Part shown: in pieces, positions 1 to 43,898 of the stretch
Layout of the letters: each line of letters starts with the position of its first letter
Numbering within the stretch: position 1 is the first letter of the stretch
From: Thermoplasmata archaeon
Lineage (GTDB): Archaea; Thermoplasmatota; Thermoplasmata; RBG-16-68-12
Length of the DNA: 43,898 nt
Assembly: GCA_035299725.1 (NCBI GenBank)
Contig: DATGWB010000023.1
Span: 1 to 43,898, forward strand
Direction of reading: 5' to 3'
Position numbers and translations under genes: made by a program
The notes under the pieces: model-generated
The model's input: the letters and a program-made list of their open reading frames with translations, nothing else
What the model was told of the DNA's origin: nothing
Database searches by the model: none

Positions 1-2
1 GG

Positions 3-209
3 TCGCATCTCCACGCGGCCGCGGCTCAATCGCAACCGCCCGTGCCGCTCGGTGTGAACATCGAGGAGGTCTCCGCCCACAACTTCGACCTTGCGGTTCA
101 GATGGCCCGGGAGTTCCCCTCGTGGCATGGAGGGGCCGTCACCACCGAAGGGACTTCGGGTATGGCACCAGATCCCGGGGATTCGGGCCGGACGCCCGGT
201 TCACGATGA
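3..209 (+). CDS. 3' end of an unidentified gene entering from upstream of the window (partial)
   Basis: Frame 3 is open from the window edge to TGA at 207-209 (...PLGVNIEEVSAHNFDLAVQMAREFPSW...). Third codon positions are mostly G/C, as in the confident genes. It is absent from the track because it has no start codon in the window. No family recognised. Confidence 0.3.
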   Translation, partial: SHLHAAAAQSQPPVPLGVNIEEVSAHNFDLAVQMAREFPSWHGGAVTTEGTSGMAPDPGDSGRTPGSR

Positions 210-263
210 TTGAACCCTTCGGCAAACGCTCGCAAGGTGCGATCCCGAGTGCGCCCGGCGATG

Positions 264-271
264 TTTAAATA
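264..271 (+). promoter_or_regulatory. Candidate archaeal TATA box (TTTAAATA) upstream of the AAA ATPase gene
   Basis: This is the only AT-rich octamer in an otherwise GC-rich spacer, about 70 nt upstream of ATG 340. Position-based guess only. Confidence 0.3.
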
Positions 272-339
272 GCTCCCCGAATCTCTGCGCTCCACGCCTG
301 TCGGGCCGTCTTCGGCCGAGGTGCCTCGGGGGAACGAGG

Positions 340-1359
340 ATGGGAAAAAAGGACCGGGACGAGTGGATCGTCAAGTGCCCGAAGTGCGGGCGCATCCGCG
401 AATCATGCCGCCACGTTTCCCGTGACGATGTGCGTCGGATCATCCGGCTCCTCGATGCCGGCGTCGAGGTCTACCAGGCGGAGGACGACCGCGAGCCTGC
501 CGAATCGCACGTCCACGAGCCGCCGCGGCCGGTCGCGCAGATCGTCGCGCCTCGCTTCACGATGGGGGACCTCGTCCTCGCCGAGCCGACGCGGGAAGGC
601 TTGCTCGACGCCTTGACGGAGCTGCGGCACAAGGGCCTCATGTACCGCCGCTGGGGCCTGAAGAAAGTGATGAAGAAGACGAAGGGGCTGAGCTTGCTCT
701 TCGCCGGCCCGCCCGGCACCGGCAAGACGATGGCGGCCGAGGCGATCGCGAGCGAGCTCGGACGGCCCCTTCATGTCGTCAATTATGCGCAACTCGAGAA
801 CATGTGGGTCGGGGAGACGGAGAAGAACATCGAGCATGTCTTCCGCACGGCCCTCGAGGCGGGGGCGGTCCTCTTCTTCGACGAGGCGGACGCCGTCTTC
901 CAACGACGCGGCCTCATGGCGACGCCGTGGATGAACCGCGACGTGAACGTATTGCTGGCCCAGATAGAGAATTACCCCGGCGTCGTCGTCCTCGCGACGA
1001 ACCTCGCGAAGGTGATGGACCGGGCCCTTGACCGACGGGTCGACATCGCCGTCGAGTTCCCGATTCCCGATGCGGACCTGCGTGAGAAGATTTACGCCCG
1101 CCTAGTGCCGAAAGAGGCCCCCCTGGGCAAGGACGTGGACTTCGAGACGCTCGCGAAGAAGTACGTGATGAGCGGCGGTTCGATCCTGAACGTCGTGCGC
1201 CAGGCGATGCGGTCGTCCCTTCGCCGCGGGAAGCGTCATCGGATCACGATGGCGGACTTCACCTACGCGGCGGAGCGCGAGATCAAGAAGTCGACGCTCA
1301 TGTCGGCCGATCACTTGCAGGAGCCGGTCCGCCGCGAACGGATCCGCGGTTACGCCTGA
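340..1359 (+). CDS. Classic-clade AAA+ ATPase with a short N-terminal Cys-rich (zinc-ribbon-like) segment
   Basis: Walker A is GPPGTGKT and Walker B is VLFFDEADA. The segment NMWVGETEKNIEHVF and the lid region (SGGSILNVVRQAM) are typical of AAA proteins. The N-terminus carries CPKCGRIRESCRH. Confidence 0.85.
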   Translation: MGKKDRDEWIVKCPKCGRIRESCRHVSRDDVRRIIRLLDAGVEVYQAEDDREPAESHVHEPPRPVAQIVAPRFTMGDLVLAEPTREGLLDALTELRHKGLMYRRWGLKKVMKKTKGLSLLFAGPPGTGKTMAAEAIASELGRPLHVVNYAQLENMWVGETEKNIEHVFRTALEAGAVLFFDEADAVFQRRGLMATPWMNRDVNVLLAQIENYPGVVVLATNLAKVMDRALDRRVDIAVEFPIPDADLREKIYARLVPKEAPLGKDVDFETLAKKYVMSGGSILNVVRQAMRSSLRRGKRHRITMADFTYAAEREIKKSTLMSADHLQEPVRRERIRGYA

Positions 1360-1392
1360 ACGTCCCTTTCGTTCCGACCGCCCGCTGGGGTC

Positions 1393-1638
1393 TCACTTCT
1401 CGATTGCAATCGCGTAGTCGTGGATCACGGGATTCGCGAGGAGGCGGCGGCATATCTCCTCGACTTCCTTGCGAGCCGCTCGAGCATCTTTCGTCTGCAG
1501 GTCGATCAGGAACAGTTTCGAGCTGCGGACGCTCTGAACGCCTTTGAATCCGAGGAGATGGAGGGCCTTCTGAACGTTGTCCCCTTCGGGATCCGTGACG
1601 CCCTTTTTCAGCCGAATCTCGACGCGAACCTGGACCAT
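1393..1638 (-). CDS. purS: Phosphoribosylformylglycinamidine synthase subunit PurS
   Basis: 81 aa. MVQVRVEIRLKKGVTDPEGDNVQKALHLLGF...RLLANPVIHDYAI is the characteristic PurS pattern and length. Confidence 0.85.
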   Translation of the reverse strand: MVQVRVEIRLKKGVTDPEGDNVQKALHLLGFKGVQSVRSSKLFLIDLQTKDARAARKEVEEICRRLLANPVIHDYAIAIEK

Positions 1639-1673
1639 CGCGACTCCGTCGATGCGGCAACGGCTCCGTCCTC

Positions 1674-2303
1674 TTAGCCCTTTTTGGGAACTCGCCGAAG
1701 ATGGTCGCGGAACAGGGCGAATCGGGGAGACGGTCGGACCCAGACCGAGCCTCCGTCCCGGCCGATTTCCACGAGGCCTTTCCCGACCAGCGATTGGAGG
1801 GCACCGAGGACGGTCCGACGCGCGAATCCTTGGCTGGCAACTCCGGACACAAGGCGGTCATGCGTCATGGGACCGTGGAGCGCCCGGGCGATCCCACGCT
1901 CGGCTGGCGAGAACACCGCATCCAGAACGACCCCTTGCAGAACTGGCAATCGAACCGGGTCGGGGTCGCAGTACCACGCCTCCACGCCTTCTTGGAACGC
2001 CGCGAGGATCGCCGCATTCGTAAGGATTTTCGTCCCGCCGCTTGCGCTGATGCGGACCGAGCCGTCCTTCGCCGCCGAACGGATGGTCTCGCGGATCGAT
2101 TCCATGGAGCCCATCAGATCGAACGGATCGACGCGTACGGTCCGGAGCGCCGGTTCGAGCGCTCGAAGCCGCCGGAACCCCGCCGAGCGGACCGTCTCCC
2201 GGCCGGCGACGAGGACGAGGCGGTCGTATGGCAGGAGGCGCAACGAAGGGAGCACGTGACGTTCGTCGAACCCCATCGTCGCGATCAGCGTCCGGTGGGC
2301 CAC
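1674..2303 (-). CDS. Csa3-like CARF-domain / winged-HTH transcriptional regulator (paralog A)
   Basis: N-terminal TMGFDERHVLPSL and ISASGGTKILTNAA match the Csa3/CARF Rossmann signatures. The C-terminal half (RTVLGALQSLVGKGLVEI) looks like a wHTH. About 209 aa, typical of the Csa3 family. Confidence 0.7.
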   Translation of the reverse strand: MAHRTLIATMGFDERHVLPSLRLLPYDRLVLVAGRETVRSAGFRRLRALEPALRTVRVDPFDLMGSMESIRETIRSAAKDGSVRISASGGTKILTNAAILAAFQEGVEAWYCDPDPVRLPVLQGVVLDAVFSPAERGIARALHGPMTHDRLVSGVASQGFARRTVLGALQSLVGKGLVEIGRDGGSVWVRPSPRFALFRDHLRRVPKKG

Positions 2304-2307
2304 GGCC

Positions 2308-2943
2308 TCACCCGAGGAGAAGTTCCATCCCGGGCGCCGGCTTCACGATGAGTCTCCGGGCGTCCGTTGGGTCGGAGAGGCGGGCGACCGCCCCTTTCGC
2401 CTCGAGCTCCCTCACGTGATGGTTCATCGTCGCTTTGTGGACGCCGAGCGCCTTCGCCAAGGCGGTCTCCGTGAAGTCCTTGTCCCGGTTGTGCACGAGG
2501 AAGGAGAGCACATCTCGTTGTTTCGGGGTGAGGCCCGCGCCATAACTGATCCGTAAGAGCGGGAGAGGGATCTCCTGGTACGTCTCGTCGTGGACGTACG
2601 TCGCCGGGATCCCCTCGAGGATGCAGACGAGCAACGCCGCGCTGCTCATGAGCCGCGTGCCGCCTGCGATGTTGAAGCGGAGGTCCGAGCCGGCGGCGCG
2701 TTCCTTCCGTACGTCCGCACGGATCTGCCCGGCAACGTGCAACAGGTCGAACGCATCGCTCACCTCGACCGCGCTCACGGCCACGCCGAGGGACCGGCAG
2801 AATTCCATCACCTTCGCCCGCGCCTCCCGACTCTTCGCGTGGTCGCTGTGGTAGAACACGACCCGCTCGAGATTCTCGCTCGACCGGATTGAGGGCAGGA
2901 GGCTCTGCGGCCTCCACCCGAGCGTCCCGAACAGGACCGTCAT
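2308..2943 (-). CDS. Csa3-like CARF-domain / winged-HTH transcriptional regulator (paralog B)
   Basis: I trimmed the track ORF (2308..3099) to the internal ATG at 2943 (MTVLFGTLGWRPQSLLPSI), which aligns with the paralog A N-terminus. It has a NIAGGTRLMSSA CARF-like motif and a C-terminal MarR/ArsR-like wHTH (LTPKQRDVLSFLV...HKATMNHHVRELEAKGAV). There is a 4-nt gap to paralog A. Confidence 0.6.
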   Translation of the reverse strand: MTVLFGTLGWRPQSLLPSIRSSENLERVVFYHSDHAKSREARAKVMEFCRSLGVAVSAVEVSDAFDLLHVAGQIRADVRKERAAGSDLRFNIAGGTRLMSSAALLVCILEGIPATYVHDETYQEIPLPLLRISYGAGLTPKQRDVLSFLVHNRDKDFTETALAKALGVHKATMNHHVRELEAKGAVARLSDPTDARRLIVKPAPGMELLLG

Positions 2944-3054
2944 GGGCGGGCCGAGGTCAGTCGGTCCCGACGATAAGAACTTTCTTCTGTCGAATCTGCT
3001 CCGCGCTGAAACCACCGCGGAAACCGGTCGAAAGCATTTTATCGACCTCTCCGG

Positions 3055-3612
3055 ATGAGCGCCGTGGACGGCCAGACCATGTCCTATGCGGGCGAGCAAA
3101 CGTTGCTGGTGACACGACCGACCCGACTCATCGCGCTCCGATGGTGGTCATTGATGGTCCTGGCCCTAATCATCGCCGGGGCGCTCTTCCTCCGACTTCC
3201 ATGGCTCTTCTCGTCGATGGCAAACCCAACGATAGGCAGCTTGTCGACGAGCACGATCCTCGGAGCGTTCTTCGTGTTCATCGCCCTCGTCGCGTTCATC
3301 TTGGCGGAGCTGAAGCGCAAGACGACCCGCTACGTCATCACGGACAACAAGATCGTTCGCGAGGACGGGATCTTGAACAAGAACACGGTGATGATCCCCT
3401 ATACCCAGCTCGAGCGGGTCGACATGAAGCAGACGTTCGGGCAGCGGATTCTACGCATCGGAACGATCGTGGTCGATACGGGAGACGACACAATGAACCT
3501 CGACATGATTTCCCGTCCGGCCCAGGTGCAGGAGCTCCTCAGCAGCCGCCTTGGCCGCCGAGGCTGGTCCGGTCAACCGCCGGGGGGGCAACAGCCGCCC
3601 GCGACCCGCTAA
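3055..3612 (+). CDS. Membrane protein with bacterial-type PH domain (bPH_2 / YdbS-YdbT-like, DUF304)
   Basis: Two N-terminal TM helices are followed by TRYVITDNKIVREDGILNKNTVMIPYTQLERVDMKQTFGQRILRIGTIVV, the typical bPH_2 pattern. The AT-rich box ATTTTAT at 3036-3042 suggests the real start may be the second Met at 3079. Confidence 0.7.
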   Translation: MSAVDGQTMSYAGEQTLLVTRPTRLIALRWWSLMVLALIIAGALFLRLPWLFSSMANPTIGSLSTSTILGAFFVFIALVAFILAELKRKTTRYVITDNKIVREDGILNKNTVMIPYTQLERVDMKQTFGQRILRIGTIVVDTGDDTMNLDMISRPAQVQELLSSRLGRRGWSGQPPGGQQPPATR

Positions 3613-3622
3613 TCGGGGGAAG

Positions 3623-4249
3623 TCACTGGTTCCAGGGTAGCAGCAATCGCGCCTCGCGCGTCCCGACGACATCCCAGCGGCCGGGTTCGCCGTCCGGCTC
3701 GCCTTCGACCCAGAATCCTCCAATCGTCATGTCGTAGCCATGAGTCGGGTCCAGGGCGACCGTACAACCGAGCTTCCGGCGGTATGCCCGCGTCGTCCAA
3801 CCGAGTTCGTGATTCCGGGACCACTCCCGCCGCTTCAGCGCCAGAACGACCTCGAGCCACTGGACGCGCTCGGCGGGTCGGCCGCGCGAGATCCGCCGCA
3901 GCTCGTCCGCGACGTAGTCGAGGTCGGTCCGCGAGAGGCTCGCCGCGCCGTCCTCGCCGGTGTGGGAGTGGAAGCCGCCGAGCACCGCATATCCGACGTC
4001 GAGGTTCTCGATCGCCCCCCGGGCCCGTTTGGCCGCCTTCTCGTTCCCGTGGCTCACCCAGTTCGGCTTGCGGTCCTCCGTCTGGAGCGGATAGGCCGCG
4101 CGCAGGACCGTCACCTCACGGGGACGCTGCCGCATGATCCGGGTCCCCCGATTCCCGACCAAGAAGCCGTTCGTCTCTCGGTTGTATGCCTCGACGGCGG
4201 AGGTGACGAGGCCGACGAAAGCGCTGCGTTCGACGACGATGTTGTCCAT
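3623..4249 (-). CDS. JAB/MPN (JAMM-type) metalloprotease-domain protein with C-terminal extension
   Basis: An upstream Glu context (NRETNGFLVG) precedes GGFHSHTGEDGAASLSRTDLD, that is H-x-H-x9-S-x2-D. This is JAMM-like with slightly longer spacing than the canonical x7. About 90 unassigned C-terminal residues. Confidence 0.65.
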   Translation of the reverse strand: MDNIVVERSAFVGLVTSAVEAYNRETNGFLVGNRGTRIMRQRPREVTVLRAAYPLQTEDRKPNWVSHGNEKAAKRARGAIENLDVGYAVLGGFHSHTGEDGAASLSRTDLDYVADELRRISRGRPAERVQWLEVVLALKRREWSRNHELGWTTRAYRRKLGCTVALDPTHGYDMTIGGFWVEGEPDGEPGRWDVVGTREARLLLPWNQ

Positions 4250-4420
4250 GCTGGGAGCCTCCGTTGAGGGGCCAGTCGAACGCCACCGGCTCTATAAGAA
4301 AGTGCCGTCCCCCGTCTCACGAATTCGTCTGGCTCGAGTTCAGACGGTTTCGTATCGACGTCATGGCCTCGGAGGCCAGAAAGGAAAAATAAGGACCCGA
4401 AGATACGCGCCGCGGCGGGA

Positions 4421-4663
4421 ATGAAAGTTTTTGCGACAGAGCTCCGGGGCAAGACCGTCATGACCGAAGACGGGCAGATCCTCGGCATCCTGGCGGACTT
4501 CCTTGTCGAGACGAAGACGGGCCGCATCCCGTCGCTCCTCGTGACGCCGGCGGATACGGTCGAGGTCCGCCTCTTCAAGACGGACCCCGAAGGCCGCCTC
4601 ACCCTGAGCTTCCGATCGATGAAGGCCGTGCGGGACGTGATCGTCGTGCAGCTCGCGGATTGA
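4421..4663 (+). CDS. PRC-barrel domain protein
   Basis: 80 aa. ELRGKTVMTEDGQILGILADFLVETKTGRIPSLLV is the typical PRC-barrel core. The AT-rich box GAAAAATAAGG lies about 30 nt upstream. Confidence 0.65.
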   Translation: MKVFATELRGKTVMTEDGQILGILADFLVETKTGRIPSLLVTPADTVEVRLFKTDPEGRLTLSFRSMKAVRDVIVVQLAD

Positions 4664-6039
4664 CCGCGGACTCGAGGCGTGGCGTGGCGAACCTCACTTT
4701 CTACGGCGGCGTCGGCGAGATCGGCGGGAACAAGATCCTCATCGAGGACCGGGACGCGCGGATCTGGCTCGACATGGGCGCCCCGTTCGACTTGGGCGAG
4801 GAATACTTCGTCGAGTTCCTTCAGCCGCGAGAACGGTTCGGCCTACGGGATTACTTCGCGCTGGATCTCATGCGCAGGATTCCAGGACTCTACTCGTCGG
4901 AAGCGCTCGACCCGACCGACATGGCCTGGGAGCCGCCTGCGTTTTCGTCCATTTTCATTACCCACGTCCACTACGACCACACGCAACAGCTGAAGTTCGT
5001 CGACCCGAACATCCCGGTCCACCTCGGGGAGGGCGCGCGGACGATCCTCGAGTCGCTCGACACGACCGCGCGGGCGCCGTTCTTGAAACTCGGTACGCAT
5101 GCCTACCAGACGTTCCGGTCCGGACAAGCGAGGACCGTCGATGGCCTCGAGGTCGAGCCGATCCATGTCGACCACAGCGCGCCGGCGGCGTACGGTTACC
5201 TGGTGCACACGAGCGAGGGCACGATCGCGTATACGGGGGACCTCCGCCACCACGGCCCCAAAAAGGCGCTGACGGACGACTTCATCCGCGCCGCAGCGGC
5301 GGCGAAACCGATCATCCTGATCACCGAAGGCACGCGGGTCACGCCGGACGATCCCCGAGGGACCCTGACAGAGGCCGACGTGAAGGCCGACGCGATCCGG
5401 CTCCTCACGCCGCTCAAAGAAAAACTTGCGATCGTCACGTTCCCGGGACGCGACGTGGACCGGATTCGCACGTTCTTCGAGGCCGCTCAAGCCGTGGGCC
5501 GCAAGTTTGTCGTGAATGCGAAAACAGCCCACCTGCTCCTCACACTCCAGAAGGACACGCACATCGCCGTCCCCGACGTGACACGGGAGGGGGACCTGGT
5601 GCTGTTCGACCGGCTCATGAGGAAGACGGATCCGTGGGAGAAAGAGCTCCAGGCGAAACTCAAAGATCGCGTCGTGACCGCGGAGCAGATCGCGGCTCGG
5701 CCGTCCGAATACCTCGTGCAGCTCGATTTCTGGCACCTGCCCGAGCTCGTGGACCTGCGGCCGCCACCCGGTTCGCCGTTCATTCACTCGAAGAGCGAGC
5801 CGTTCGAGGAGGACGACGTCAACGACGCCGTCTTGCAACACTGGCTCGATCGATTCGGCCTAGAGCGACACCAATTGCATGCCTCCGGACATCTGAGCGA
5901 ACGAGAGGTTGGGGACATGATCCGGGCGATCGATGCCAAGGTCGTGATGCCGGTCCACACGCAACACGCCGACCGGTTTACTCGGCTGGCTCGCCGCGTC
6001 GTCCAGCCGATCCGCTTCGAAGCGATGGCCCTCGGGTAA
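4660..6039 (+). CDS. MBL-fold / beta-CASP ribonuclease, archaeal RNase J-like
   Basis: N-terminal FYGGVGEIGGNKILIED plus the metallo-beta-lactamase motif ITHVHYDHTQQ. Later His/Asp motifs (HVDHS, HASGH, PVHTQH) fit beta-CASP. About 459 aa. The start (TTG 4660, overlapping the PRC stop as TTGA) is uncertain. Confidence 0.7.
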   Translation: MTADSRRGVANLTFYGGVGEIGGNKILIEDRDARIWLDMGAPFDLGEEYFVEFLQPRERFGLRDYFALDLMRRIPGLYSSEALDPTDMAWEPPAFSSIFITHVHYDHTQQLKFVDPNIPVHLGEGARTILESLDTTARAPFLKLGTHAYQTFRSGQARTVDGLEVEPIHVDHSAPAAYGYLVHTSEGTIAYTGDLRHHGPKKALTDDFIRAAAAAKPIILITEGTRVTPDDPRGTLTEADVKADAIRLLTPLKEKLAIVTFPGRDVDRIRTFFEAAQAVGRKFVVNAKTAHLLLTLQKDTHIAVPDVTREGDLVLFDRLMRKTDPWEKELQAKLKDRVVTAEQIAARPSEYLVQLDFWHLPELVDLRPPPGSPFIHSKSEPFEEDDVNDAVLQHWLDRFGLERHQLHASGHLSEREVGDMIRAIDAKVVMPVHTQHADRFTRLARRVVQPIRFEAMALG

Positions 6040-6067
6040 AAGGACCTCCCTTCCGCCGCGGATTCGG

Positions 6068-6826
6068 TCAGAGCGCCTCGAGGACGCACCGCGCGAAGGT
6101 CAGGTACCCCGTGTGGCCGAGGGGCGCGAACGAGGGATGGGTCCCGGATTCGGAAGCCTCGATCTCCCGCTCGATGATCTCGACCGTCCGAATTTCCACG
6201 AACGTCCCGGCCCGTAAGGCAGCGACGGTGCGGTTCACCTGCTCGACGTTGGGCGAGTACGACCCGAGGTGGCCACAGGGTCGAAGGGCGCTCGCCGCAG
6301 TCCGCACCACCTCCCAAGGATCCGGGATGTCGACGATGAACGCGTCTGCGTCCCGTTCCGCGATTCCGGACCGGGGATCTCCCAACTTGAACTCGACGCG
6401 GTCCGCAAACCCTGCCGCCGCCACGTTTTCACGCGCGCGAGCCAGAAAGTCGGGCCTCAAATCATACGAGACGACGCGACCCTTCGGGCCGACCGCGTTC
6501 GCGAGCGCGACTGTTACGGCACCGGACCCGGAACCGACCTCGATGACGAAATCACCGGGTTTCACGTCGGTGTTCCATACAAGGGCCGGCAGGTCTTTGG
6601 GACCGACAATCTGGGCCTTCCGGCTCACCGCGGTAACCGTGTCGCGGATGGATGGCGTTACAACCAGGAACGATCGGCCTCCTACCGTCCACCGCCGACC
6701 AATCAACGCGACCAGGCTTTCCGCCCGAACAACGCCAAGCCGCGGCACCTTCACAGTTTCTCGGTCGAGGACAACCATCTGTTTCCTGCCCGAGGGTTCG
6801 AGCAGGATGACGCGAGTAGGGCCCAT
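6068..6826 (-). CDS. trmI: tRNA (adenine-N1)-methyltransferase TrmI (Gcd14 family)
   Basis: SAM-binding motif VIEVGSGSGAVTVALA, then VVSYDLRPDF...ARENV and DAFIVDIPDPWEVV, typical of TrmI/Gcd14. Confidence 0.8.
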   Translation of the reverse strand: MGPTRVILLEPSGRKQMVVLDRETVKVPRLGVVRAESLVALIGRRWTVGGRSFLVVTPSIRDTVTAVSRKAQIVGPKDLPALVWNTDVKPGDFVIEVGSGSGAVTVALANAVGPKGRVVSYDLRPDFLARARENVAAAGFADRVEFKLGDPRSGIAERDADAFIVDIPDPWEVVRTAASALRPCGHLGSYSPNVEQVNRTVAALRAGTFVEIRTVEIIEREIEASESGTHPSFAPLGHTGYLTFARCVLEAL

Positions 6827-6904
6827 CGCATCCTCAAGGCCGCCCCTGTTGTAAGACTTTACTCTGACCCTGGAAAAGTTAATGGGTCTTGCCCCGTTCC
6901 TCGC

Positions 6905-8077
6905 ATGTCAGATGGAACCATGGCAATCCCTTCTGAGTTGAACACCTCGACGCAGACCAAGGTGCCTCCCACGCGATGGGTGTTTCATCTCACCGGAAGG
7001 ACCCGTCGGCAACTCCTTCGTGGGGTCCTGGTAGCCGTAATCTTCATTGCGCTCAACGGCCTGCTCGCGGCCCTCTTCGGCGTCACGATCCTGACCTATA
7101 CCATCACGGGACTGTCCGTGAGCAGCATCGTGATTGTCGCCGCAATCGGCCTTTCGCTCCTCTATGGCATCCGGGGCTTCGCGAACTTCGCCCACGGGGA
7201 CATCATGGCGTTGGGCGCTTACGTCGCTCTCTCGGTGAACTTGAGCGGGATTTCGATCATCTGGGGAGCGATTGTTTCCTTCGTCGTCCTCGCGGCCGTC
7301 GGGATCCTCTTTGAAGTCATCATCTTTTCACGACTCGAGGGCCGCGGACCGGTCGCTCCGATCGTCGCCTCCGTTGGCCTCGCCCTGATCATCCAAAACG
7401 GAATTCGCGCGGTGGCGACGACGCGAATCTGGATTTATCCAGTTGCGGCACTTCCCGAAATTCAAATCGTGCCCGGACTAGGACTCGATCCGATCCGACA
7501 CATCTTGACGCCCGCCATCGCACTTCTATTCGTGATTTCGGTTCACATCCTCCTGACGTACACGAACCTTGGGAAGGCGATGCGTGCCACGGCGGACAAC
7601 CTCGAACTCGCGAAAGCAACGGGCATTGATACGAAACGCGTCACCTATGCGACGTGGGCCGTGAGTTGCTCCTTCGCGTCGACTGCCGGGGTGCTTCTAG
7701 GCCTCGCGAGCTTCCTGAGACCGGAGATGGGACTCAACATCCTGCTCCTGATCTTCGCGGCCGTCATCGTCGGCGGAATCGGGTCCCCCTGGGGCGCCGT
7801 CCTAGGCGGGCTCGTGATTGGGCTTTCCCAAGAGATGTCGGTTCCGGTCTTTGTCTGGCTTGCTCAACCTGACGTCATCGGCCTGGTCAACTCGAGTGCT
7901 TACAAGGTGGCGATCCCATTCGTGATCCTGATCTTCGTCTTGATCATTCGGCCGTGGGGGATCGCGGGTCGGCCCCCGGCCTTTGCAAGGCGAGTCTTCT
8001 TTGTTGAAAGGATTACCGAAGCCCTCGGGAGAGGCACAACCGCGGCCGATCCAGCCGAAGGGAACGATGGAGGATAG
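6905..8077 (+). CDS. livH: Branched-chain amino acid ABC transporter permease (LivH-type)
   Basis: I trimmed the track ORF (6269..8077) to ATG 6905, because the upstream part is antisense to trmI. It is multi-TM, with GIRGFANFAHGDIMALGAYV and MRATADNLELAKATGID typical of LivH. Confidence 0.85.
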   Translation: MSDGTMAIPSELNTSTQTKVPPTRWVFHLTGRTRRQLLRGVLVAVIFIALNGLLAALFGVTILTYTITGLSVSSIVIVAAIGLSLLYGIRGFANFAHGDIMALGAYVALSVNLSGISIIWGAIVSFVVLAAVGILFEVIIFSRLEGRGPVAPIVASVGLALIIQNGIRAVATTRIWIYPVAALPEIQIVPGLGLDPIRHILTPAIALLFVISVHILLTYTNLGKAMRATADNLELAKATGIDTKRVTYATWAVSCSFASTAGVLLGLASFLRPEMGLNILLLIFAAVIVGGIGSPWGAVLGGLVIGLSQEMSVPVFVWLAQPDVIGLVNSSAYKVAIPFVILIFVLIIRPWGIAGRPPAFARRVFFVERITEALGRGTTAADPAEGNDGG

Positions 8078-8083
8078 AGACGG

Positions 8084-9049
8084 ATGGCGTTCGATCCATT
8101 GTTCCTCATCAACGTTGGCTTCTACATCAGCTTCGCGATTGTCTTTGCCCTCCTCGCAATCGGGTTCAACCTCCAGTGGGGCTACACAGGCCTGTTCAAC
8201 GCCGGCATCGCCGGCTTTTTCCTGATCGGGGCCTACACGGCCGCGATCGCGATCACCGCGCCTTCCCCACCGGCCACCGGTTATCCCGGACACCTCGGGG
8301 GATACCAACTTCCTGTCGCCGTTGGCGCGGTTCTCGCGATGGTAGTGGCCGGTTCGGCGGCGGCGCTCATCGCTCTTCCAACGTTGCGCCTCCGGGCCGA
8401 CTATCTGGCGATTGCGACGCTCGCGTTTGCGGAGGTTGTACGGACCATCGCCATCAACCTGGAACCAATCACCGCAGGGACGATCGGGATTGTGGGCATT
8501 CCACGCCTTCTCGAATTCTCGGGCCCCAACAAGCCCTATCTGACGACCGCGACCATCGTCGGGGTCGGCGCGGCTATCGTCCTCGCACTGCTGGTGGCTC
8601 TTCACTTCATCGTCGAGTCGCCATGGGGTCGGGTCTTGCGCGGCGTGCGCGATGACGAGGAGGCGACGATGGCCGTCGGGAAGAATGCGTTCCGGTACAA
8701 GCTCCAGGTGTTCGCCATCGGGGGCGCGCTGATGGGTCTTGCAGGCTGGTTCTCCGTAATGGCGCTTCCGTACCTCGAGCCGGCCGGGAGCTTTGCTCCT
8801 GCCGTCACGTTTTCTATCTGGGTCATGGTGATTGTTGGCGGGGCCGGAAACCTCAAAGGCTCCATCGTCGGGGCGTTCGTCGTCTATGGTCTGGAATGGG
8901 GGTCCGTTCAGTTGAAAGACCTTGCGCCGCCTGAACTCAAGGACTCCATCCCATACATCCGCCTAATGTTGGTGGGCGTTCTCTTGATCGTCCTCATCAT
9001 CTATCGGCCCGACGGGATTCTTCGCGAGAAGAAGCGCGTGCTACGATGA
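8084..9049 (+). CDS. livM: Branched-chain amino acid ABC transporter permease (LivM-type)
   Basis: NLQWGYTGLFNAGIAGFFLIGAY, LRADYLAIATLAFAEVVR and RDDEEATMAVGKN are LivM signatures. Confidence 0.85.
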   Translation: MAFDPLFLINVGFYISFAIVFALLAIGFNLQWGYTGLFNAGIAGFFLIGAYTAAIAITAPSPPATGYPGHLGGYQLPVAVGAVLAMVVAGSAAALIALPTLRLRADYLAIATLAFAEVVRTIAINLEPITAGTIGIVGIPRLLEFSGPNKPYLTTATIVGVGAAIVLALLVALHFIVESPWGRVLRGVRDDEEATMAVGKNAFRYKLQVFAIGGALMGLAGWFSVMALPYLEPAGSFAPAVTFSIWVMVIVGGAGNLKGSIVGAFVVYGLEWGSVQLKDLAPPELKDSIPYIRLMLVGVLLIVLIIYRPDGILREKKRVLR

Positions 9050-9822
9050 ACGCGCCTTTGCCAGAGCAGAGAATCCTGCGAGTCCAGAGGGTTCGGAAGT
9101 CCTTTGGTGGCATCCGCGCGGTGGACGATTGCTCTCTTTCGATCGCGGCTCAGTCTATTACGGGCTTGATCGGTCCGAATGGGGCAGGAAAGTCGACGCT
9201 CTTCAACCTAGTCGCCGGCCTTTACCGCCCCGATGGCGGCGCGATTTGGTTGAGCAACAGCCGGATCGACGGGCTACCGCCTTTCGAGATCGTCCACCTC
9301 GGCCTCACGAAGACGTGGCAAATCCCGCACGAGCTCCGCAACATGACGGTCCTCGAGAACCTGATGCTCGGAGCGAAGAACAATCCGGGAGAGCATTTGT
9401 TGAACATCTTGGTTCGCCCGAGGGTCGTCCGGCGAGAGGAACGGGCTTGGCGGACCCGAGCGCGGGAGATCTTGCGTCTCACGCAACTTGGTGGGCTGGC
9501 AGACGAGTACGCGAAGTCCCTTTCGGGAGGTCAGAAGAAGCTCCTGGAGCTCGCCCGTGCATTGATGACAGAACCGGCGGTCGTCCTGCTCGATGAGCCT
9601 GTGGCGGGTGTGAACCCAACGTTGGCCGCGAGCCTAATGGACCTGATAGAAGGGCTGCGGCAAGCCGGACGGACCTTCTTCCTGATCGAGCACGACATGA
9701 ATGTCGTCATGAACCGATGCGACCGCGTGATCGTCATGCACCAGGGCCGGACGATCGCGGATGGGACGCCGGCAAGTGTGAAGGCCAACCCCGCGGTCAT
9801 CGATTCCTATCTTGGGGGGTAG
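9046..9822 (+). CDS. livG: Branched-chain amino acid ABC transporter ATP-binding protein (LivG-type)
   Basis: Walker A GPNGAGKST, signature LSGGQKKLLELARAL, Walker B VVLLDEP. ATGA overlap with livM. Confidence 0.9.
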   Translation: MNAPLPEQRILRVQRVRKSFGGIRAVDDCSLSIAAQSITGLIGPNGAGKSTLFNLVAGLYRPDGGAIWLSNSRIDGLPPFEIVHLGLTKTWQIPHELRNMTVLENLMLGAKNNPGEHLLNILVRPRVVRREERAWRTRAREILRLTQLGGLADEYAKSLSGGQKKLLELARALMTEPAVVLLDEPVAGVNPTLAASLMDLIEGLRQAGRTFFLIEHDMNVVMNRCDRVIVMHQGRTIADGTPASVKANPAVIDSYLGG

Positions 9823-9824
9823 GC

Positions 9825-10592
9825 TTGCTCCTCCGAGCACAGGACCTCCACTCGGGATACGGCGAGATGGAGATCTTGCACGGCGTTTCACTGACCCTCG
9901 ACAAGGGAGAGATCGTTACCGTGATCGGTCCGAATGGGGCGGGAAAGTCGACGCTCATCAAAGCTATGTTCGGCCTCCTCAAGATCACGAAGGGTCAGGT
10001 TCATTTCAACGAAAACGACATCACCGGGAAACATCCCCGTGAACTTGTCCTCCGAGGGCTTGCATATGTGCCCCAGACAAACAACACGTTCCCCTCTCTC
10101 ACCGTTCTCGAGAACCTCGAGATGGGGGCGATCACTCGGCGGACGTCGCCTCTCCCCCTCCCTTGGAACCGCACTCAGCAGCTTGCAACGCAGAAACCAA
10201 TGAATGACGCTGAGATCCGAGAACGAGCCGCAGGGGTAATCGAGATGTTCCCAAACCTTCAACCGAAACTGCGCGAGCGCGCGGGAACCCTCAGCGGTGG
10301 GGAGCAGCAAATGGTCGCCTTGGCGAAATCGATGATGCTCGACCCCACTGTTCTCCTGATCGATGAGCCTTCGGCCGGACTTGCGCCGAAGCTTGTCGAC
10401 ACCTTGTTCTCAAAAATCGTCGAGATCAACGGAAACGGGACTGCGATCGTGATGGTCGAACAGAACGCAAAGAAAGCGTTGGGAATCGCTCACCGTGGGT
10501 ATGTACTCGAGACCGGTCGCAACCGCTTTGAGGGAACGGGGGAGGAGCTCCTGCACAATACGGATGTGGCGAGACTCTACCTCGGAGGCTAA
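9825..10592 (+). CDS. livF: Branched-chain amino acid ABC transporter ATP-binding protein (LivF-type)
   Basis: I trimmed the track ORF (9717..10592) to TTG 9825, directly after the livG stop (LLLRAQDLHSGYG). Walker A GPNGAGKST, signature LSGGEQQMVALAKSM, Walker B LLIDEP. It carries a roughly 20-aa insertion before the FPNL motif. Confidence 0.8.
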   Translation: MLLRAQDLHSGYGEMEILHGVSLTLDKGEIVTVIGPNGAGKSTLIKAMFGLLKITKGQVHFNENDITGKHPRELVLRGLAYVPQTNNTFPSLTVLENLEMGAITRRTSPLPLPWNRTQQLATQKPMNDAEIRERAAGVIEMFPNLQPKLRERAGTLSGGEQQMVALAKSMMLDPTVLLIDEPSAGLAPKLVDTLFSKIVEINGNGTAIVMVEQNAKKALGIAHRGYVLETGRNRFEGTGEELLHNTDVARLYLGG

Positions 10593-10612
10593 GCCGCGAG
10601 AGCTGACGCTGC

Positions 10613-10644
10613 AAGGAAAAAGAAAGAAAAGGAAAGGAAGAAGG
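10613..10644 (-). terminator. T/C-rich tract directly downstream of the substrate-binding-protein stop (candidate archaeal oligo-T terminator)
   Basis: A 32-nt pure purine run lies on the plus strand (aaggaaaaagaaagaaaaggaaaggaagaagg). On the minus strand this is a pyrimidine/T-rich tract that begins 1 nt after the stop at 10646-10648. Confidence 0.35.
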
Positions 10645-10645
10645 T

Positions 10646-12076
10646 TCAGTCGCGGTTCGAAACGACGACCGCCCGAATCTGAGTCACGAAGTTGTTCGGT
10701 TGGGATGGCGGCGCATTCAGAGCGCTAACGGCTGGCACCACGAGGCTCTCCCCGAAGTACGCCAAACGATAGATCTTGAAGGCCGGAGATGCGCTGACTC
10801 CCCAAACCTCGTAACTTCCGCGGCCCGGATCGTTCGTCGCGTTGAGATCCTCCGTCCCTGACGCTCCCTCCCAGTTCACGGCGTGGCCCGCGGCCAACTC
10901 CGTCAACGCCTTCGACCATTGACCGCCGCTGATGACGGTTCCGGTCGGACCCGAGACCGCGCGCAGGTTGGCTTTGAGCGATGCGCCGTCGACCGCACCG
11001 GCCTTCTGAGCGGCGAGGGCGATGAGATACACCGCGTCATAGGCGTGGGACGCGTAGAGCACGGGGTCTTGGTTGAAGAATGCAGCCTTGTAGCGGCTCA
11101 CGAAGGCGTTGTACAGCGTCGAGTTCGGCGCGGCCGGTGACGTACCCCAAATCTGCGTCACATTAACTCCCACGGTCGGATCCCGGAGCGAATCGACGAA
11201 GCCCTGGTCATCGAGACCCTCCGAGAAGACCCACTGCCTGTTCCACCAGGAATGGGACGACAGTCCCGCCTGCCATTGCTTCATGACGGTCAATCCAGTG
11301 TCCGGGTAGGCGACAAAGTATACGACTTGCGGAGCTGTGGCGGCGCTGGCACCAAACATCTGGTTCAGTGCACCCGTGTAATCCGATTGCGCCTCCGGGA
11401 TGATGACGACTTGGGTGGCGTTGATGGTTCCGCCTAGCGACGTGAACTTCGCCTTGAAGTTGTTGGCCAGTCCAACACCGTAGGGGTTGTTGATCGCCAT
11501 GACTCCGGCGTACCGGAACGAGCTGTTCGTGTACAGGTAGCTCCCGGCGACCGCCCCTTGCAAAGCGTCCGAGGAAATGGTCCGGAAGAACCAACCCTTG
11601 GTTACCGTGAGATCCGAGAGCTTCACGGAAGTCGCGGAAGGAGAAACCATCACAACATTGTTGTCCGCCGCCGTACCGATCGACGCCAAGGAGCCCCCCG
11701 AGAATTGGGCGCCGACGATTGCGTCCACGTGGTTTTGCGTAATCAGTTTCGTGGCCGCCGCGGCTGCCGCTTGGGAGTTCGTCTGGTCGTCCTCATTGAA
11801 CATCACAATCGGCTGTCCCAGGACCCCGCCTGCGGCGTTAATTTCCTGGGCCGCGAGGTTCGCACCTTTCGTATCGCCGGGTCCATATGGCGACAGTCCT
11901 CCCGTCAACGACAACAGCGTTCCAATCCGCAACGCTGGCTTCCCTGCCGGAGCAAACAGCCCACCGAGCACCGCGGCCAGGACGACCACGATGATCACGA
12001 CGATAACCGCAACCGCAATCCACACAGCCCTGCTCTTCATGGCAGGCTTTGCTGCCGAAGGTGTCGTCTCCTCCAT
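10646..12076 (-). CDS. Branched-chain amino acid ABC transporter substrate-binding protein (Peripla_BP_6 type) with N-terminal membrane anchor
   Basis: An N-terminal TM helix (AVWIAVAVIVVIIVVVLAAVLGG) is followed by LRIGTLLSLTGGLSPYGPG...ANLAAQEINAAGGVLGQPI, the LivJ/K-like pattern. Convergent with livHMGF. Confidence 0.85.
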   Translation of the reverse strand: MEETTPSAAKPAMKSRAVWIAVAVIVVIIVVVLAAVLGGLFAPAGKPALRIGTLLSLTGGLSPYGPGDTKGANLAAQEINAAGGVLGQPIVMFNEDDQTNSQAAAAAATKLITQNHVDAIVGAQFSGGSLASIGTAADNNVVMVSPSATSVKLSDLTVTKGWFFRTISSDALQGAVAGSYLYTNSSFRYAGVMAINNPYGVGLANNFKAKFTSLGGTINATQVVIIPEAQSDYTGALNQMFGASAATAPQVVYFVAYPDTGLTVMKQWQAGLSSHSWWNRQWVFSEGLDDQGFVDSLRDPTVGVNVTQIWGTSPAAPNSTLYNAFVSRYKAAFFNQDPVLYASHAYDAVYLIALAAQKAGAVDGASLKANLRAVSGPTGTVISGGQWSKALTELAAGHAVNWEGASGTEDLNATNDPGRGSYEVWGVSASPAFKIYRLAYFGESLVVPAVSALNAPPSQPNNFVTQIRAVVVSNRD

Positions 12077-12230
12077 AATATTCCCGGGGCGTCATGTTTT
12101 GACATGGCTTTAAACGTTCTGGCGGAAGCCAAACGATGACAAGATTGGGCCAACTTTCGAACCCAGGCATCCGGGTTTTGGCAATGGTCGCAGGCGAGTT
12201 AGGCGCGGGGATGCGAGAAATTGTGCACGG

Positions 12231-12509
12231 CTAGAGTGGCCTGTCCCGACGATAGATCACGTACGCGACCAGGCCGAACACCGGGACCAAGAAGACGATC
12301 GCGAACCACACAAGGTTATTCATCCCGCGGATCCGGGCGTCCTGGTACACCCATAGGGCGATGAGGAAGAAGGCGACGTAGAGGGCGAGGAGGAACAGCC
12401 AGAACGCGACCGCCGAGCCCGACGCGGTCGCCTGAAACGGGATCGCGATGTCTGCCAAGACGACGGGCATCTCGATCACTCCACCGGCGCGGTCTCGCTC
12501 GCGCGGCAT
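12231..12509 (-). CDS. Small membrane protein with PLD-nuclease N-terminal (PLDc_N) type domain
   Basis: Two TM helices with LWVYQDARIRGMN...WFAIVFLVPVFGLVAYVIYRR, typical of PLDc_N. The alternative start Met14 at 12470 fits the nearby TATA better. Confidence 0.55.
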   Translation of the reverse strand: MPRERDRAGGVIEMPVVLADIAIPFQATASGSAVAFWLFLLALYVAFFLIALWVYQDARIRGMNNLVWFAIVFLVPVFGLVAYVIYRRDRPL

Positions 12510-12520
12510 GCCCTCAACCC

Positions 12521-12537
12521 ATATTTATATCATTATG
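12521..12537. promoter_or_regulatory. AT-rich box (ATATTTATATCATTATG) between divergent genes; candidate bidirectional TATA element
   Basis: It is the only strongly AT-rich stretch in the 12510-12572 spacer. TTTATAT lies about 45 nt upstream of TTG 12573. Confidence 0.35.
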
Positions 12538-12714
12538 CACGAATCTGTGAGCCCGACGGGAAGGAGAGGCGATTGGCCGAACTGACCTCGGACGCGTTAC
12601 TACTCATCCTGGGTCTCGCCTTGACCGTCGTCGGGATCTTCTTCTTCCGTTTCTGCGCGTGGGAATCCTGGTTCTCCTCGTGGGGTTATCCTGGTCATCG
12701 CCCATGCCGGACAG

Positions 12715-12933
12715 GTGACCAAAACGCCGCTCGCGATGTATCCCGGGTATCCGCCCGGCTATGCGTACCCTCTGTCTACGCCGCCTCCTCCGGCCCAACC
12801 CGCTCCAACTGCCGCTAGCGCGGCTGGTCCGCCTCCCGCGGCATGGACGGGTCGGTTCTGCACGAGCTGCGGTTCGCCGATCGCAAGCGGGGTCTCGTTC
12901 TGCCCGAACTGCGGCACCCGGGTCGCGCCGTGA
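12715..12933 (+). CDS. Pro-rich zinc-ribbon protein (possibly the 3' part of a frame-disrupted membrane protein gene)
   Basis: C-terminal CTSCGSPIASGVSFCPNCG is a classic zinc ribbon, preceded by low-complexity P/A/Y sequence. See the finding on 12573..12933. Confidence 0.45.
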   Translation: MTKTPLAMYPGYPPGYAYPLSTPPPPAQPAPTAASAAGPPPAAWTGRFCTSCGSPIASGVSFCPNCGTRVAP

Positions 12934-12952
12934 CTCGTCGCGCGATGCCTTT

Positions 12953-14281
12953 ATGGCGGGACAGTCTTCTCCGACGCTCGGTGCGGACGTGAAGAGTTCC
13001 GAGGTGTCGGGCTTCTACAAGAAGACCCCGCAGGACCGCTGGCAAGTCATCCGCTCGTTCGGCGAGCTCTCGGACGCAGAGGTCGAGACGATCCAGAACA
13101 CGGGTGCGCTCAAGTTCGACCAGGTCGACCGGATGATCGAAAACGTCGTCGGAGCCATGCCAGTGCCCCTCGGGATCGCGGTGAATTTCCAAGTGAATGG
13201 CCGGGATTATCTCGTGCCGATGGCAATCGAGGAGCCGAGCGTCGTCGCCGCGGCCTCGAACGCGGCCCGGATGGCCCGTGAACGAGGCGGCTTCTCGGCG
13301 AGCACGTCCGGTCCCATCATGATTGGCCAGATCCAACTCGTCGGAGTCTCGGATCCGCACGGCGCGCGGATGACGATCCTTCATCACAAGGATGAAATCC
13401 TCTCGATCGCGAACGAGAAGGATCCGATGCTGGTGAAGGTCGGCGGCGGAGCGAAGGACGTCGAGGTCCGCGTCGTGGACACGAAACGGGGCCACATGGT
13501 CGTCACACACCTCGTCGTCGACTGCCGCGACGCGATGGGGGCCAACGCCGTGAACACGATGGCGGAGGCAATCGCCCCGCACATCGAGAAGTGGACGGGC
13601 GGTCGCGTCTACCTCCGGATCATTTCGAATCTCGCGGTTCGTCGCCTCGCGCGCGCCCGGGCGGTGTTCGCGAAGGACGCCATCCGTACCGAGGACATCC
13701 CCGGCGAAGACGTCGTCGAAGGAATCCTCGAGGCCTACGCGTTCGCGGATGCGGATCCGTTCCGCTGTGCGACGCACAACAAGGGCATCATGAACGGGAT
13801 TGACGCGGTCGTCCTTGCGACCGGCAACGACTGGCGAGCAATCGAGGCCGGCGCCCATGCGTACGCGGCATGGAAGTCCGGCGGCTACCGGTCCCTCACC
13901 GCGTGGGAGAAAGACGTCAATGGAGACCTCGTCGGGACGATCGAGCTGCCCATGGCCGTCGGCCTGGTCGGCGGCGCAACGGCCGTCCATCCCACCGCAA
14001 AGGCGAATGTCCACCTTCTCGGGGTCAAGTCGGCACAAGAACTCGCGGAGGTCATCGCCTCGGTCGGCTTGGCGCAAAACTTCGCCGCCCTGCGTGCGTT
14101 GGCGACGGAGGGCATTCAACGCGGGCACATGTCGCTCCACGCGCGGAACGTCGCGGCGACGGTCGGAGCCGTCGGCGAGGAGGTCGACCGCGTGGCCGAA
14201 ATCCTCGTGAAGGAACGGAAAGTGCGGATGGACCGAGCGAAAGAGGTCCTGTCGGAGCTCCGGTCGCGAGAACCCAAGTGA
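12953..14281 (+). CDS. hmgA: Class II hydroxymethylglutaryl-CoA reductase
   Basis: I trimmed the track ORF (12761..14281) to ATG 12953. MIENVVGAMPVPLGIAVNFQVNGRDYLVPMAIEEPSVVAAASNAARM and DAMGANAVNTMAEA closely resemble class II (Pseudomonas mevalonii-type) HMGR. About 442 aa. Confidence 0.9.
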   Translation: MAGQSSPTLGADVKSSEVSGFYKKTPQDRWQVIRSFGELSDAEVETIQNTGALKFDQVDRMIENVVGAMPVPLGIAVNFQVNGRDYLVPMAIEEPSVVAAASNAARMARERGGFSASTSGPIMIGQIQLVGVSDPHGARMTILHHKDEILSIANEKDPMLVKVGGGAKDVEVRVVDTKRGHMVVTHLVVDCRDAMGANAVNTMAEAIAPHIEKWTGGRVYLRIISNLAVRRLARARAVFAKDAIRTEDIPGEDVVEGILEAYAFADADPFRCATHNKGIMNGIDAVVLATGNDWRAIEAGAHAYAAWKSGGYRSLTAWEKDVNGDLVGTIELPMAVGLVGGATAVHPTAKANVHLLGVKSAQELAEVIASVGLAQNFAALRALATEGIQRGHMSLHARNVAATVGAVGEEVDRVAEILVKERKVRMDRAKEVLSELRSREPK

Positions 14282-14584
14282 GGAATATTTTCGGACCGGA
14301 ATATTCGCACCTGAGGTAAGAAGCTGTGACGTATAATATACGTGCCGAAGACGGTACTACCAATATTTTTCCACGGAGCACAGAATTCCCGACGTTCAAT
14401 GCTACGAATTAGCATGGAAGCCCCGATCGAGCTCTATAAATATCTATCAAAACAGATAAAAGTTGAGCCTCGCCGACCAGGTTCTTGCCCTCTTTGAGAG
14501 ATGTTTATCGTACATCAGTGCGTCAGACTTTCGTCCGACCGGCAGTCTTTCATAGTTTGACGTTCCTTCGCCGCGTCGGGATGG

Positions 14585-15505
14585 GTGCGCACGGTTCGCG
14601 TCGCGATCTACACTAGAGTGTCGACGGAGGACCAAGCCAAGGAAGGCTTTTCCCTGGAGGCGCAGCGCGAACGCCTCGAGGCATATTGCCTGGCCCGCGA
14701 CTGGTCCGTTGCGGCCCGATACGTCGACGAGGGCCATTCCGGCCGAAACATCCGTCGTCCGGCGTACCAGAAGATGATGGCGGAGCGGGACCGATGGGAC
14801 GCCCTCCTGGTCATCAAGATGGACCGGATCCACAGGAACTCCCGGAACTTCATGGAAATGATGGAGAACCTCCAGGAATGGGGGAAGGACTTCGTCTCGG
14901 CGTCGGAGTCGTTGGACACCTCGACCGCGATGGGCCGATTCGTCATGGACATCATTCAACGGATCGCGCAGCTCGAGTCGGAGCAGATCGGCGAGCGGGT
15001 GAAGATGGGGATGACCCAGAAGGCGCGGGTCGGACCCGGGATCCTGGGATTCCATCCACCGCTCGGTTACGATGTCACGGAGGGCCGGCTCGTCCCGATC
15101 GAGGACGAGGCAGAGGTCGTGCGCGAGATGTTCGACCTGTGCCTGAACGGCCGGACTCTCGAGGAGACCGCTCGCGAACTGAATGCCAACGGCCGGCGGA
15201 CGAAACTCGGCACCTCGTGGACGCCGATCAAGGTCTACCGCATCCTCCACAATCCGGTCTACGCCGGTTTCCTCCGATGGGATGGAATCGTCCGGAAGGC
15301 CGACCACGATCCCCTCGTGGCGGTCAAAGGGTTCAACCTAGCCCAAGAGCGCTTGAGGTCGAGGGCGCTGCTCTCAAACGCGCACGCCCCGCCCTTGATT
15401 CTTCCGATATTCCAAGTGAAAAAGACTAACGACAGCGACGTTCCGGGAGGACCGGGAGCACATCTAGTCTCCGCACGCCGGCCGCAGGTCCCTGAGGAGG
15501 CCTAA
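14585..15505 (+). CDS. Serine recombinase (resolvase catalytic domain + recombinase domain; lacks a C-terminal zinc-ribbon/coiled-coil domain)
   Basis: VAIYTRVSTEDQ (catalytic Ser motif), GHSGRNIRRPAYQKMM, LLVIKMDRIHRNSRNF and AQLESEQIGERVKMGM define the resolvase domain. PLGYDV...ARELNANGRRTKLGTSWTPIKVYRILHNPVYAGFLRWDG defines the recombinase domain. GTG start. Confidence 0.85.
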   Translation: MRTVRVAIYTRVSTEDQAKEGFSLEAQRERLEAYCLARDWSVAARYVDEGHSGRNIRRPAYQKMMAERDRWDALLVIKMDRIHRNSRNFMEMMENLQEWGKDFVSASESLDTSTAMGRFVMDIIQRIAQLESEQIGERVKMGMTQKARVGPGILGFHPPLGYDVTEGRLVPIEDEAEVVREMFDLCLNGRTLEETARELNANGRRTKLGTSWTPIKVYRILHNPVYAGFLRWDGIVRKADHDPLVAVKGFNLAQERLRSRALLSNAHAPPLILPIFQVKKTNDSDVPGGPGAHLVSARRPQVPEEA

Positions 15506-16236
15506 TGCAGGAAGGCCGGTGTCAGCGGTGTTGGAGCACGAAGAACCTAGTGAGCCATGAGGTCGACGCGAACCCCCGCGCCGATCCGACAATCCGGCGG
15601 GAGAAGGTCCTCCTCTGCAAGCATTGCGTGGACGGATCTCCGGGCGACGCCCTCCTGTTCTGGGAGGTCTACATGCGATTCGGATCGACCCGCGAAATGC
15701 TCCAGCACTACGCCTCGGAATCCGAGGACGAGGCGCTCCGGAAACTGTGCGTGGAACGCGATCTGAACGAGCGCGAGGTGATGCGGCGGGCCCGAGGGCT
15801 GCAAAGCGTCGAGGCCCTGAACAACGCCGTCAAGAAAGCGAACGCATTCCTCACCTACGCTAGCCCGTACGGATACGACTACGTGGACGGTGTCCTCCAG
15901 CTGAAGAACGAGGAGGCTCGTGTGGTCTCCCTCATCTTCAGGCGCTATCTCGAAGGGAAGGGAATCGCCAAGATCTGCCAGGAGCTCAACCGGGACGGGT
16001 ATCGAACGAAGACCGGTCGAGCGTGGGCGAGCCAGACGATCGCGAACATCCTGAGCAACCCGGTGTACTGCGGCCTCGCCCGTCTGAACGGCGGTATCAA
16101 ACGCGGAAAGCACGAACCGCTCATCGAGATCGAAACGTTTAATCGGGTGCAGAACGAGATGCAACGCCGGATCCGAAGACCCGACCAACGAAAGGCCGAT
16201 CCGCCGCAGCTCCGACTCGAGGACTACCGCGAGTAG
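15505..16236 (+). CDS. Recombinase-domain protein without a resolvase catalytic domain; N-terminal Cys4 zinc-ribbon-like segment
   Basis: PYGYDYVDGVLQLKNEEARVVSLIFRRYLEGKGIAKICQELNRDGYRTKTGRAWASQTIANILSNPVYCGLARLNG...HEPLIEIETFNRVQ parallels the recombinase domain of the upstream gene. The N-terminus has CQRC...x31...CKHC. No YxRVSxxxQ motif. The start overlaps the upstream stop (TAATG). Confidence 0.7.
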   Translation: MQEGRCQRCWSTKNLVSHEVDANPRADPTIRREKVLLCKHCVDGSPGDALLFWEVYMRFGSTREMLQHYASESEDEALRKLCVERDLNEREVMRRARGLQSVEALNNAVKKANAFLTYASPYGYDYVDGVLQLKNEEARVVSLIFRRYLEGKGIAKICQELNRDGYRTKTGRAWASQTIANILSNPVYCGLARLNGGIKRGKHEPLIEIETFNRVQNEMQRRIRRPDQRKADPPQLRLEDYRE

Positions 16237-16395
16237 TGTCCCATTGCGGAGATCCTCACTCTGCTCTCCCTGAAGATAGGACGCGCTCGAGAATCCGGGG
16301 GAAACGGGTGAATTCGCTGCCTCCGGCCACCTCCATCCGTATACGGTCGGTAATCCGAGGCGGAATGGGGACCGCGGGACGCTTCGGATTGACAA

Positions 16396-16411
16396 CACAT
16401 AGTACTATGTG
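16396..16411. promoter_or_regulatory. Perfect 16-bp palindrome CACATAGTACTATGTG (candidate operator)
   Basis: Verified self-complementary by eye. It sits about 35 nt upstream of the small RHH ORF and just 5' of an AT-rich CATATAGGATTATG box. Confidence 0.5.
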
Positions 16412-16444
16412 CGCATATAGGATTATGTGGTCGAGGGGACTACC

Positions 16445-16597
16445 GTGACAAAACGTGTCAAGGACCTAACCACGGTCCAACTCACGACGCAAACTCGGGA
16501 TCGGCTGTACCGCCTGAAGTTCCGGAAGACGTACGATGAGTTTCTCGAAGAACTGTGCGACCTGTACGAAAGATCTGAAAAGGGCCTTGAAAGCTGA
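16445..16597 (+). CDS. Small ribbon-helix-helix (CopG/Arc-like) protein, 50 codons, not in the supplied ORF track
   Basis: My own translation from GTG 16445: VTKRVKDLTTVQLTTQTRDRLYRLKFRKTYDEFLEELCDLYERSEKGLES*. A beta-strand-like TVQLTTQT is followed by two amphipathic helices, the RHH layout. An alternative GTG start lies at 16427, and an in-frame TAG at 16418. Confidence 0.45.
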   Translation: MTKRVKDLTTVQLTTQTRDRLYRLKFRKTYDEFLEELCDLYERSEKGLES

Positions 16598-16730
16598 GTC
16601 AAGCTCCGACATATATTTTCTAATATGGTCACGTAACAGCTAAACAAAACCTAGCTCCATCCGATTTCGCCCGTTTCGGCTCTCCCGCTGATAGGATTAT
16701 GACCGTTCGCCGCGTTTCGCGGGTCGCGAC

Positions 16731-18101
16731 ATGACAGGTTGGGCGGAGAAGTACCGGCCCAAGACCCTCGAGGACATCGTCGGGAATCCCACCGCGGTCG
16801 CCGAATTGCGAAAGTGGGCCGCGGCCTGGGACAAGGGTCGGCCGGACAGGCGGGCGGTCATCCTCCAGGGCGACCCCGGGATCGGGAAGACCAGCGCGGC
16901 CCTCGCGCTCGCGAACGAGATGGGGTGGAGCGCCATCGAGATGAACGCCTCGGAAAGCCGCAACGCTGAAGCGATCCGCAAGGTGGCCACCCGCGGGGCC
17001 GTGCTCCAGACGTTCACCGAGACGGGCGACTTCGTTCGATCCCGCGAAGGAGGCCGCAAGCTCATCGTCCTGGACGAGGCGGACAACGTCTTCGGCCGCG
17101 AAGACAAGGGCGGGATCGGCGCGATCGTCGAGATGATCCAGGAGACCCGGCAACCGGTCGTCCTCATCGCGAACGACTACTACGCGCTGACGCGCCGCTC
17201 GTCATCGCTCAAGCGACTATGCAAGACCATTAAATTTCAAGGCGTTCACGAGGACGCGATGAAAAACATACTTCGAACCATCGCTTCGAAGGAAGGCGTC
17301 GAGGTCGCCGACGACGTCCTCGCGGTGATCGTCGAGCGGGCGGGGGGAGATTTGCGGTCGGCGATCAATGACCTCGAGTCTCTCGCGATCGGCAAGCGCT
17401 CTTTGGTCGCCGAAGCCACGCGGTCTCTCGGATACCGCGACCGAGCGCGGACGATCTTCCCGGTCCTCGAGGAGATCTTGCGGTCGGGCGATGCCCGTCG
17501 AGCGCGTGACGCGGTGCGGGAGCTGGACGAGTCTCCAGAAGATCTCATCCTCTGGGTAGACCAGAACCTCGGTCACGAATATGGCCGACCGGACGACCTC
17601 GTCCGCGGCTACGAGGCCCTGAGCCGAGCCGACATCTACCTCGGGCGCACCCGACGGCGGCAGCGCTACGGCCTCTGGTCATACGCGAGCGAGATGATGT
17701 CGAGCGGCGTCGCGGTGGCCCGCAAAGGCCGCGCCCGCGGGAGCCAACTCGAGTTCCCGTACTATCTGATCCAGATGTCGCGCTCCCGCGCGCAGCGGGG
17801 CGCCCGCAACTCCGTCGCGAAGAAACTGGCCCAAGCGTTGCACGTCTCGCAATCCACCGTGCGCACCGACCTCCTCCCGACCATCCGGATGCTCTACGCC
17901 GACGACGAGGAGTTGCGGATCCAGCTCACGGCAGAGCTTGCACTGGACGAACGAGAGGTGGCCTTCCTCCTCGATGAGTCGGAGACGAGCCACGCCGTGA
18001 AGCACCTGCTTGAGAAGGCGGCGAAAATCAAGGGTCTCCCGGACCGGGAGTCGGGAAGTGGCCAGCTCTCCTCTTTCGGCGAAGACGACGATGCAGCCTG
18101 A
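16731..18101 (+). CDS. rfcL: Replication factor C large subunit
   Basis: WAEKYRPKTLEDIVGN, Walker A GDPGIGKTSAALALA, LIVLDEADNV and an acidic C-terminal tail (FGEDDDAA, PCNA-interaction-like) are typical of archaeal RfcL. Confidence 0.9.
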   Translation: MTGWAEKYRPKTLEDIVGNPTAVAELRKWAAAWDKGRPDRRAVILQGDPGIGKTSAALALANEMGWSAIEMNASESRNAEAIRKVATRGAVLQTFTETGDFVRSREGGRKLIVLDEADNVFGREDKGGIGAIVEMIQETRQPVVLIANDYYALTRRSSSLKRLCKTIKFQGVHEDAMKNILRTIASKEGVEVADDVLAVIVERAGGDLRSAINDLESLAIGKRSLVAEATRSLGYRDRARTIFPVLEEILRSGDARRARDAVRELDESPEDLILWVDQNLGHEYGRPDDLVRGYEALSRADIYLGRTRRRQRYGLWSYASEMMSSGVAVARKGRARGSQLEFPYYLIQMSRSRAQRGARNSVAKKLAQALHVSQSTVRTDLLPTIRMLYADDEELRIQLTAELALDEREVAFLLDESETSHAVKHLLEKAAKIKGLPDRESGSGQLSSFGEDDDAA

Positions 18102-18600
18102 TGGGAGAGCCCGACAACGGGGGCTGGTCGACCGCCGGATCGTGTTCGCGGACTCGGAGCGCGTGGCCAACTATGTGTTCCCGTTCGTCGATCGGCGGTG
18201 GCGGGTGCCGTTCGTCTTGGCGGACCTGGGCATGGACCCACCGTTCGTCGTCCACGGCCCTTTCCGGCTCGATCAATTTCGCTTCCGGACGGCGCTTCGA
18301 ACAAGCGATCTTCGACGGATTGAATCCGTTTCGATCGCAGATCTCAGGGGGCTCATCCACTACGACCCGGGGTGGGTGTTTCGCCGCGTCGCCGATGTGG
18401 ACCGCAGCTGGAAGGAGGCCGTCTTCGCGTCGAATGTCGCAGCGCCGTTTCGACACGGAGGCCGAGAGCACACAATCCGCGACCTCGTGTTCTCGCCCGA
18501 TCTCAACTACCTCGAGGAAATCGAGGCGAAAGTTGGGCTGTTTCGGACCGTGAGCTTTCATCCAGGCGACATCGACTTGCTCACATTGCGTCGAGAGTAA
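18091..18600 (+). CDS. Hypothetical protein (no family recognised)
   Basis: I trimmed the track ORF 18010..18600 to ATG 18091, which overlaps the rfcL end by 11 nt. Codon third positions are strongly G/C-biased like real genes, and the composition is protein-like. The opposite-strand ORF 18028..18693 is Arg/Pro-rich and looks spurious. Confidence 0.5.
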   Translation: MQPDGRARQRGLVDRRIVFADSERVANYVFPFVDRRWRVPFVLADLGMDPPFVVHGPFRLDQFRFRTALRTSDLRRIESVSIADLRGLIHYDPGWVFRRVADVDRSWKEAVFASNVAAPFRHGGREHTIRDLVFSPDLNYLEEIEAKVGLFRTVSFHPGDIDLLTLRRE

Positions 18601-18646
18601 CCGCACCGATTCGTGGCTCTTTCCTACCAATCCGGCACGTCGTTGA

Positions 18647-18898
18647 CTAGAGGCGTCCAGGGATCGGACCGACCCTTTGGTTGTGCCGAGCAAAAACGGT
18701 GTAGGTGTTCGCCGCCCCGAGAAAGAGGGATAGAAAGAGAGACAGGGTCAATCCCACGGAGTCAAACGCGCCAACGTAGACCAGAGTCACAGAAAATGAT
18801 AACGCAAAAGACCCGAAGAACACGACCAAGGGCGCGTACCACCTCTCGAGAAACCTGTCCCAATTATCGACGCGCCGCCTCCAATGTCCTTCGTCCAT
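18647..18898 (-). CDS. Small two-TM membrane protein (hypothetical)
   Basis: I trimmed the track ORF 18647..19123 to Met76 (18898), because the full ORF would overlap the divergent taw1 start by 47 nt. It contains hydrophobic helices APLVVFFGSFALSFSVTLVYVGAF and LTLSLFLSLFLGAA. Confidence 0.4.
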   Translation of the reverse strand: MDEGHWRRRVDNWDRFLERWYAPLVVFFGSFALSFSVTLVYVGAFDSVGLTLSLFLSLFLGAANTYTVFARHNQRVGPIPGRL

Positions 18899-19076
18899 TC
18901 CGATGCCGAATCCGCTATGGGCTGCGACTCCCTTAATAGATCTGAGGAATCCCGCGGCGACTTCGTCGTTGAGGCGCGTATCAGTCTGATCTCGATGACG
19001 GCGGGGCCATGGTCCCGAGTCGAAGCCGACGGCCCGGGGAAAGCCCTTTAACCATAACGGATCATGCCGCGACGAA

Positions 19077-20015
19077 ATGGACCCCGAGAAACAAGAGGTC
19101 CTCGAACGCCAAGGATATCGCATCGTCGGCGAGCATAGTGGCGTGAAGCTGTGCCACTGGACGAAGGCCAGCCTAACGAGAGGCGTCGGCTGCTACAAGC
19201 AGACCTTCTACGGCATCGAGAGCCACCGCTGTCTCCAGATGACGCCTGCGGTCGATGCGTGCAACCTCGCGTGCCAATTCTGCTGGCGGACCCAGGAATG
19301 GGGCTCGAATTCCCTCCTGGCCGCGGACGACCCGGCGTTCATCGTCGACGAGTCCATCCGCGGGCAACGTGAGCTCCTCTCCGGGTACAAAGGGAATCCG
19401 AACGTGACCCGCGAGCGGTTCCTCGAGGCGTGGCACCCCACGAACGTCGCGATCAGCTTGACCGGAGAGCCCACCTTGTACAAGCGACTCGGGGAGATGA
19501 TCGACGAGTTCAAGCGACGCAAGATGTCGACGTTCCTTGTGACGAATGGGACCACACCCGCCGTCCTCCGGCGGATGCACGCGGAGGGCCGACTCCCGAC
19601 GCAGCTGTACGTGACCGTCGCCGCCCCGAATGCGGAGATCTATCGAAAGCTCGTCGCGGCAAAGTCCGACAACGAGTGGCACAAGCTGAAGGAGACCCTC
19701 GCGCTCCTGCCGACGTTGCCGACCCGGACCGTCGTCCGGCACACGCTCGTGGAGGGCTGGAACCTCGGCTGGGAGGACGAATACGCGGAACTCGACCGGA
19801 TGGCGAGGCCGATGTTCATCGAGTGCAAAGGCTACAGCTTCGTCGGCGAGAGCCGCCTGCGACTCCAGGCGGAAAACGTGCCGAGCCACGCCTCGATCCG
19901 GACCTTTGCAGAGCGGCTCGCGGATCGTATCGGCTATCAGATCGCGGCCGAGCGCGAGGACAGTCGCGTGGTCCTGCTCACGCAGGACGGCGCGCTCCAT
20001 CCGATTTCGCCCTGA
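19077..20015 (+). CDS. taw1: Radical-SAM tRNA 4-demethylwyosine synthase (Taw1 / TYW1)
   Basis: GVKLCHWTK...CYKQTFYGIESHRCLQMTP...CNLACQFCWR is the TYW1 N-terminal Cys cluster plus the CxxxCxxC-type radical-SAM cluster. About 312 aa, as in archaeal Taw1. Confidence 0.85.
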   Translation: MDPEKQEVLERQGYRIVGEHSGVKLCHWTKASLTRGVGCYKQTFYGIESHRCLQMTPAVDACNLACQFCWRTQEWGSNSLLAADDPAFIVDESIRGQRELLSGYKGNPNVTRERFLEAWHPTNVAISLTGEPTLYKRLGEMIDEFKRRKMSTFLVTNGTTPAVLRRMHAEGRLPTQLYVTVAAPNAEIYRKLVAAKSDNEWHKLKETLALLPTLPTRTVVRHTLVEGWNLGWEDEYAELDRMARPMFIECKGYSFVGESRLRLQAENVPSHASIRTFAERLADRIGYQIAAEREDSRVVLLTQDGALHPISP

Positions 20016-20069
20016 CGGAATCCACGGCGGCGCCTTTTATTACCCGCATCAGATACGACGCCGACGGCC

Positions 20070-20588
20070 GTGGTGGACCTCCTTCAGATCCTCAGCGACG
20101 CGTATCACACCCCGTGGCTGTACCTGCTCATCGCGTTCGTGTACGCGGTCCTCGTCGCGCTCGTCCTGCCGATCCCGATCGAGATCGCCCTCCTCGCGCC
20201 TCTCATCGAGCGGAATTGGGGCTACCTAGCGGTCATCGCGATCGCCATCGCGGCTGGCAAGACGGTCGGCGCGTGGCTGATCTTCTGGCTCGGGCTCAAT
20301 CTGGAGAGCTCCGTCCGCAAGTGGTCGGATCGCTGGAGCGTCGCGCGATGGTTCGTGGCGAGGGCCGAACGGCTGGTCGGCAAGACCGGGTATACCGGCC
20401 TCTACCTGCTCCTCAGCGTCCCGATGATGAGCGACACGATCCCGATCTATGTGTACTCGCTCTTTAACGAAGAAGGGAAGGCGCTCGAGCAGAACATGTT
20501 CCTGATCGCGAACTTCCTCGCGGCCGTGAACCGGGTCGCCATCCTGTCGGTGGCGTTCGTCATCGGAGCGAACCTCATCCATCTGTGA
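20070..20588 (+). CDS. DedA/VTT (SNARE-associated)-like integral membrane protein
   Basis: Multi-TM with LPIPIEIALL and AAGKTVGAWLIFWLG, resembling VTT-domain motifs. GTG start. TTTTATTA at 20035-20042 lies about 30 nt upstream. Confidence 0.5.
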   Translation: MVDLLQILSDAYHTPWLYLLIAFVYAVLVALVLPIPIEIALLAPLIERNWGYLAVIAIAIAAGKTVGAWLIFWLGLNLESSVRKWSDRWSVARWFVARAERLVGKTGYTGLYLLLSVPMMSDTIPIYVYSLFNEEGKALEQNMFLIANFLAAVNRVAILSVAFVIGANLIHL

Positions 20589-20612
20589 GACCCACAGGCT
20601 TATCCCGCGTGC

Positions 20613-21611
20613 GTGATTCGAGCGGCCGTGTTCGAGCTGCCCTCGATCCTGACGGCCGAGTCCCTCCTGGACAAGGCGTTCGGACGGGCTGCGAAAGCGA
20701 CCGCCACGGGACCGGACCGGGTCGGGCGGGCGAGGAACCTCGCGGTCGCCCGCGTGCGCGGCGCCGGGCAGACGATCGAGTCCACGCTGCGCGGATACGT
20801 GAAGGGCTTCCCGAGTCTGGACCGCCTGCCTCCGTTCTACCGCGAACTCGTCGACGTCCTCGTGGACCTCGGCCGGCTGAAGAAGCACCTCGGGGCGCTG
20901 GACTGGGCCGCGGACAAGGTGCGAGAGATTACACGACTGTACCGAGGAAAAGTCGGCCGGGCCGCGGGGAATGAGATCGCCGGAATGCGGCGGGAGGCGT
21001 ACGGCCGCCTGTCCTCCGTTGTGAAACAGATCGCTCCCGATCTGGAGGCGCTCATCGTCGCTCGCAAGGCCCTGCGACGCGTGCCCGAGGTCGATCCGAC
21101 GATCCCGACGATCGTGGTCGCGGGCTATCCGAACGTCGGCAAGAGCTCGTTCGTCCGGGCGGCCTCGACCGGTCGTCCGAAAGTCGCGGACTATCCATTC
21201 ACGACGAAAGGCGTTTCGCTCGGTCACTTCGATCGCGGCGTCCATCGGTACCAGATCCTCGACACACCCGGGTTGCTCGACCGACCGATGGACGAGCGGA
21301 ACAAGATGGAACGGCAAGCGATCGCCGCCCTCACCCACCTTGCGAACGGCGTGCTCTTCCTCCTCGACCCCACTGAGACGTGCGGTTATCTCCTCGAGGA
21401 CCAACGTCGGCTCCTCGGGGAAGTCCGGATGCTGTTTCCGGGTGTGCCTCTCATCGTCGCCGCGACGAAGAGCGATCTCAATGGTGGTCCATCCGATGAG
21501 ATTCGGGTATCGGCCGTGACCGGCGCAGGCGTCGCGGAGGTGCTTGACCTGCTTTTGGAGAAAGTCACCAGCCGCGGTCTTGCAATCGCGCCTCGATCGG
21601 CAGCGCCTTAG
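20613..21611 (+). CDS. Nog1-family GTP-binding protein
   Basis: An N-terminal helical NOG1-like region is followed by G1 [10 protein letters not shown]2 PFTT, G3 DTPG and G4 TKSD. Confidence 0.8.
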
Positions 21612-22557
21612 CGTCCATGCCTTTCATCGCGAGACCGATGCCTTTCGAGACCTCCGCGACGGTCGATGGATCGTCGAAGTGGGCGACCGCATCGACAATC
21701 GCGCGGCCCCGGCCTTCCGGATTCTCGGACTTGAAGATCCCGGACCCGACGAAGACCCCGTCGCAGCCCATGAGCATCATCAGCGCGGCATCGGCCGGCG
21801 TCGCGACACCGCCCGCCGCGAAGTTGACGACCGGGAGTCGTTGGATTTTCTTGACCTCGGTGAGGATCTGAAACAGGCCTTCCGTGATCGTGTCCAGGTT
21901 CTCGTTCGCGAATACGACGTCGGCTTCGGAGACCGTGGCGGGCTCGCCGTGGGCGGTGCGGATCTCCTTGAGGAGCACCGTGTAGTTGTCCGCGAACTTC
22001 GTGGCGATAAGGTAGAGCTGTTCCTTGTTCTTGGCCTTCAGTTCCGCGATCGCGCTGTTCACGAGGCGGACATGCCGGACGGCCTCGATGATGTCCCCGG
22101 TGCCGGCTTCCCCTTTCGTGCGGATCATCGCGGCGCCTTCCCAGACCCGCCGGACGGCCTCGCCGAGGCTCCGGCACCCGCATACGAACGGGACACTGAA
22201 GCCCCTCTTGTTGACGTGGAAGAACGGGTCGGCCGGGGTGAGGACCTCCGACTCGTCGATCATGTCGACCCCCATCGACTCGAGCGCCCGCGCTTCCGCC
22301 TCGTGCCCGATACGGCACTTCGCCATGACGGGCACCGTGACGGAGTCCATGATCTCCTGGATCTTGACCGGGTCCGCCATGCGCGCGACGCCGCCAGCCG
22401 CCCGGATGTCCGCGGGCACCCGCTCGAGGGCCATCACCGCGACGGAGCCCGCTTCCTCGGCGATCGCGGCCTGCTCGGCATTCGTGACGTCCATCACGAC
22501 GCCGCCCTTCTGCATCTTCGCGAAGCCGCGCTTCAGCAGTTCGGTGCCGAATCGCAT
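21565..22557 (-). CDS. pdxS: Pyridoxal 5'-phosphate synthase lyase subunit PdxS
   Basis: [35 protein letters not shown] and [11 protein letters not shown], with the characteristic C-terminal ...RGW. Confidence 0.95.
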
Positions 22558-22741
22558 CCGCGTCAGGTCGAGGTCGAGGGGGATGGTATTCCTCCGGTGC
22601 GAGCTTACGGTCCGTGGGTATTTCTATTTTGCGTGGCGAGGTTCGTGAACGACTCACCTCACTCCGGATTTGCGTGCCCCGAGGGAAAAGAGCGGTGACG
22701 GCGGGAAACGCTTAAGTGAACCCTCCCTTTCCTCACGCCCC

Positions 22742-23278
22742 GTGCGGGTCGTCTGCGTCACGGGCATGCCCGGATGCGGCAAGGAGGAGGTCCTTGCGGT
22801 GGCGAAGGATCTCGGCTTTTCCATCGTCCGAATGGGCGATGTCGTTCGGGAAGAAGCCCAGCGTCGGGGCCTCCCTGTGACCGATTCAGCGGTCGGCGGG
22901 ATGGCCACCGCGGAGCGGGAGGCCCACGGATTCGGAATCTGGGCGGAGCGGACGCTGCCGAGAATCCACGGCGAGCGAATCGTCGTGGACGGACTGCGGG
23001 GCCGGGCGGAGCTCGACGTCTTCCGGAAGGCCTTCGGAGAGGCGCTCGTGGTCCTCGCGGTCCACGCATCCCCGAAGACCCGGCATGAGCGGATGCTGCG
23101 ACGAAAGCGCTTGGACGATGCACTCACGATCGAAGCGGTTCGCGCACGGGACCTCCGCGAACTGAGCTGGGGACTCGGCGAGGTCATCGCGACGGCCGAC
23201 ATCATGCTCGTGAACGAATCGAGCCTGGACGAATTCCGCAGGCAGGCGCGCGTGGCCCTGGAGCGGCTCCATGGCTGA
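22742..23278 (+). CDS. P-loop nucleotide kinase-like protein (UPF0200 / dephospho-CoA-kinase-like family)
   Basis: I trimmed to GTG 22742. VRVVCVTGMPGCGKEEVLAVAKDLGFSIVRMGDVVREEAQRRGL matches the N-terminal pattern I recall for archaeal UPF0200 proteins. CTTAAG lies about 30 nt upstream. Confidence 0.6.
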   Translation: MRVVCVTGMPGCGKEEVLAVAKDLGFSIVRMGDVVREEAQRRGLPVTDSAVGGMATAEREAHGFGIWAERTLPRIHGERIVVDGLRGRAELDVFRKAFGEALVVLAVHASPKTRHERMLRRKRLDDALTIEAVRARDLRELSWGLGEVIATADIMLVNESSLDEFRRQARVALERLHG

Positions 23279-23705
23279 CCTCCCGATCCGCCGGATCGAA
23301 GCTCGGACCTATTGTCACGCCACGGAAGAGGAAGAGAGGGTGGCCGCGGCCCTCGCGTTCGCGGTCCCTGAAGGGGTGACGTCTCGGGAGGAACTGGAGG
23401 GCCACTTCGGCAATTCCCTAGTCCGGCTCGTGCGCCGCGTCGAGAAACGTCCCGCCATCCGGGCGGTCTGGTCATACTGGGCCGCGGCCGGCGTTCCCTC
23501 GGCCATCGCGCGAGATCTTGAGGCGCGCCTCGACGATGACGGCGTCCTCCACTTTCGGTTCGAAAAACAAGCCGCATTCCTGGAGAGGCTCGAACTCGCG
23601 CACGATTCAGATGCGATCGACGTCCGACTGAAGCTAATCGCCTACCCCGCGAAGCCGGCAGAGACCCGGCGGGTCGCCCGTGCGATGCTCGCGGAGGCAC
23701 CGTGA
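23271..23705 (+). CDS. UPF0201-like putative RNA-binding protein (predicted exosome-associated family)
   Basis: About 144 aa. The early CHATEEEERV resembles the xPTEDxEKV motif of UPF0201. 8-nt overlap with the upstream kinase-like gene. Assignment is from memory of the family pattern only. Confidence 0.45.
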   Translation: MADLPIRRIEARTYCHATEEEERVAAALAFAVPEGVTSREELEGHFGNSLVRLVRRVEKRPAIRAVWSYWAAAGVPSAIARDLEARLDDDGVLHFRFEKQAAFLERLELAHDSDAIDVRLKLIAYPAKPAETRRVARAMLAEAP

Positions 23706-24869
23706 ATGCGCCTCACGCGGGCCCAGCGGAATCTGCTGGAGGAGGGGACAGAGTCCCAGCGCAAGGCGATGCAGATCCTGCTTGCGGTGGGCCGCCTCGC
23801 CGAAGCACCGCGCCTCGTCCCGATCACCTCGGCGCACGTGTCCGGCGTCTCGTACAAGATGATCGGGGACCCGGGCCTCGAGTTCCTCGAGGATTTCGCG
23901 CGGGACGCGCGGGTCGCGGTGCCGACGACCGTCAACCCGCTCGGGACGGATCTCGCGCAGTGGCAGGCGCTCGGCGTCCCGCCGTCGTTCGCGGAGAAGC
24001 AAGGACGCATCGCGAGCGCCTACGAGGCGATGGGAGTCCATCGCTCGTTCACCTGCACTCCGTATCTCATTGGCGTCCGACCGACCTTCGGTGAACACGT
24101 CGCCTGGGCGGAATCGAGTGCCGTGTGTTTCGCGAACTCGGTCCTTGGTGCCCGCACGAACCGGGAGGGCGGTCCCGCGGCCCTCGCCGCCGCCGTCGTC
24201 GGAGCGACACCGGACTACGGACTTCACAGAGACGAAGGTCGAGAACCCACGGTGATCGTGAAGGTCGGCGTGGAACCGCGAGGCATCGACTACTCCCTGA
24301 TCGGACTCGTCGCCGGAGAGCGAGTGGGCGACGGCCTTCCGTTCTTCCGCGGCTTCCGCGGGACCGAGGGAGACCTCAAGTGGCTCGGCGCGGCGCTCGC
24401 TTCCTCGGGCGCATGCTCAATGTTCCATCTGGAGGGCGTAACGCCCGAGTTCCGACGCGCGCGTGTGAAGGGCCTGAAGTCGATCGCGATTACCAAGGAA
24501 GATCTGGTTGCCGCGAAACGGGCGCACACCGACGGGACCGAAGCCGAGATGATCGGCCTCGGGTCCCCGCAACTCTCCTCGGACGAACTGCGAGAAGTCG
24601 CGCGGCTCGTCGACCGCACGCCGCCTCGGATCCCGGTTTGGGTGTTCACGAGTCGGATCGCGCGCGATGCGAATCCGGATGCCGTCGCGACAATCGAACG
24701 CCGCGGCGGTCGCGTCCTCGCGGATACGTGCCTCGAGGTCACGTTGCTCGAGCACCGATTCGGCACCGTCGCTACGCCGTCGGGGAAGGGGGCGTACTAC
24801 TTGCCGAGCCTCTCGCGGCAGAAGGTCGTCTTCGAGGAACTACAAACGCTGTTGGAGCGCTACGGATGA
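23706..24869 (+). CDS. Aconitase X (AcnX) large/catalytic subunit, DUF521; archaeal phosphomevalonate-dehydratase type
   Basis: ITSAHVSGVSYK, FTCTPYL and WAESSAVCFANSVLGARTNREGG are DUF521/AcnX signatures. About 387 aa. Confidence 0.8.
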   Translation: MRLTRAQRNLLEEGTESQRKAMQILLAVGRLAEAPRLVPITSAHVSGVSYKMIGDPGLEFLEDFARDARVAVPTTVNPLGTDLAQWQALGVPPSFAEKQGRIASAYEAMGVHRSFTCTPYLIGVRPTFGEHVAWAESSAVCFANSVLGARTNREGGPAALAAAVVGATPDYGLHRDEGREPTVIVKVGVEPRGIDYSLIGLVAGERVGDGLPFFRGFRGTEGDLKWLGAALASSGACSMFHLEGVTPEFRRARVKGLKSIAITKEDLVAAKRAHTDGTEAEMIGLGSPQLSSDELREVARLVDRTPPRIPVWVFTSRIARDANPDAVATIERRGGRVLADTCLEVTLLEHRFGTVATPSGKGAYYLPSLSRQKVVFEELQTLLERYG

Positions 24870-25657
24870 GGATTCGTGCCCGCGGGATCGTTGCCGGTCG
24901 GGCGTCGGGGCACGCACTCGTCTCCCCGGCTCCGTTCTCCTTTGTCGGCGGGGCGGATCCGGCCACCGGATCGATTCTCAATGGCGCGACCGGCGGCACG
25001 GGCGAACGACTGGCCGGCCGAATCTTCGCATTCCCGACCGGCAAAGGGAGCACGGTGGGCTCGTACGTGCTGTATGGCCTCGGGAAACGGGGCCATGGCC
25101 CCGCGGCGATCGTGAACCGACGCGCGGATGCCGTCGTCGCGGTCGGGGCGACGCTCGCGGGAATCCCGATGGTGGACCGCGTCGACGTCGGGGGCCTCCA
25201 AACGGGCGATCGGATGGTCGTCGACGCGGGTCGGGGAACGGTCGAGCTGCCCGACATCCAGGGAAAGCGCGTGGTGACGGCGATCCTCCGGAACCGGGGC
25301 CGCATCCTCATCGTCCGTCGGAGTGAGAAGGTGGGCACCTTCCAAGGGAAGTGGTCCGCGATCTCGGGCCACATCGAGGGCCGCGAGGATCCGAAGCACC
25401 GGGCCATCGTGGAGGTTCGGGAAGAGACAGGACTCCGGGCAATCACGCTTCGCGGAACGGCGGATCCGGTCCTCGCTCGAGACGGCACGACGATCTACAT
25501 CGTCCATCCCTTCCTCTTCGACACTCCGAATCGTCGGGTGCGCCTCGATTGGGAAAACGTCGAGCACCGATGGATTCGACCGGAGGAGTTGGACCGCTTC
25601 GAGACCGTCCCGCGGCTCGTCGACGTCGTCGCCGCGGTCTTCCAGCCCTCGGCCTAG
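24866..25657 (+). CDS. AcnX small (swivel, DUF126) subunit fused to a C-terminal Nudix hydrolase domain
   Basis: I trimmed the track ORF 24125..25657 to ATG 24866 (ATGA overlap). The N-terminal roughly 130 aa contain GRIFAFPTGKGSTVGSYVLY (DUF126 signature). The C-terminal roughly 130 aa contain the Nudix box GHIEGREDPKHRAIVEVREETGL, which is GX5EX7REUXEEXGU with V in place of R. Confidence 0.75.
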   Translation: MRIRARGIVAGRASGHALVSPAPFSFVGGADPATGSILNGATGGTGERLAGRIFAFPTGKGSTVGSYVLYGLGKRGHGPAAIVNRRADAVVAVGATLAGIPMVDRVDVGGLQTGDRMVVDAGRGTVELPDIQGKRVVTAILRNRGRILIVRRSEKVGTFQGKWSAISGHIEGREDPKHRAIVEVREETGLRAITLRGTADPVLARDGTTIYIVHPFLFDTPNRRVRLDWENVEHRWIRPEELDRFETVPRLVDVVAAVFQPSA

Positions 25658-25667
25658 GAACGCCCAC

Positions 25668-28600
25668 TCATCCAGAGGCGGAACCCGTTTGGCCGCCCGG
25701 TACGTTGACGACTTGATCCACTTCGCGTTCGAGGAGCGTCATCTGGTGAGCATCGAGGGTCGACGGGTTGACGGAGAGCAGCAGCACCCCGTTATTGACG
25801 GCCACCTGATCGCGGATCGACTGCACGAGACGCAACACAGTCAGGAAATTATTGTTGGTTACCAAGTATTCGATCGCGTCCAGGAGGACCACTCCTTTCT
25901 CGCGGGAGAGGAACTGTTCCGCAGCCAGCGATAACTTTTCGATGTCTTTCGGTCGGATCGAGTCCTCCTTGCCAACGTTGCTCAACCAGAGGATCGGCAG
26001 ATCCGTGAGCCCGAAGCGTTCTCGGACCTTCTGCGGGAATAGTCGCGTGATGATCATGCCCTTCTTCCCCGCGTTCTGCGCGATGAGGAACAGGCGATAC
26101 GCCTCGTCGGGCGTCGCCTCCCGAACCAGGTACGAGGAGGAGTCCTTGAGCAACGCGGGAGCCTCGTCTTCACCGGTTCGGGCCGGGGCCGGCGGGGCCG
26201 GTCGCGTCTGCGGCGCACCGCACGAAGGACACTCGGAAGAACCCGCGAGAATCAACTCTCCGCACGCGACGCACGCCGTGCGGGAAGGCGTCCCTAGGGC
26301 GGCCTGGCCGGTCAACGCGAAGCCGCAAACCGGACAGGCGTCCGAGCCGGGAGGGATCGCCGACTTGCATCGAGGGCAGGGCGTGGCCTCCAACGCCATC
26401 GGCTCTCCACATCGAGGACAGCGCCGCGCCCCGTCCGGGACGGAGGCCTGGCAGGTCGGGCAGACGGCCTCCGTCTTCTTCGGGGCGGCGAGGAATTCGG
26501 TGATCCGCTCGACGTCCCCCGCGTCAAGGCCCTCGACGGCGAGCAACTCTTGTTTCGTCGCGGAGCGAAGCGTCGCGAGGCTCTTGTAGCCTGCGTCGAA
26601 AAGGGCCATCGCTTTCGCAATCGTGAGGCCGGGGATCCGGGTGAATTCGCGAACCGCTTCGGAGAGATGGAGCGGCGTAACGCCGATGGTTACGGCATGA
26701 CCGTCGACGTCCTTCCATTCGACGACGTGTTCGGATGCGACGGTCTTGTCGGTGAACGTCAAGCTGCGAGAACGGGTCTCGCGGGCGATGAAGGCTTTCT
26801 GTGCCTCGAGAGTCGCGGCGAATTCCTTGTTCGTCTTGATGACCGCGGCGATGAAATCGTCGACATCGAGGTCGAGGTCTTTCCGCATCTGCTGGATCCG
26901 ACGCACGATCTCCCGAGCGTACGCTTCGGCCTGGAGCTCCGCGGTCACCCGGAGGTCGAGGTAGATTTCGCCGTGAGGCGTCTCGACCCGGACCACCTCG
27001 GGAGGGAGCGCCTTCTCAAAGTGCACCATCGTCGGGTCGATCGCGAACGTTTGCCCGTCGACCTGGAGCGTGTACGACCCGCGCTCGAACGCCTTTTGCA
27101 TCTCGCCCGGAGCGCGTGTGGCGAGCAGTTTCACAATCTTGGGTGCGAGAGCTTTGTACCCCTTGCCAATCGCTGCGAGGTCGGGTTTCGCGACCACGGC
27201 CGTCCCCGGAAACTCGTCTGCGGGTCCCAAGATCACGATTTCCTTCGCGTTCACCTGGTCCAGGAAGATCGTCCGGAGGGAAGAGAGCGCTTCCGCGGCC
27301 TCCGCTGTCGCGCTGCGGACCGCGATCTGTTTCAGGGGCCAACGGAGCTTCCGGCCTCCTTTCTGCCGTTCTTTTGAGACGACTTCGACCGCTTCTTGCA
27401 CGATCGACATGGACCGCTCAAGCTCGGGCCGAAGCCACTTCGCTCGGACGTCGGGCCAATCCAACATGTGGACGCTGAGCTTCCGTCCATCGAGGCGCTG
27501 GTACATCGCTTCGGCGATGTGGGGCGCGACGGGAGCGAGGAGGATCGCAAGGGTGCTCAGCGCTTCGAAGAGCACGTGGAACGCCGCCCGCTTGTCCTCG
27601 TCGTCGGTCTCGGTCCAGGTGCGCCCGCGGACCAGCTTCACGTACCACCGCGAGAGGTCGTCGAGGATGAACGCCTCGACCGCGCGAGCCGCACGGTGGA
27701 GGTTGTAGGAACTCATTTCGAGGTCCACGGTTTTCTTCAGACCCTCGAGCCTCGATAGGAGCCAACGATCCTCGGGCCGGAGGTGGCCTTCGATCGAAGA
27801 GAGCTCCGCCGCGAACGGATCGAACCGATCCAGGACCATGTAGGTCGTCGCGAACCGCAGGACGTTCCACAGGATGTTGAGGGTGCGCTGCGCGTTCCGG
27901 ACGCCGTCCTCCTGGAACGTGATGTCGTCCCACGGCGCGTTCACGGCGATCACATAGAATCGGAGCGGATCGACGCCGAACTTGTTGACGACCGTCTCGG
28001 GCTCGATGTAATTCCCCAGCGACTTGTGCATTTGCCGACCGTCCGGACCGTTCACCCAACCGTGCATCAAGACTTGGTCGTACGGAGCCCGGTCGAACGC
28101 GACGACGCCCGCCGCGAGTTGGGAATTGAACCAACCTCGCGTCTGGTCCGGCCCCTCGACGATCCAGTCCTGAGGCCACCAGCGACGGAACTCGTCGTCC
28201 CGCGCCGGATAACCGAGGCTCGCCCAACTCGAGACCCCGCTGTCGAACCACACGTCGACCGTGTCGGGGACCCGTCGCATCTCGCCGTCGCACTTCTCGC
28301 ACGGCAGTACGACCCGATCGATGCCGGGCCGGTGAAGGTCCATGCCTTCCTGGTAGCCCTTCGCGTTTCGAAGCGACTCGGCCGATCTGACGACCGTCCA
28401 GTGATGGCACTTCGCGCACCGCCAGATCGGGAGGGGGATGCCCCAGTATCGCTGCCGCGAAATACACCAGTCCCGCAGGTTGGACGTCCAGTCGAGCTGA
28501 CGCGCCGATCCGGCCCAATCCGGGAACCAGGTGACCCGCCCGACCTCCTCGACCATCTTCGGCTTGAAGTCCGCCACTTTGAGGAACCATTGGACCGTCG

Positions 28601-29831
28601 CGCGGAACAAGATCGGGGTCTTGCATCGCCAACAATGGCCGTACGCATGGAGGATCGTCTCCTCCGCGAACAGGGCGTGAGCCGCCCGAAGGTCCGCGAT
28701 GATCCCGGGATTCGCTTCCCTCACTTTCTGGCCCGCATAGACGCCGGCTTCCGAGGTGAAGTGGCCTCCGGCGTCCACGGGGGAAAAAGCGGGAAGGCCC
28801 AGGCGCTGACCGAGTTCGAAGTCTTCCGGGCCGTGCCCCGGTGCCGAGTGGACGAGCCCGGTGTACTCGGCGGCGACCGTGTCGGAGGAGACCACCTTGT
28901 GGACCCACTCGCCCTTCACGGATTTCTGATAGGGAAGCTTCGCGCGAAGCGGGTGGAGGTATGCGAGGCCGACGAGGTCGCTCCCTTTCTTCGTCTCCAC
29001 GACGGAATATTTCGTCACCCCGGTGCGGGCCATGACGTCGGGGACGCCGCTCTCCATGAGCCAGACGTACTCGACCTTCTTGCCATAGGGAATCTTTACC
29101 TTCGCGTACCGGAAGTCGGGATGCGCCGCGATCGCGAGATTGGCGGGAAGGGTCCACGGGGTCGTGGTCCAGATCAGGAGGGATTCGTTCGGTTTGCCGG
29201 CGATGCGGAACTTGACGTAGATCGATGGGTCCGTTTCGTCGGAGTACTCGACTTCGGCGTCCGCGAGGGCCGTCTCGCATCGGGAACACCACTGGATCGA
29301 ACGGAGCGCCTCATAGATCCAGTCGCGTTCGTGGGCGCGTTTCAGCGTCCACCAGGCCGCCTCGATGAATTCGTTGCGGATCGTCATGTACGGGCGGTCC
29401 CAATCCAGCCAGATGCCGAGCGACTGGAACTGTTTCGTCATCTTCTGGAGGAGATCCGTCGCGAAGGTCCGGCACGTGTTCACGAACTTCTCGATGCCGA
29501 GCTCTTCGATCTCCTTCTTGTTCGTGATCCCGAGGGTCTTCTCGACCTGCACCTCGATCGGGAGGCCGTGCATGTCGTAGCCTGGCTGGTCCCGGACGTG
29601 GTAGCCGCGCATGCGGTGATAGCGGACGACGAGATCTTTGATCGTCTTGTTCAGGACCTGTCCGAGGTGAATCGATCCGGTCGTGTACGGCGGGCCGTCG
29701 CCAAAAAAGAAATCCTCGCCTTTCTCCCGGGCCACGACGGTCTTCCGATAGACCCTCGCCCGGTCCCAGAATTCCTGGACCTGTCTCTCCACCTCGAGTG
29801 GAGCATACGTCTTCTCCGCCTGCTTGATCAT
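25668..29831 (-). CDS. ileS: Isoleucyl-tRNA synthetase with appended C-terminal HhH, 3x zinc-ribbon and DUF835-like module
   Basis: The archaeal/eukaryal-type IleRS core is full length (GPPYTTGSIHLGQ as HIGH-type motif, KMHKSLGN as KMSKS). I chose the start at ATG 29831 (MIKQAEKTYAPLEVERQVQEFW); the track ORF extends to 29921. The last roughly 333 aa are non-IleRS (see finding). Confidence 0.9.
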   Translation of the reverse strand: MIKQAEKTYAPLEVERQVQEFWDRARVYRKTVVAREKGEDFFFGDGPPYTTGSIHLGQVLNKTIKDLVVRYHRMRGYHVRDQPGYDMHGLPIEVQVEKTLGITNKKEIEELGIEKFVNTCRTFATDLLQKMTKQFQSLGIWLDWDRPYMTIRNEFIEAAWWTLKRAHERDWIYEALRSIQWCSRCETALADAEVEYSDETDPSIYVKFRIAGKPNESLLIWTTTPWTLPANLAIAAHPDFRYAKVKIPYGKKVEYVWLMESGVPDVMARTGVTKYSVVETKKGSDLVGLAYLHPLRAKLPYQKSVKGEWVHKVVSSDTVAAEYTGLVHSAPGHGPEDFELGQRLGLPAFSPVDAGGHFTSEAGVYAGQKVREANPGIIADLRAAHALFAEETILHAYGHCWRCKTPILFRATVQWFLKVADFKPKMVEEVGRVTWFPDWAGSARQLDWTSNLRDWCISRQRYWGIPLPIWRCAKCHHWTVVRSAESLRNAKGYQEGMDLHRPGIDRVVLPCEKCDGEMRRVPDTVDVWFDSGVSSWASLGYPARDDEFRRWWPQDWIVEGPDQTRGWFNSQLAAGVVAFDRAPYDQVLMHGWVNGPDGRQMHKSLGNYIEPETVVNKFGVDPLRFYVIAVNAPWDDITFQEDGVRNAQRTLNILWNVLRFATTYMVLDRFDPFAAELSSIEGHLRPEDRWLLSRLEGLKKTVDLEMSSYNLHRAARAVEAFILDDLSRWYVKLVRGRTWTETDDEDKRAAFHVLFEALSTLAILLAPVAPHIAEAMYQRLDGRKLSVHMLDWPDVRAKWLRPELERSMSIVQEAVEVVSKERQKGGRKLRWPLKQIAVRSATAEAAEALSSLRTIFLDQVNAKEIVILGPADEFPGTAVVAKPDLAAIGKGYKALAPKIVKLLATRAPGEMQKAFERGSYTLQVDGQTFAIDPTMVHFEKALPPEVVRVETPHGEIYLDLRVTAELQAEAYAREIVRRIQQMRKDLDLDVDDFIAAVIKTNKEFAATLEAQKAFIARETRSRSLTFTDKTVASEHVVEWKDVDGHAVTIGVTPLHLSEAVREFTRIPGLTIAKAMALFDAGYKSLATLRSATKQELLAVEGLDAGDVERITEFLAAPKKTEAVCPTCQASVPDGARRCPRCGEPMALEATPCPRCKSAIPPGSDACPVCGFALTGQAALGTPSRTACVACGELILAGSSECPSCGAPQTRPAPPAPARTGEDEAPALLKDSSSYLVREATPDEAYRLFLIAQNAGKKGMIITRLFPQKVRERFGLTDLPILWLSNVGKEDSIRPKDIEKLSLAAEQFLSREKGVVLLDAIEYLVTNNNFLTVLRLVQSIRDQVAVNNGVLLLSVNPSTLDAHQMTLLEREVDQVVNVPGGQTGSASG

Positions 29832-29966
29832 CGCAGCCCCGCTCCTGGGGATTCGGGCCGCCCGAGGCTTCTTCATCGCCTCGAGAAGCGGTCGACTATC
29901 TGGGCGGCCATATAAAAGCATGCGGTCGTTGGTGCCCGTGCACCTACCCGGCGAATCCGAGCGGAT

Positions 29967-30596
29967 TCAGTACGCGGTCGCGGGCAGCTTCCGGACGAAC
30001 TCGTTGTTCGTGAGTTGTTGGACCATGAAGTCCGCGACATCCGCGCGGGAGATGCGAAAGCCCCACCGCGGGATTCCTTCGACCGCCACGCGGTAGCGAC
30101 CCTTCGCTGGGCCGTTCGTCAACAGGACGGCGCGCACCGCGATCCATTCGAGTTCGCGACGCCGAAGTTCGTCGAGCATCTTGCGATGCTCTCGATAGAC
30201 TTCCGGCAGCCACATTCGAAAGATTCGCATGCCCGCATTCCCGACCGCGAATCCGGCCGACTCCCCGAGGGCGCCAGCCGCCGAGAGGGCCACGATCCGG
30301 CGGACGCGGGACCGTTCCATCGCATCGAGGATGTGTCGCACGCCGTCGGAAAGGACCGGCGCCGGATTGCGAGCCGTGCTCCCCAGAGCCGAAAGGACCG
30401 CGTCGTGACCGGGAATCACCCGATCCACCGAGGGAGGGTCGAGGACGTCGCCTCGGACGACGCGCAACCGTTCGTGGACGATGGTCATGCGGGTCGGATC
30501 GCGCACGAAGGCGGTGACCGTGTGGCTCGCCCGCAGTGCCCGTTCCGTGAGGTGGCGCCCGGTCTCCCCCGTCGCGCCGAACACAACGACCTTCAC
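29967..30596 (-). CDS. NAD(P)H-binding Rossmann-fold oxidoreductase (atypical SDR / NmrA-like)
   Basis: N-terminal MKVVVFGATGETGRHL glycine motif. About 209 aa. GTG start. Confidence 0.75.
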   Translation of the reverse strand: MKVVVFGATGETGRHLTERALRASHTVTAFVRDPTRMTIVHERLRVVRGDVLDPPSVDRVIPGHDAVLSALGSTARNPAPVLSDGVRHILDAMERSRVRRIVALSAAGALGESAGFAVGNAGMRIFRMWLPEVYREHRKMLDELRRRELEWIAVRAVLLTNGPAKGRYRVAVEGIPRWGFRISRADVADFMVQQLTNNEFVRKLPATAY

Positions 30597-30693
30597 GAGG
30601 ACCCAGACCGAATAAACGGAGGTCGTCTCATGAAGATGCTGCGATTCCCGCGGCGAGAGTTCCAGACCGGGGGAAGGGCGAGCCGTACGCGAG

Positions 30694-30768
30694 GGCCGGG
30701 AGCGAGATTTGAACTCGCGTCAAGGGATCCACAGTCCCCTAGCATAACCAGGCTAGCCCATCCCGGCC
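30694..30768 (-). tRNA. tRNA-His (anticodon GUG) with genomically encoded G-1
   Basis: Hand-folded cloverleaf. Acceptor is GCCGGGA/TCCCGGC, with U8. The D-loop is AGCCTGGTTA. The anticodon stem is GGGGA/TCCCT with loop CTGTGGA. The T-arm is GCGAG-TTCAAAT-CTCGC. The discriminator is C, paired with an extra 5' G, which is a His identity feature. No encoded CCA. Confidence 0.9.
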
Positions 30769-30792
30769 GCACGCCGCCCAACCGGGGAGGGG

Positions 30793-30805
30793 AATATAGT
30801 ATTTT
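30793..30805 (-). promoter_or_regulatory. Candidate TATA element for tRNA-His (AAAATACTATATT on minus strand)
   Basis: AT-rich box 25-37 nt upstream of the tRNA 5' end in an otherwise GC-rich spacer. Confidence 0.4.
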
Positions 30806-30889
30806 GCTCAACGCAATCCAGCGAACCGTCGACCGGTCGGAGTTGTTTCACCGACCTCTCCAGCGGGTCCTCAACTAGCCGAGCGACGC

Positions 30890-31453
30890 ATGCCCGCCGG
30901 GGGAGCCGTGACGGGAAATACCGCAGTGAGACGCGTTCATGCGATTCGCAGAGAGATGGAGGACCGTCTCAAGCGTTCCGGCCTAGTGGTCGTGCTCTTG
31001 GGCTCCTCCGGACGCGGACTCGACGAGCGGCGAGCGGTCGCGCATGTGCTGACGACGCGGGGGATCGTCGCGCTTGTACCGGAGGACGACTTCCCCCCGG
31101 AAATCGGTCCGTCCGTCATCGAGGAGGACATCCTCGAACGGAGCGACGTCGATCTTGTATTCCTGAGCATCGAGTCGTGGGGCGCCGCTACGGAGTTCGG
31201 CCAGTTCTCGTCCAATCCTCGAATCGCGCCGAAACTCCGCGTCCTGGTCCAACCGGAGTACCACCCGGTGCACAGCCCCTCGGGGAGCTACCTCTCCGAC
31301 TTGTACCTGACCCATCTTGTCCGGTATGGACACGTGTACCCCGTCGATGGCGGACGGCAGGCACCGGTGCCCTCGGCGAAGGCCCTCATTCCCATGCTGG
31401 CGGAGCGCCATCGCGAAATCAAGGCCCTCCGACGGACAATCATTACGAAGTAA
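30890..31453 (+). CDS. Hypothetical protein; Rossmann-like fold resembling nucleoside 2-deoxyribosyltransferase-like / SLOG-type domains (tentative)
   Basis: The pattern VVVLLGSSG...helix...GIVALVPEDD...DILERSDVDLVFLSIESWGAATEFGQF parallels the NDT-like layout (beta1-Gly-rich, then D-x-V...G-x-x-x-E-x-G). No catalytic assignment is possible. The start is uncertain (alternative Met at 30956). Confidence 0.4.
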   Translation: MPAGGAVTGNTAVRRVHAIRREMEDRLKRSGLVVVLLGSSGRGLDERRAVAHVLTTRGIVALVPEDDFPPEIGPSVIEEDILERSDVDLVFLSIESWGAATEFGQFSSNPRIAPKLRVLVQPEYHPVHSPSGSYLSDLYLTHLVRYGHVYPVDGGRQAPVPSAKALIPMLAERHREIKALRRTIITK

Positions 31454-31465
31454 ATATATTTATAC
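31454..31465 (+). promoter_or_regulatory. Strong TATA box (ATATATTTATAC) for the ArsR-family gene
   Basis: TTTATA at 31459-31464 lies about 24 nt upstream of ATG 31488, consistent with a leaderless archaeal transcript. Confidence 0.5.
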
Positions 31466-31487
31466 CTCGTAGAATATCGTGGACTTC

Positions 31488-31856
31488 ATGAAGAAGCTGT
31501 CTGAGACGGAAGACACCGACCCCAAGATTCTCGACCGCCTACGGGCTTACACCGCGCTTGATAATCCGATCCGGCTGCGGGCGTTCCGCCTCATTCACGA
31601 TTCCCCCGGCCTGCCGTTCCATGAAATCGCGAAGGCCGTCCGGATCGAGAGCGGGCTTCTGGCCTACCACATGGGCGTGTTGAAGGCCGCGGGACTCGTC
31701 GATGTGGCCTACGAGCGGGACGGTCGGCAGGTGACCTCCTATCGATTGGGCGCGAGGGGCGACGAACTTTTTTCGGAGCTCTTCGGCAACCCATCGAGCC
31801 GGTCCTCGACTCGGCGCGCGAGCGTCCTCCAACGCGTCGCTGCACGACAACACTGA
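31488..31856 (+). CDS. ArsR/SmtB-family winged-HTH transcriptional regulator
   Basis: LRAYTALDNPIRLRAFRLIHDSPGLPFHEIAKAVRIESGLLAYHMGVLKAAGLV is the ArsR pattern. I moved the start from the track GTG 31479 to ATG 31488 on the basis of TATA spacing. Confidence 0.75.
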   Translation: MKKLSETEDTDPKILDRLRAYTALDNPIRLRAFRLIHDSPGLPFHEIAKAVRIESGLLAYHMGVLKAAGLVDVAYERDGRQVTSYRLGARGDELFSELFGNPSSRSSTRRASVLQRVAARQH

Positions 31857-31869
31857 CGCAACGCAGTCC

Positions 31870-32130
31870 TCACTTGTGTGGAGGCCTCGCAAGGAGCCCG
31901 ACAATCGGGTTTCGCGCCAGGAACAAGGCGACAATGAGGAACACGATGCCGGTACTCATCACGACGATCAACGCGAGCGAAGTCAACGGGGAGATGATGA
32001 CCCCGACGGCGCCAGCGAACAGCAACGCCAATCCGAGGACGCCGGCGAGGATGCTCGTTCTCCGCTGGCGCGCGGCGACCGCATCCTGAAGCCGCCGCCG
32101 CTCGGCGGCCCTCGAAGGTACCGGCTCCAC
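31870..32130 (-). CDS. Small two-TM membrane protein (hypothetical)
   Basis: Hydrophobic helices ILAGVLGLALLFAGAVGVIISPL and LIVVMSTGIVFLIVALFLA follow a basic N-terminus. No family recognised. Confidence 0.45.
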   Translation of the reverse strand: MEPVPSRAAERRRLQDAVAARQRRTSILAGVLGLALLFAGAVGVIISPLTSLALIVVMSTGIVFLIVALFLARNPIVGLLARPPHK

Positions 32131-32224
32131 GCTCCCTCATTCGAGCGAGGTTATTTGATGACTGCGCCTCCGTCGCGGCGGTGCACAAGTGTTTTGTACG
32201 GACCCTCGGATGGGCCGCCGGTCC

Positions 32225-33157
32225 ATGGGCGCGAAGCGCGATCTCGTCTCGATGCTCGACGTGAAGGACGACCTCGTCGGCCTCCTCGAGCTCGCGGCGA
32301 GCATCAAGAACCGCACGAAGGCCGGGGAGCCGTACGAACCGCTGCGCGGGAAGAGCCTCGCGATGCTCTTCGAGAAGGCCTCGACTCGGACGCGGGTCTC
32401 GTTCGAGGTCGGGATGACCCAGCTCGGCGGCCATGCGCTCTTCCTGAGCCCGAACGACCTGCAGATCGGCCGCGGCGAGACGATCTCCGACACGGCGAGG
32501 GTGCTGAGCCGCTACGTGGACGGCATCATGTACCGCGCGTTCAAGCGAGAGAACGTCCAAGAATTGGCTCGGAATGCAACCGTCCCGGTGATCAACGGCC
32601 TCGACGACAAGGAACATCCGTGCCAAGTCATCGCGGACTTGTTCACGATCCTCGAGCACAAAGGCGGCGCGTTCAAGCAACTGAAGCTGGCCTACGTCGG
32701 AGACGGGAACAACGTCTGCAATTCGCTTCTCCTCGGCGCGGCGATCGTCGGCATGGACATGACGGCAGCCTGCCCGAGCGGCTATGAACCGGACGCGGGG
32801 ATCCTCGTGGCCGCGCGAGGCATCGCCAAAGAGAGTGGATCCACGATTCAGGTCGTGGACGATCCCGTGGGAGCCGTGGAACGCGCGGATATCGTGTATA
32901 CCGATGTCTGGGTTTCGATGGGCCAAGAGAAGGAGCAGGACAAACGCGAGAAAGTGTTCCGCCTGTACCAGGTCAACTCCGCCCTCGTCGGCCACGCGAA
33001 GAAGGACGCGGTCGTGATGCACTGCCTGCCGGCCCATCGAGGACTCGAGATCACCGACGAGGTGATCGACGGGCCCCAGTCCATTGTGTTCGATCAAGCC
33101 GAGAATCGTCTGCATGCGCAGAAGGCGATCCTGTCCCGGTTCCTCGCCGGGGTGTGA
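32225..33157 (+). CDS. argF: Ornithine carbamoyltransferase
   Basis: FEKASTRTRVSFE (STRTR carbamoyl-phosphate motif), HPCQ, DGNNVCNSLL and HCLPAHRGLEIT are OTCase signatures. I trimmed the start to ATG 32225. Confidence 0.9.
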   Translation: MGAKRDLVSMLDVKDDLVGLLELAASIKNRTKAGEPYEPLRGKSLAMLFEKASTRTRVSFEVGMTQLGGHALFLSPNDLQIGRGETISDTARVLSRYVDGIMYRAFKRENVQELARNATVPVINGLDDKEHPCQVIADLFTILEHKGGAFKQLKLAYVGDGNNVCNSLLLGAAIVGMDMTAACPSGYEPDAGILVAARGIAKESGSTIQVVDDPVGAVERADIVYTDVWVSMGQEKEQDKREKVFRLYQVNSALVGHAKKDAVVMHCLPAHRGLEITDEVIDGPQSIVFDQAENRLHAQKAILSRFLAGV

Positions 33158-34902
33158 AGGCCGCTCGACAACCCGTATATAGCCCCCGTCCTTTGCGGAC
33201 GAGGATGCGCGGCCTCCGCGGGCGGCTCCGGATCCTCGCGGTCGTTCTCATCCTGATTGGAATCGCGACGGCGGTTCTGTTCCCTGACGCAGTGCGGACG
33301 GCGGCCACACTTCCGATTCTCGCGTTCTTCTCCATCTTACGCATGGTGGCCGCGTACCTTCTCGCGCTCCTCTTCGCGATCTCGTACGGTCACACGGCTG
33401 CGACGAACAACCGGGCGGCAACCGTCATGCTCCCGGTCATGGACATCCTTCAGTCCATCCCGATCCTCGGCTTCTTCCCATTCGTCCTGCTCTTCTTCGT
33501 CAATGGGCCCCTCGGCGATCCGTTTGGGATTGAAACCGCGGCCGTCTTCCTCATTTTCACGAGCATGGCCTGGAACATGGCGTTCGGCGTGTACGAGTCG
33601 ATTACGACCCTTCCTCCGGACCTCGACCAAGCGGCCCGGAGCTTCGGCCTTCATGGTTGGCTGCGCTTCCGTCTGCTCGCGTTCCCCGCGATGGTCCCGA
33701 AACTCGTCTACAACTCGATTTTGTCGTGGACGAACGGATGGTTCTTCCTCGTCGCAAGTGAAATCATTACGACGCCTCGGGCGAGCTACGTGCGACCGGG
33801 GCTTGGGTCTTTCATCTATCTCGCCGGGCAGCGAGGGGACATCGGGGGAATCGCGATCGGAATCGCGGCACTCGCAACCGTGGTGCTCCTGTTGGACGTC
33901 TTCCTCTGGCGCCCGATGAGCGTCTGGTCCGAACGGTTCCGGATCGAGACGACCGCTTCCGGCGACCGTGCGTCCCTCCATGTTCCGAGCCCGTACGAAC
34001 GCTTGCGTTGGCTGCCGCGCTTCCCCCGGCTCCGCCGGGAAACCGCGCACCGAATCCAGCCGCTCTTGGACAGATATGCCCGATCCTCCGCGAAACTTGA
34101 CCGCGTGTACAGCAGCCATCAACGCGCCATCCGGGCCGTCCGACGGGCCGACCTCGTCCTTTTCCTGGTCATCTTCGTCATCGTCGTTGCCACGGGACTG
34201 ATCGGGCTGGTCGGTTTCTTCCAGCGGCCGTTGCCGTCGGGGGCGAGGGACCTGCCCGCGGCGGCGGCCTTCTCGTTCTTGAGGCTCCTCTTGGCCTATC
34301 TTTCGGCCCTGGCCTGGACCATCCCCGCCGCCGCATGGTTGGGGCGGAGCAAATGGGCCGCGCGCTTCGCGACTCCCGCGTTCGAAATCTCGGCCTCGAT
34401 CCCCGCCACGGCTCTTCAGCCCCTGATTATTGGCTTCGCCGTCGCGGTCACCATGGGCGGCTACTTCGCCGGAGAGATTGGAGCCTACCTCGTATCCCTC
34501 TTCGCGATGCAGTGGTATCTCCTGTTCAATTTGATCGCGGGGGTGCGGTCGATCCCGGGGGACCTCGACGAAGCGGCCCGGGCGTTCGGGTTGCGGGGTC
34601 GAACCTATTGGCGTCGACTTCTTCTGCCGGCGCTGGTCCCCTCGCTCGCCACCGGCAGCATTACGGCGTGGGGCGCCGGATGGAACGCACTCATCGTGGC
34701 CGAGTATCTTCAGTTCGGCCGGTCGGTCTATTCGGTGACCGGCCTCGGAGCTTCCCTGTTTCAAGCGACCGTCGTGACCGGGGATTATGTCATGGGCTAC
34801 CTCACGGTCCTCGCGATGACCGTGGTCGTCCTGACCCTAAACAAACTCGTCTGGCGCCCGATCTACAAGCGTGCCGCCGTGAAGTACAGGATGGATGTGT
34901 GA
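33154..34902 (+). CDS. ABC transporter permease with duplicated BPD_transp_1 domains (NitT/TauT-like anion transporter type)
   Basis: 582 aa with two homologous halves, each carrying the permease EAA-like loop (PPDLDQAARSFGLHGWLRFRLLAFPAMVP and PGDLDEAARAFGLRGRTYWRRLLLPALVP). The start is uncertain (alternative Met at 33205). Confidence 0.8.
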   Translation: MKAARQPVYSPRPLRTRMRGLRGRLRILAVVLILIGIATAVLFPDAVRTAATLPILAFFSILRMVAAYLLALLFAISYGHTAATNNRAATVMLPVMDILQSIPILGFFPFVLLFFVNGPLGDPFGIETAAVFLIFTSMAWNMAFGVYESITTLPPDLDQAARSFGLHGWLRFRLLAFPAMVPKLVYNSILSWTNGWFFLVASEIITTPRASYVRPGLGSFIYLAGQRGDIGGIAIGIAALATVVLLLDVFLWRPMSVWSERFRIETTASGDRASLHVPSPYERLRWLPRFPRLRRETAHRIQPLLDRYARSSAKLDRVYSSHQRAIRAVRRADLVLFLVIFVIVVATGLIGLVGFFQRPLPSGARDLPAAAAFSFLRLLLAYLSALAWTIPAAAWLGRSKWAARFATPAFEISASIPATALQPLIIGFAVAVTMGGYFAGEIGAYLVSLFAMQWYLLFNLIAGVRSIPGDLDEAARAFGLRGRTYWRRLLLPALVPSLATGSITAWGAGWNALIVAEYLQFGRSVYSVTGLGASLFQATVVTGDYVMGYLTVLAMTVVVLTLNKLVWRPIYKRAAVKYRMDV

Positions 34903-35663
34903 TGGGGGGCGCCCAACCGCTCCTTCAGGTGAAGGACGTATCGAAATCCTACTTCGACAACGGGAAGGAGTCCAAGATTCTCGACCTGATCCGATTTGAA
35001 CTTGCGGAGCGCGACTTCGTCTGCCTCGTCGGTCCGTCGGGCTGTGGGAAGTCGACGCTCCTGAGAATCATTGTCGGCCTCGACACGCCCACCTCCGGTC
35101 AGGTCCTGTTCGAAGGGCATCCGATCCGCGCGGACAATCCGCAGGTCGCGATGGTGTTCCAGTCCTTTGCCCTGTTCCCGTGGCTGACGGTCGCGCAGAA
35201 CGTCGAGCTCGGGTTGGAGGCCCTGCACGAGGACCCCGCGAAACGCCGGGCCGTCGCGAAGAAGTTCATCGACGCGGTCGGGTTGACGGGGTTCGAAAAC
35301 GCGTACCCGCGGGAACTCAGCGGGGGGATGAAGCAGCGGGTCGGAATTGCACGCGCCCTCACGATTGAGCCCCTCCTGCTCTGCATGGATGAGCCGTTCT
35401 CGTCCCTCGACGCCTTGACGGCCCAGAACCTGCGCGACGAGATCCTTCAGTTGTGGTCGAATCCCGATCTGCCGCCCGAGGCGGTGCTGATGGTCACACA
35501 CTCGATCGAGGAGGCCGTGTACCTCGCGGACCGCGTGATCGTGCTCTCCAGCCGACCCGGGCGCATGGTCGCCGAGCTCGAAATCGATTTGCCGCGACCG
35601 CGAAACCGTAAGGACCCCGAGTTCTACGGCTGGGTCGATGAAATCTATTCGCTGATCGTGTGA
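34902..35663 (+). CDS. ABC transporter ATP-binding protein (NitT/TauT family)
   Basis: I trimmed the track ORF 34335..35663 to ATG 34902, which shares one base with the permease TGA stop (TGATG). Walker A GPSGCGKST, signature LSGGMKQRVGIARAL, Walker B LLCMDEPFSSLD. Confidence 0.9.
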   Translation: MGGAQPLLQVKDVSKSYFDNGKESKILDLIRFELAERDFVCLVGPSGCGKSTLLRIIVGLDTPTSGQVLFEGHPIRADNPQVAMVFQSFALFPWLTVAQNVELGLEALHEDPAKRRAVAKKFIDAVGLTGFENAYPRELSGGMKQRVGIARALTIEPLLLCMDEPFSSLDALTAQNLRDEILQLWSNPDLPPEAVLMVTHSIEEAVYLADRVIVLSSRPGRMVAELEIDLPRPRNRKDPEFYGWVDEIYSLIV

Positions 35664-35675
35664 GGGGTAGGTCAA

Positions 35676-36200
35676 GTGTCAAATATGGGCGACGATGATG
35701 GACCGAAGACCCCCGTGACCGACTTCCATTCGATGGCGAAGGTCTCTGTGGGTCAGATCCTGGGCCTCGTCGAGGCGGTCGACGAGGTCGGTGGGGTCGC
35801 GGACGCCGCGACGATTTCTCGAGAGGTCGAGATGGATGTTGACCGCCTCGGGCCGATCCTGAACGCGGCGGAGTTCCTCGGACTCGTGACGGTCGAGGAC
35901 GGGGACATCCGGATCACCGAATTGAGCCGAAAGCTGTTGACCGCGAATGTCCGCGAGCGGAAGAAAATCGTTCGGGAAATCATCGATGATATGCCGGCGT
36001 TCCGCCTCGTGATGGAGATGGCACGGAGCTCAAGCGCCCCGCTCGGACGCCAGCAGGTAGTTCAGGCGCTGTCGGACCGGGTCGGGAGCCACCAGGCCGA
36101 GGACGTCTTCAACGCCCTCGTCTACTGGGGCCGGTACGCGGAATTGGTGCGATACGACAGCGAGTCCGAGCAGCTCACGGTGCGCGTCGCGCCGACGTGA
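35676..36200 (+). CDS. Accessory protein, wHTH-like; resembles the AAA-associated C-terminal domain seen fused to NitT/TauT ATPases (tentative)
   Basis: It is co-oriented, 12 nt after the ATPase gene. ISREVEMDVDRLGPILNAAEFLGLVTVEDGDIRITELSRKLL looks like a winged helix. The family assignment is from memory, not verified. Confidence 0.4.
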   Translation: MSNMGDDDGPKTPVTDFHSMAKVSVGQILGLVEAVDEVGGVADAATISREVEMDVDRLGPILNAAEFLGLVTVEDGDIRITELSRKLLTANVRERKKIVREIIDDMPAFRLVMEMARSSSAPLGRQQVVQALSDRVGSHQAEDVFNALVYWGRYAELVRYDSESEQLTVRVAPT

Positions 36201-36298
36201 CGGGTGGAACCTGGGTCCCTACCGGACGTCCTACTAGGACCACGATACGCCCGTCGCGAAACTCGGAGGGGCGCCTTGCCGGCTTGGACTCTCGGCCG

Positions 36299-37903
36299 TT
36301 ATCCGGTGGCCCCGAAGAACTGACGTAAGACGGGATGCATCTCCATCATCTGCTCCCGCCCGATCGCCTCGTACAGCTGGATCATGATGCCCACGGAGAG
36401 CAAGACGCCCGTGCCGGAGGCGTTCCCCACCGTCCCGATCATGTCGGCGCCTGCCGCGAGGGCGCCGACCGAGGCCCCCGAAATCACCGCGACCACCGGG
36501 ATGTACCTATCCAGCACCCGCCGCAGGATCCGCGGGTCCCGTCGGAATCCCGGGATCTGCATCCCGCTCGACTCGATCTGTTTCGCGACGTCCTCGGGCC
36601 CCATGTTCGTCGTCATGATCCAGAACTTTGCGAACATGACGGAGCCGCCGATGAAGACCCCGAGGAAGACGAGGATGTGGAGGAAGACCTGCCAGTACGC
36701 CAAGCCCCGTAGGTAGACGCCGTACGTGTTCGGGTTGAAGAGCGGCAGGAGCCAGTCCTGTACGCCGTTCACGTTCGAGAAGTAGTACGCCAGGCCGCCG
36801 ATCGGCGTGGTGCGTTGGATCTGCCCGGACACCACCCGAGTGTCCAGCGCGTCTGGGTAGGCGCCGATCCACGATGCGTGCCCGACGATGGGCCACTCGG
36901 GATGCTGCCAGAACAGGAGGGAGAACATGCTCACGTTCGCCAGGACCGCCGCGACGAGGATGACCGGGATGTTCGAGGCGTACATCAGGCGGATCGGGTA
37001 CCGGCCGCGCGCGCCCCGGGCCATGCCGTGGGCAAGCGGGAGCTCGATCCGCGTCGATTCGACGTACGCGACGATCAGGAAGATGAGGACCGTGCCGATG
37101 AGCGCGATGAGGGGGTTCGGCGGCTGGACCATGATCTGTTCGATCCCGCCGCCGGCGAGCTGACTGCCGGAATAGTGCTGGAGGTAGTACACCGTCTTCG
37201 GAATGGTGCCCGCGGGGACCTGGCTCGTCGCCGAGGACGGCTCCCAGTTGAACGTTCCCGTGAAGATCTGCTGGGCCACCCCGCCCGCGATGAACAGCGA
37301 GATGCCCGAGCCGATCCCCCACTTCGAGACGACCTCGTCCATCAGGAAGACGAGATACGACCCCCCGAAGAGCTGGACCACGATCAGGATCTCGGCTAAC
37401 GTGTGCCCCTGACCTGTCGGGATGACGCCGAACAGGAACGACCCGTTCAGCTCGCTCACGAATCCGGCGGCCGGCGTGAGGAAACCGAAGACCTGCGGGA
37501 TCGCCTCGACGAAGATCATCATGATGACGAGGAACTTCTGGGTCCCCTGGTACACGCTCTTGTCCTCGTCGTCCTGGAGGTCCAGGTTGATGATCTTCGC
37601 GCCCGCGAAGAGCTGCATGATGATCGACGCCGTGACGATCGGGCCGATCCCGAGGTGCATCAGCGAGCCCTGGGCGCCCGCGAGGATCGCCCGCAGGCTC
37701 GAGAAGAAGTCGATGACGTTGGCCCGGTCCAGGCCGTAGATGAAGATGTTCGTCATCGCGAAATACAGGATCAGGATCGCGAGGACCCAGAACATCTTCG
37801 TGCGAAAGTGAACGTGGCCTTCCGGCCGCGTGACCGCGGGCAGCCGGTCCGTGAGCGGTTTCAGCGCGTACAGACGGCTCTTCTTTTTCTCTTCGAGGGG
37901 CAT
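36299..37903 (-). CDS. secY: Preprotein translocase subunit SecY
   Basis: LKPLTDRLPAVTRPEGHVHFRTKMFWVLAILILYF, GIGPIVTASIIMQL and 10-TM character, at the canonical position at the end of the ribosomal operon. 534 aa is on the long side. Confidence 0.9.
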   Translation of the reverse strand: MPLEEKKKSRLYALKPLTDRLPAVTRPEGHVHFRTKMFWVLAILILYFAMTNIFIYGLDRANVIDFFSSLRAILAGAQGSLMHLGIGPIVTASIIMQLFAGAKIINLDLQDDEDKSVYQGTQKFLVIMMIFVEAIPQVFGFLTPAAGFVSELNGSFLFGVIPTGQGHTLAEILIVVQLFGGSYLVFLMDEVVSKWGIGSGISLFIAGGVAQQIFTGTFNWEPSSATSQVPAGTIPKTVYYLQHYSGSQLAGGGIEQIMVQPPNPLIALIGTVLIFLIVAYVESTRIELPLAHGMARGARGRYPIRLMYASNIPVILVAAVLANVSMFSLLFWQHPEWPIVGHASWIGAYPDALDTRVVSGQIQRTTPIGGLAYYFSNVNGVQDWLLPLFNPNTYGVYLRGLAYWQVFLHILVFLGVFIGGSVMFAKFWIMTTNMGPEDVAKQIESSGMQIPGFRRDPRILRRVLDRYIPVVAVISGASVGALAAGADMIGTVGNASGTGVLLSVGIMIQLYEAIGREQMMEMHPVLRQFFGATG

Positions 37904-37907
37904 CGGA

Positions 37908-38345
37908 CTACTTCCCGGCGTCCCCTGGGAGGACGACCTCGCCGCCAGCGCCGGAGACCTTCGCGACGGCGGCCGGAGAGGCCTTCGCGACGGTGATCCG
38001 CATTGCCATCGTTACGCGACCAGAGCCTAATAGCTTGTCGATTCCCGCGGCGGTCAGGTCGACATTGATTCGAGAATCGTCCTTCTTCGCATGGCCCGCG
38101 GCTTCGAATTCGCCGATCCGATGGGCGAGGTCTTCGAGGTCGATCGCGGTCGTCGGGCGCGGCTGTGCATGTCGGAAGAAGCCGCGCGGTCCGAAATGCT
38201 CGGGGTCGTACTTGATCATCCACTTGAACTTGTGTTTGTGGAGGCCCGCGTTGCCGGTGCCGCCGCGGCCACCGGCACCCCGTCCGTGCTTCTTGCCGCG
38301 GCCGTGCGTGCGACTGCCCCGCAGCTTCCGCGTCCTAGAGACCAT
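37908..38345 (-). CDS. rpl15: 50S ribosomal protein uL15
   Basis: I trimmed to ATG 38345. MVSRTRKLRGSRTHGRGKKHGRGAGGRGGTGNAGLHKHK is the typical uL15 N-terminus. Confidence 0.9.
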   Translation of the reverse strand: MVSRTRKLRGSRTHGRGKKHGRGAGGRGGTGNAGLHKHKFKWMIKYDPEHFGPRGFFRHAQPRPTTAIDLEDLAHRIGEFEAAGHAKKDDSRINVDLTAAGIDKLLGSGRVTMAMRITVAKASPAAVAKVSGAGGEVVLPGDAGK

Positions 38346-38823
38346 CCTTGCCCTCCTCGAGGAGCATCCGCACGAGGAGCGAGTTGATGGCCCCTCCGCG
38401 GTATCCGAGGTCCCCGCCATCGTGGAATCCGCGCTTGATCCCGCGATACCCTTTCCGAGGCGGTGGCAGTCGGAGGACCGGCCGGAGTTCGCGCACATCG
38501 GCGAGGGTCGCCTCGCCTTTCGTGATCGCCTGGCTCAGATCCCAGATCGACTTGAACTTGCTGTGGCCCTTCACAAACGAGTCGTCGATCGGCTTGTCGC
38601 CGATCTGGCGGCCCCGCTTCAGGAGGAGTTTCGCAAGCACTTCCGGGTCGACTTCGCCCCAGGTGACGTGGTCCTTCACGAGCTGGAGCATGCCCCGGTA
38701 CGTGGGGTCCTCCGGGACGATCGAGCAGTGGTTCTGGCGGGTCAGGTGCAACATCCGGAGCGTGTCCTTCACATCGCGACGGAGATCGCTTTTCCCTCGG
38801 AGCCTGAGGACCGCGAAGCTCAT
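38335..38823 (-). CDS. rpl30: 50S ribosomal protein uL30
   Basis: I trimmed to ATG 38823. MSFAVLRLRGKSDLRRDVKDTLRMLHLTRQNHC is the typical archaeal uL30. 11-nt overlap with rpl15. Confidence 0.9.
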   Translation of the reverse strand: MSFAVLRLRGKSDLRRDVKDTLRMLHLTRQNHCSIVPEDPTYRGMLQLVKDHVTWGEVDPEVLAKLLLKRGRQIGDKPIDDSFVKGHSKFKSIWDLSQAITKGEATLADVRELRPVLRLPPPRKGYRGIKRGFHDGGDLGYRGGAINSLLVRMLLEEGKDGL

Positions 38824-39671
38824 TCCTCCGGCGCCTCCCCGTCCTTCGACTCGTCCGCCGGCTCTTCCGTCAGCGTGGCTCCCTCGACCTCGATTTCCTC
38901 GGGAAGTTCTCCCGGAGGCGGTCCTTCGGCCACGACCGACGGCGCCTCGACCTTCCGGGTGAAGACCTGCTCCGCGCCGGACTTGATTTTCAGCCGCTCC
39001 GTTTGCTCGGATCGCACCTTGACTTGGCCGGTCTGCCGGAGCGCGGCGAACGTCGCGAGCGCATAGTTGACGGTCGTCTTCGTGTGGCCTTTCGTAAAGC
39101 CCCAGGCGTCCGTGATGCCGGCGAGGCGCAGGACGCTCTTCGCGACGTCGCCCACCGCGAGGCCGACTCCCTGGGGGGCCGGCTTGAGGACCACGTCGAC
39201 GGATCCGCTGCTCCCCGTCACCTTGAACGGAAGCGTGTGGGCTCGGCCGCACCCGCATTCCCAGGAGCCGCAGCCCCGCTTGATCTCGATCATGTTGAGT
39301 TTCGCGTTATCGATCGCCCGCCGAATCGACGGACCGACCTCGCGGCCGCGCGCACGGCCGAGGCCCGCGAAGCCATCCTTGTTTCCGACGATGCAGGTGA
39401 TCACGAAATTCACCCGGCGACCGGAGTCGGTCATCCGCTGAACCATGTTGACGTCCAGGACCTCGTCCTCGGTCTCCGGGAGTAGGATGTCCACGATCTC
39501 CGGTTCGCGAATCGGCAGGCCCGTCCGGATCGCGTCCCCGAGCGTTGTCAGCTCACCCGCGAGCACGAGCCGGCCGAGTTTCGTCTTCGGCGCCCACTCG
39601 CTGAGGTTCCGCTCCGGTCTCGCGGCCCGAGCCTCCCGCTTGCGACCACGCCCCCCGCGCCGCTGCGGCAT
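38820..39671 (-). CDS. rps5: 30S ribosomal protein uS5 (with acidic C-terminal tail)
   Basis: I trimmed to ATG 39671. VNMVQRMTDSGRRVNFVITCIVGNKDGFAGLGRARGREV and GSGSVDVVLKPAPQGVGL are uS5 motifs. Confidence 0.9.
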   Translation of the reverse strand: MPQRRGGRGRKREARAARPERNLSEWAPKTKLGRLVLAGELTTLGDAIRTGLPIREPEIVDILLPETEDEVLDVNMVQRMTDSGRRVNFVITCIVGNKDGFAGLGRARGREVGPSIRRAIDNAKLNMIEIKRGCGSWECGCGRAHTLPFKVTGSSGSVDVVLKPAPQGVGLAVGDVAKSVLRLAGITDAWGFTKGHTKTTVNYALATFAALRQTGQVKVRSEQTERLKIKSGAEQVFTRKVEAPSVVAEGPPPGELPEEIEVEGATLTEEPADESKDGEAPEE

Positions 39672-40171
39672 CAGGCGGCCTCCAGCTTCGCCTTCACCGC
39701 GTCGAACTGCGTCGGGATCGATTCCCCGATGTGGGCCCCGCGAATGCGCTCCTTCGACGGCAGCACGTCCGGGCTGTGAGGCACCGCGACACCGGAGTCG
39801 AGCAAGCCTTGGAGGGCGGCGAAGAGACGTCCGCCTCTGGAGGGCCGTTGCAGACCCAGGTCGAGGATTGCCGCCGACACGCCCTTCGCGGCCGCCCGCT
39901 TGCCGGCAAGATATCCGGTGAGGTACGCCGCCGGGAGGTTGCCGGTGCCCGCGGCCCATCCTCGCTCTTTCAGCTCGAGCGACTGCGCGGTCGCGACGAC
40001 CCGGTCCCCGCCGGCGTCCGCGACGATGAACTGGATGATCGTCTGGTTGAGCGTCTTCCGCACTACGACGCGCGGTTTCCCGCTCCGAAGGAGTTTCGCC
40101 CGCGACCGGTAGTCCGTGCGGCCCTCGCGCCGCCGTCGGAACGGGACGCGGTAATGGGGTCCTTGTTTCAC
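39671..40171 (-). CDS. rpl18: 50S ribosomal protein uL18
   Basis: GPHYRVPFRRRREGRTDYRSRAKLL is the archaeal uL18 N-terminus, and the operon position fits. Confidence 0.9.
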   Translation of the reverse strand: MKQGPHYRVPFRRRREGRTDYRSRAKLLRSGKPRVVVRKTLNQTIIQFIVADAGGDRVVATAQSLELKERGWAAGTGNLPAAYLTGYLAGKRAAAKGVSAAILDLGLQRPSRGGRLFAALQGLLDSGVAVPHSPDVLPSKERIRGAHIGESIPTQFDAVKAKLEAA

Positions 40172-40632
40172 TTCGATGCCTCCTTGATCACTCCGGCCGC
40201 GCGCAACTGCTGGTCCAGGTGGGACTTCGATTTGAACATGCCGCCCTTGGACTGGCCGTAGAACCGCCGGTAGGTGGCGGTGTCGATCCGGCCCGTGTCG
40301 CGGAGGTCCCGCAGGTACCGACGCATGCCCCGGATGATCCCGATCCAGCGGGTCTTCTGCGGCGTCCGCGCATTGAGGGCTCCCTTGCGGCTCCCATGAC
40401 CTCGGCGTCGGCCTTTTGCCCGCTGCTCGGCTCGATGTCGGGCCCGCCCGCGGGAGACGCCCTGCACCGGCCGCTTCTGGATGATGTTCTTCCGGATGAG
40501 GTTGCGAATGCCGTCCCGGGTGATCGCGTCGAGGATGTCGTCCTGGACCTTCGGGTCCGTGGTGATCCAGACCCGGTTGACTCCGATGCCGAGGATCGAT
40601 GCCGCGAGGCGCCGCTGGTAGTCGAACCTCAT
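40168..40632 (-). CDS. rpl19e: 50S ribosomal protein eL19
   Basis: QRRLAASILGIGVNRVWI...GRARHRAEQRAKGRRRGHGSRKG is typical of eL19. 4-nt overlaps on both sides. Confidence 0.9.
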   Translation of the reverse strand: MRFDYQRRLAASILGIGVNRVWITTDPKVQDDILDAITRDGIRNLIRKNIIQKRPVQGVSRGRARHRAEQRAKGRRRGHGSRKGALNARTPQKTRWIGIIRGMRRYLRDLRDTGRIDTATYRRFYGQSKGGMFKSKSHLDQQLRAAGVIKEASK

Positions 40633-41420
40633 TCGGTCACCATCCGGTTCAGCACGCGAAGGCCCTTCTCATCGCACGCTTTCTCGATCATCTCGCGCTT
40701 TCGGGTGCCGACCGCGTGTCCGATCCGCACCGCCTGCTTCCCTGCGTCGAGTCCTTCGAGCTGATGTTCGTTGTGCACGAGGACTTCCTGGAAGCCGCTC
40801 GGGTGGAGCCCGCGGACGGCGCGAGGCCCGCGATATCCGATCGACGGGAGGTTCCAGCGGTACCCGAAATGTCGCCGGAGTTTCGATTGCCCGCCCTGCG
40901 GCTTTCGCCACTCGTCTCCGAACTTCCGGTAGCGGAACCACTCCTGACGGCGGAACTTCGGCCGCGCCGCGTTCTTCGCGGAGCGCACCGCGAGGAGCCG
41001 CTTCAGGTGAGGTTCGAGCTTGGGCTTCGCGCGCGGTTCGTGGACCTCTTCCTCGGCCTCCTCTTCCGCTTCCTCCTTTCCCTTCTTTCCTTTCGGAGGC
41101 TTCGCTTTCTCCTTCGGCTTCTCTTTGGGTTTCTTCTCCGCCTTCGGAGGAGCGGGTTTTTCTTCTTCGGGTGCGGCCTTCTTCGCCGCCTCCCGTTCGA
41201 TGAACGTGAGAAGACGCTTTCGGAGTTCGTCGACCTTCCCTTCTTGACTGAGGTCGTAGCGTTCGGACCAGGCGATGAGTTCGGCCTTCTTCGCGGCGCG
41301 AATCTCCGCCGCCGTGGGGAGCGCCTGCTCGGGCTCGGGCACCTCGGGGACGGCGGTCTTCTTCGCCTTCTTCGCGGTCTTGGCGTCCGCCTTCGGTTCC
41401 TTTTCGTCCGCCATCCTCAC
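40629..41420 (-). CDS. rpl32e: 50S ribosomal protein eL32 with a roughly 130-aa N-terminal SAP-like plus K/E-rich extension
   Basis: The C-terminal core RPKFRRQEWFRYRKFGDEWRKPQGGQSKLRRH...GYRGPRAVRGLHPSGF is eL32. The start is GTG 41420 (GTGA overlap with rpl6) or ATG 41414. Confidence 0.85.
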   Translation of the reverse strand: MRMADEKEPKADAKTAKKAKKTAVPEVPEPEQALPTAAEIRAAKKAELIAWSERYDLSQEGKVDELRKRLLTFIEREAAKKAAPEEEKPAPPKAEKKPKEKPKEKAKPPKGKKGKEEAEEEAEEEVHEPRAKPKLEPHLKRLLAVRSAKNAARPKFRRQEWFRYRKFGDEWRKPQGGQSKLRRHFGYRWNLPSIGYRGPRAVRGLHPSGFQEVLVHNEHQLEGLDAGKQAVRIGHAVGTRKREMIEKACDEKGLRVLNRMVTE

Positions 41421-41962
41421 GCCTCCCCGGCCTTCTTCGTGATGTAGATTCCGTCCTGGAAGATCCGAGGATCGAATCCGCGGATCCGCGTGGCCAGCTC
41501 GATGTTGGCGGCGGTTTGGCCGACCGCCTCGACGTCCGGCCCGGTGAGGAGGACCTGGTCCCCGTTGACTTCAACTTTCGTTTCCCCGACGATCCTCGTC
41601 TTTCGCGGGAACTTCTCCCCCAGGAAATTTTCGATGATGAACTCCGAACCCTTGACGGTGGCCTTCAGCGGGAAGTGACTGTAGACGATCTTCATCTCGT
41701 ACGTGAAGCCGTCTCGGACCCCGACGATCATGTTCCTGAGATGGGCCGCAAACGTGCCGAGGAGCGCGGCTTCCTTGCGTCGCGGGTACTCACACCGGAC
41801 GGTGGCCTGCTGGCCCTTCACGTCGATCCGCAACCGCGGGTGGGACAGACGGCGCCGAAGCGTGTGGCCTCCGCCAGTTACGACGACGAAGTCGCCGTCG
41901 ACTCGCAGATGCACGCCGTCCGGGATCTCGACGACCTCTTCCAGCAATCCCGCGACCGGCAT
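41417..41962 (-). CDS. rpl6: 50S ribosomal protein uL6
   Basis: Two-domain uL6 pattern (GFTYEMKIVYSHFPLKATVKG...IENFLGEK...RIFQDGIY), and the operon position fits. Confidence 0.9.
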   Translation of the reverse strand: MPVAGLLEEVVEIPDGVHLRVDGDFVVVTGGGHTLRRRLSHPRLRIDVKGQQATVRCEYPRRKEAALLGTFAAHLRNMIVGVRDGFTYEMKIVYSHFPLKATVKGSEFIIENFLGEKFPRKTRIVGETKVEVNGDQVLLTGPDVEAVGQTAANIELATRIRGFDPRIFQDGIYITKKAGEA

Positions 41963-41970
41963 TCCTCACC

Positions 41971-42360
41971 TCAGTACACGTACGCGATGAGCTTGCCGCC
42001 CACGCCGATCTGCTTCGCCTTGGTCTGGGAGATCACGCCTTCCGTGGTCGTCAGGATCAGGACGCCGAAGTCTTGGGCGGGCAGGTACCGGGCCTCCCAC
42101 TTCTCGAGCTCGGTTCGTTTGACCGCAAACCTCGGCTTGATCACGCCGCAACTGTTGATGCTGCCGACCAGGGCCACGCGGTACAGATTCCCGCGACCGT
42201 CCTCGATGAGTTCGAACGACCGGATGTATTCGTGCTCCTGCATCACCTTGAGCACGCGGCCGATCAACTTCGACGCGGGACGGATCACGCAGTCCGTCTT
42301 GCCCGCGGCCTCCGCGTTTCGCATCGTCACCATGGCGTCGTTGAGAGCGTCTTGCAGCAT
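41971..42360 (-). CDS. rps8: 30S ribosomal protein uS8
   Basis: DALNDAMVTMRNAEAAGK... and the C-terminal GGKLIAYVY are typical of uS8. Confidence 0.9.
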   Translation of the reverse strand: MLQDALNDAMVTMRNAEAAGKTDCVIRPASKLIGRVLKVMQEHEYIRSFELIEDGRGNLYRVALVGSINSCGVIKPRFAVKRTELEKWEARYLPAQDFGVLILTTTEGVISQTKAKQIGVGGKLIAYVY

Positions 42361-42369
42361 GGTGTTCCC

Positions 42370-42516
42370 TCAGCTGTATTTCCGGAAGCCGAGCTCGTAG
42401 GCAATCTCGCGGAAGCATTGCCGGCAAAGGTGGAGCCCATACCGGCGGACGATGCCGCGCTTGCGTCCGCAGCGCAGGCAGCCGCGCTTCCGACCAAAGT
42501 CTTTCGTGCGCTTCAG
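42370..42516 (-). CDS. rps14: 30S ribosomal protein uS14 (zinc-binding type), apparent non-canonical CTG start; not in the supplied ORF track
   Basis: My own translation: (L/M)[47 protein letters not shown]. CxxC...CxxC and the C-terminal ELGFRKY are the archaeal uS14 signature. It sits in the canonical slot between uL5 and uS8. Confidence 0.8.
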
Positions 42517-43022
42517 GTGACCACCTCGACCTTGAAGCGATCCTTCATGAACTGCATCCCTTCATCTCGGGAGACCCGATGTCGCCGCGGGATCCGGCGC
42601 GCCTTGTTCGAACGTCGGGCGACCCGCCAACCGGGCCGCTGCAGACTCACGCTGACGTCCATCCCGAACACCCCGATCTCCGGGTCGTACTTCATCCCCT
42701 GGAAGTCGGTGTAGTCCTGAATCCCGAACGAGAAGTTCCCGTTCGAGTCGAAGCTGTACCCCGGGAGGCGATTGTTCCGGATCGAGAGCGCTTCCGCGAG
42801 GAACGCCTCCGCGGGACCGCCGCGCAAGGTGACGCGCGTCCCGATCGGCATGTTCCGGCGGACGCCCCAGTCCCGGACCGCCTGATGGCTGAGGGTCTGC
42901 ACGGACTTCTGCTTCGTCACGAGCTCGAGGACCTTCTGCGCCTTCACGAGCTTCTCGCCCGCCTCGCCGACGCCGACGTTGACGACGACTTTCTCGATTC
43001 GGATGTCGCGCATGCCCGCCAT
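42513..43022 (-). CDS. rpl5: 50S ribosomal protein uL5
   Basis: [19 protein letters not shown]...[29 protein letters not shown] is typical of uL5. Confidence 0.9.
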
Positions 43023-43030
43023 GGTCCCAC

Positions 43031-43741
43031 CTAGATTGCCGAGACCTCCGGCGTTCGGATCGACGGGGCCTCCTTGCCGACGACGAACACCTTGCCGGCG
43101 TCCGTCGAGAAGCCTTCCGTGAACGTCACGATGTTCGCGCGCGGGTTGCGCGTCCGCTGGATCTCGAGGACATGCGCGATCTCGCCGACGTGTTTCCCGC
43201 CCGTCACCAGGACCGGCGCGCCTTTCCCGAGTTCGTAGTGTTCGACGACCTTCTGCTCCGGGACGTGGAGCTTCAACGTGGCCCCGGTCTTGTACGCGTC
43301 CTTCTCGAGGAGCACGTTCCGCCCGTCATGGAGATTCACCTGCGTCTTGCCCCGGCTGACCGTGGTCTTGTCCTCGACACGGCACAGCTTCCACTTCGCA
43401 TCTCCCTCGTCGATCGGGACGAGGGCCATCCGGCCGCGCGTGTCGACGAGCATCCGGTAATGGGCCTTCGTCGCCGCGAACGACAGGACGTCCATGAGGC
43501 CGACCGGAAATTTCGGATCCGTGACCGCGCGGCCGTCCACGAAGACGCCGCGGCCGTTCAGGATGTGTCGCGCCTCCCGGGCGTTCGCGCACACCTTCAG
43601 CATGTCTCGGAGGATCAGTCCGAGCGGGACGCTCGTATCGATCGGGTGAGGACCGGGAGAGGGCTTCACGACCCAGAAATCCGTCTTCCTCGGAATCGAC
43701 CAGCTGCGGGGAGCCGGCAACCGCTTCAGATGTTTCTTCAC
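43031..43741 (-). CDS. rps4e: 30S ribosomal protein eS4
   Basis: MKKHLKRLPAPRSWSIPRKTDFWVVKPSPGPH is the eS4 N-terminus. An S4 and KOW-like domain follows. Confidence 0.9.
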   Translation of the reverse strand: MKKHLKRLPAPRSWSIPRKTDFWVVKPSPGPHPIDTSVPLGLILRDMLKVCANAREARHILNGRGVFVDGRAVTDPKFPVGLMDVLSFAATKAHYRMLVDTRGRMALVPIDEGDAKWKLCRVEDKTTVSRGKTQVNLHDGRNVLLEKDAYKTGATLKLHVPEQKVVEHYELGKGAPVLVTGGKHVGEIAHVLEIQRTRNPRANIVTFTEGFSTDAGKVFVVGKEAPSIRTPEVSAI

Positions 43742-43748
43742 GACCGAA

Positions 43749-43898
43749 TCACTCCTCGAACTTTCGCCGCCGCCAGGGATCCGTGTCGTCCATCCGGACG
43801 ATCAGGAGGTTCGACGCGTGCAGCGGTCGGGCGACCTTCTTCTCGTCGACCTTCTCGATCGTGATGCCTTCGATGACGACCGTGCCATGGACGCGGTC
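43749..43898 (-). CDS. rpl24: 50S ribosomal protein uL24 (3' part; 5' end beyond the window)
   Basis: My own translation of the minus strand: ...DRVHGTVVIEGITIEKVDEKKVARPLHASNLLIVRMDDTDPWRRRKFEE*, with the stop at 43749-43751. It has a uL24-like C-terminal region and the canonical position upstream of eS4. Confidence 0.8.
   Translation of the reverse strand, partial: DRVHGTVVIEGITIEKVDEKKVARPLHASNLLIVRMDDTDPWRRRKFEE

Follow-up and report, generated by a model that had tools for sequence, protein, structure and literature searches.

Between hmgA and rfcL, the stretch of DNA analyzed here (the window, 43,898 nucleotides from a Thermoplasmata archaeon) carries two overlapping genes of serine-recombinase type, which raises the question whether they were left behind by an integrated element or serve the cell itself. 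The features of the locus are summarized in Table 1.

Table 1. Features of the hmgA-rfcL region; positions refer to the window
Feature	Position	Strand	Remarks
hmgA (HMG-CoA reductase)	12953..14281	+	left-hand anchor within this order
AT-rich hmgA-gene 1 spacer	14282..14584		303 bp; includes gene 1 promoter region
Site A, near-palindrome GTCAGAC-TTTC-GTCCGAC	14522..14539		candidate operator / recombinase-binding site
TATA-like box	14548-14555		site A lies just 5' of the box
GGGATGGG element	14578..14585	+	abuts GTG start of gene 1
Gene 1, catalytic serine recombinase	14585..15505	+	
Gene 2, non-catalytic paralogue	15505..16236	+	
Perfect 16-bp palindrome CACATAGTACTATGTG	16396..16411		5' of small DUF7557 gene
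Small DUF7557 gene, ribbon-helix-helix-like	16445..16597	+	
rfcL (replication factor C large subunit)	16731..18101	+	conserved right-hand anchor of recombinase slot

A catalytic serine recombinase and its paralogous partner

Gene 1 matched the Pfam families Resolvase (PF00239, 1.3e-37, residues 6-150) and Recombinase (PF07508, 3.5e-18, residues 173-260), which confirmed the complete resolvase catalytic domain (YTRVSTEDQ) and the recombinase domain (RD) recognized in the initial annotation. The protein comprises an alpha/beta catalytic part (residues 1-107), an alphaE helix (115-149) and the RD (162-259), and a tail (277-306) that was disordered in the structure model. In 31 sequences, the catalytic residues R11, S13 and D80-R81-x-x-R84 were invariant or at least 90% conserved, and the same holds true for a 30-residue stretch of alphaE. 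Gene 1 retains every catalytic residue. It had been described as ending after an HDPL..F motif without the zinc-ribbon/coiled-coil part of large serine recombinases (LSRs). The motif is indeed present, and Zn_ribbon_recom (PF13408) was matched in Pfam neither by gene 1 nor by gene 2. HTH_7, the C-terminal helix-turn-helix of small resolvases, was not found by Pfam either. Against the phrog_95 integrase profile gene 1 scored 1.8e-91, and partial matches were obtained to CcrB, CcrC and XisF.

Gene 2 matched only Recombinase in Pfam (2.3e-23, residues 135-222). The lack of a catalytic domain, the CxxC...CxxC segment and the RD paralogous to that of gene 1, with NPVY.G strings in both genes, were thus correctly predicted. 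Together with this domain content, the TAATG overlap of the gene 1 stop and gene 2 start codons (positions 15503-15507) bears out the view of a translationally coupled, non-canonical pair whose second partner is catalytically dead. Gene 2 is composed of a Cys4 beta-beta-alpha finger (residues ~6-44), three short helices (49-85), an alphaE-like long helix (89-119) and the RD (124-223). The topology of alphaE and RD was alike in the models of both proteins, and the RD model of gene 2 superposed in Foldseek on the LI integrase structures 4kis and 6dnw with an rmsd of 1.7-2.2 Å. A predicted complex of gene 1 (residues 1-275) with gene 2 reached a score of 0.01, which speaks neither for nor against binding.

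The Cys4 segment had been interpreted as the zinc module of an LSR that was moved to the partner gene. This interpretation had to be abandoned, because the segment aligns with HNH nucleases and because neither gene matches phrog_95, the LSR integrase profile of 651 positions, beyond position ~360. C6, C9, C38 and C41 were invariant in 50 sequences, and residues 15-44 formed two strands and a helix in the model, as in an HNH metal finger. The N-terminus of gene 2 could be aligned with the canonical HNH motif (CxxC..HH..N..CxxCH) of the orthologues from families f2 and f3 and of protein P0098. Both catalytic His residues and the Asn of HNH endonucleases were present in three of 50 gene 2 members (PF01844 matches up to 5.5e-11); they are missing from the window protein, which shares only the Cys4 scaffold, and from most members of families f1, f4, f6 and f7. 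A profile of the N-terminal 120 residues gave non-significant matches only when compared to PDB sequences (McrA HNH, E 0.43). The Cys4 segment represents a degenerate finger of the HNH nuclease type and not an LSR zinc ribbon, and gene 2 is a paralogue of gene 1 whose catalytic domain was swapped for this finger.

The small gene upstream of rfcL, which had been omitted from the initial annotation, matched DUF7557 (PF24434) with 30.0 bits versus a Pfam gathering cut-off of 25. It accompanies the serine-recombinase genes, was not found at the tyrosine-recombinase loci described below, and is the third member of the cassette.

Conservation and composition of the cassette

The gene 1-gene 2 pair is located upstream of rfcL, together with the DUF7557 gene, in 38 of 41 relatives and in six of the seven families of the order. 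The gene order hmgA-gene 1-gene 2-(gene 3)-DUF7557-rfcL-tyw1 is kept, gene 3 standing for extra serine-recombinase paralogues in some genomes, and the hmgA-gene 1 spacer measures 296-318 bp in most relatives. There is one copy of the cassette per genome. Across the order, gene 1 is ~60% identical and rfcL ~53%, and the family groupings agreed between the serine-recombinase and the rfcL tree. In well-sampled families, a serine recombinase was present in 14/14, 7/7 and 31/31 genomes. In some genomes a single serine recombinase without gene 2 suffices, and in family f7 rfcL alone is inverted, directly adjoining the cassette, with no repeats flanking the inverted gene. We found no description of this recombinase module in the literature.

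Two unusual forms were inspected individually. The 526-aa protein P0131 was rejected as a fusion of gene 1 and gene 2, as it represents two serine-recombinase genes read through a frameshift. The single recombinase of genome G096 was rejected as the product of a recent deletion fusing gene 1 to the RD of gene 2, as its RD is 50-54% identical to gene 2-type RDs.

The initial annotation had placed the two genes in a lower-GC island. This is correct for the three non-coding spacers, with 47%, 57% and 51% GC (window, 63.7%; other spacers, 54-58%), but not for the genes. The GC3 values of 0.81 (gene 1) and 0.80 (gene 2) lie within those of the neighboring genes (0.75-0.86), and the 4-mer distance of both genes to the window was smaller than the median of same-size windows. 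Within the genus, dN/dS was 0.06-0.17 for gene 1 and 0.02-0.08 for gene 2, compared to 0.03-0.09 for hmgA and 0.04-0.18 for rfcL. Both genes are of native composition and under strong purifying selection.

No att-like direct repeats or meaningful inverted repeats flank the cassette, there are no tRNA genes nearby, PADLOC detected no defence system among the window proteins, and no relatives of gene 2 were found in the viral contigs of IMG/VR. Whereas LSRs are typically encoded on mobile elements with att sites at their ends, the cassette is a fixed locus devoid of flanking repeats, tRNA genes and viral relatives. A recent integration next to rfcL, as first proposed, is contradicted by the synteny of the hmgA-rfcL region, where the order has kept the same genes in place, and by their native composition and low dN/dS. 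Order-wide conservation and low dN/dS likewise speak against a decayed integrase; the annotation itself had named conservation at this locus with native composition as evidence against its proposal. Genes 1 and 2 and the DUF7557 gene form a vertically inherited, single-copy and strongly constrained cassette.

Alternation with a XerA-like gene upstream of rfcL

In sister families, the slot upstream of rfcL holds a gene for a 185-aa XerA-like tyrosine recombinase (xerS), and in one genus of the order studied here xerS occupies the same slot in some species. Genomes G026 and G203 have the order hmgA-xerS-rfcL-tyw1, and their close relatives G096 and G037 the order hmgA-serine recombinase-DUF7557-rfcL-tyw1. 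The adjacency xerS-rfcL-tyw1 was also found in families f10 and f26, where xerS is 62-65% and rfcL 43-45% identical. XerS matched XerA best, followed by XerC and XerD, and lacks the N-terminal core-binding domain; its function is predicted from homology.

Among 251 genomes of the class, 17 contain both a serine recombinase and a Xer, 66 a serine recombinase without Xer, 155 a Xer without serine recombinase, and 13 neither. XerA exceeded the curated cut-off in just three of the genomes in this set that carry a serine recombinase. An xerS orthologue was sought and not found in five genomes of the order with serine recombinase, and even at E 1e-3 there was no XerA-like match in the genome of the window and in 17 of 40 relatives. 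Conversely, a serine recombinase was found in nearly every genome without Xer-like gene, among them each of the 31 genomes sampled from family f11, which are small and mostly complete or closed. The cassette and xerS are nearly mutually exclusive across the class, an anticorrelation that rests on few independent transitions (approximately a deep split plus genus g3, family f5 and genus g12).

Archaea that contain neither XerA nor a known substitute have been reported (PMC2958812), and according to a review from 2021, archaeal serine recombinases were seen only in transposons and never fully investigated (PMC8371274). The alternation of a serine-recombinase cassette and a XerA-like gene in one slot is new. 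The cassette behaves as a core gene in the position of its relatives' Xer-like gene.

With the Xer/dif systems (XerA, XerCD, XerS, XerH) the cassette has in common that it represents a single-copy core recombinase; it resides in the rfcL slot of xerS and its distribution is complementary to that of XerA. However, Xer proteins have the tyrosine-recombinase fold and chemistry, whereas the cassette is of the serine type, which acts by double-strand breaks and subunit rotation. Since gene 1 encodes a serine recombinase (PF00239), it is not a member of the Xer family, and only a like function is proposed.

Candidate DNA sites and proposed role of the cassette

As the cassette is old, strictly conserved and located in the slot of the Xer of sister archaea, it probably serves the cell itself as a housekeeping recombinase. 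The best explanation overall, which we hold with about even confidence, is that it took over the Xer role as a housekeeping site-specific recombinase. It would then resolve chromosome dimers or multimers in place of Xer, with strand exchange being carried out by gene 1 tetramers. Gene 2 might bind DNA or play an architectural part as a subunit devoid of catalytic activity, like resolvase subunits at accessory res sites, and the DUF7557 protein might be a small regulator or DNA-bending cofactor. Several observations count against this explanation: the small number of transitions behind the anticorrelation, the archaea with neither XerA nor a known substitute, the genomes with a single serine recombinase and no gene 2, the missing core-binding domain of XerS, and the distribution of the site A palindrome and the GC skew of genome G259 described below. 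Small serine resolvases (Tn3/gamma-delta, Sin, beta, ParA) have a proven role in resolving replicon multimers. They consist of ~270 aa with catalytic domain and alphaE, and their gene lies beside its own regulatory region, as here. In contrast to their C-terminal helix-turn-helix, the DNA-binding domain of the cassette proteins is an LSR-type RD, and in contrast to their synaptosomes with accessory sites, the accessory role would fall to a separate gene, the dead paralogue.

To our knowledge, all described chromosome dimer-resolution systems use a tyrosine recombinase (XerCD, XerS, XerH, XerA). A more far-reaching version, which we put forward tentatively and with more doubt than confidence, is that the serine-recombinase system displaced Xer in situ and constitutes the dimer-resolution machinery of at least two Thermoplasmata orders, as the first non-tyrosine chromosomal dimer resolvase. 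It would be formed by a catalytic serine recombinase and a dead, HNH-derived paralogue or, in Methanomassiliicoccales-type genomes, by two serine-recombinase paralogues. Family f11 may belong to the Methanomassiliicoccales, an order with cultured members; if so, the role is open to a test with purified proteins.

The DNA around the cassette offered candidate sites. All families have retained the DNA sequence of the GGGATGGG element, independent of the reading frame. Site A is conserved in the genus, though the remaining spacer has diverged. One to three further copies of its palindrome per genome are located at other promoters, and it is also present in xerS genomes, so that it resembles an operator for a transcription factor. 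The same distribution weakened site A as a crossover site specific for the serine recombinase. Neither the spacers nor site C matched an Rfam family. The gene 3' of site B encodes a membrane protein that belongs to no Pfam family.

These observations bear on a rather unlikely alternative, namely that a domesticated module performs another cellular job, for instance inverting or excising a segment elsewhere in the genome in a programmed manner, or solely binding DNA and regulating genes, and that its place in the Xer slot is a historical accident. In its favor, the sole conserved DNA element near gene 1 is a promoter-associated palindrome that other promoters share, and rfcL alone is inverted beside the cassette in family f7. 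Moreover, the closed genome G259 gave no support to a terminus-linked site beside the genes: its tandem serine-recombinase genes are located at 0.906 Mb, ~250 kb away from the peak of the sampled cumulative GC skew (~1.15-1.2 Mb), which is weak. In ten closed genomes of families f11 and f29, which are related to each other and whose sizes were rounded, the distance between the serine-recombinase genes and the best cdc6 match was ~0.30-0.49 genome lengths. However, even closely related genomes carry either the cassette or xerS in this slot, nearby segments are not flanked by paired inverted or direct repeats, and the catalytic residues are strictly retained, although a pure DNA-binding role would not need them.

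Still less probable is a competition of selfish, slot-specific cassettes (tyrosine, serine, or serine plus an HNH homing-type gene) for one chromosomal site, exchanged between species and persisting by addiction or homing rather than by serving the host. The alternation of both types within genus g3 would be explained in this way, as would the extra paralogues and a mosaic of G096 and G032, whose 90% DNA identity stops exactly at the boundary of catalytic domain and RD. Small HNH plus Recombinase-domain proteins also exist in viral clusters, and their similarity to gene 2 is a lead with low scores only (0.83-0.84). Yet a selfish cassette hardly agrees with a single copy per genome, the absence of relatives from the viral contigs, a family-level phylogeny congruent with that of rfcL, dN/dS as low as in housekeeping genes and the consistent presence in well-sampled families; in addition, the HNH catalytic residues were lost while the gene 2 protein remained conserved.

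A recent integration, or an LSR decaying after being split in two, is suggested by the AT-rich flanking spacers and a superficial likeness of architecture and is highly improbable given the native composition of the genes, the lack of att-like repeats and of a tRNA gene, the order-wide conservation under strong purifying selection, and the second RD and HNH finger of gene 2, which a frameshift in an LSR would not produce. LSRs such as LI/A118 Int, Bxb1 and PhiC31, as well as CcrA/B/C and XisF, share the catalytic domain, alphaE and RD with gene 1; they differ in having the zinc-ribbon/coiled-coil half and in belonging to mobile elements with att repeats, in contrast to a vertically inherited core gene set. 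CcrA and CcrB likewise form a two-gene serine-recombinase pair, but both Ccr proteins are catalytic, whereas gene 2 is dead. The cassette also illustrates, in a natural system, how the second DNA-binding module of a serine recombinase can reside on a paralogue that is separate and catalytically dead.

Conservation of the recombinase pair between hmgA and rfcL

Pfam searches identified the housekeeping genes flanking the locus as those for HMG-CoA reductase (hmgA) and the RFC large subunit (rfcL). The ORF listing and the sequence confirmed the two genes that the initial annotation had placed between them, the TAA stop codon of g1 overlapping the ATG of g2 (TAATG). The g1 protein, a catalytic serine recombinase (SR), matched Resolvase and Recombinase, the g2 protein matched Recombinase only, and neither matched Zn_ribbon_recom. 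A third small ORF matched DUF7557 above cut-off and completes the cassette.

Both proteins have many close homologs in uncultured Thermoplasmata, typically of 273 and 242 aa. Contigs with g2 homologs of 82, 59, and 46% identity all carried the block g1, g2, small ORF, and rfcL, and at two of these three loci the small ORF matched DUF7557. In whole genomes, the pair was found in 38 of 41 relatives and in six of the seven families of the order, nearly always at a single locus, and tblastn at 31 loci confirmed the gene order hmgA-g1-g2-(third SR paralog)-DUF7557-rfcL-orf169-tyw1. Identity across the order was about 60% for g1 versus about 53% for rfcL, and dN/dS values within the genus (0.06–0.17 for g1, 0.02–0.08 for g2) were as low as for hmgA and rfcL. 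Family-level groupings matched between the SR and rfcL trees.

The region had initially been taken for a lower-GC integration island or a decayed integrase. The non-coding spacers are AT-rich, but the genes have native composition (GC3 0.80–0.81, unremarkable 4-mer profile). Neither att-like repeats around the cassette nor a nearby tRNA gene nor viral relatives were found. Together with the low dN/dS and the vertical conservation of the same block at the same locus across the order, this refutes the idea of an island or a decayed integrase, by the yardstick that the initial annotation itself had set.

Downstream of rfcL and overlapping its end, a 169-aa ORF recurs in relatives (28–39% identity), which marks it as a genuine gene of unknown family. 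In family f7, rfcL alone is inverted, between g1-g2-DUF7557 and tyw1; no inverted repeats flanking it were found.

Coordinates of features in the window and at related loci
Feature	Locus	Position	Strand
26-nt direct repeat, before hmgA	window	12919-12944	
hmgA	window	12953-14281	
Site A	window	14522-14539	
g1	window	14585-15505	+
C-terminal extension of g1	window	15404-15502	
g2	window	15505-16236	+
DUF7557 gene	window	16445-16597	
26-nt direct repeat, before rfcL	window	16720-16745	
rfcL	window	16731-18101	
169-aa ORF	window	18091-18600	
Site A pattern, same promoter layout	G000:C13 (L062)	10067-10084 (1501-1518)	
Site A pattern, same promoter layout	L076, L077, L078, L079, L080, L081		
Third SR paralog	L006	6769-7533	
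Third SR paralog	L029, L030, L031		
xerS	L035	7673-8227	-
xerS	L038	2479-3036	
xerS	L052-L055		
Mosaic comparison, G096	L037	1-2708	
Mosaic comparison, G032	L024 (oriented)	3866-6568	
Inverted rfcL (f7)	L022, L023, L026		

Domain architecture of the g1 and g2 proteins

Among 31 g1 sequences, the catalytic residues R11, S13, R81, and R84 and a 30-residue stretch of alphaE, the long helix before the recombinase domain (RD, PF07508), were at least 90% conserved and mostly invariant. The g1 model comprises the catalytic domain (residues 1–107), alphaE (115–149), the RD (162–259), and a disordered tail. The g1 protein of the window carries a 33-residue low-complexity C-terminal extension, disordered in the model, that the usual 273-aa orthologs lack; it ends, as they do, in ..EA directly before the coupled g2 start.

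In the g2 model (pLDDT 85.6), a beta-beta-alpha finger (15–44) is followed by three short helices, a long helix (89–119), and an RD of g1-like topology. Foldseek aligned this RD to the large serine recombinase (LSR) structures 4kis and 6dnw with 1.7–2.2 Å rmsd, and longer alignments to full-length integrases covered the g2 segment upstream of the RD, including the long helix. Against the 651 positions of phrog_95, an LSR integrase profile, the matches of both genes end at about position 360; neither therefore has the zinc-ribbon/coiled-coil half. The full HNH motif occurs in g2 orthologs of families f2 and f3 and in protein P0098, with PF01844 matches up to 5.5e-11, and in the window protein and most of f1, f4, f6, and f7 the His pair and the Asn are lost and all four Cys are kept. 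The Cys4 segment is HNH-derived, which corrects the earlier proposal of a zinc ribbon moved to a partner protein. By the domain comparison and the HNH motif of the orthologs, g2 is thus a g1 paralog that exchanged the catalytic domain for an HNH finger, which later turned into a structural zinc finger.

Cassette variants and the Xer-like gene in the same slot

In the same genus, some genomes carry a third SR paralog between g2 and the DUF7557 gene; it is fully catalytic and forms its own clade in the SR tree. G096, G037, and G036 carry a single SR plus DUF7557, with an RD of g2 type (in G096 and G037, 50–54% identical to g2-type RDs versus 43–44% to the g1 RD of the same genus). Since the single-SR forms carry this RD, the g2 RD may recognize the ancestral site. 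Families f11, f27, f29, and f31 of the class have two catalytic SR genes in tandem. Between G096 and G032, DNA identity is 90% across hmgA and the catalytic domain of g1 and ends where the RD starts; the two form a recombination mosaic that breaks at the domain boundary.

No XerA match above the curated cut-off was found in genomes of the order, and a XerA-like match was absent altogether in the window's genome and 17 of its 40 relatives. The best XerA-like matches came from relatives without the SR pair (G026, G028, G203, G220), and in the first three of these the gene lies between hmgA and rfcL. This gene, xerS, encodes a 185-aa tyrosine recombinase consisting of the catalytic domain only, without the N-terminal core-binding domain; among families it matches XerA best, then XerC and XerD. 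In genus g3, the flanks of xerS-type and SR-type loci are homologous up to the stop codon of hmgA and again from the start codon of rfcL onward, and G096 (SR) and G203 (xerS) are sisters in the rfcL tree. In five genomes of the order that carry SR, no xerS ortholog was found, only full-length integrase-like genes of 31–32% identity elsewhere. Several families keep xerS directly upstream of rfcL. In f10 and f26, the adjacency xerS-rfcL-tyw1 is the rule, and xerS (62–65% identity with the G026 protein) surpasses rfcL (43–45% with that of the window) in conservation. The tandem SR genes lie directly upstream of rfcL in f31 and about 6–7 kb away in f27.

To survey the class, 251 genomes of at least 80% completeness were searched with the g2/RD profile and the XerA model. 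XerA-like matches were present in 17 and absent in 66 SR-carrying genomes, and present in 155 and absent in 13 genomes without SR, counts that are not independent owing to kinship and correspond to about four transitions (a deep split, genus g3, family f5, and genus g12). Only three SR-carrying genomes had XerA above the curated cut-off. SR was found throughout f1 (14/14), f7 (7/7), and f11 (31/31), with XerA-like matches in 0/14, 0/7, and 2/31, and was absent from f10 (0/33), f15 (0/33), f19 (0/33), and f22 (0/29), with XerA-like matches in 27/33, 32/33, 32/33, and 29/29.

Proposed role of the cassette and the upstream palindrome

A single-copy, strongly constrained, catalytically intact SR takes the place of a Xer-like gene beside a replication gene, and across the class its distribution complements that of Xer. 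Most economically, this would mean that the cassette does Xer's housekeeping job, the resolution of chromosome dimers or multimers. Tetramers of g1 would carry out strand exchange, and g2, unable to cleave DNA, might bind it as an architectural or targeting subunit, as its RD and alphaE-like helix suggest. The DUF7557 protein could serve in regulation or DNA bending. According to a 2021 review, serine recombinases of archaea had been observed only in transposons and had never been investigated in full (PMC8371274), and the literature searched for this SR module yielded no description of it. The possible displacement of Xer from its slot by an SR cassette offers a new, testable lead. The distance of the SR genes from the best cdc6 is about 0.30–0.49 genome lengths in ten closed genomes of f11/f29. 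In genome G259 the sampled GC skew peak is about 250 kb away from the SR genes, which lends no support to a terminus-linked site beside them.

Upstream of g1, the near-palindrome GTCAGAC-TTTC-GTCCGAC (site A) is kept in the genus, and related GTCnGAC motifs occur around SR promoters in f4, f9, f27, and f31. Of the 41 relatives, 37 have 1–4 genomic copies of the pattern GTCNGAC-N4-GTCNGAC, and the reversed control pattern was never found. The copies examined share one promoter layout, a TATA box, the palindrome, and then GGGATGGG just before the start codon. Because there are few copies per genome, at other promoters and also in xerS genomes, site A looks like the operator of a small regulon rather than an SR-specific crossover site. 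Site C lacks both an obvious ORF and a match in Rfam; downstream of site B (GTCAGAC-AAAG-GTCCGAC) lies the gene of a conserved membrane protein without a Pfam family. A 26-nt direct repeat, 77% identical (CGGGTCGCG.C.TGAC...), just before the hmgA and rfcL starts may be a promoter-proximal element common to both genes or may match by chance.

Follow-up and report, generated by a model that had tools for sequence, protein, structure and literature searches.

The window analysed here, a stretch of 43,898 nucleotides, belongs to a Thermoplasmata archaeon, a relative of Methanomassiliicoccales, and bears the ileS gene of this archaeon on its minus strand. The product of this gene is almost certainly what it appears to be, in its anatomy and in its fusion: a complete isoleucyl-tRNA synthetase (IleRS) that continues in frame into an appended tail of 333 aa. 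An earlier note on this DNA had described an uninterrupted frame of 1417 codons with a Met at position 29831, and both the ORF listing and the point from which the relatives align agree with it. Since homologues align from query residue 17-31 onward, Met31 is probably the real start. The features of the gene are collected in Table 1.

Table 1. Features of the ileS gene in the window (residues numbered along the whole open reading frame)
Feature	Residues	Position	Strand	Basis
Whole ORF		25668..29921	-	Open, 1417 codons plus stop (ORF listing)
Probable CDS, start Met31		25668-29831	-	1387 aa; start of homologue alignments
Class I catalytic core of IleRS with predicted CP1 editing insertion	48-663	27933..29780	-	tRNA-synt_1 PF00133, 421 bits
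Anticodon_1 anticodon-binding domain	718-864	27330..27770	-	PF08264, 120 bits
Archaeal/eukaryote-type IleRS C-terminal domains (DUF5915)	885-1079	26685..27269	-	PF19302, 83 bits
(HhH)2 unit, HHH_5	1091-1144	26490..26651	-	PF14520, 32.9 bits whole protein, 35.8 bits tail, cutoff 27
Three predicted 4-Cys zinc ribbons	1154-1234	26220..26462	-	PF12773 (DZR) and PF13240 (Zn_Ribbon_1)
Pro/Ala-rich disordered linker	1238-1261	26139..26210	-	AF2 pLDDT <50 at tail residues 158-169
DUF835 ('iKaiC')	1262-1402	25716..26138	-	PF05763
C-terminal end	1403-1417	25671..25715	-	Short, disordered (pLDDT <50), poorly conserved

The synthetase body was found to be a complete IleRS of the archaeal type, as the earlier note had read it. 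In addition to the Pfam body domains, the NCBIfam ileS equivalog model TIGR00392, searched with the whole protein, matches residues 39-878 with 948.9 bits against a cutoff of 621.4. The HIGH-type motif takes the form IHLG (residues 84-87), and the KMSKS equivalent reads QMHKS, with the second Lys retained and the first not; the pattern xM[SH]KS is present in 56 of the 58 aligned full-length proteins. A string search of the window protein only also located TTPWTLP (residue 253) and APGHG (residue 360), which are putative CP1 editing-domain motifs. With NF040702, a model for GNAT-bearing bacterial IleRS, the match is confined to the common synthetase part (residues 289-828, 457.6 bits versus a cutoff of 1999). 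Within the DUF5915 region, a motif census identified RRIQQMRK, kept across the clade. Its Arg1013 (26883-26885) aligns with residue 999 of yeast IleRS in chain 8wnd_A, presuming native chain numbering, and the position is kept in the twelve commonest variants of the motif. In yeast, Arg999 belongs to the C-ter C domain and reads the wobble base N34 (PMC11685878). C-ter C, the last tRNA-reading domain, runs unbroken into the tail, which starts about 70 residues past this arginine.

The tail (25668-26669) comprises exactly 333 aa plus the stop codon. A (HhH)2 unit opens it, three predicted zinc ribbons of four Cys each come next, and a disordered Pro/Ala linker leads on to DUF835. Two helix-hairpin-helix units and three zinc ribbons had been proposed for these places from the letters, and both families score above their Pfam cutoffs, with exact CxxC spacing. 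The (HhH)2 unit directly follows the last IleRS domain, is fully aligned in all full-length relatives and is modelled by AlphaFold2 as five helices with pLDDT 93-98. Its best PDB sequence matches are the eL32 N-terminal extension, the NusA AR repeats and the RadA N-terminal domain (E 1.2e-5), and it also matches Hel308 domain 5. The predicted zinc ribbons, CPTC-x10-CPRC, CPRC-x10-CPVC and CVAC-x10-CPSC, place six CxxC motifs at tail positions 70, 84, 98, 112, 133 and 147, that is, CxxC-x10-CxxC three times over. DZR covers residues 1154-1200 (46.6 bits in the whole protein, up to 53.8, cutoff 27.3), Zn_Ribbon_1 matches three stretches of the tail, and the ribbons are modelled as beta-hairpins. 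The linker is the least constrained part of the gene, with a mean identity to the window of 0.20. The assignment of the last domain to DUF835, for which the earlier note had proposed a profile search, was borne out by PF05763 at residues 1272-1400, with 108.6-111.4 bits against a cutoff of 33.1, coverage of model positions 6-135 of 136, and E-values of 2.7e-31 for the whole protein and 3.7e-32 for the tail alone. The motifs WLSNVG, RPKD.EKL and EYL.TNNNF are invariant in this domain. Prediction of the tail structure alone, another step put forward there, returned HhH helices, zinc-ribbon hairpins and a RecA-like DUF835.

The fold of DUF835 emerged by structure comparison only, as a PDB sequence search with the domain alone gave nothing significant. 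The DUF835-only AlphaFold model (pLDDT 93.2, pTM 0.88) was matched by Foldseek to FlaH 4yds (E 1.7e-6, TMq 0.66), PH0284 2dr3 (TMq 0.72, rmsd 3.2) and KaiC (TMq up to 0.71), and also to chains in the RAD51-paralogue entries 9q25 and 9q23 (BCDX2/CX3) and in Shu1:Shu2 6dex. Weak sequence matches to the NCBIfam ArlH/FlaH models (E 3e-4 and 4e-3) were recorded as well. The Walker A motif (GxxxxGK[ST]) is absent from the DUF835 region of all 58 full-length proteins; the sole match to the pattern lies somewhere within the last 340 residues of locus L078, and the DUF835 stretch of that protein has no P-loop. In the predicted model, strand 1 is followed by a turn of 4-5 residues with no P-loop, and a Walker-B-like hhhhD strand is kept (VVLLD, tail residues 260-264), with Asp264 invariant or nearly so. 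As judged from the model, DUF835 is a RecA/KaiC/FlaH-fold domain that has lost its P-loop, in line with the earlier description of it as KaiC/RecA-fold-like without Walker A. When the invariant columns are set on the DSSP assignment of the model, invariant residues fall in the loops after strands 2, 3, 4 and 5, and this edge of the sheet would correspond to the nucleotide and interface site in the RecA/KaiC superfamily.

FlaH/ArlH and the PH0284-type KaiC-like ATPases are the best single-domain structural matches (TMq 0.66-0.72). FlaH and KaiC bind ATP through a P-loop, and the proteins of this group stand alone and act through oligomer and partner interfaces, whereas DUF835 has no P-loop and is appended to an enzyme. 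For the whole-tail model the top Foldseek matches are Rad51, RadA and Dmc1, with E about 4e-7 over about 350 columns, and an N-terminal (HhH)2 followed by a RecA-fold core is common to all of them. The modelled tail mirrors RadA/Rad51, with a likeness in layout only: it has no Walker A, its core is much smaller (about 140 aa), and zinc ribbons and a disordered linker lie between its domains. The PRK04301 RadA model (NCBIfam) matched the HhH part only, with 12.4 bits (E 0.065), far short of the cutoff of 259. The Rad51 paralogues and the subunits of the Shu complex, which act as structural binding modules, share the RecA-like fold; they are eukaryotic and serve DNA repair, and no sequence relationship with them was detected.

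The fusion in one frame was already described by the earlier note, which proposed a comparison of ileS loci in relatives, fused versus separate. The junction lies within one open frame in 79 of the 80 GTDB species-representative loci found with the tail, and no stop or frameshift at the junction emerged among relatives. In all, 57 ORFs (about 1353-1504 aa) are unbroken from the N-terminal end of IleRS through DUF835; the GTDB set of 80 supplies 55 of them, and other look-ups the remaining two, among which is the complete genome CP058896.1. Metagenomes were scanned with IleRS residues 885-1084 only, that is, the C-terminal domain and no tail, and 73 of the 74 informative loci continue into DUF835, down to 36% identity. 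Of eight apparent internal stops, one falls at codon 3 and the others are where the genes truly end. The divergence of DUF835 between pairs correlates with that of the IleRS body (r = 0.86). The fusion is therefore old, vertically inherited and kept in nearly every relative examined, a clade-wide trait and not a peculiarity of the window genome. A protein search for tail homologues returned no named isolate and, for the tail family, fragments of at most about 590 aa, so the conclusions on full-length genes rest on the DNA loci.

The opposite reading, that a lost stop, a chimeric assembly or two separate IleRS and DUF835 proteins produced the appearance of a fusion, could draw on one metagenome locus (L164), in which an in-frame TAG is directly followed by an ATG inside the second HhH unit, and on public gene calls that list, for some genomes, 'DUF835 domain-containing proteins' only 186-242 aa long. 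The DNA beneath such calls, however, is open for 1425-1439 codons: P0104 and P0118, two candidates for stand-alone proteins, are parts of longer ORFs, of 1439 and 1425 open codons, respectively. Four further candidates for separate genes were also rejected, P0074 and P0111 being split from IleRS by scaffold N-runs only, and P0036 and P0038 sitting on frameshift-ridden long contigs in which FEN1 and Cpn60 are split too. Apart from the scaffold gaps, such splits are frameshifts inside IleRS in error-prone assemblies. Together with a continuous junction in nearly all independently assembled loci of both surveys and purifying selection on the tail (dN/dS), this leaves the artefact or two-gene explanation effectively refuted for the clade.

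The dN/dS ratio of DUF835 is 0.04-0.07, against about 0.09 for the catalytic core, 0.25-0.94 for the linker and 0.11-1.2 for the C-terminal end (residues 1403-1417), and in pairwise comparison the mean identity reaches 0.66 in DUF835 and 0.62 in the IleRS body. DUF835 is under constraint as strong as that on the catalytic core, and the dN/dS ratios indicate that the tail is translated and under constraint. The segment between HhH and DUF835 freely changes its length and composition: among relatives the zinc ribbons number 0, 1, 2 or 3 and the HhH units one or two. The shortest whole tails measure about 280 aa and the longest about 1280 aa; the longest add TPR and HhH units and always end in DUF835. 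On average, HhH carries a net charge of -1.1, the middle region one of -4.4 and DUF835 one of -1.6. Because the modules are neutral to acidic and HhH resembles the NusA AR repeats, protein contacts are favoured over general RNA binding. The earlier note had argued, by guilt of association, for nucleic-acid binding or regulation of translation, and the nucleic-acid part of that suggestion is weakened, since the tail modules are not basic. Other synthetases bearing the tail were sought among sampled proteins of 800-2300 aa with a C-terminal DUF835; the long ones were all IleRS with longer tails, the others had N-terminal regions with no Pfam match, and no other synthetase-DUF835 fusion was found among them.

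The gene neighbourhood gives no clue to a partner for the tail. FEN1 lies directly upstream of ileS in many relatives and is not adjacent in the window, where a gene for an NAD-binding protein and tRNA-His, the sole tRNA of the window, stand upstream. AcnX and NUDIX genes also neighbour ileS, the AcnX genes being convergent with it. The window contains no KaiC-like gene and no second DUF835 gene, and a sigma-70 promoter and terminator scan around ileS, whose models do not cover archaeal promoter types, was uninformative. In four loci elsewhere, a stand-alone DUF835 protein of 218 aa is encoded beside GlyRS, a TPR protein, a Ras-like GTPase and Elp3; since their gene order agrees over 12 kb, the four count as a single lineage and not as independent evidence, and they are to be taken as a lead only.

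The DUF835 family comprises about 2,800 representative clusters in our census, and its carriers include an essential synthetase, response regulators and large uncharacterised proteins. The earlier note had called the family functionally uncharacterised. This stands insofar as, to our knowledge, DUF835 has no experimentally known function and its response-regulator versions have not been studied experimentally. It does not stand as regards classification, as Galperin et al. (2018, PMC5847659) listed DUF835, under the name 'iKaiC', among the output domains that archaeal response regulators carry. The REC-DUF835 regulators and the tailed IleRS belong to the same family (PF05763), carry it at the C-terminal, apparent effector end, and both occur in Thermoplasmata and Methanomicrobia. 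The N-terminal partner is a receiver domain in the former and an essential synthetase in the latter, and no REC, PAS or HisKA match was found by Pfam in the whole protein.

The most likely role of the tail, which we rate at a little short of an even chance, is that of a tethered protein-docking module. Its working end would be DUF835, which sits on a flexible spacer whose length varies and would bind a protein partner through the conserved face equivalent to the nucleotide and subunit-interface site of RecA, KaiC and FlaH. Candidate partners are DUF835 itself, a protein of the KaiC/RadA family or another translation component. Such docking might recruit IleRS into a larger assembly or tie it to the archaeal KaiC-type regulatory network, and the (HhH)2 unit, beside the wobble-reading domain, could make a minor contact to tRNA or to the partner. 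The disordered linker, the 0-3 zinc ribbons and the tails that still end in DUF835 at about 1280 aa give the appendage a tether-like anatomy. A functional analogue would be UNE-I, the tandem UBX element at the C-terminal end of vertebrate IleRS, which docks to EARS1 in the multi-synthetase complex (PMC9643514, PMC11685878) and also binds and stabilises BRCA1 (PMC9643514). Both are non-catalytic C-terminal appendages of eukaryote/archaeal-type IleRS, but they are not homologous: UNE-I consists of two UBX domains, and the tail of HhH, zinc ribbons and a RecA/KaiC-fold domain, with no UBX family among the Pfam matches of the whole protein. Their origins, vertebrate and archaeal, are independent, and the analogy is positional and functional only. 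The bacterial IleRS-GNAT proteins (NF040702) and the Arc1p/EMAPII/Trbp111 appendages share the principle of a synthetase with an accessory domain, while the domains and their positions differ; the Arc1p/EMAPII/Trbp111-type appendages are basic, whereas the tail is acidic. Counting against docking, the conserved polar face of DUF835 (Arg, Lys, Asp, Glu, Asn) is equally suited to nucleic acid or to a small ligand, HhH and zinc ribbons are well-known nucleic-acid binders in a tail that starts beside the anticodon-reading domain, and the window offers neither a KaiC-like nor a second DUF835 gene, its neighbourhood being uninformative on a partner.

A built-in tRNA-binding cofactor is an alternative. 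Contacts to tRNA-Ile would be made by the HhH, by the zinc ribbons and, in the RecA-like domain, by the loops that match RecA L1/L2, raising affinity or helping to discriminate the modified wobble base; appendages of the Arc1p/Trbp111/EMAPII type act in this way on other synthetases. The short distance from the N34-reading arginine of C-ter C to the tail, the nucleic-acid-binding habit of the HHH_5 and zinc-ribbon families, the resemblance of the whole layout to the DNA-binding recombinases RadA/Rad51 and the match of the HhH unit to the RadA N-terminal domain and Hel308 domain 5 speak for this role, which we nevertheless consider unlikely. Known general tRNA-binding appendages are basic, while every module of the tail is neutral to acidic. 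Moreover, the zinc ribbons are dispensable among relatives, the best-conserved part follows a disordered linker and lies, in certain lineages, over 1000 residues away from the synthetase body, and the C-ter A/B/C domains alone suffice for reading tRNA-Ile in archaeal and eukaryotic IleRS without a tail (PMC11685878).

The polar face of DUF835 could instead mark a ligand sensor, in which a degenerate pocket binds a nucleotide, an alarmone or an amino-acid-related metabolite and modulates the activity or localisation of IleRS, which would turn the enzyme into a regulated node. The invariant R, K, D, E and NNN cluster does sit at the C-terminal edge of the beta-sheet, the ligand site of the fold, the Walker-B-like Asp is kept, and DUF835 is present in signal-transduction proteins such as REC-DUF835 (PMC5847659). 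However, the P-loop that would hold phosphate is missing, a flexible linker of variable length makes direct allostery on a distant active site unlikely, and in response regulators the domain is an output and not an input; such a sensor is accordingly judged somewhat less probable than the tRNA cofactor. Less probable again, and in our view improbable, is a second, DNA-related function, by which a RadA-like module would bind DNA or recombination and repair proteins and tie IleRS to genome maintenance. The top whole-tail matches to Rad51, RadA and Dmc1, the matches of the DUF835-only model to RAD51-paralogue and Shu1:Shu2 chains, the FEN1 gene upstream of ileS in many relatives and the vertebrate precedent of UNE-I, which stabilises BRCA1 (PMC9643514), all lean this way. 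Against them stand a RadA sequence similarity far below its cutoff, the generic character of an HhH plus RecA-fold likeness within the superfamily, the lack of an adjacent FEN1 at the window ileS and the absence of the ATPase site.

The docking proposal admits a broader version, which we regard as unlikely: IleRS-iKaiC might be a physical link between tRNA charging and KaiC-type signalling, or the anchor of an unseen archaeal multi-synthetase or translation assembly, with DUF835 domains serving generally as adaptor plugs to a common hub. If so, amino-acid or translation status would be an input or an output of archaeal signalling, and we know of no system that makes such a connection in these archaea.

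Appended non-catalytic domains of synthetases have been viewed mainly as a eukaryotic innovation for complex assembly and extra-translational functions. A synthetase with an appended domain is a known principle, and the HhH/zinc-ribbon/DUF835 tail on IleRS is classed here as a newly described variant of it. Databases label the tailed proteins simply as IleRS, and the literature search agreed with the statement of the earlier note that the architecture had not been described, finding no publication on it; the likely relevant paper of Makarova et al. 2017 (mBio), reportedly the primary description of iKaiC, lay outside that search. The finding means that an essential archaeal synthetase has retained a large appendage throughout an entire radiation, and that this appendage sits where vertebrate IleRS has its own, at the C-terminal end. 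According to genome record labels, this radiation includes Methanomassiliicoccales, the order of the human-gut methanogen Methanomassiliicoccus. The fusion also gives DUF835 a convenient experimental context, namely an enzyme whose assay is simple and whose RNA substrate is defined. The identity of the tail's partner would bear on whether archaea build synthetase complexes through RecA/KaiC-like adaptors, and on whether the proposed hub of KaiC signalling extends to the translation machinery.

The open frame that carries the isoleucyl-tRNA synthetase (IleRS, gene ileS) runs for 1417 codons without interruption and matches the ileS equivalog model of NCBIfam with 949 bits, against a cutoff of 621. 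Relatives align to it only from residue 17-31 onward, and for this reason the true start is probably Met31 at position 29831, which gives a protein of 1387 aa. The earlier note had proposed that the IleRS is followed, in one frame, by helix-hairpin-helix (HhH) units, three zinc ribbons and DUF835. This was borne out in all details: every component, in the proposed order, is matched by Pfam or NCBIfam, the six CxxC motifs show exactly the spacing described, and the range assigned to the extension is precisely the 333-aa tail plus the stop codon. In the IleRS body, the IHLG (HIGH) motif and an xM[SH]KS signature were found, as well as the strings TTPWTLP and APGHG, which we take to be editing-domain motifs. 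Judging from its motifs, this body looks fully functional. Arg1013, in a conserved RRIQQMRK motif about 70 residues before the tail begins, aligns with residue 999 of the yeast structure, the reader of wobble base N34 in eukaryote/archaeal-type IleRS (PMC11685878). Throughout the clade, the KMSKS signature is missing its first lysine: the window and 21 other sequences have QMHKS, and 27 others have PMSKS. The second lysine is kept in 56 of 58 aligned sequences.

Coordinates of features in the window, in its IleRS protein and at loci of relatives
Feature	Position	Strand	Remark
ileS open reading frame	window 25668..29921	-	
Codons 1-30 of this frame	window 29832-29921	-	probably non-coding
tRNA-synt_1	residues 48-663		Pfam
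KMSKS position	window 28020-28034 (residues 630-634)		
Anticodon_1	residues 718-864		Pfam
DUF5915	residues 885-1079		Pfam; archaeal/eukaryote-type IleRS C-terminal domains
Tail	window 25668-26669	-	
HHH_5	residues 1091-1144		Pfam
Double zinc ribbon	residues 1154-1200		Pfam; more zinc-ribbon matches up to 1237
DUF835	residues 1272-1400		Pfam; 108.6 bits, gathering score 33.1
tRNA-His gene	window 30693-30767	-	
NAD(P)H-binding protein	window 29967-30596		
AcnX large subunit	window 23706-24869	+	
Aconitase-X swivel fused to NUDIX	window 24866-25657	+	
Resolvase and Recombinase	window 14585-15505	+	
Second Recombinase domain	window 15505-16236	+	
Full-length relative	L056 6875-10933		
Fused frame in CP058896.1	L085 2284-6558		
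Fused frame	L083 2410-6726		
CAG-TAG-ATG	L164 1256-1261		in second HhH unit
Stand-alone DUF835 (CP070767.1)	L088 6001-6657		

To see how general the fusion is, an alignment of the tail was scanned against one genome per GTDB species and the DNA was read directly. The IleRS-tail junction lies within one open frame in 79 of the best 80 loci, and at the remaining locus the contig begins inside the tail. An intact frame of 1353-1504 aa, reaching from the start of IleRS through the whole of DUF835, is present at 55 of the 80 and at 2 loci from other look-ups, the complete genome CP058896.1 being among these 57; the other 25 are truncated by the contig end (16) or interrupted further upstream, inside IleRS (9). 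Since all 80 had been found through the tail, a second scan of metagenome contigs used only IleRS residues 885-1084 as the query. Here, 73 of the 74 loci with sufficient downstream DNA run in frame into DUF835, a continuation that persists down to 36% identity in the query region, and no tail-less relative was present among the best 80 IleRS C-terminal matches. The sole exception, L164, has an in-frame TAG and then an ATG inside the tail, after which DUF835 resumes in the same frame; it is the only frame of the 74 interrupted between junction and DUF835. Methanomassiliicoccales read TAG as pyrrolysine, and this TAG could be a natural split, a codon read as pyrrolysine or read through, or an error.

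Public annotation gives a fragmentary picture of these genes. A tail-only search returned many Thermoplasmata proteins with DUF5915, HhH and DUF835, all fragments on short contigs, and the protein-homologue search for the fused family gave only fragments of up to about 590 aa. Candidate separate DUF835 genes were rejected as partial gene calls inside long open frames, scaffold gaps, or frameshifts in error-prone assemblies. At L085 and L083, the public calls are a 186-aa or 242-aa 'DUF835 domain-containing protein' with no gene called in the upstream 3.6 kb; in the DNA, IleRS and tail share a single frame that stays open for 1425 or 1439 codons. Fused proteins in databases are labelled only 'isoleucine--tRNA ligase' or 'class I tRNA ligase family protein'.

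Among close relatives, DUF835 has a dN/dS of 0.04-0.07 and the catalytic core one of about 0.09; the values are 0.07-0.37 in HhH, 0.12-0.24 in the zinc ribbons and 0.25-0.94 in the linker. The divergence of the IleRS body correlates with that of DUF835 (r = 0.86, 1,596 pairs), a pattern expected of one vertically inherited gene. Together, continuous junctions, dN/dS and matched divergence show the fusion to be an old trait, fixed in a large clade. Carrier genome records are labelled Thermoplasmata, Methanomassiliicoccales, Methanomassiliicoccaceae or Methanomassiliicoccus sp., and no cultured carrier was confirmed among the tail homologues. Among the best loci, the nearest relatives of the window are MAGs EA_10 and EA_11 (VBLZ01, VBMA01), presumably soil-derived, with 89% tail identity. 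At L056, the DUF835 identity is normal (0.55) and the catalytic core reaches only 0.20 in the MAFFT alignment, with aberrant HIGH/KMSKS columns, perhaps because the sequences are misaligned or because this IleRS body is divergent.

In IleRS the tail is obligatory, translated and under constraint, and its conserved elements are the HhH unit adjoining the enzyme and a terminal RecA-fold domain devoid of a P-loop. The first (HhH)2 unit and DUF835 are present in all 58 full-length proteins, and the segment separating them behaves as a spacer, holding 0, 1, 2 or 3 zinc ribbons and at times a second HhH. Identity to the window averages 0.65 in DUF835 and 0.64 in the catalytic core, falling to 0.47 in HhH, 0.34 in the zinc ribbons and 0.20 in the linker. 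AlphaFold2 modelled the whole tail with a mean pLDDT of 88.9 and predicted disorder at tail residues 122-126 and 158-169 and in the final seven. In distant lineages the tail extends to 600-1280 aa with additional HhH and TPR, and DUF835 remains the last domain of these 1644-2329-aa proteins (P0122, P0123, P0127, P0128 and P0131).

Several features of the neighbourhood can be recorded. The tRNA-His gene lies upstream of ileS on the same strand, and the place directly upstream, held by the NAD(P)H-binding protein in the window, is occupied by FEN1 in many relatives. The AcnX-swivel-NUDIX frame comes directly after that of the AcnX large subunit and is convergent with ileS, with 10 nt between the ORF ends, and the pair formed with AcnX also follows ileS in the distant relatives L002, L083, L085 and L087. 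If AcnX here acts in the archaeal mevalonate pathway, an IPP-isomerase-like activity could be expected of the NUDIX part. In a GC dip to 0.586 (14001-15000), flanked by HMG-CoA reductase and the RFC large subunit, two adjacent ORFs look like the halves of a split large serine recombinase, which may be the remnant of an integrated element.

Searched for exhaustively, DUF835 occurs in 2,815 representative clusters at E ≤ 0.001. The best classifiable matches are IleRS fusions; the next sampled are 800-1036-aa proteins with DUF835 at the extreme C-terminus, whose N-terminal regions matched no Pfam family. Both groups end in DUF835, and the domain is thus typically a C-terminal appendage. A complete stand-alone DUF835 protein, 218 aa long and sharing about 50% identity with the domain carried by IleRS, occurs at L088, L089, L090 and L091, within a same-strand cluster of a CBS protein, GlyRS, (AsnB-like), a 90-aa TPR protein, DUF835, an unannotated 135-143-aa protein and a Ras/Roc-family small GTPase, with Elp3 on the opposite strand. 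Because all four loci belong to one lineage, the cluster gives no more than a hint of a partner or signalling module that may exist. Each of the families that make up the protein is known, as is the principle of a synthetase with an appended domain; the domain combination, its clade-wide archaeal fixation and the constraint on the terminal domain appear to be so far undescribed. No published description of an IleRS-DUF835 or synthetase-KaiC fusion was found in a search that had Makarova et al. 2017, reportedly the primary iKaiC paper, outside its range. Galperin and others described DUF835 as 'iKaiC', an inactivated KaiC-like domain; in Methanomicrobia and Thermoplasmata, 36 archaeal response regulators with the architectures REC-DUF835 and REC-PAS-PAS-DUF835 use it as their output domain (Galperin et al., 2018; PMC5847659).

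With the whole tail as the query, Foldseek placed Rad51, RadA and Dmc1 on top (E ~4e-7, ~350 aligned columns), which likewise have (HhH)2 at the N-terminus followed by a RecA-fold core. The model of DUF835 alone (pLDDT 93.2, pTM 0.88) matches FlaH/ArlH with E 1.7e-6 and a TMq of 0.66. For the archaeal KaiC-like ATPase PH0284 the TMq is 0.72, at an rmsd of 3.2 Å, and for KaiC it reaches 0.71; RecA and chains in RAD51-paralogue complex and Shu1:Shu2 entries are matched as well. Kinship in sequence is weak (NCBIfam ArlH E 3e-4, FlaH 4e-3), and phmmer of DUF835 against PDB sequences gave no significant match. The Walker-B-like VVLLD strand is kept; strand 1 leads to a 4-5-residue turn where the P-loop is missing, and the DUF835 regions of the 58 full-length proteins all lack a Walker A motif. 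A RadA-like module with a second, DNA-related function is thus, for all the likeness in architecture, an improbable reading. As read from the DSSP string of the model, the C-terminal edge of the sheet would carry all the invariant residues: T/R follow strand 2, WLSNVG and RPKD.EKL strand 3, D..EYL.TNNNF strand 4 and N.S strand 5. In RecA-like folds this edge forms the nucleotide site and the subunit interface; that DUF835, without its ATP site, is a ligand-sensing regulatory domain is somewhat less improbable than the DNA-related role, and still unlikely.

The HhH profile best matches the haloarchaeal eL32 N-terminal extension (E 3.5e-7) and the NusA acidic repeats (~1e-6), followed by the RadA N-terminal domain (1.2e-5) and Hel308 domain 5. 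Appendages of synthetases that bind tRNA are basic, whereas all tail modules are neutral to acidic, with mean net charges of -1.1 (HhH), -4.4 (middle region) and -1.6 (DUF835). A built-in tRNA-binding cofactor is therefore doubtful, even if the best placed of the alternatives. An artefactual fusion, as the short public gene calls might suggest, can hardly be entertained beside frames read through the junction. A tethered docking module is tentatively favoured, because the middle of the tail is spacer-like, being variable and disordered, because DUF835 has no ATP site and serves as an output domain in response regulators, and because of the charge of the modules. A precedent by analogy is the vertebrate appendage UNE-I, which occupies this position on IleRS and docks the enzyme to EARS1 in the multi-synthetase complex (PMC9643514). 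As a docking module, the tail would bind a protein partner through the conserved face of DUF835, and this docking would bring IleRS into a larger assembly or link it to a KaiC-type network.
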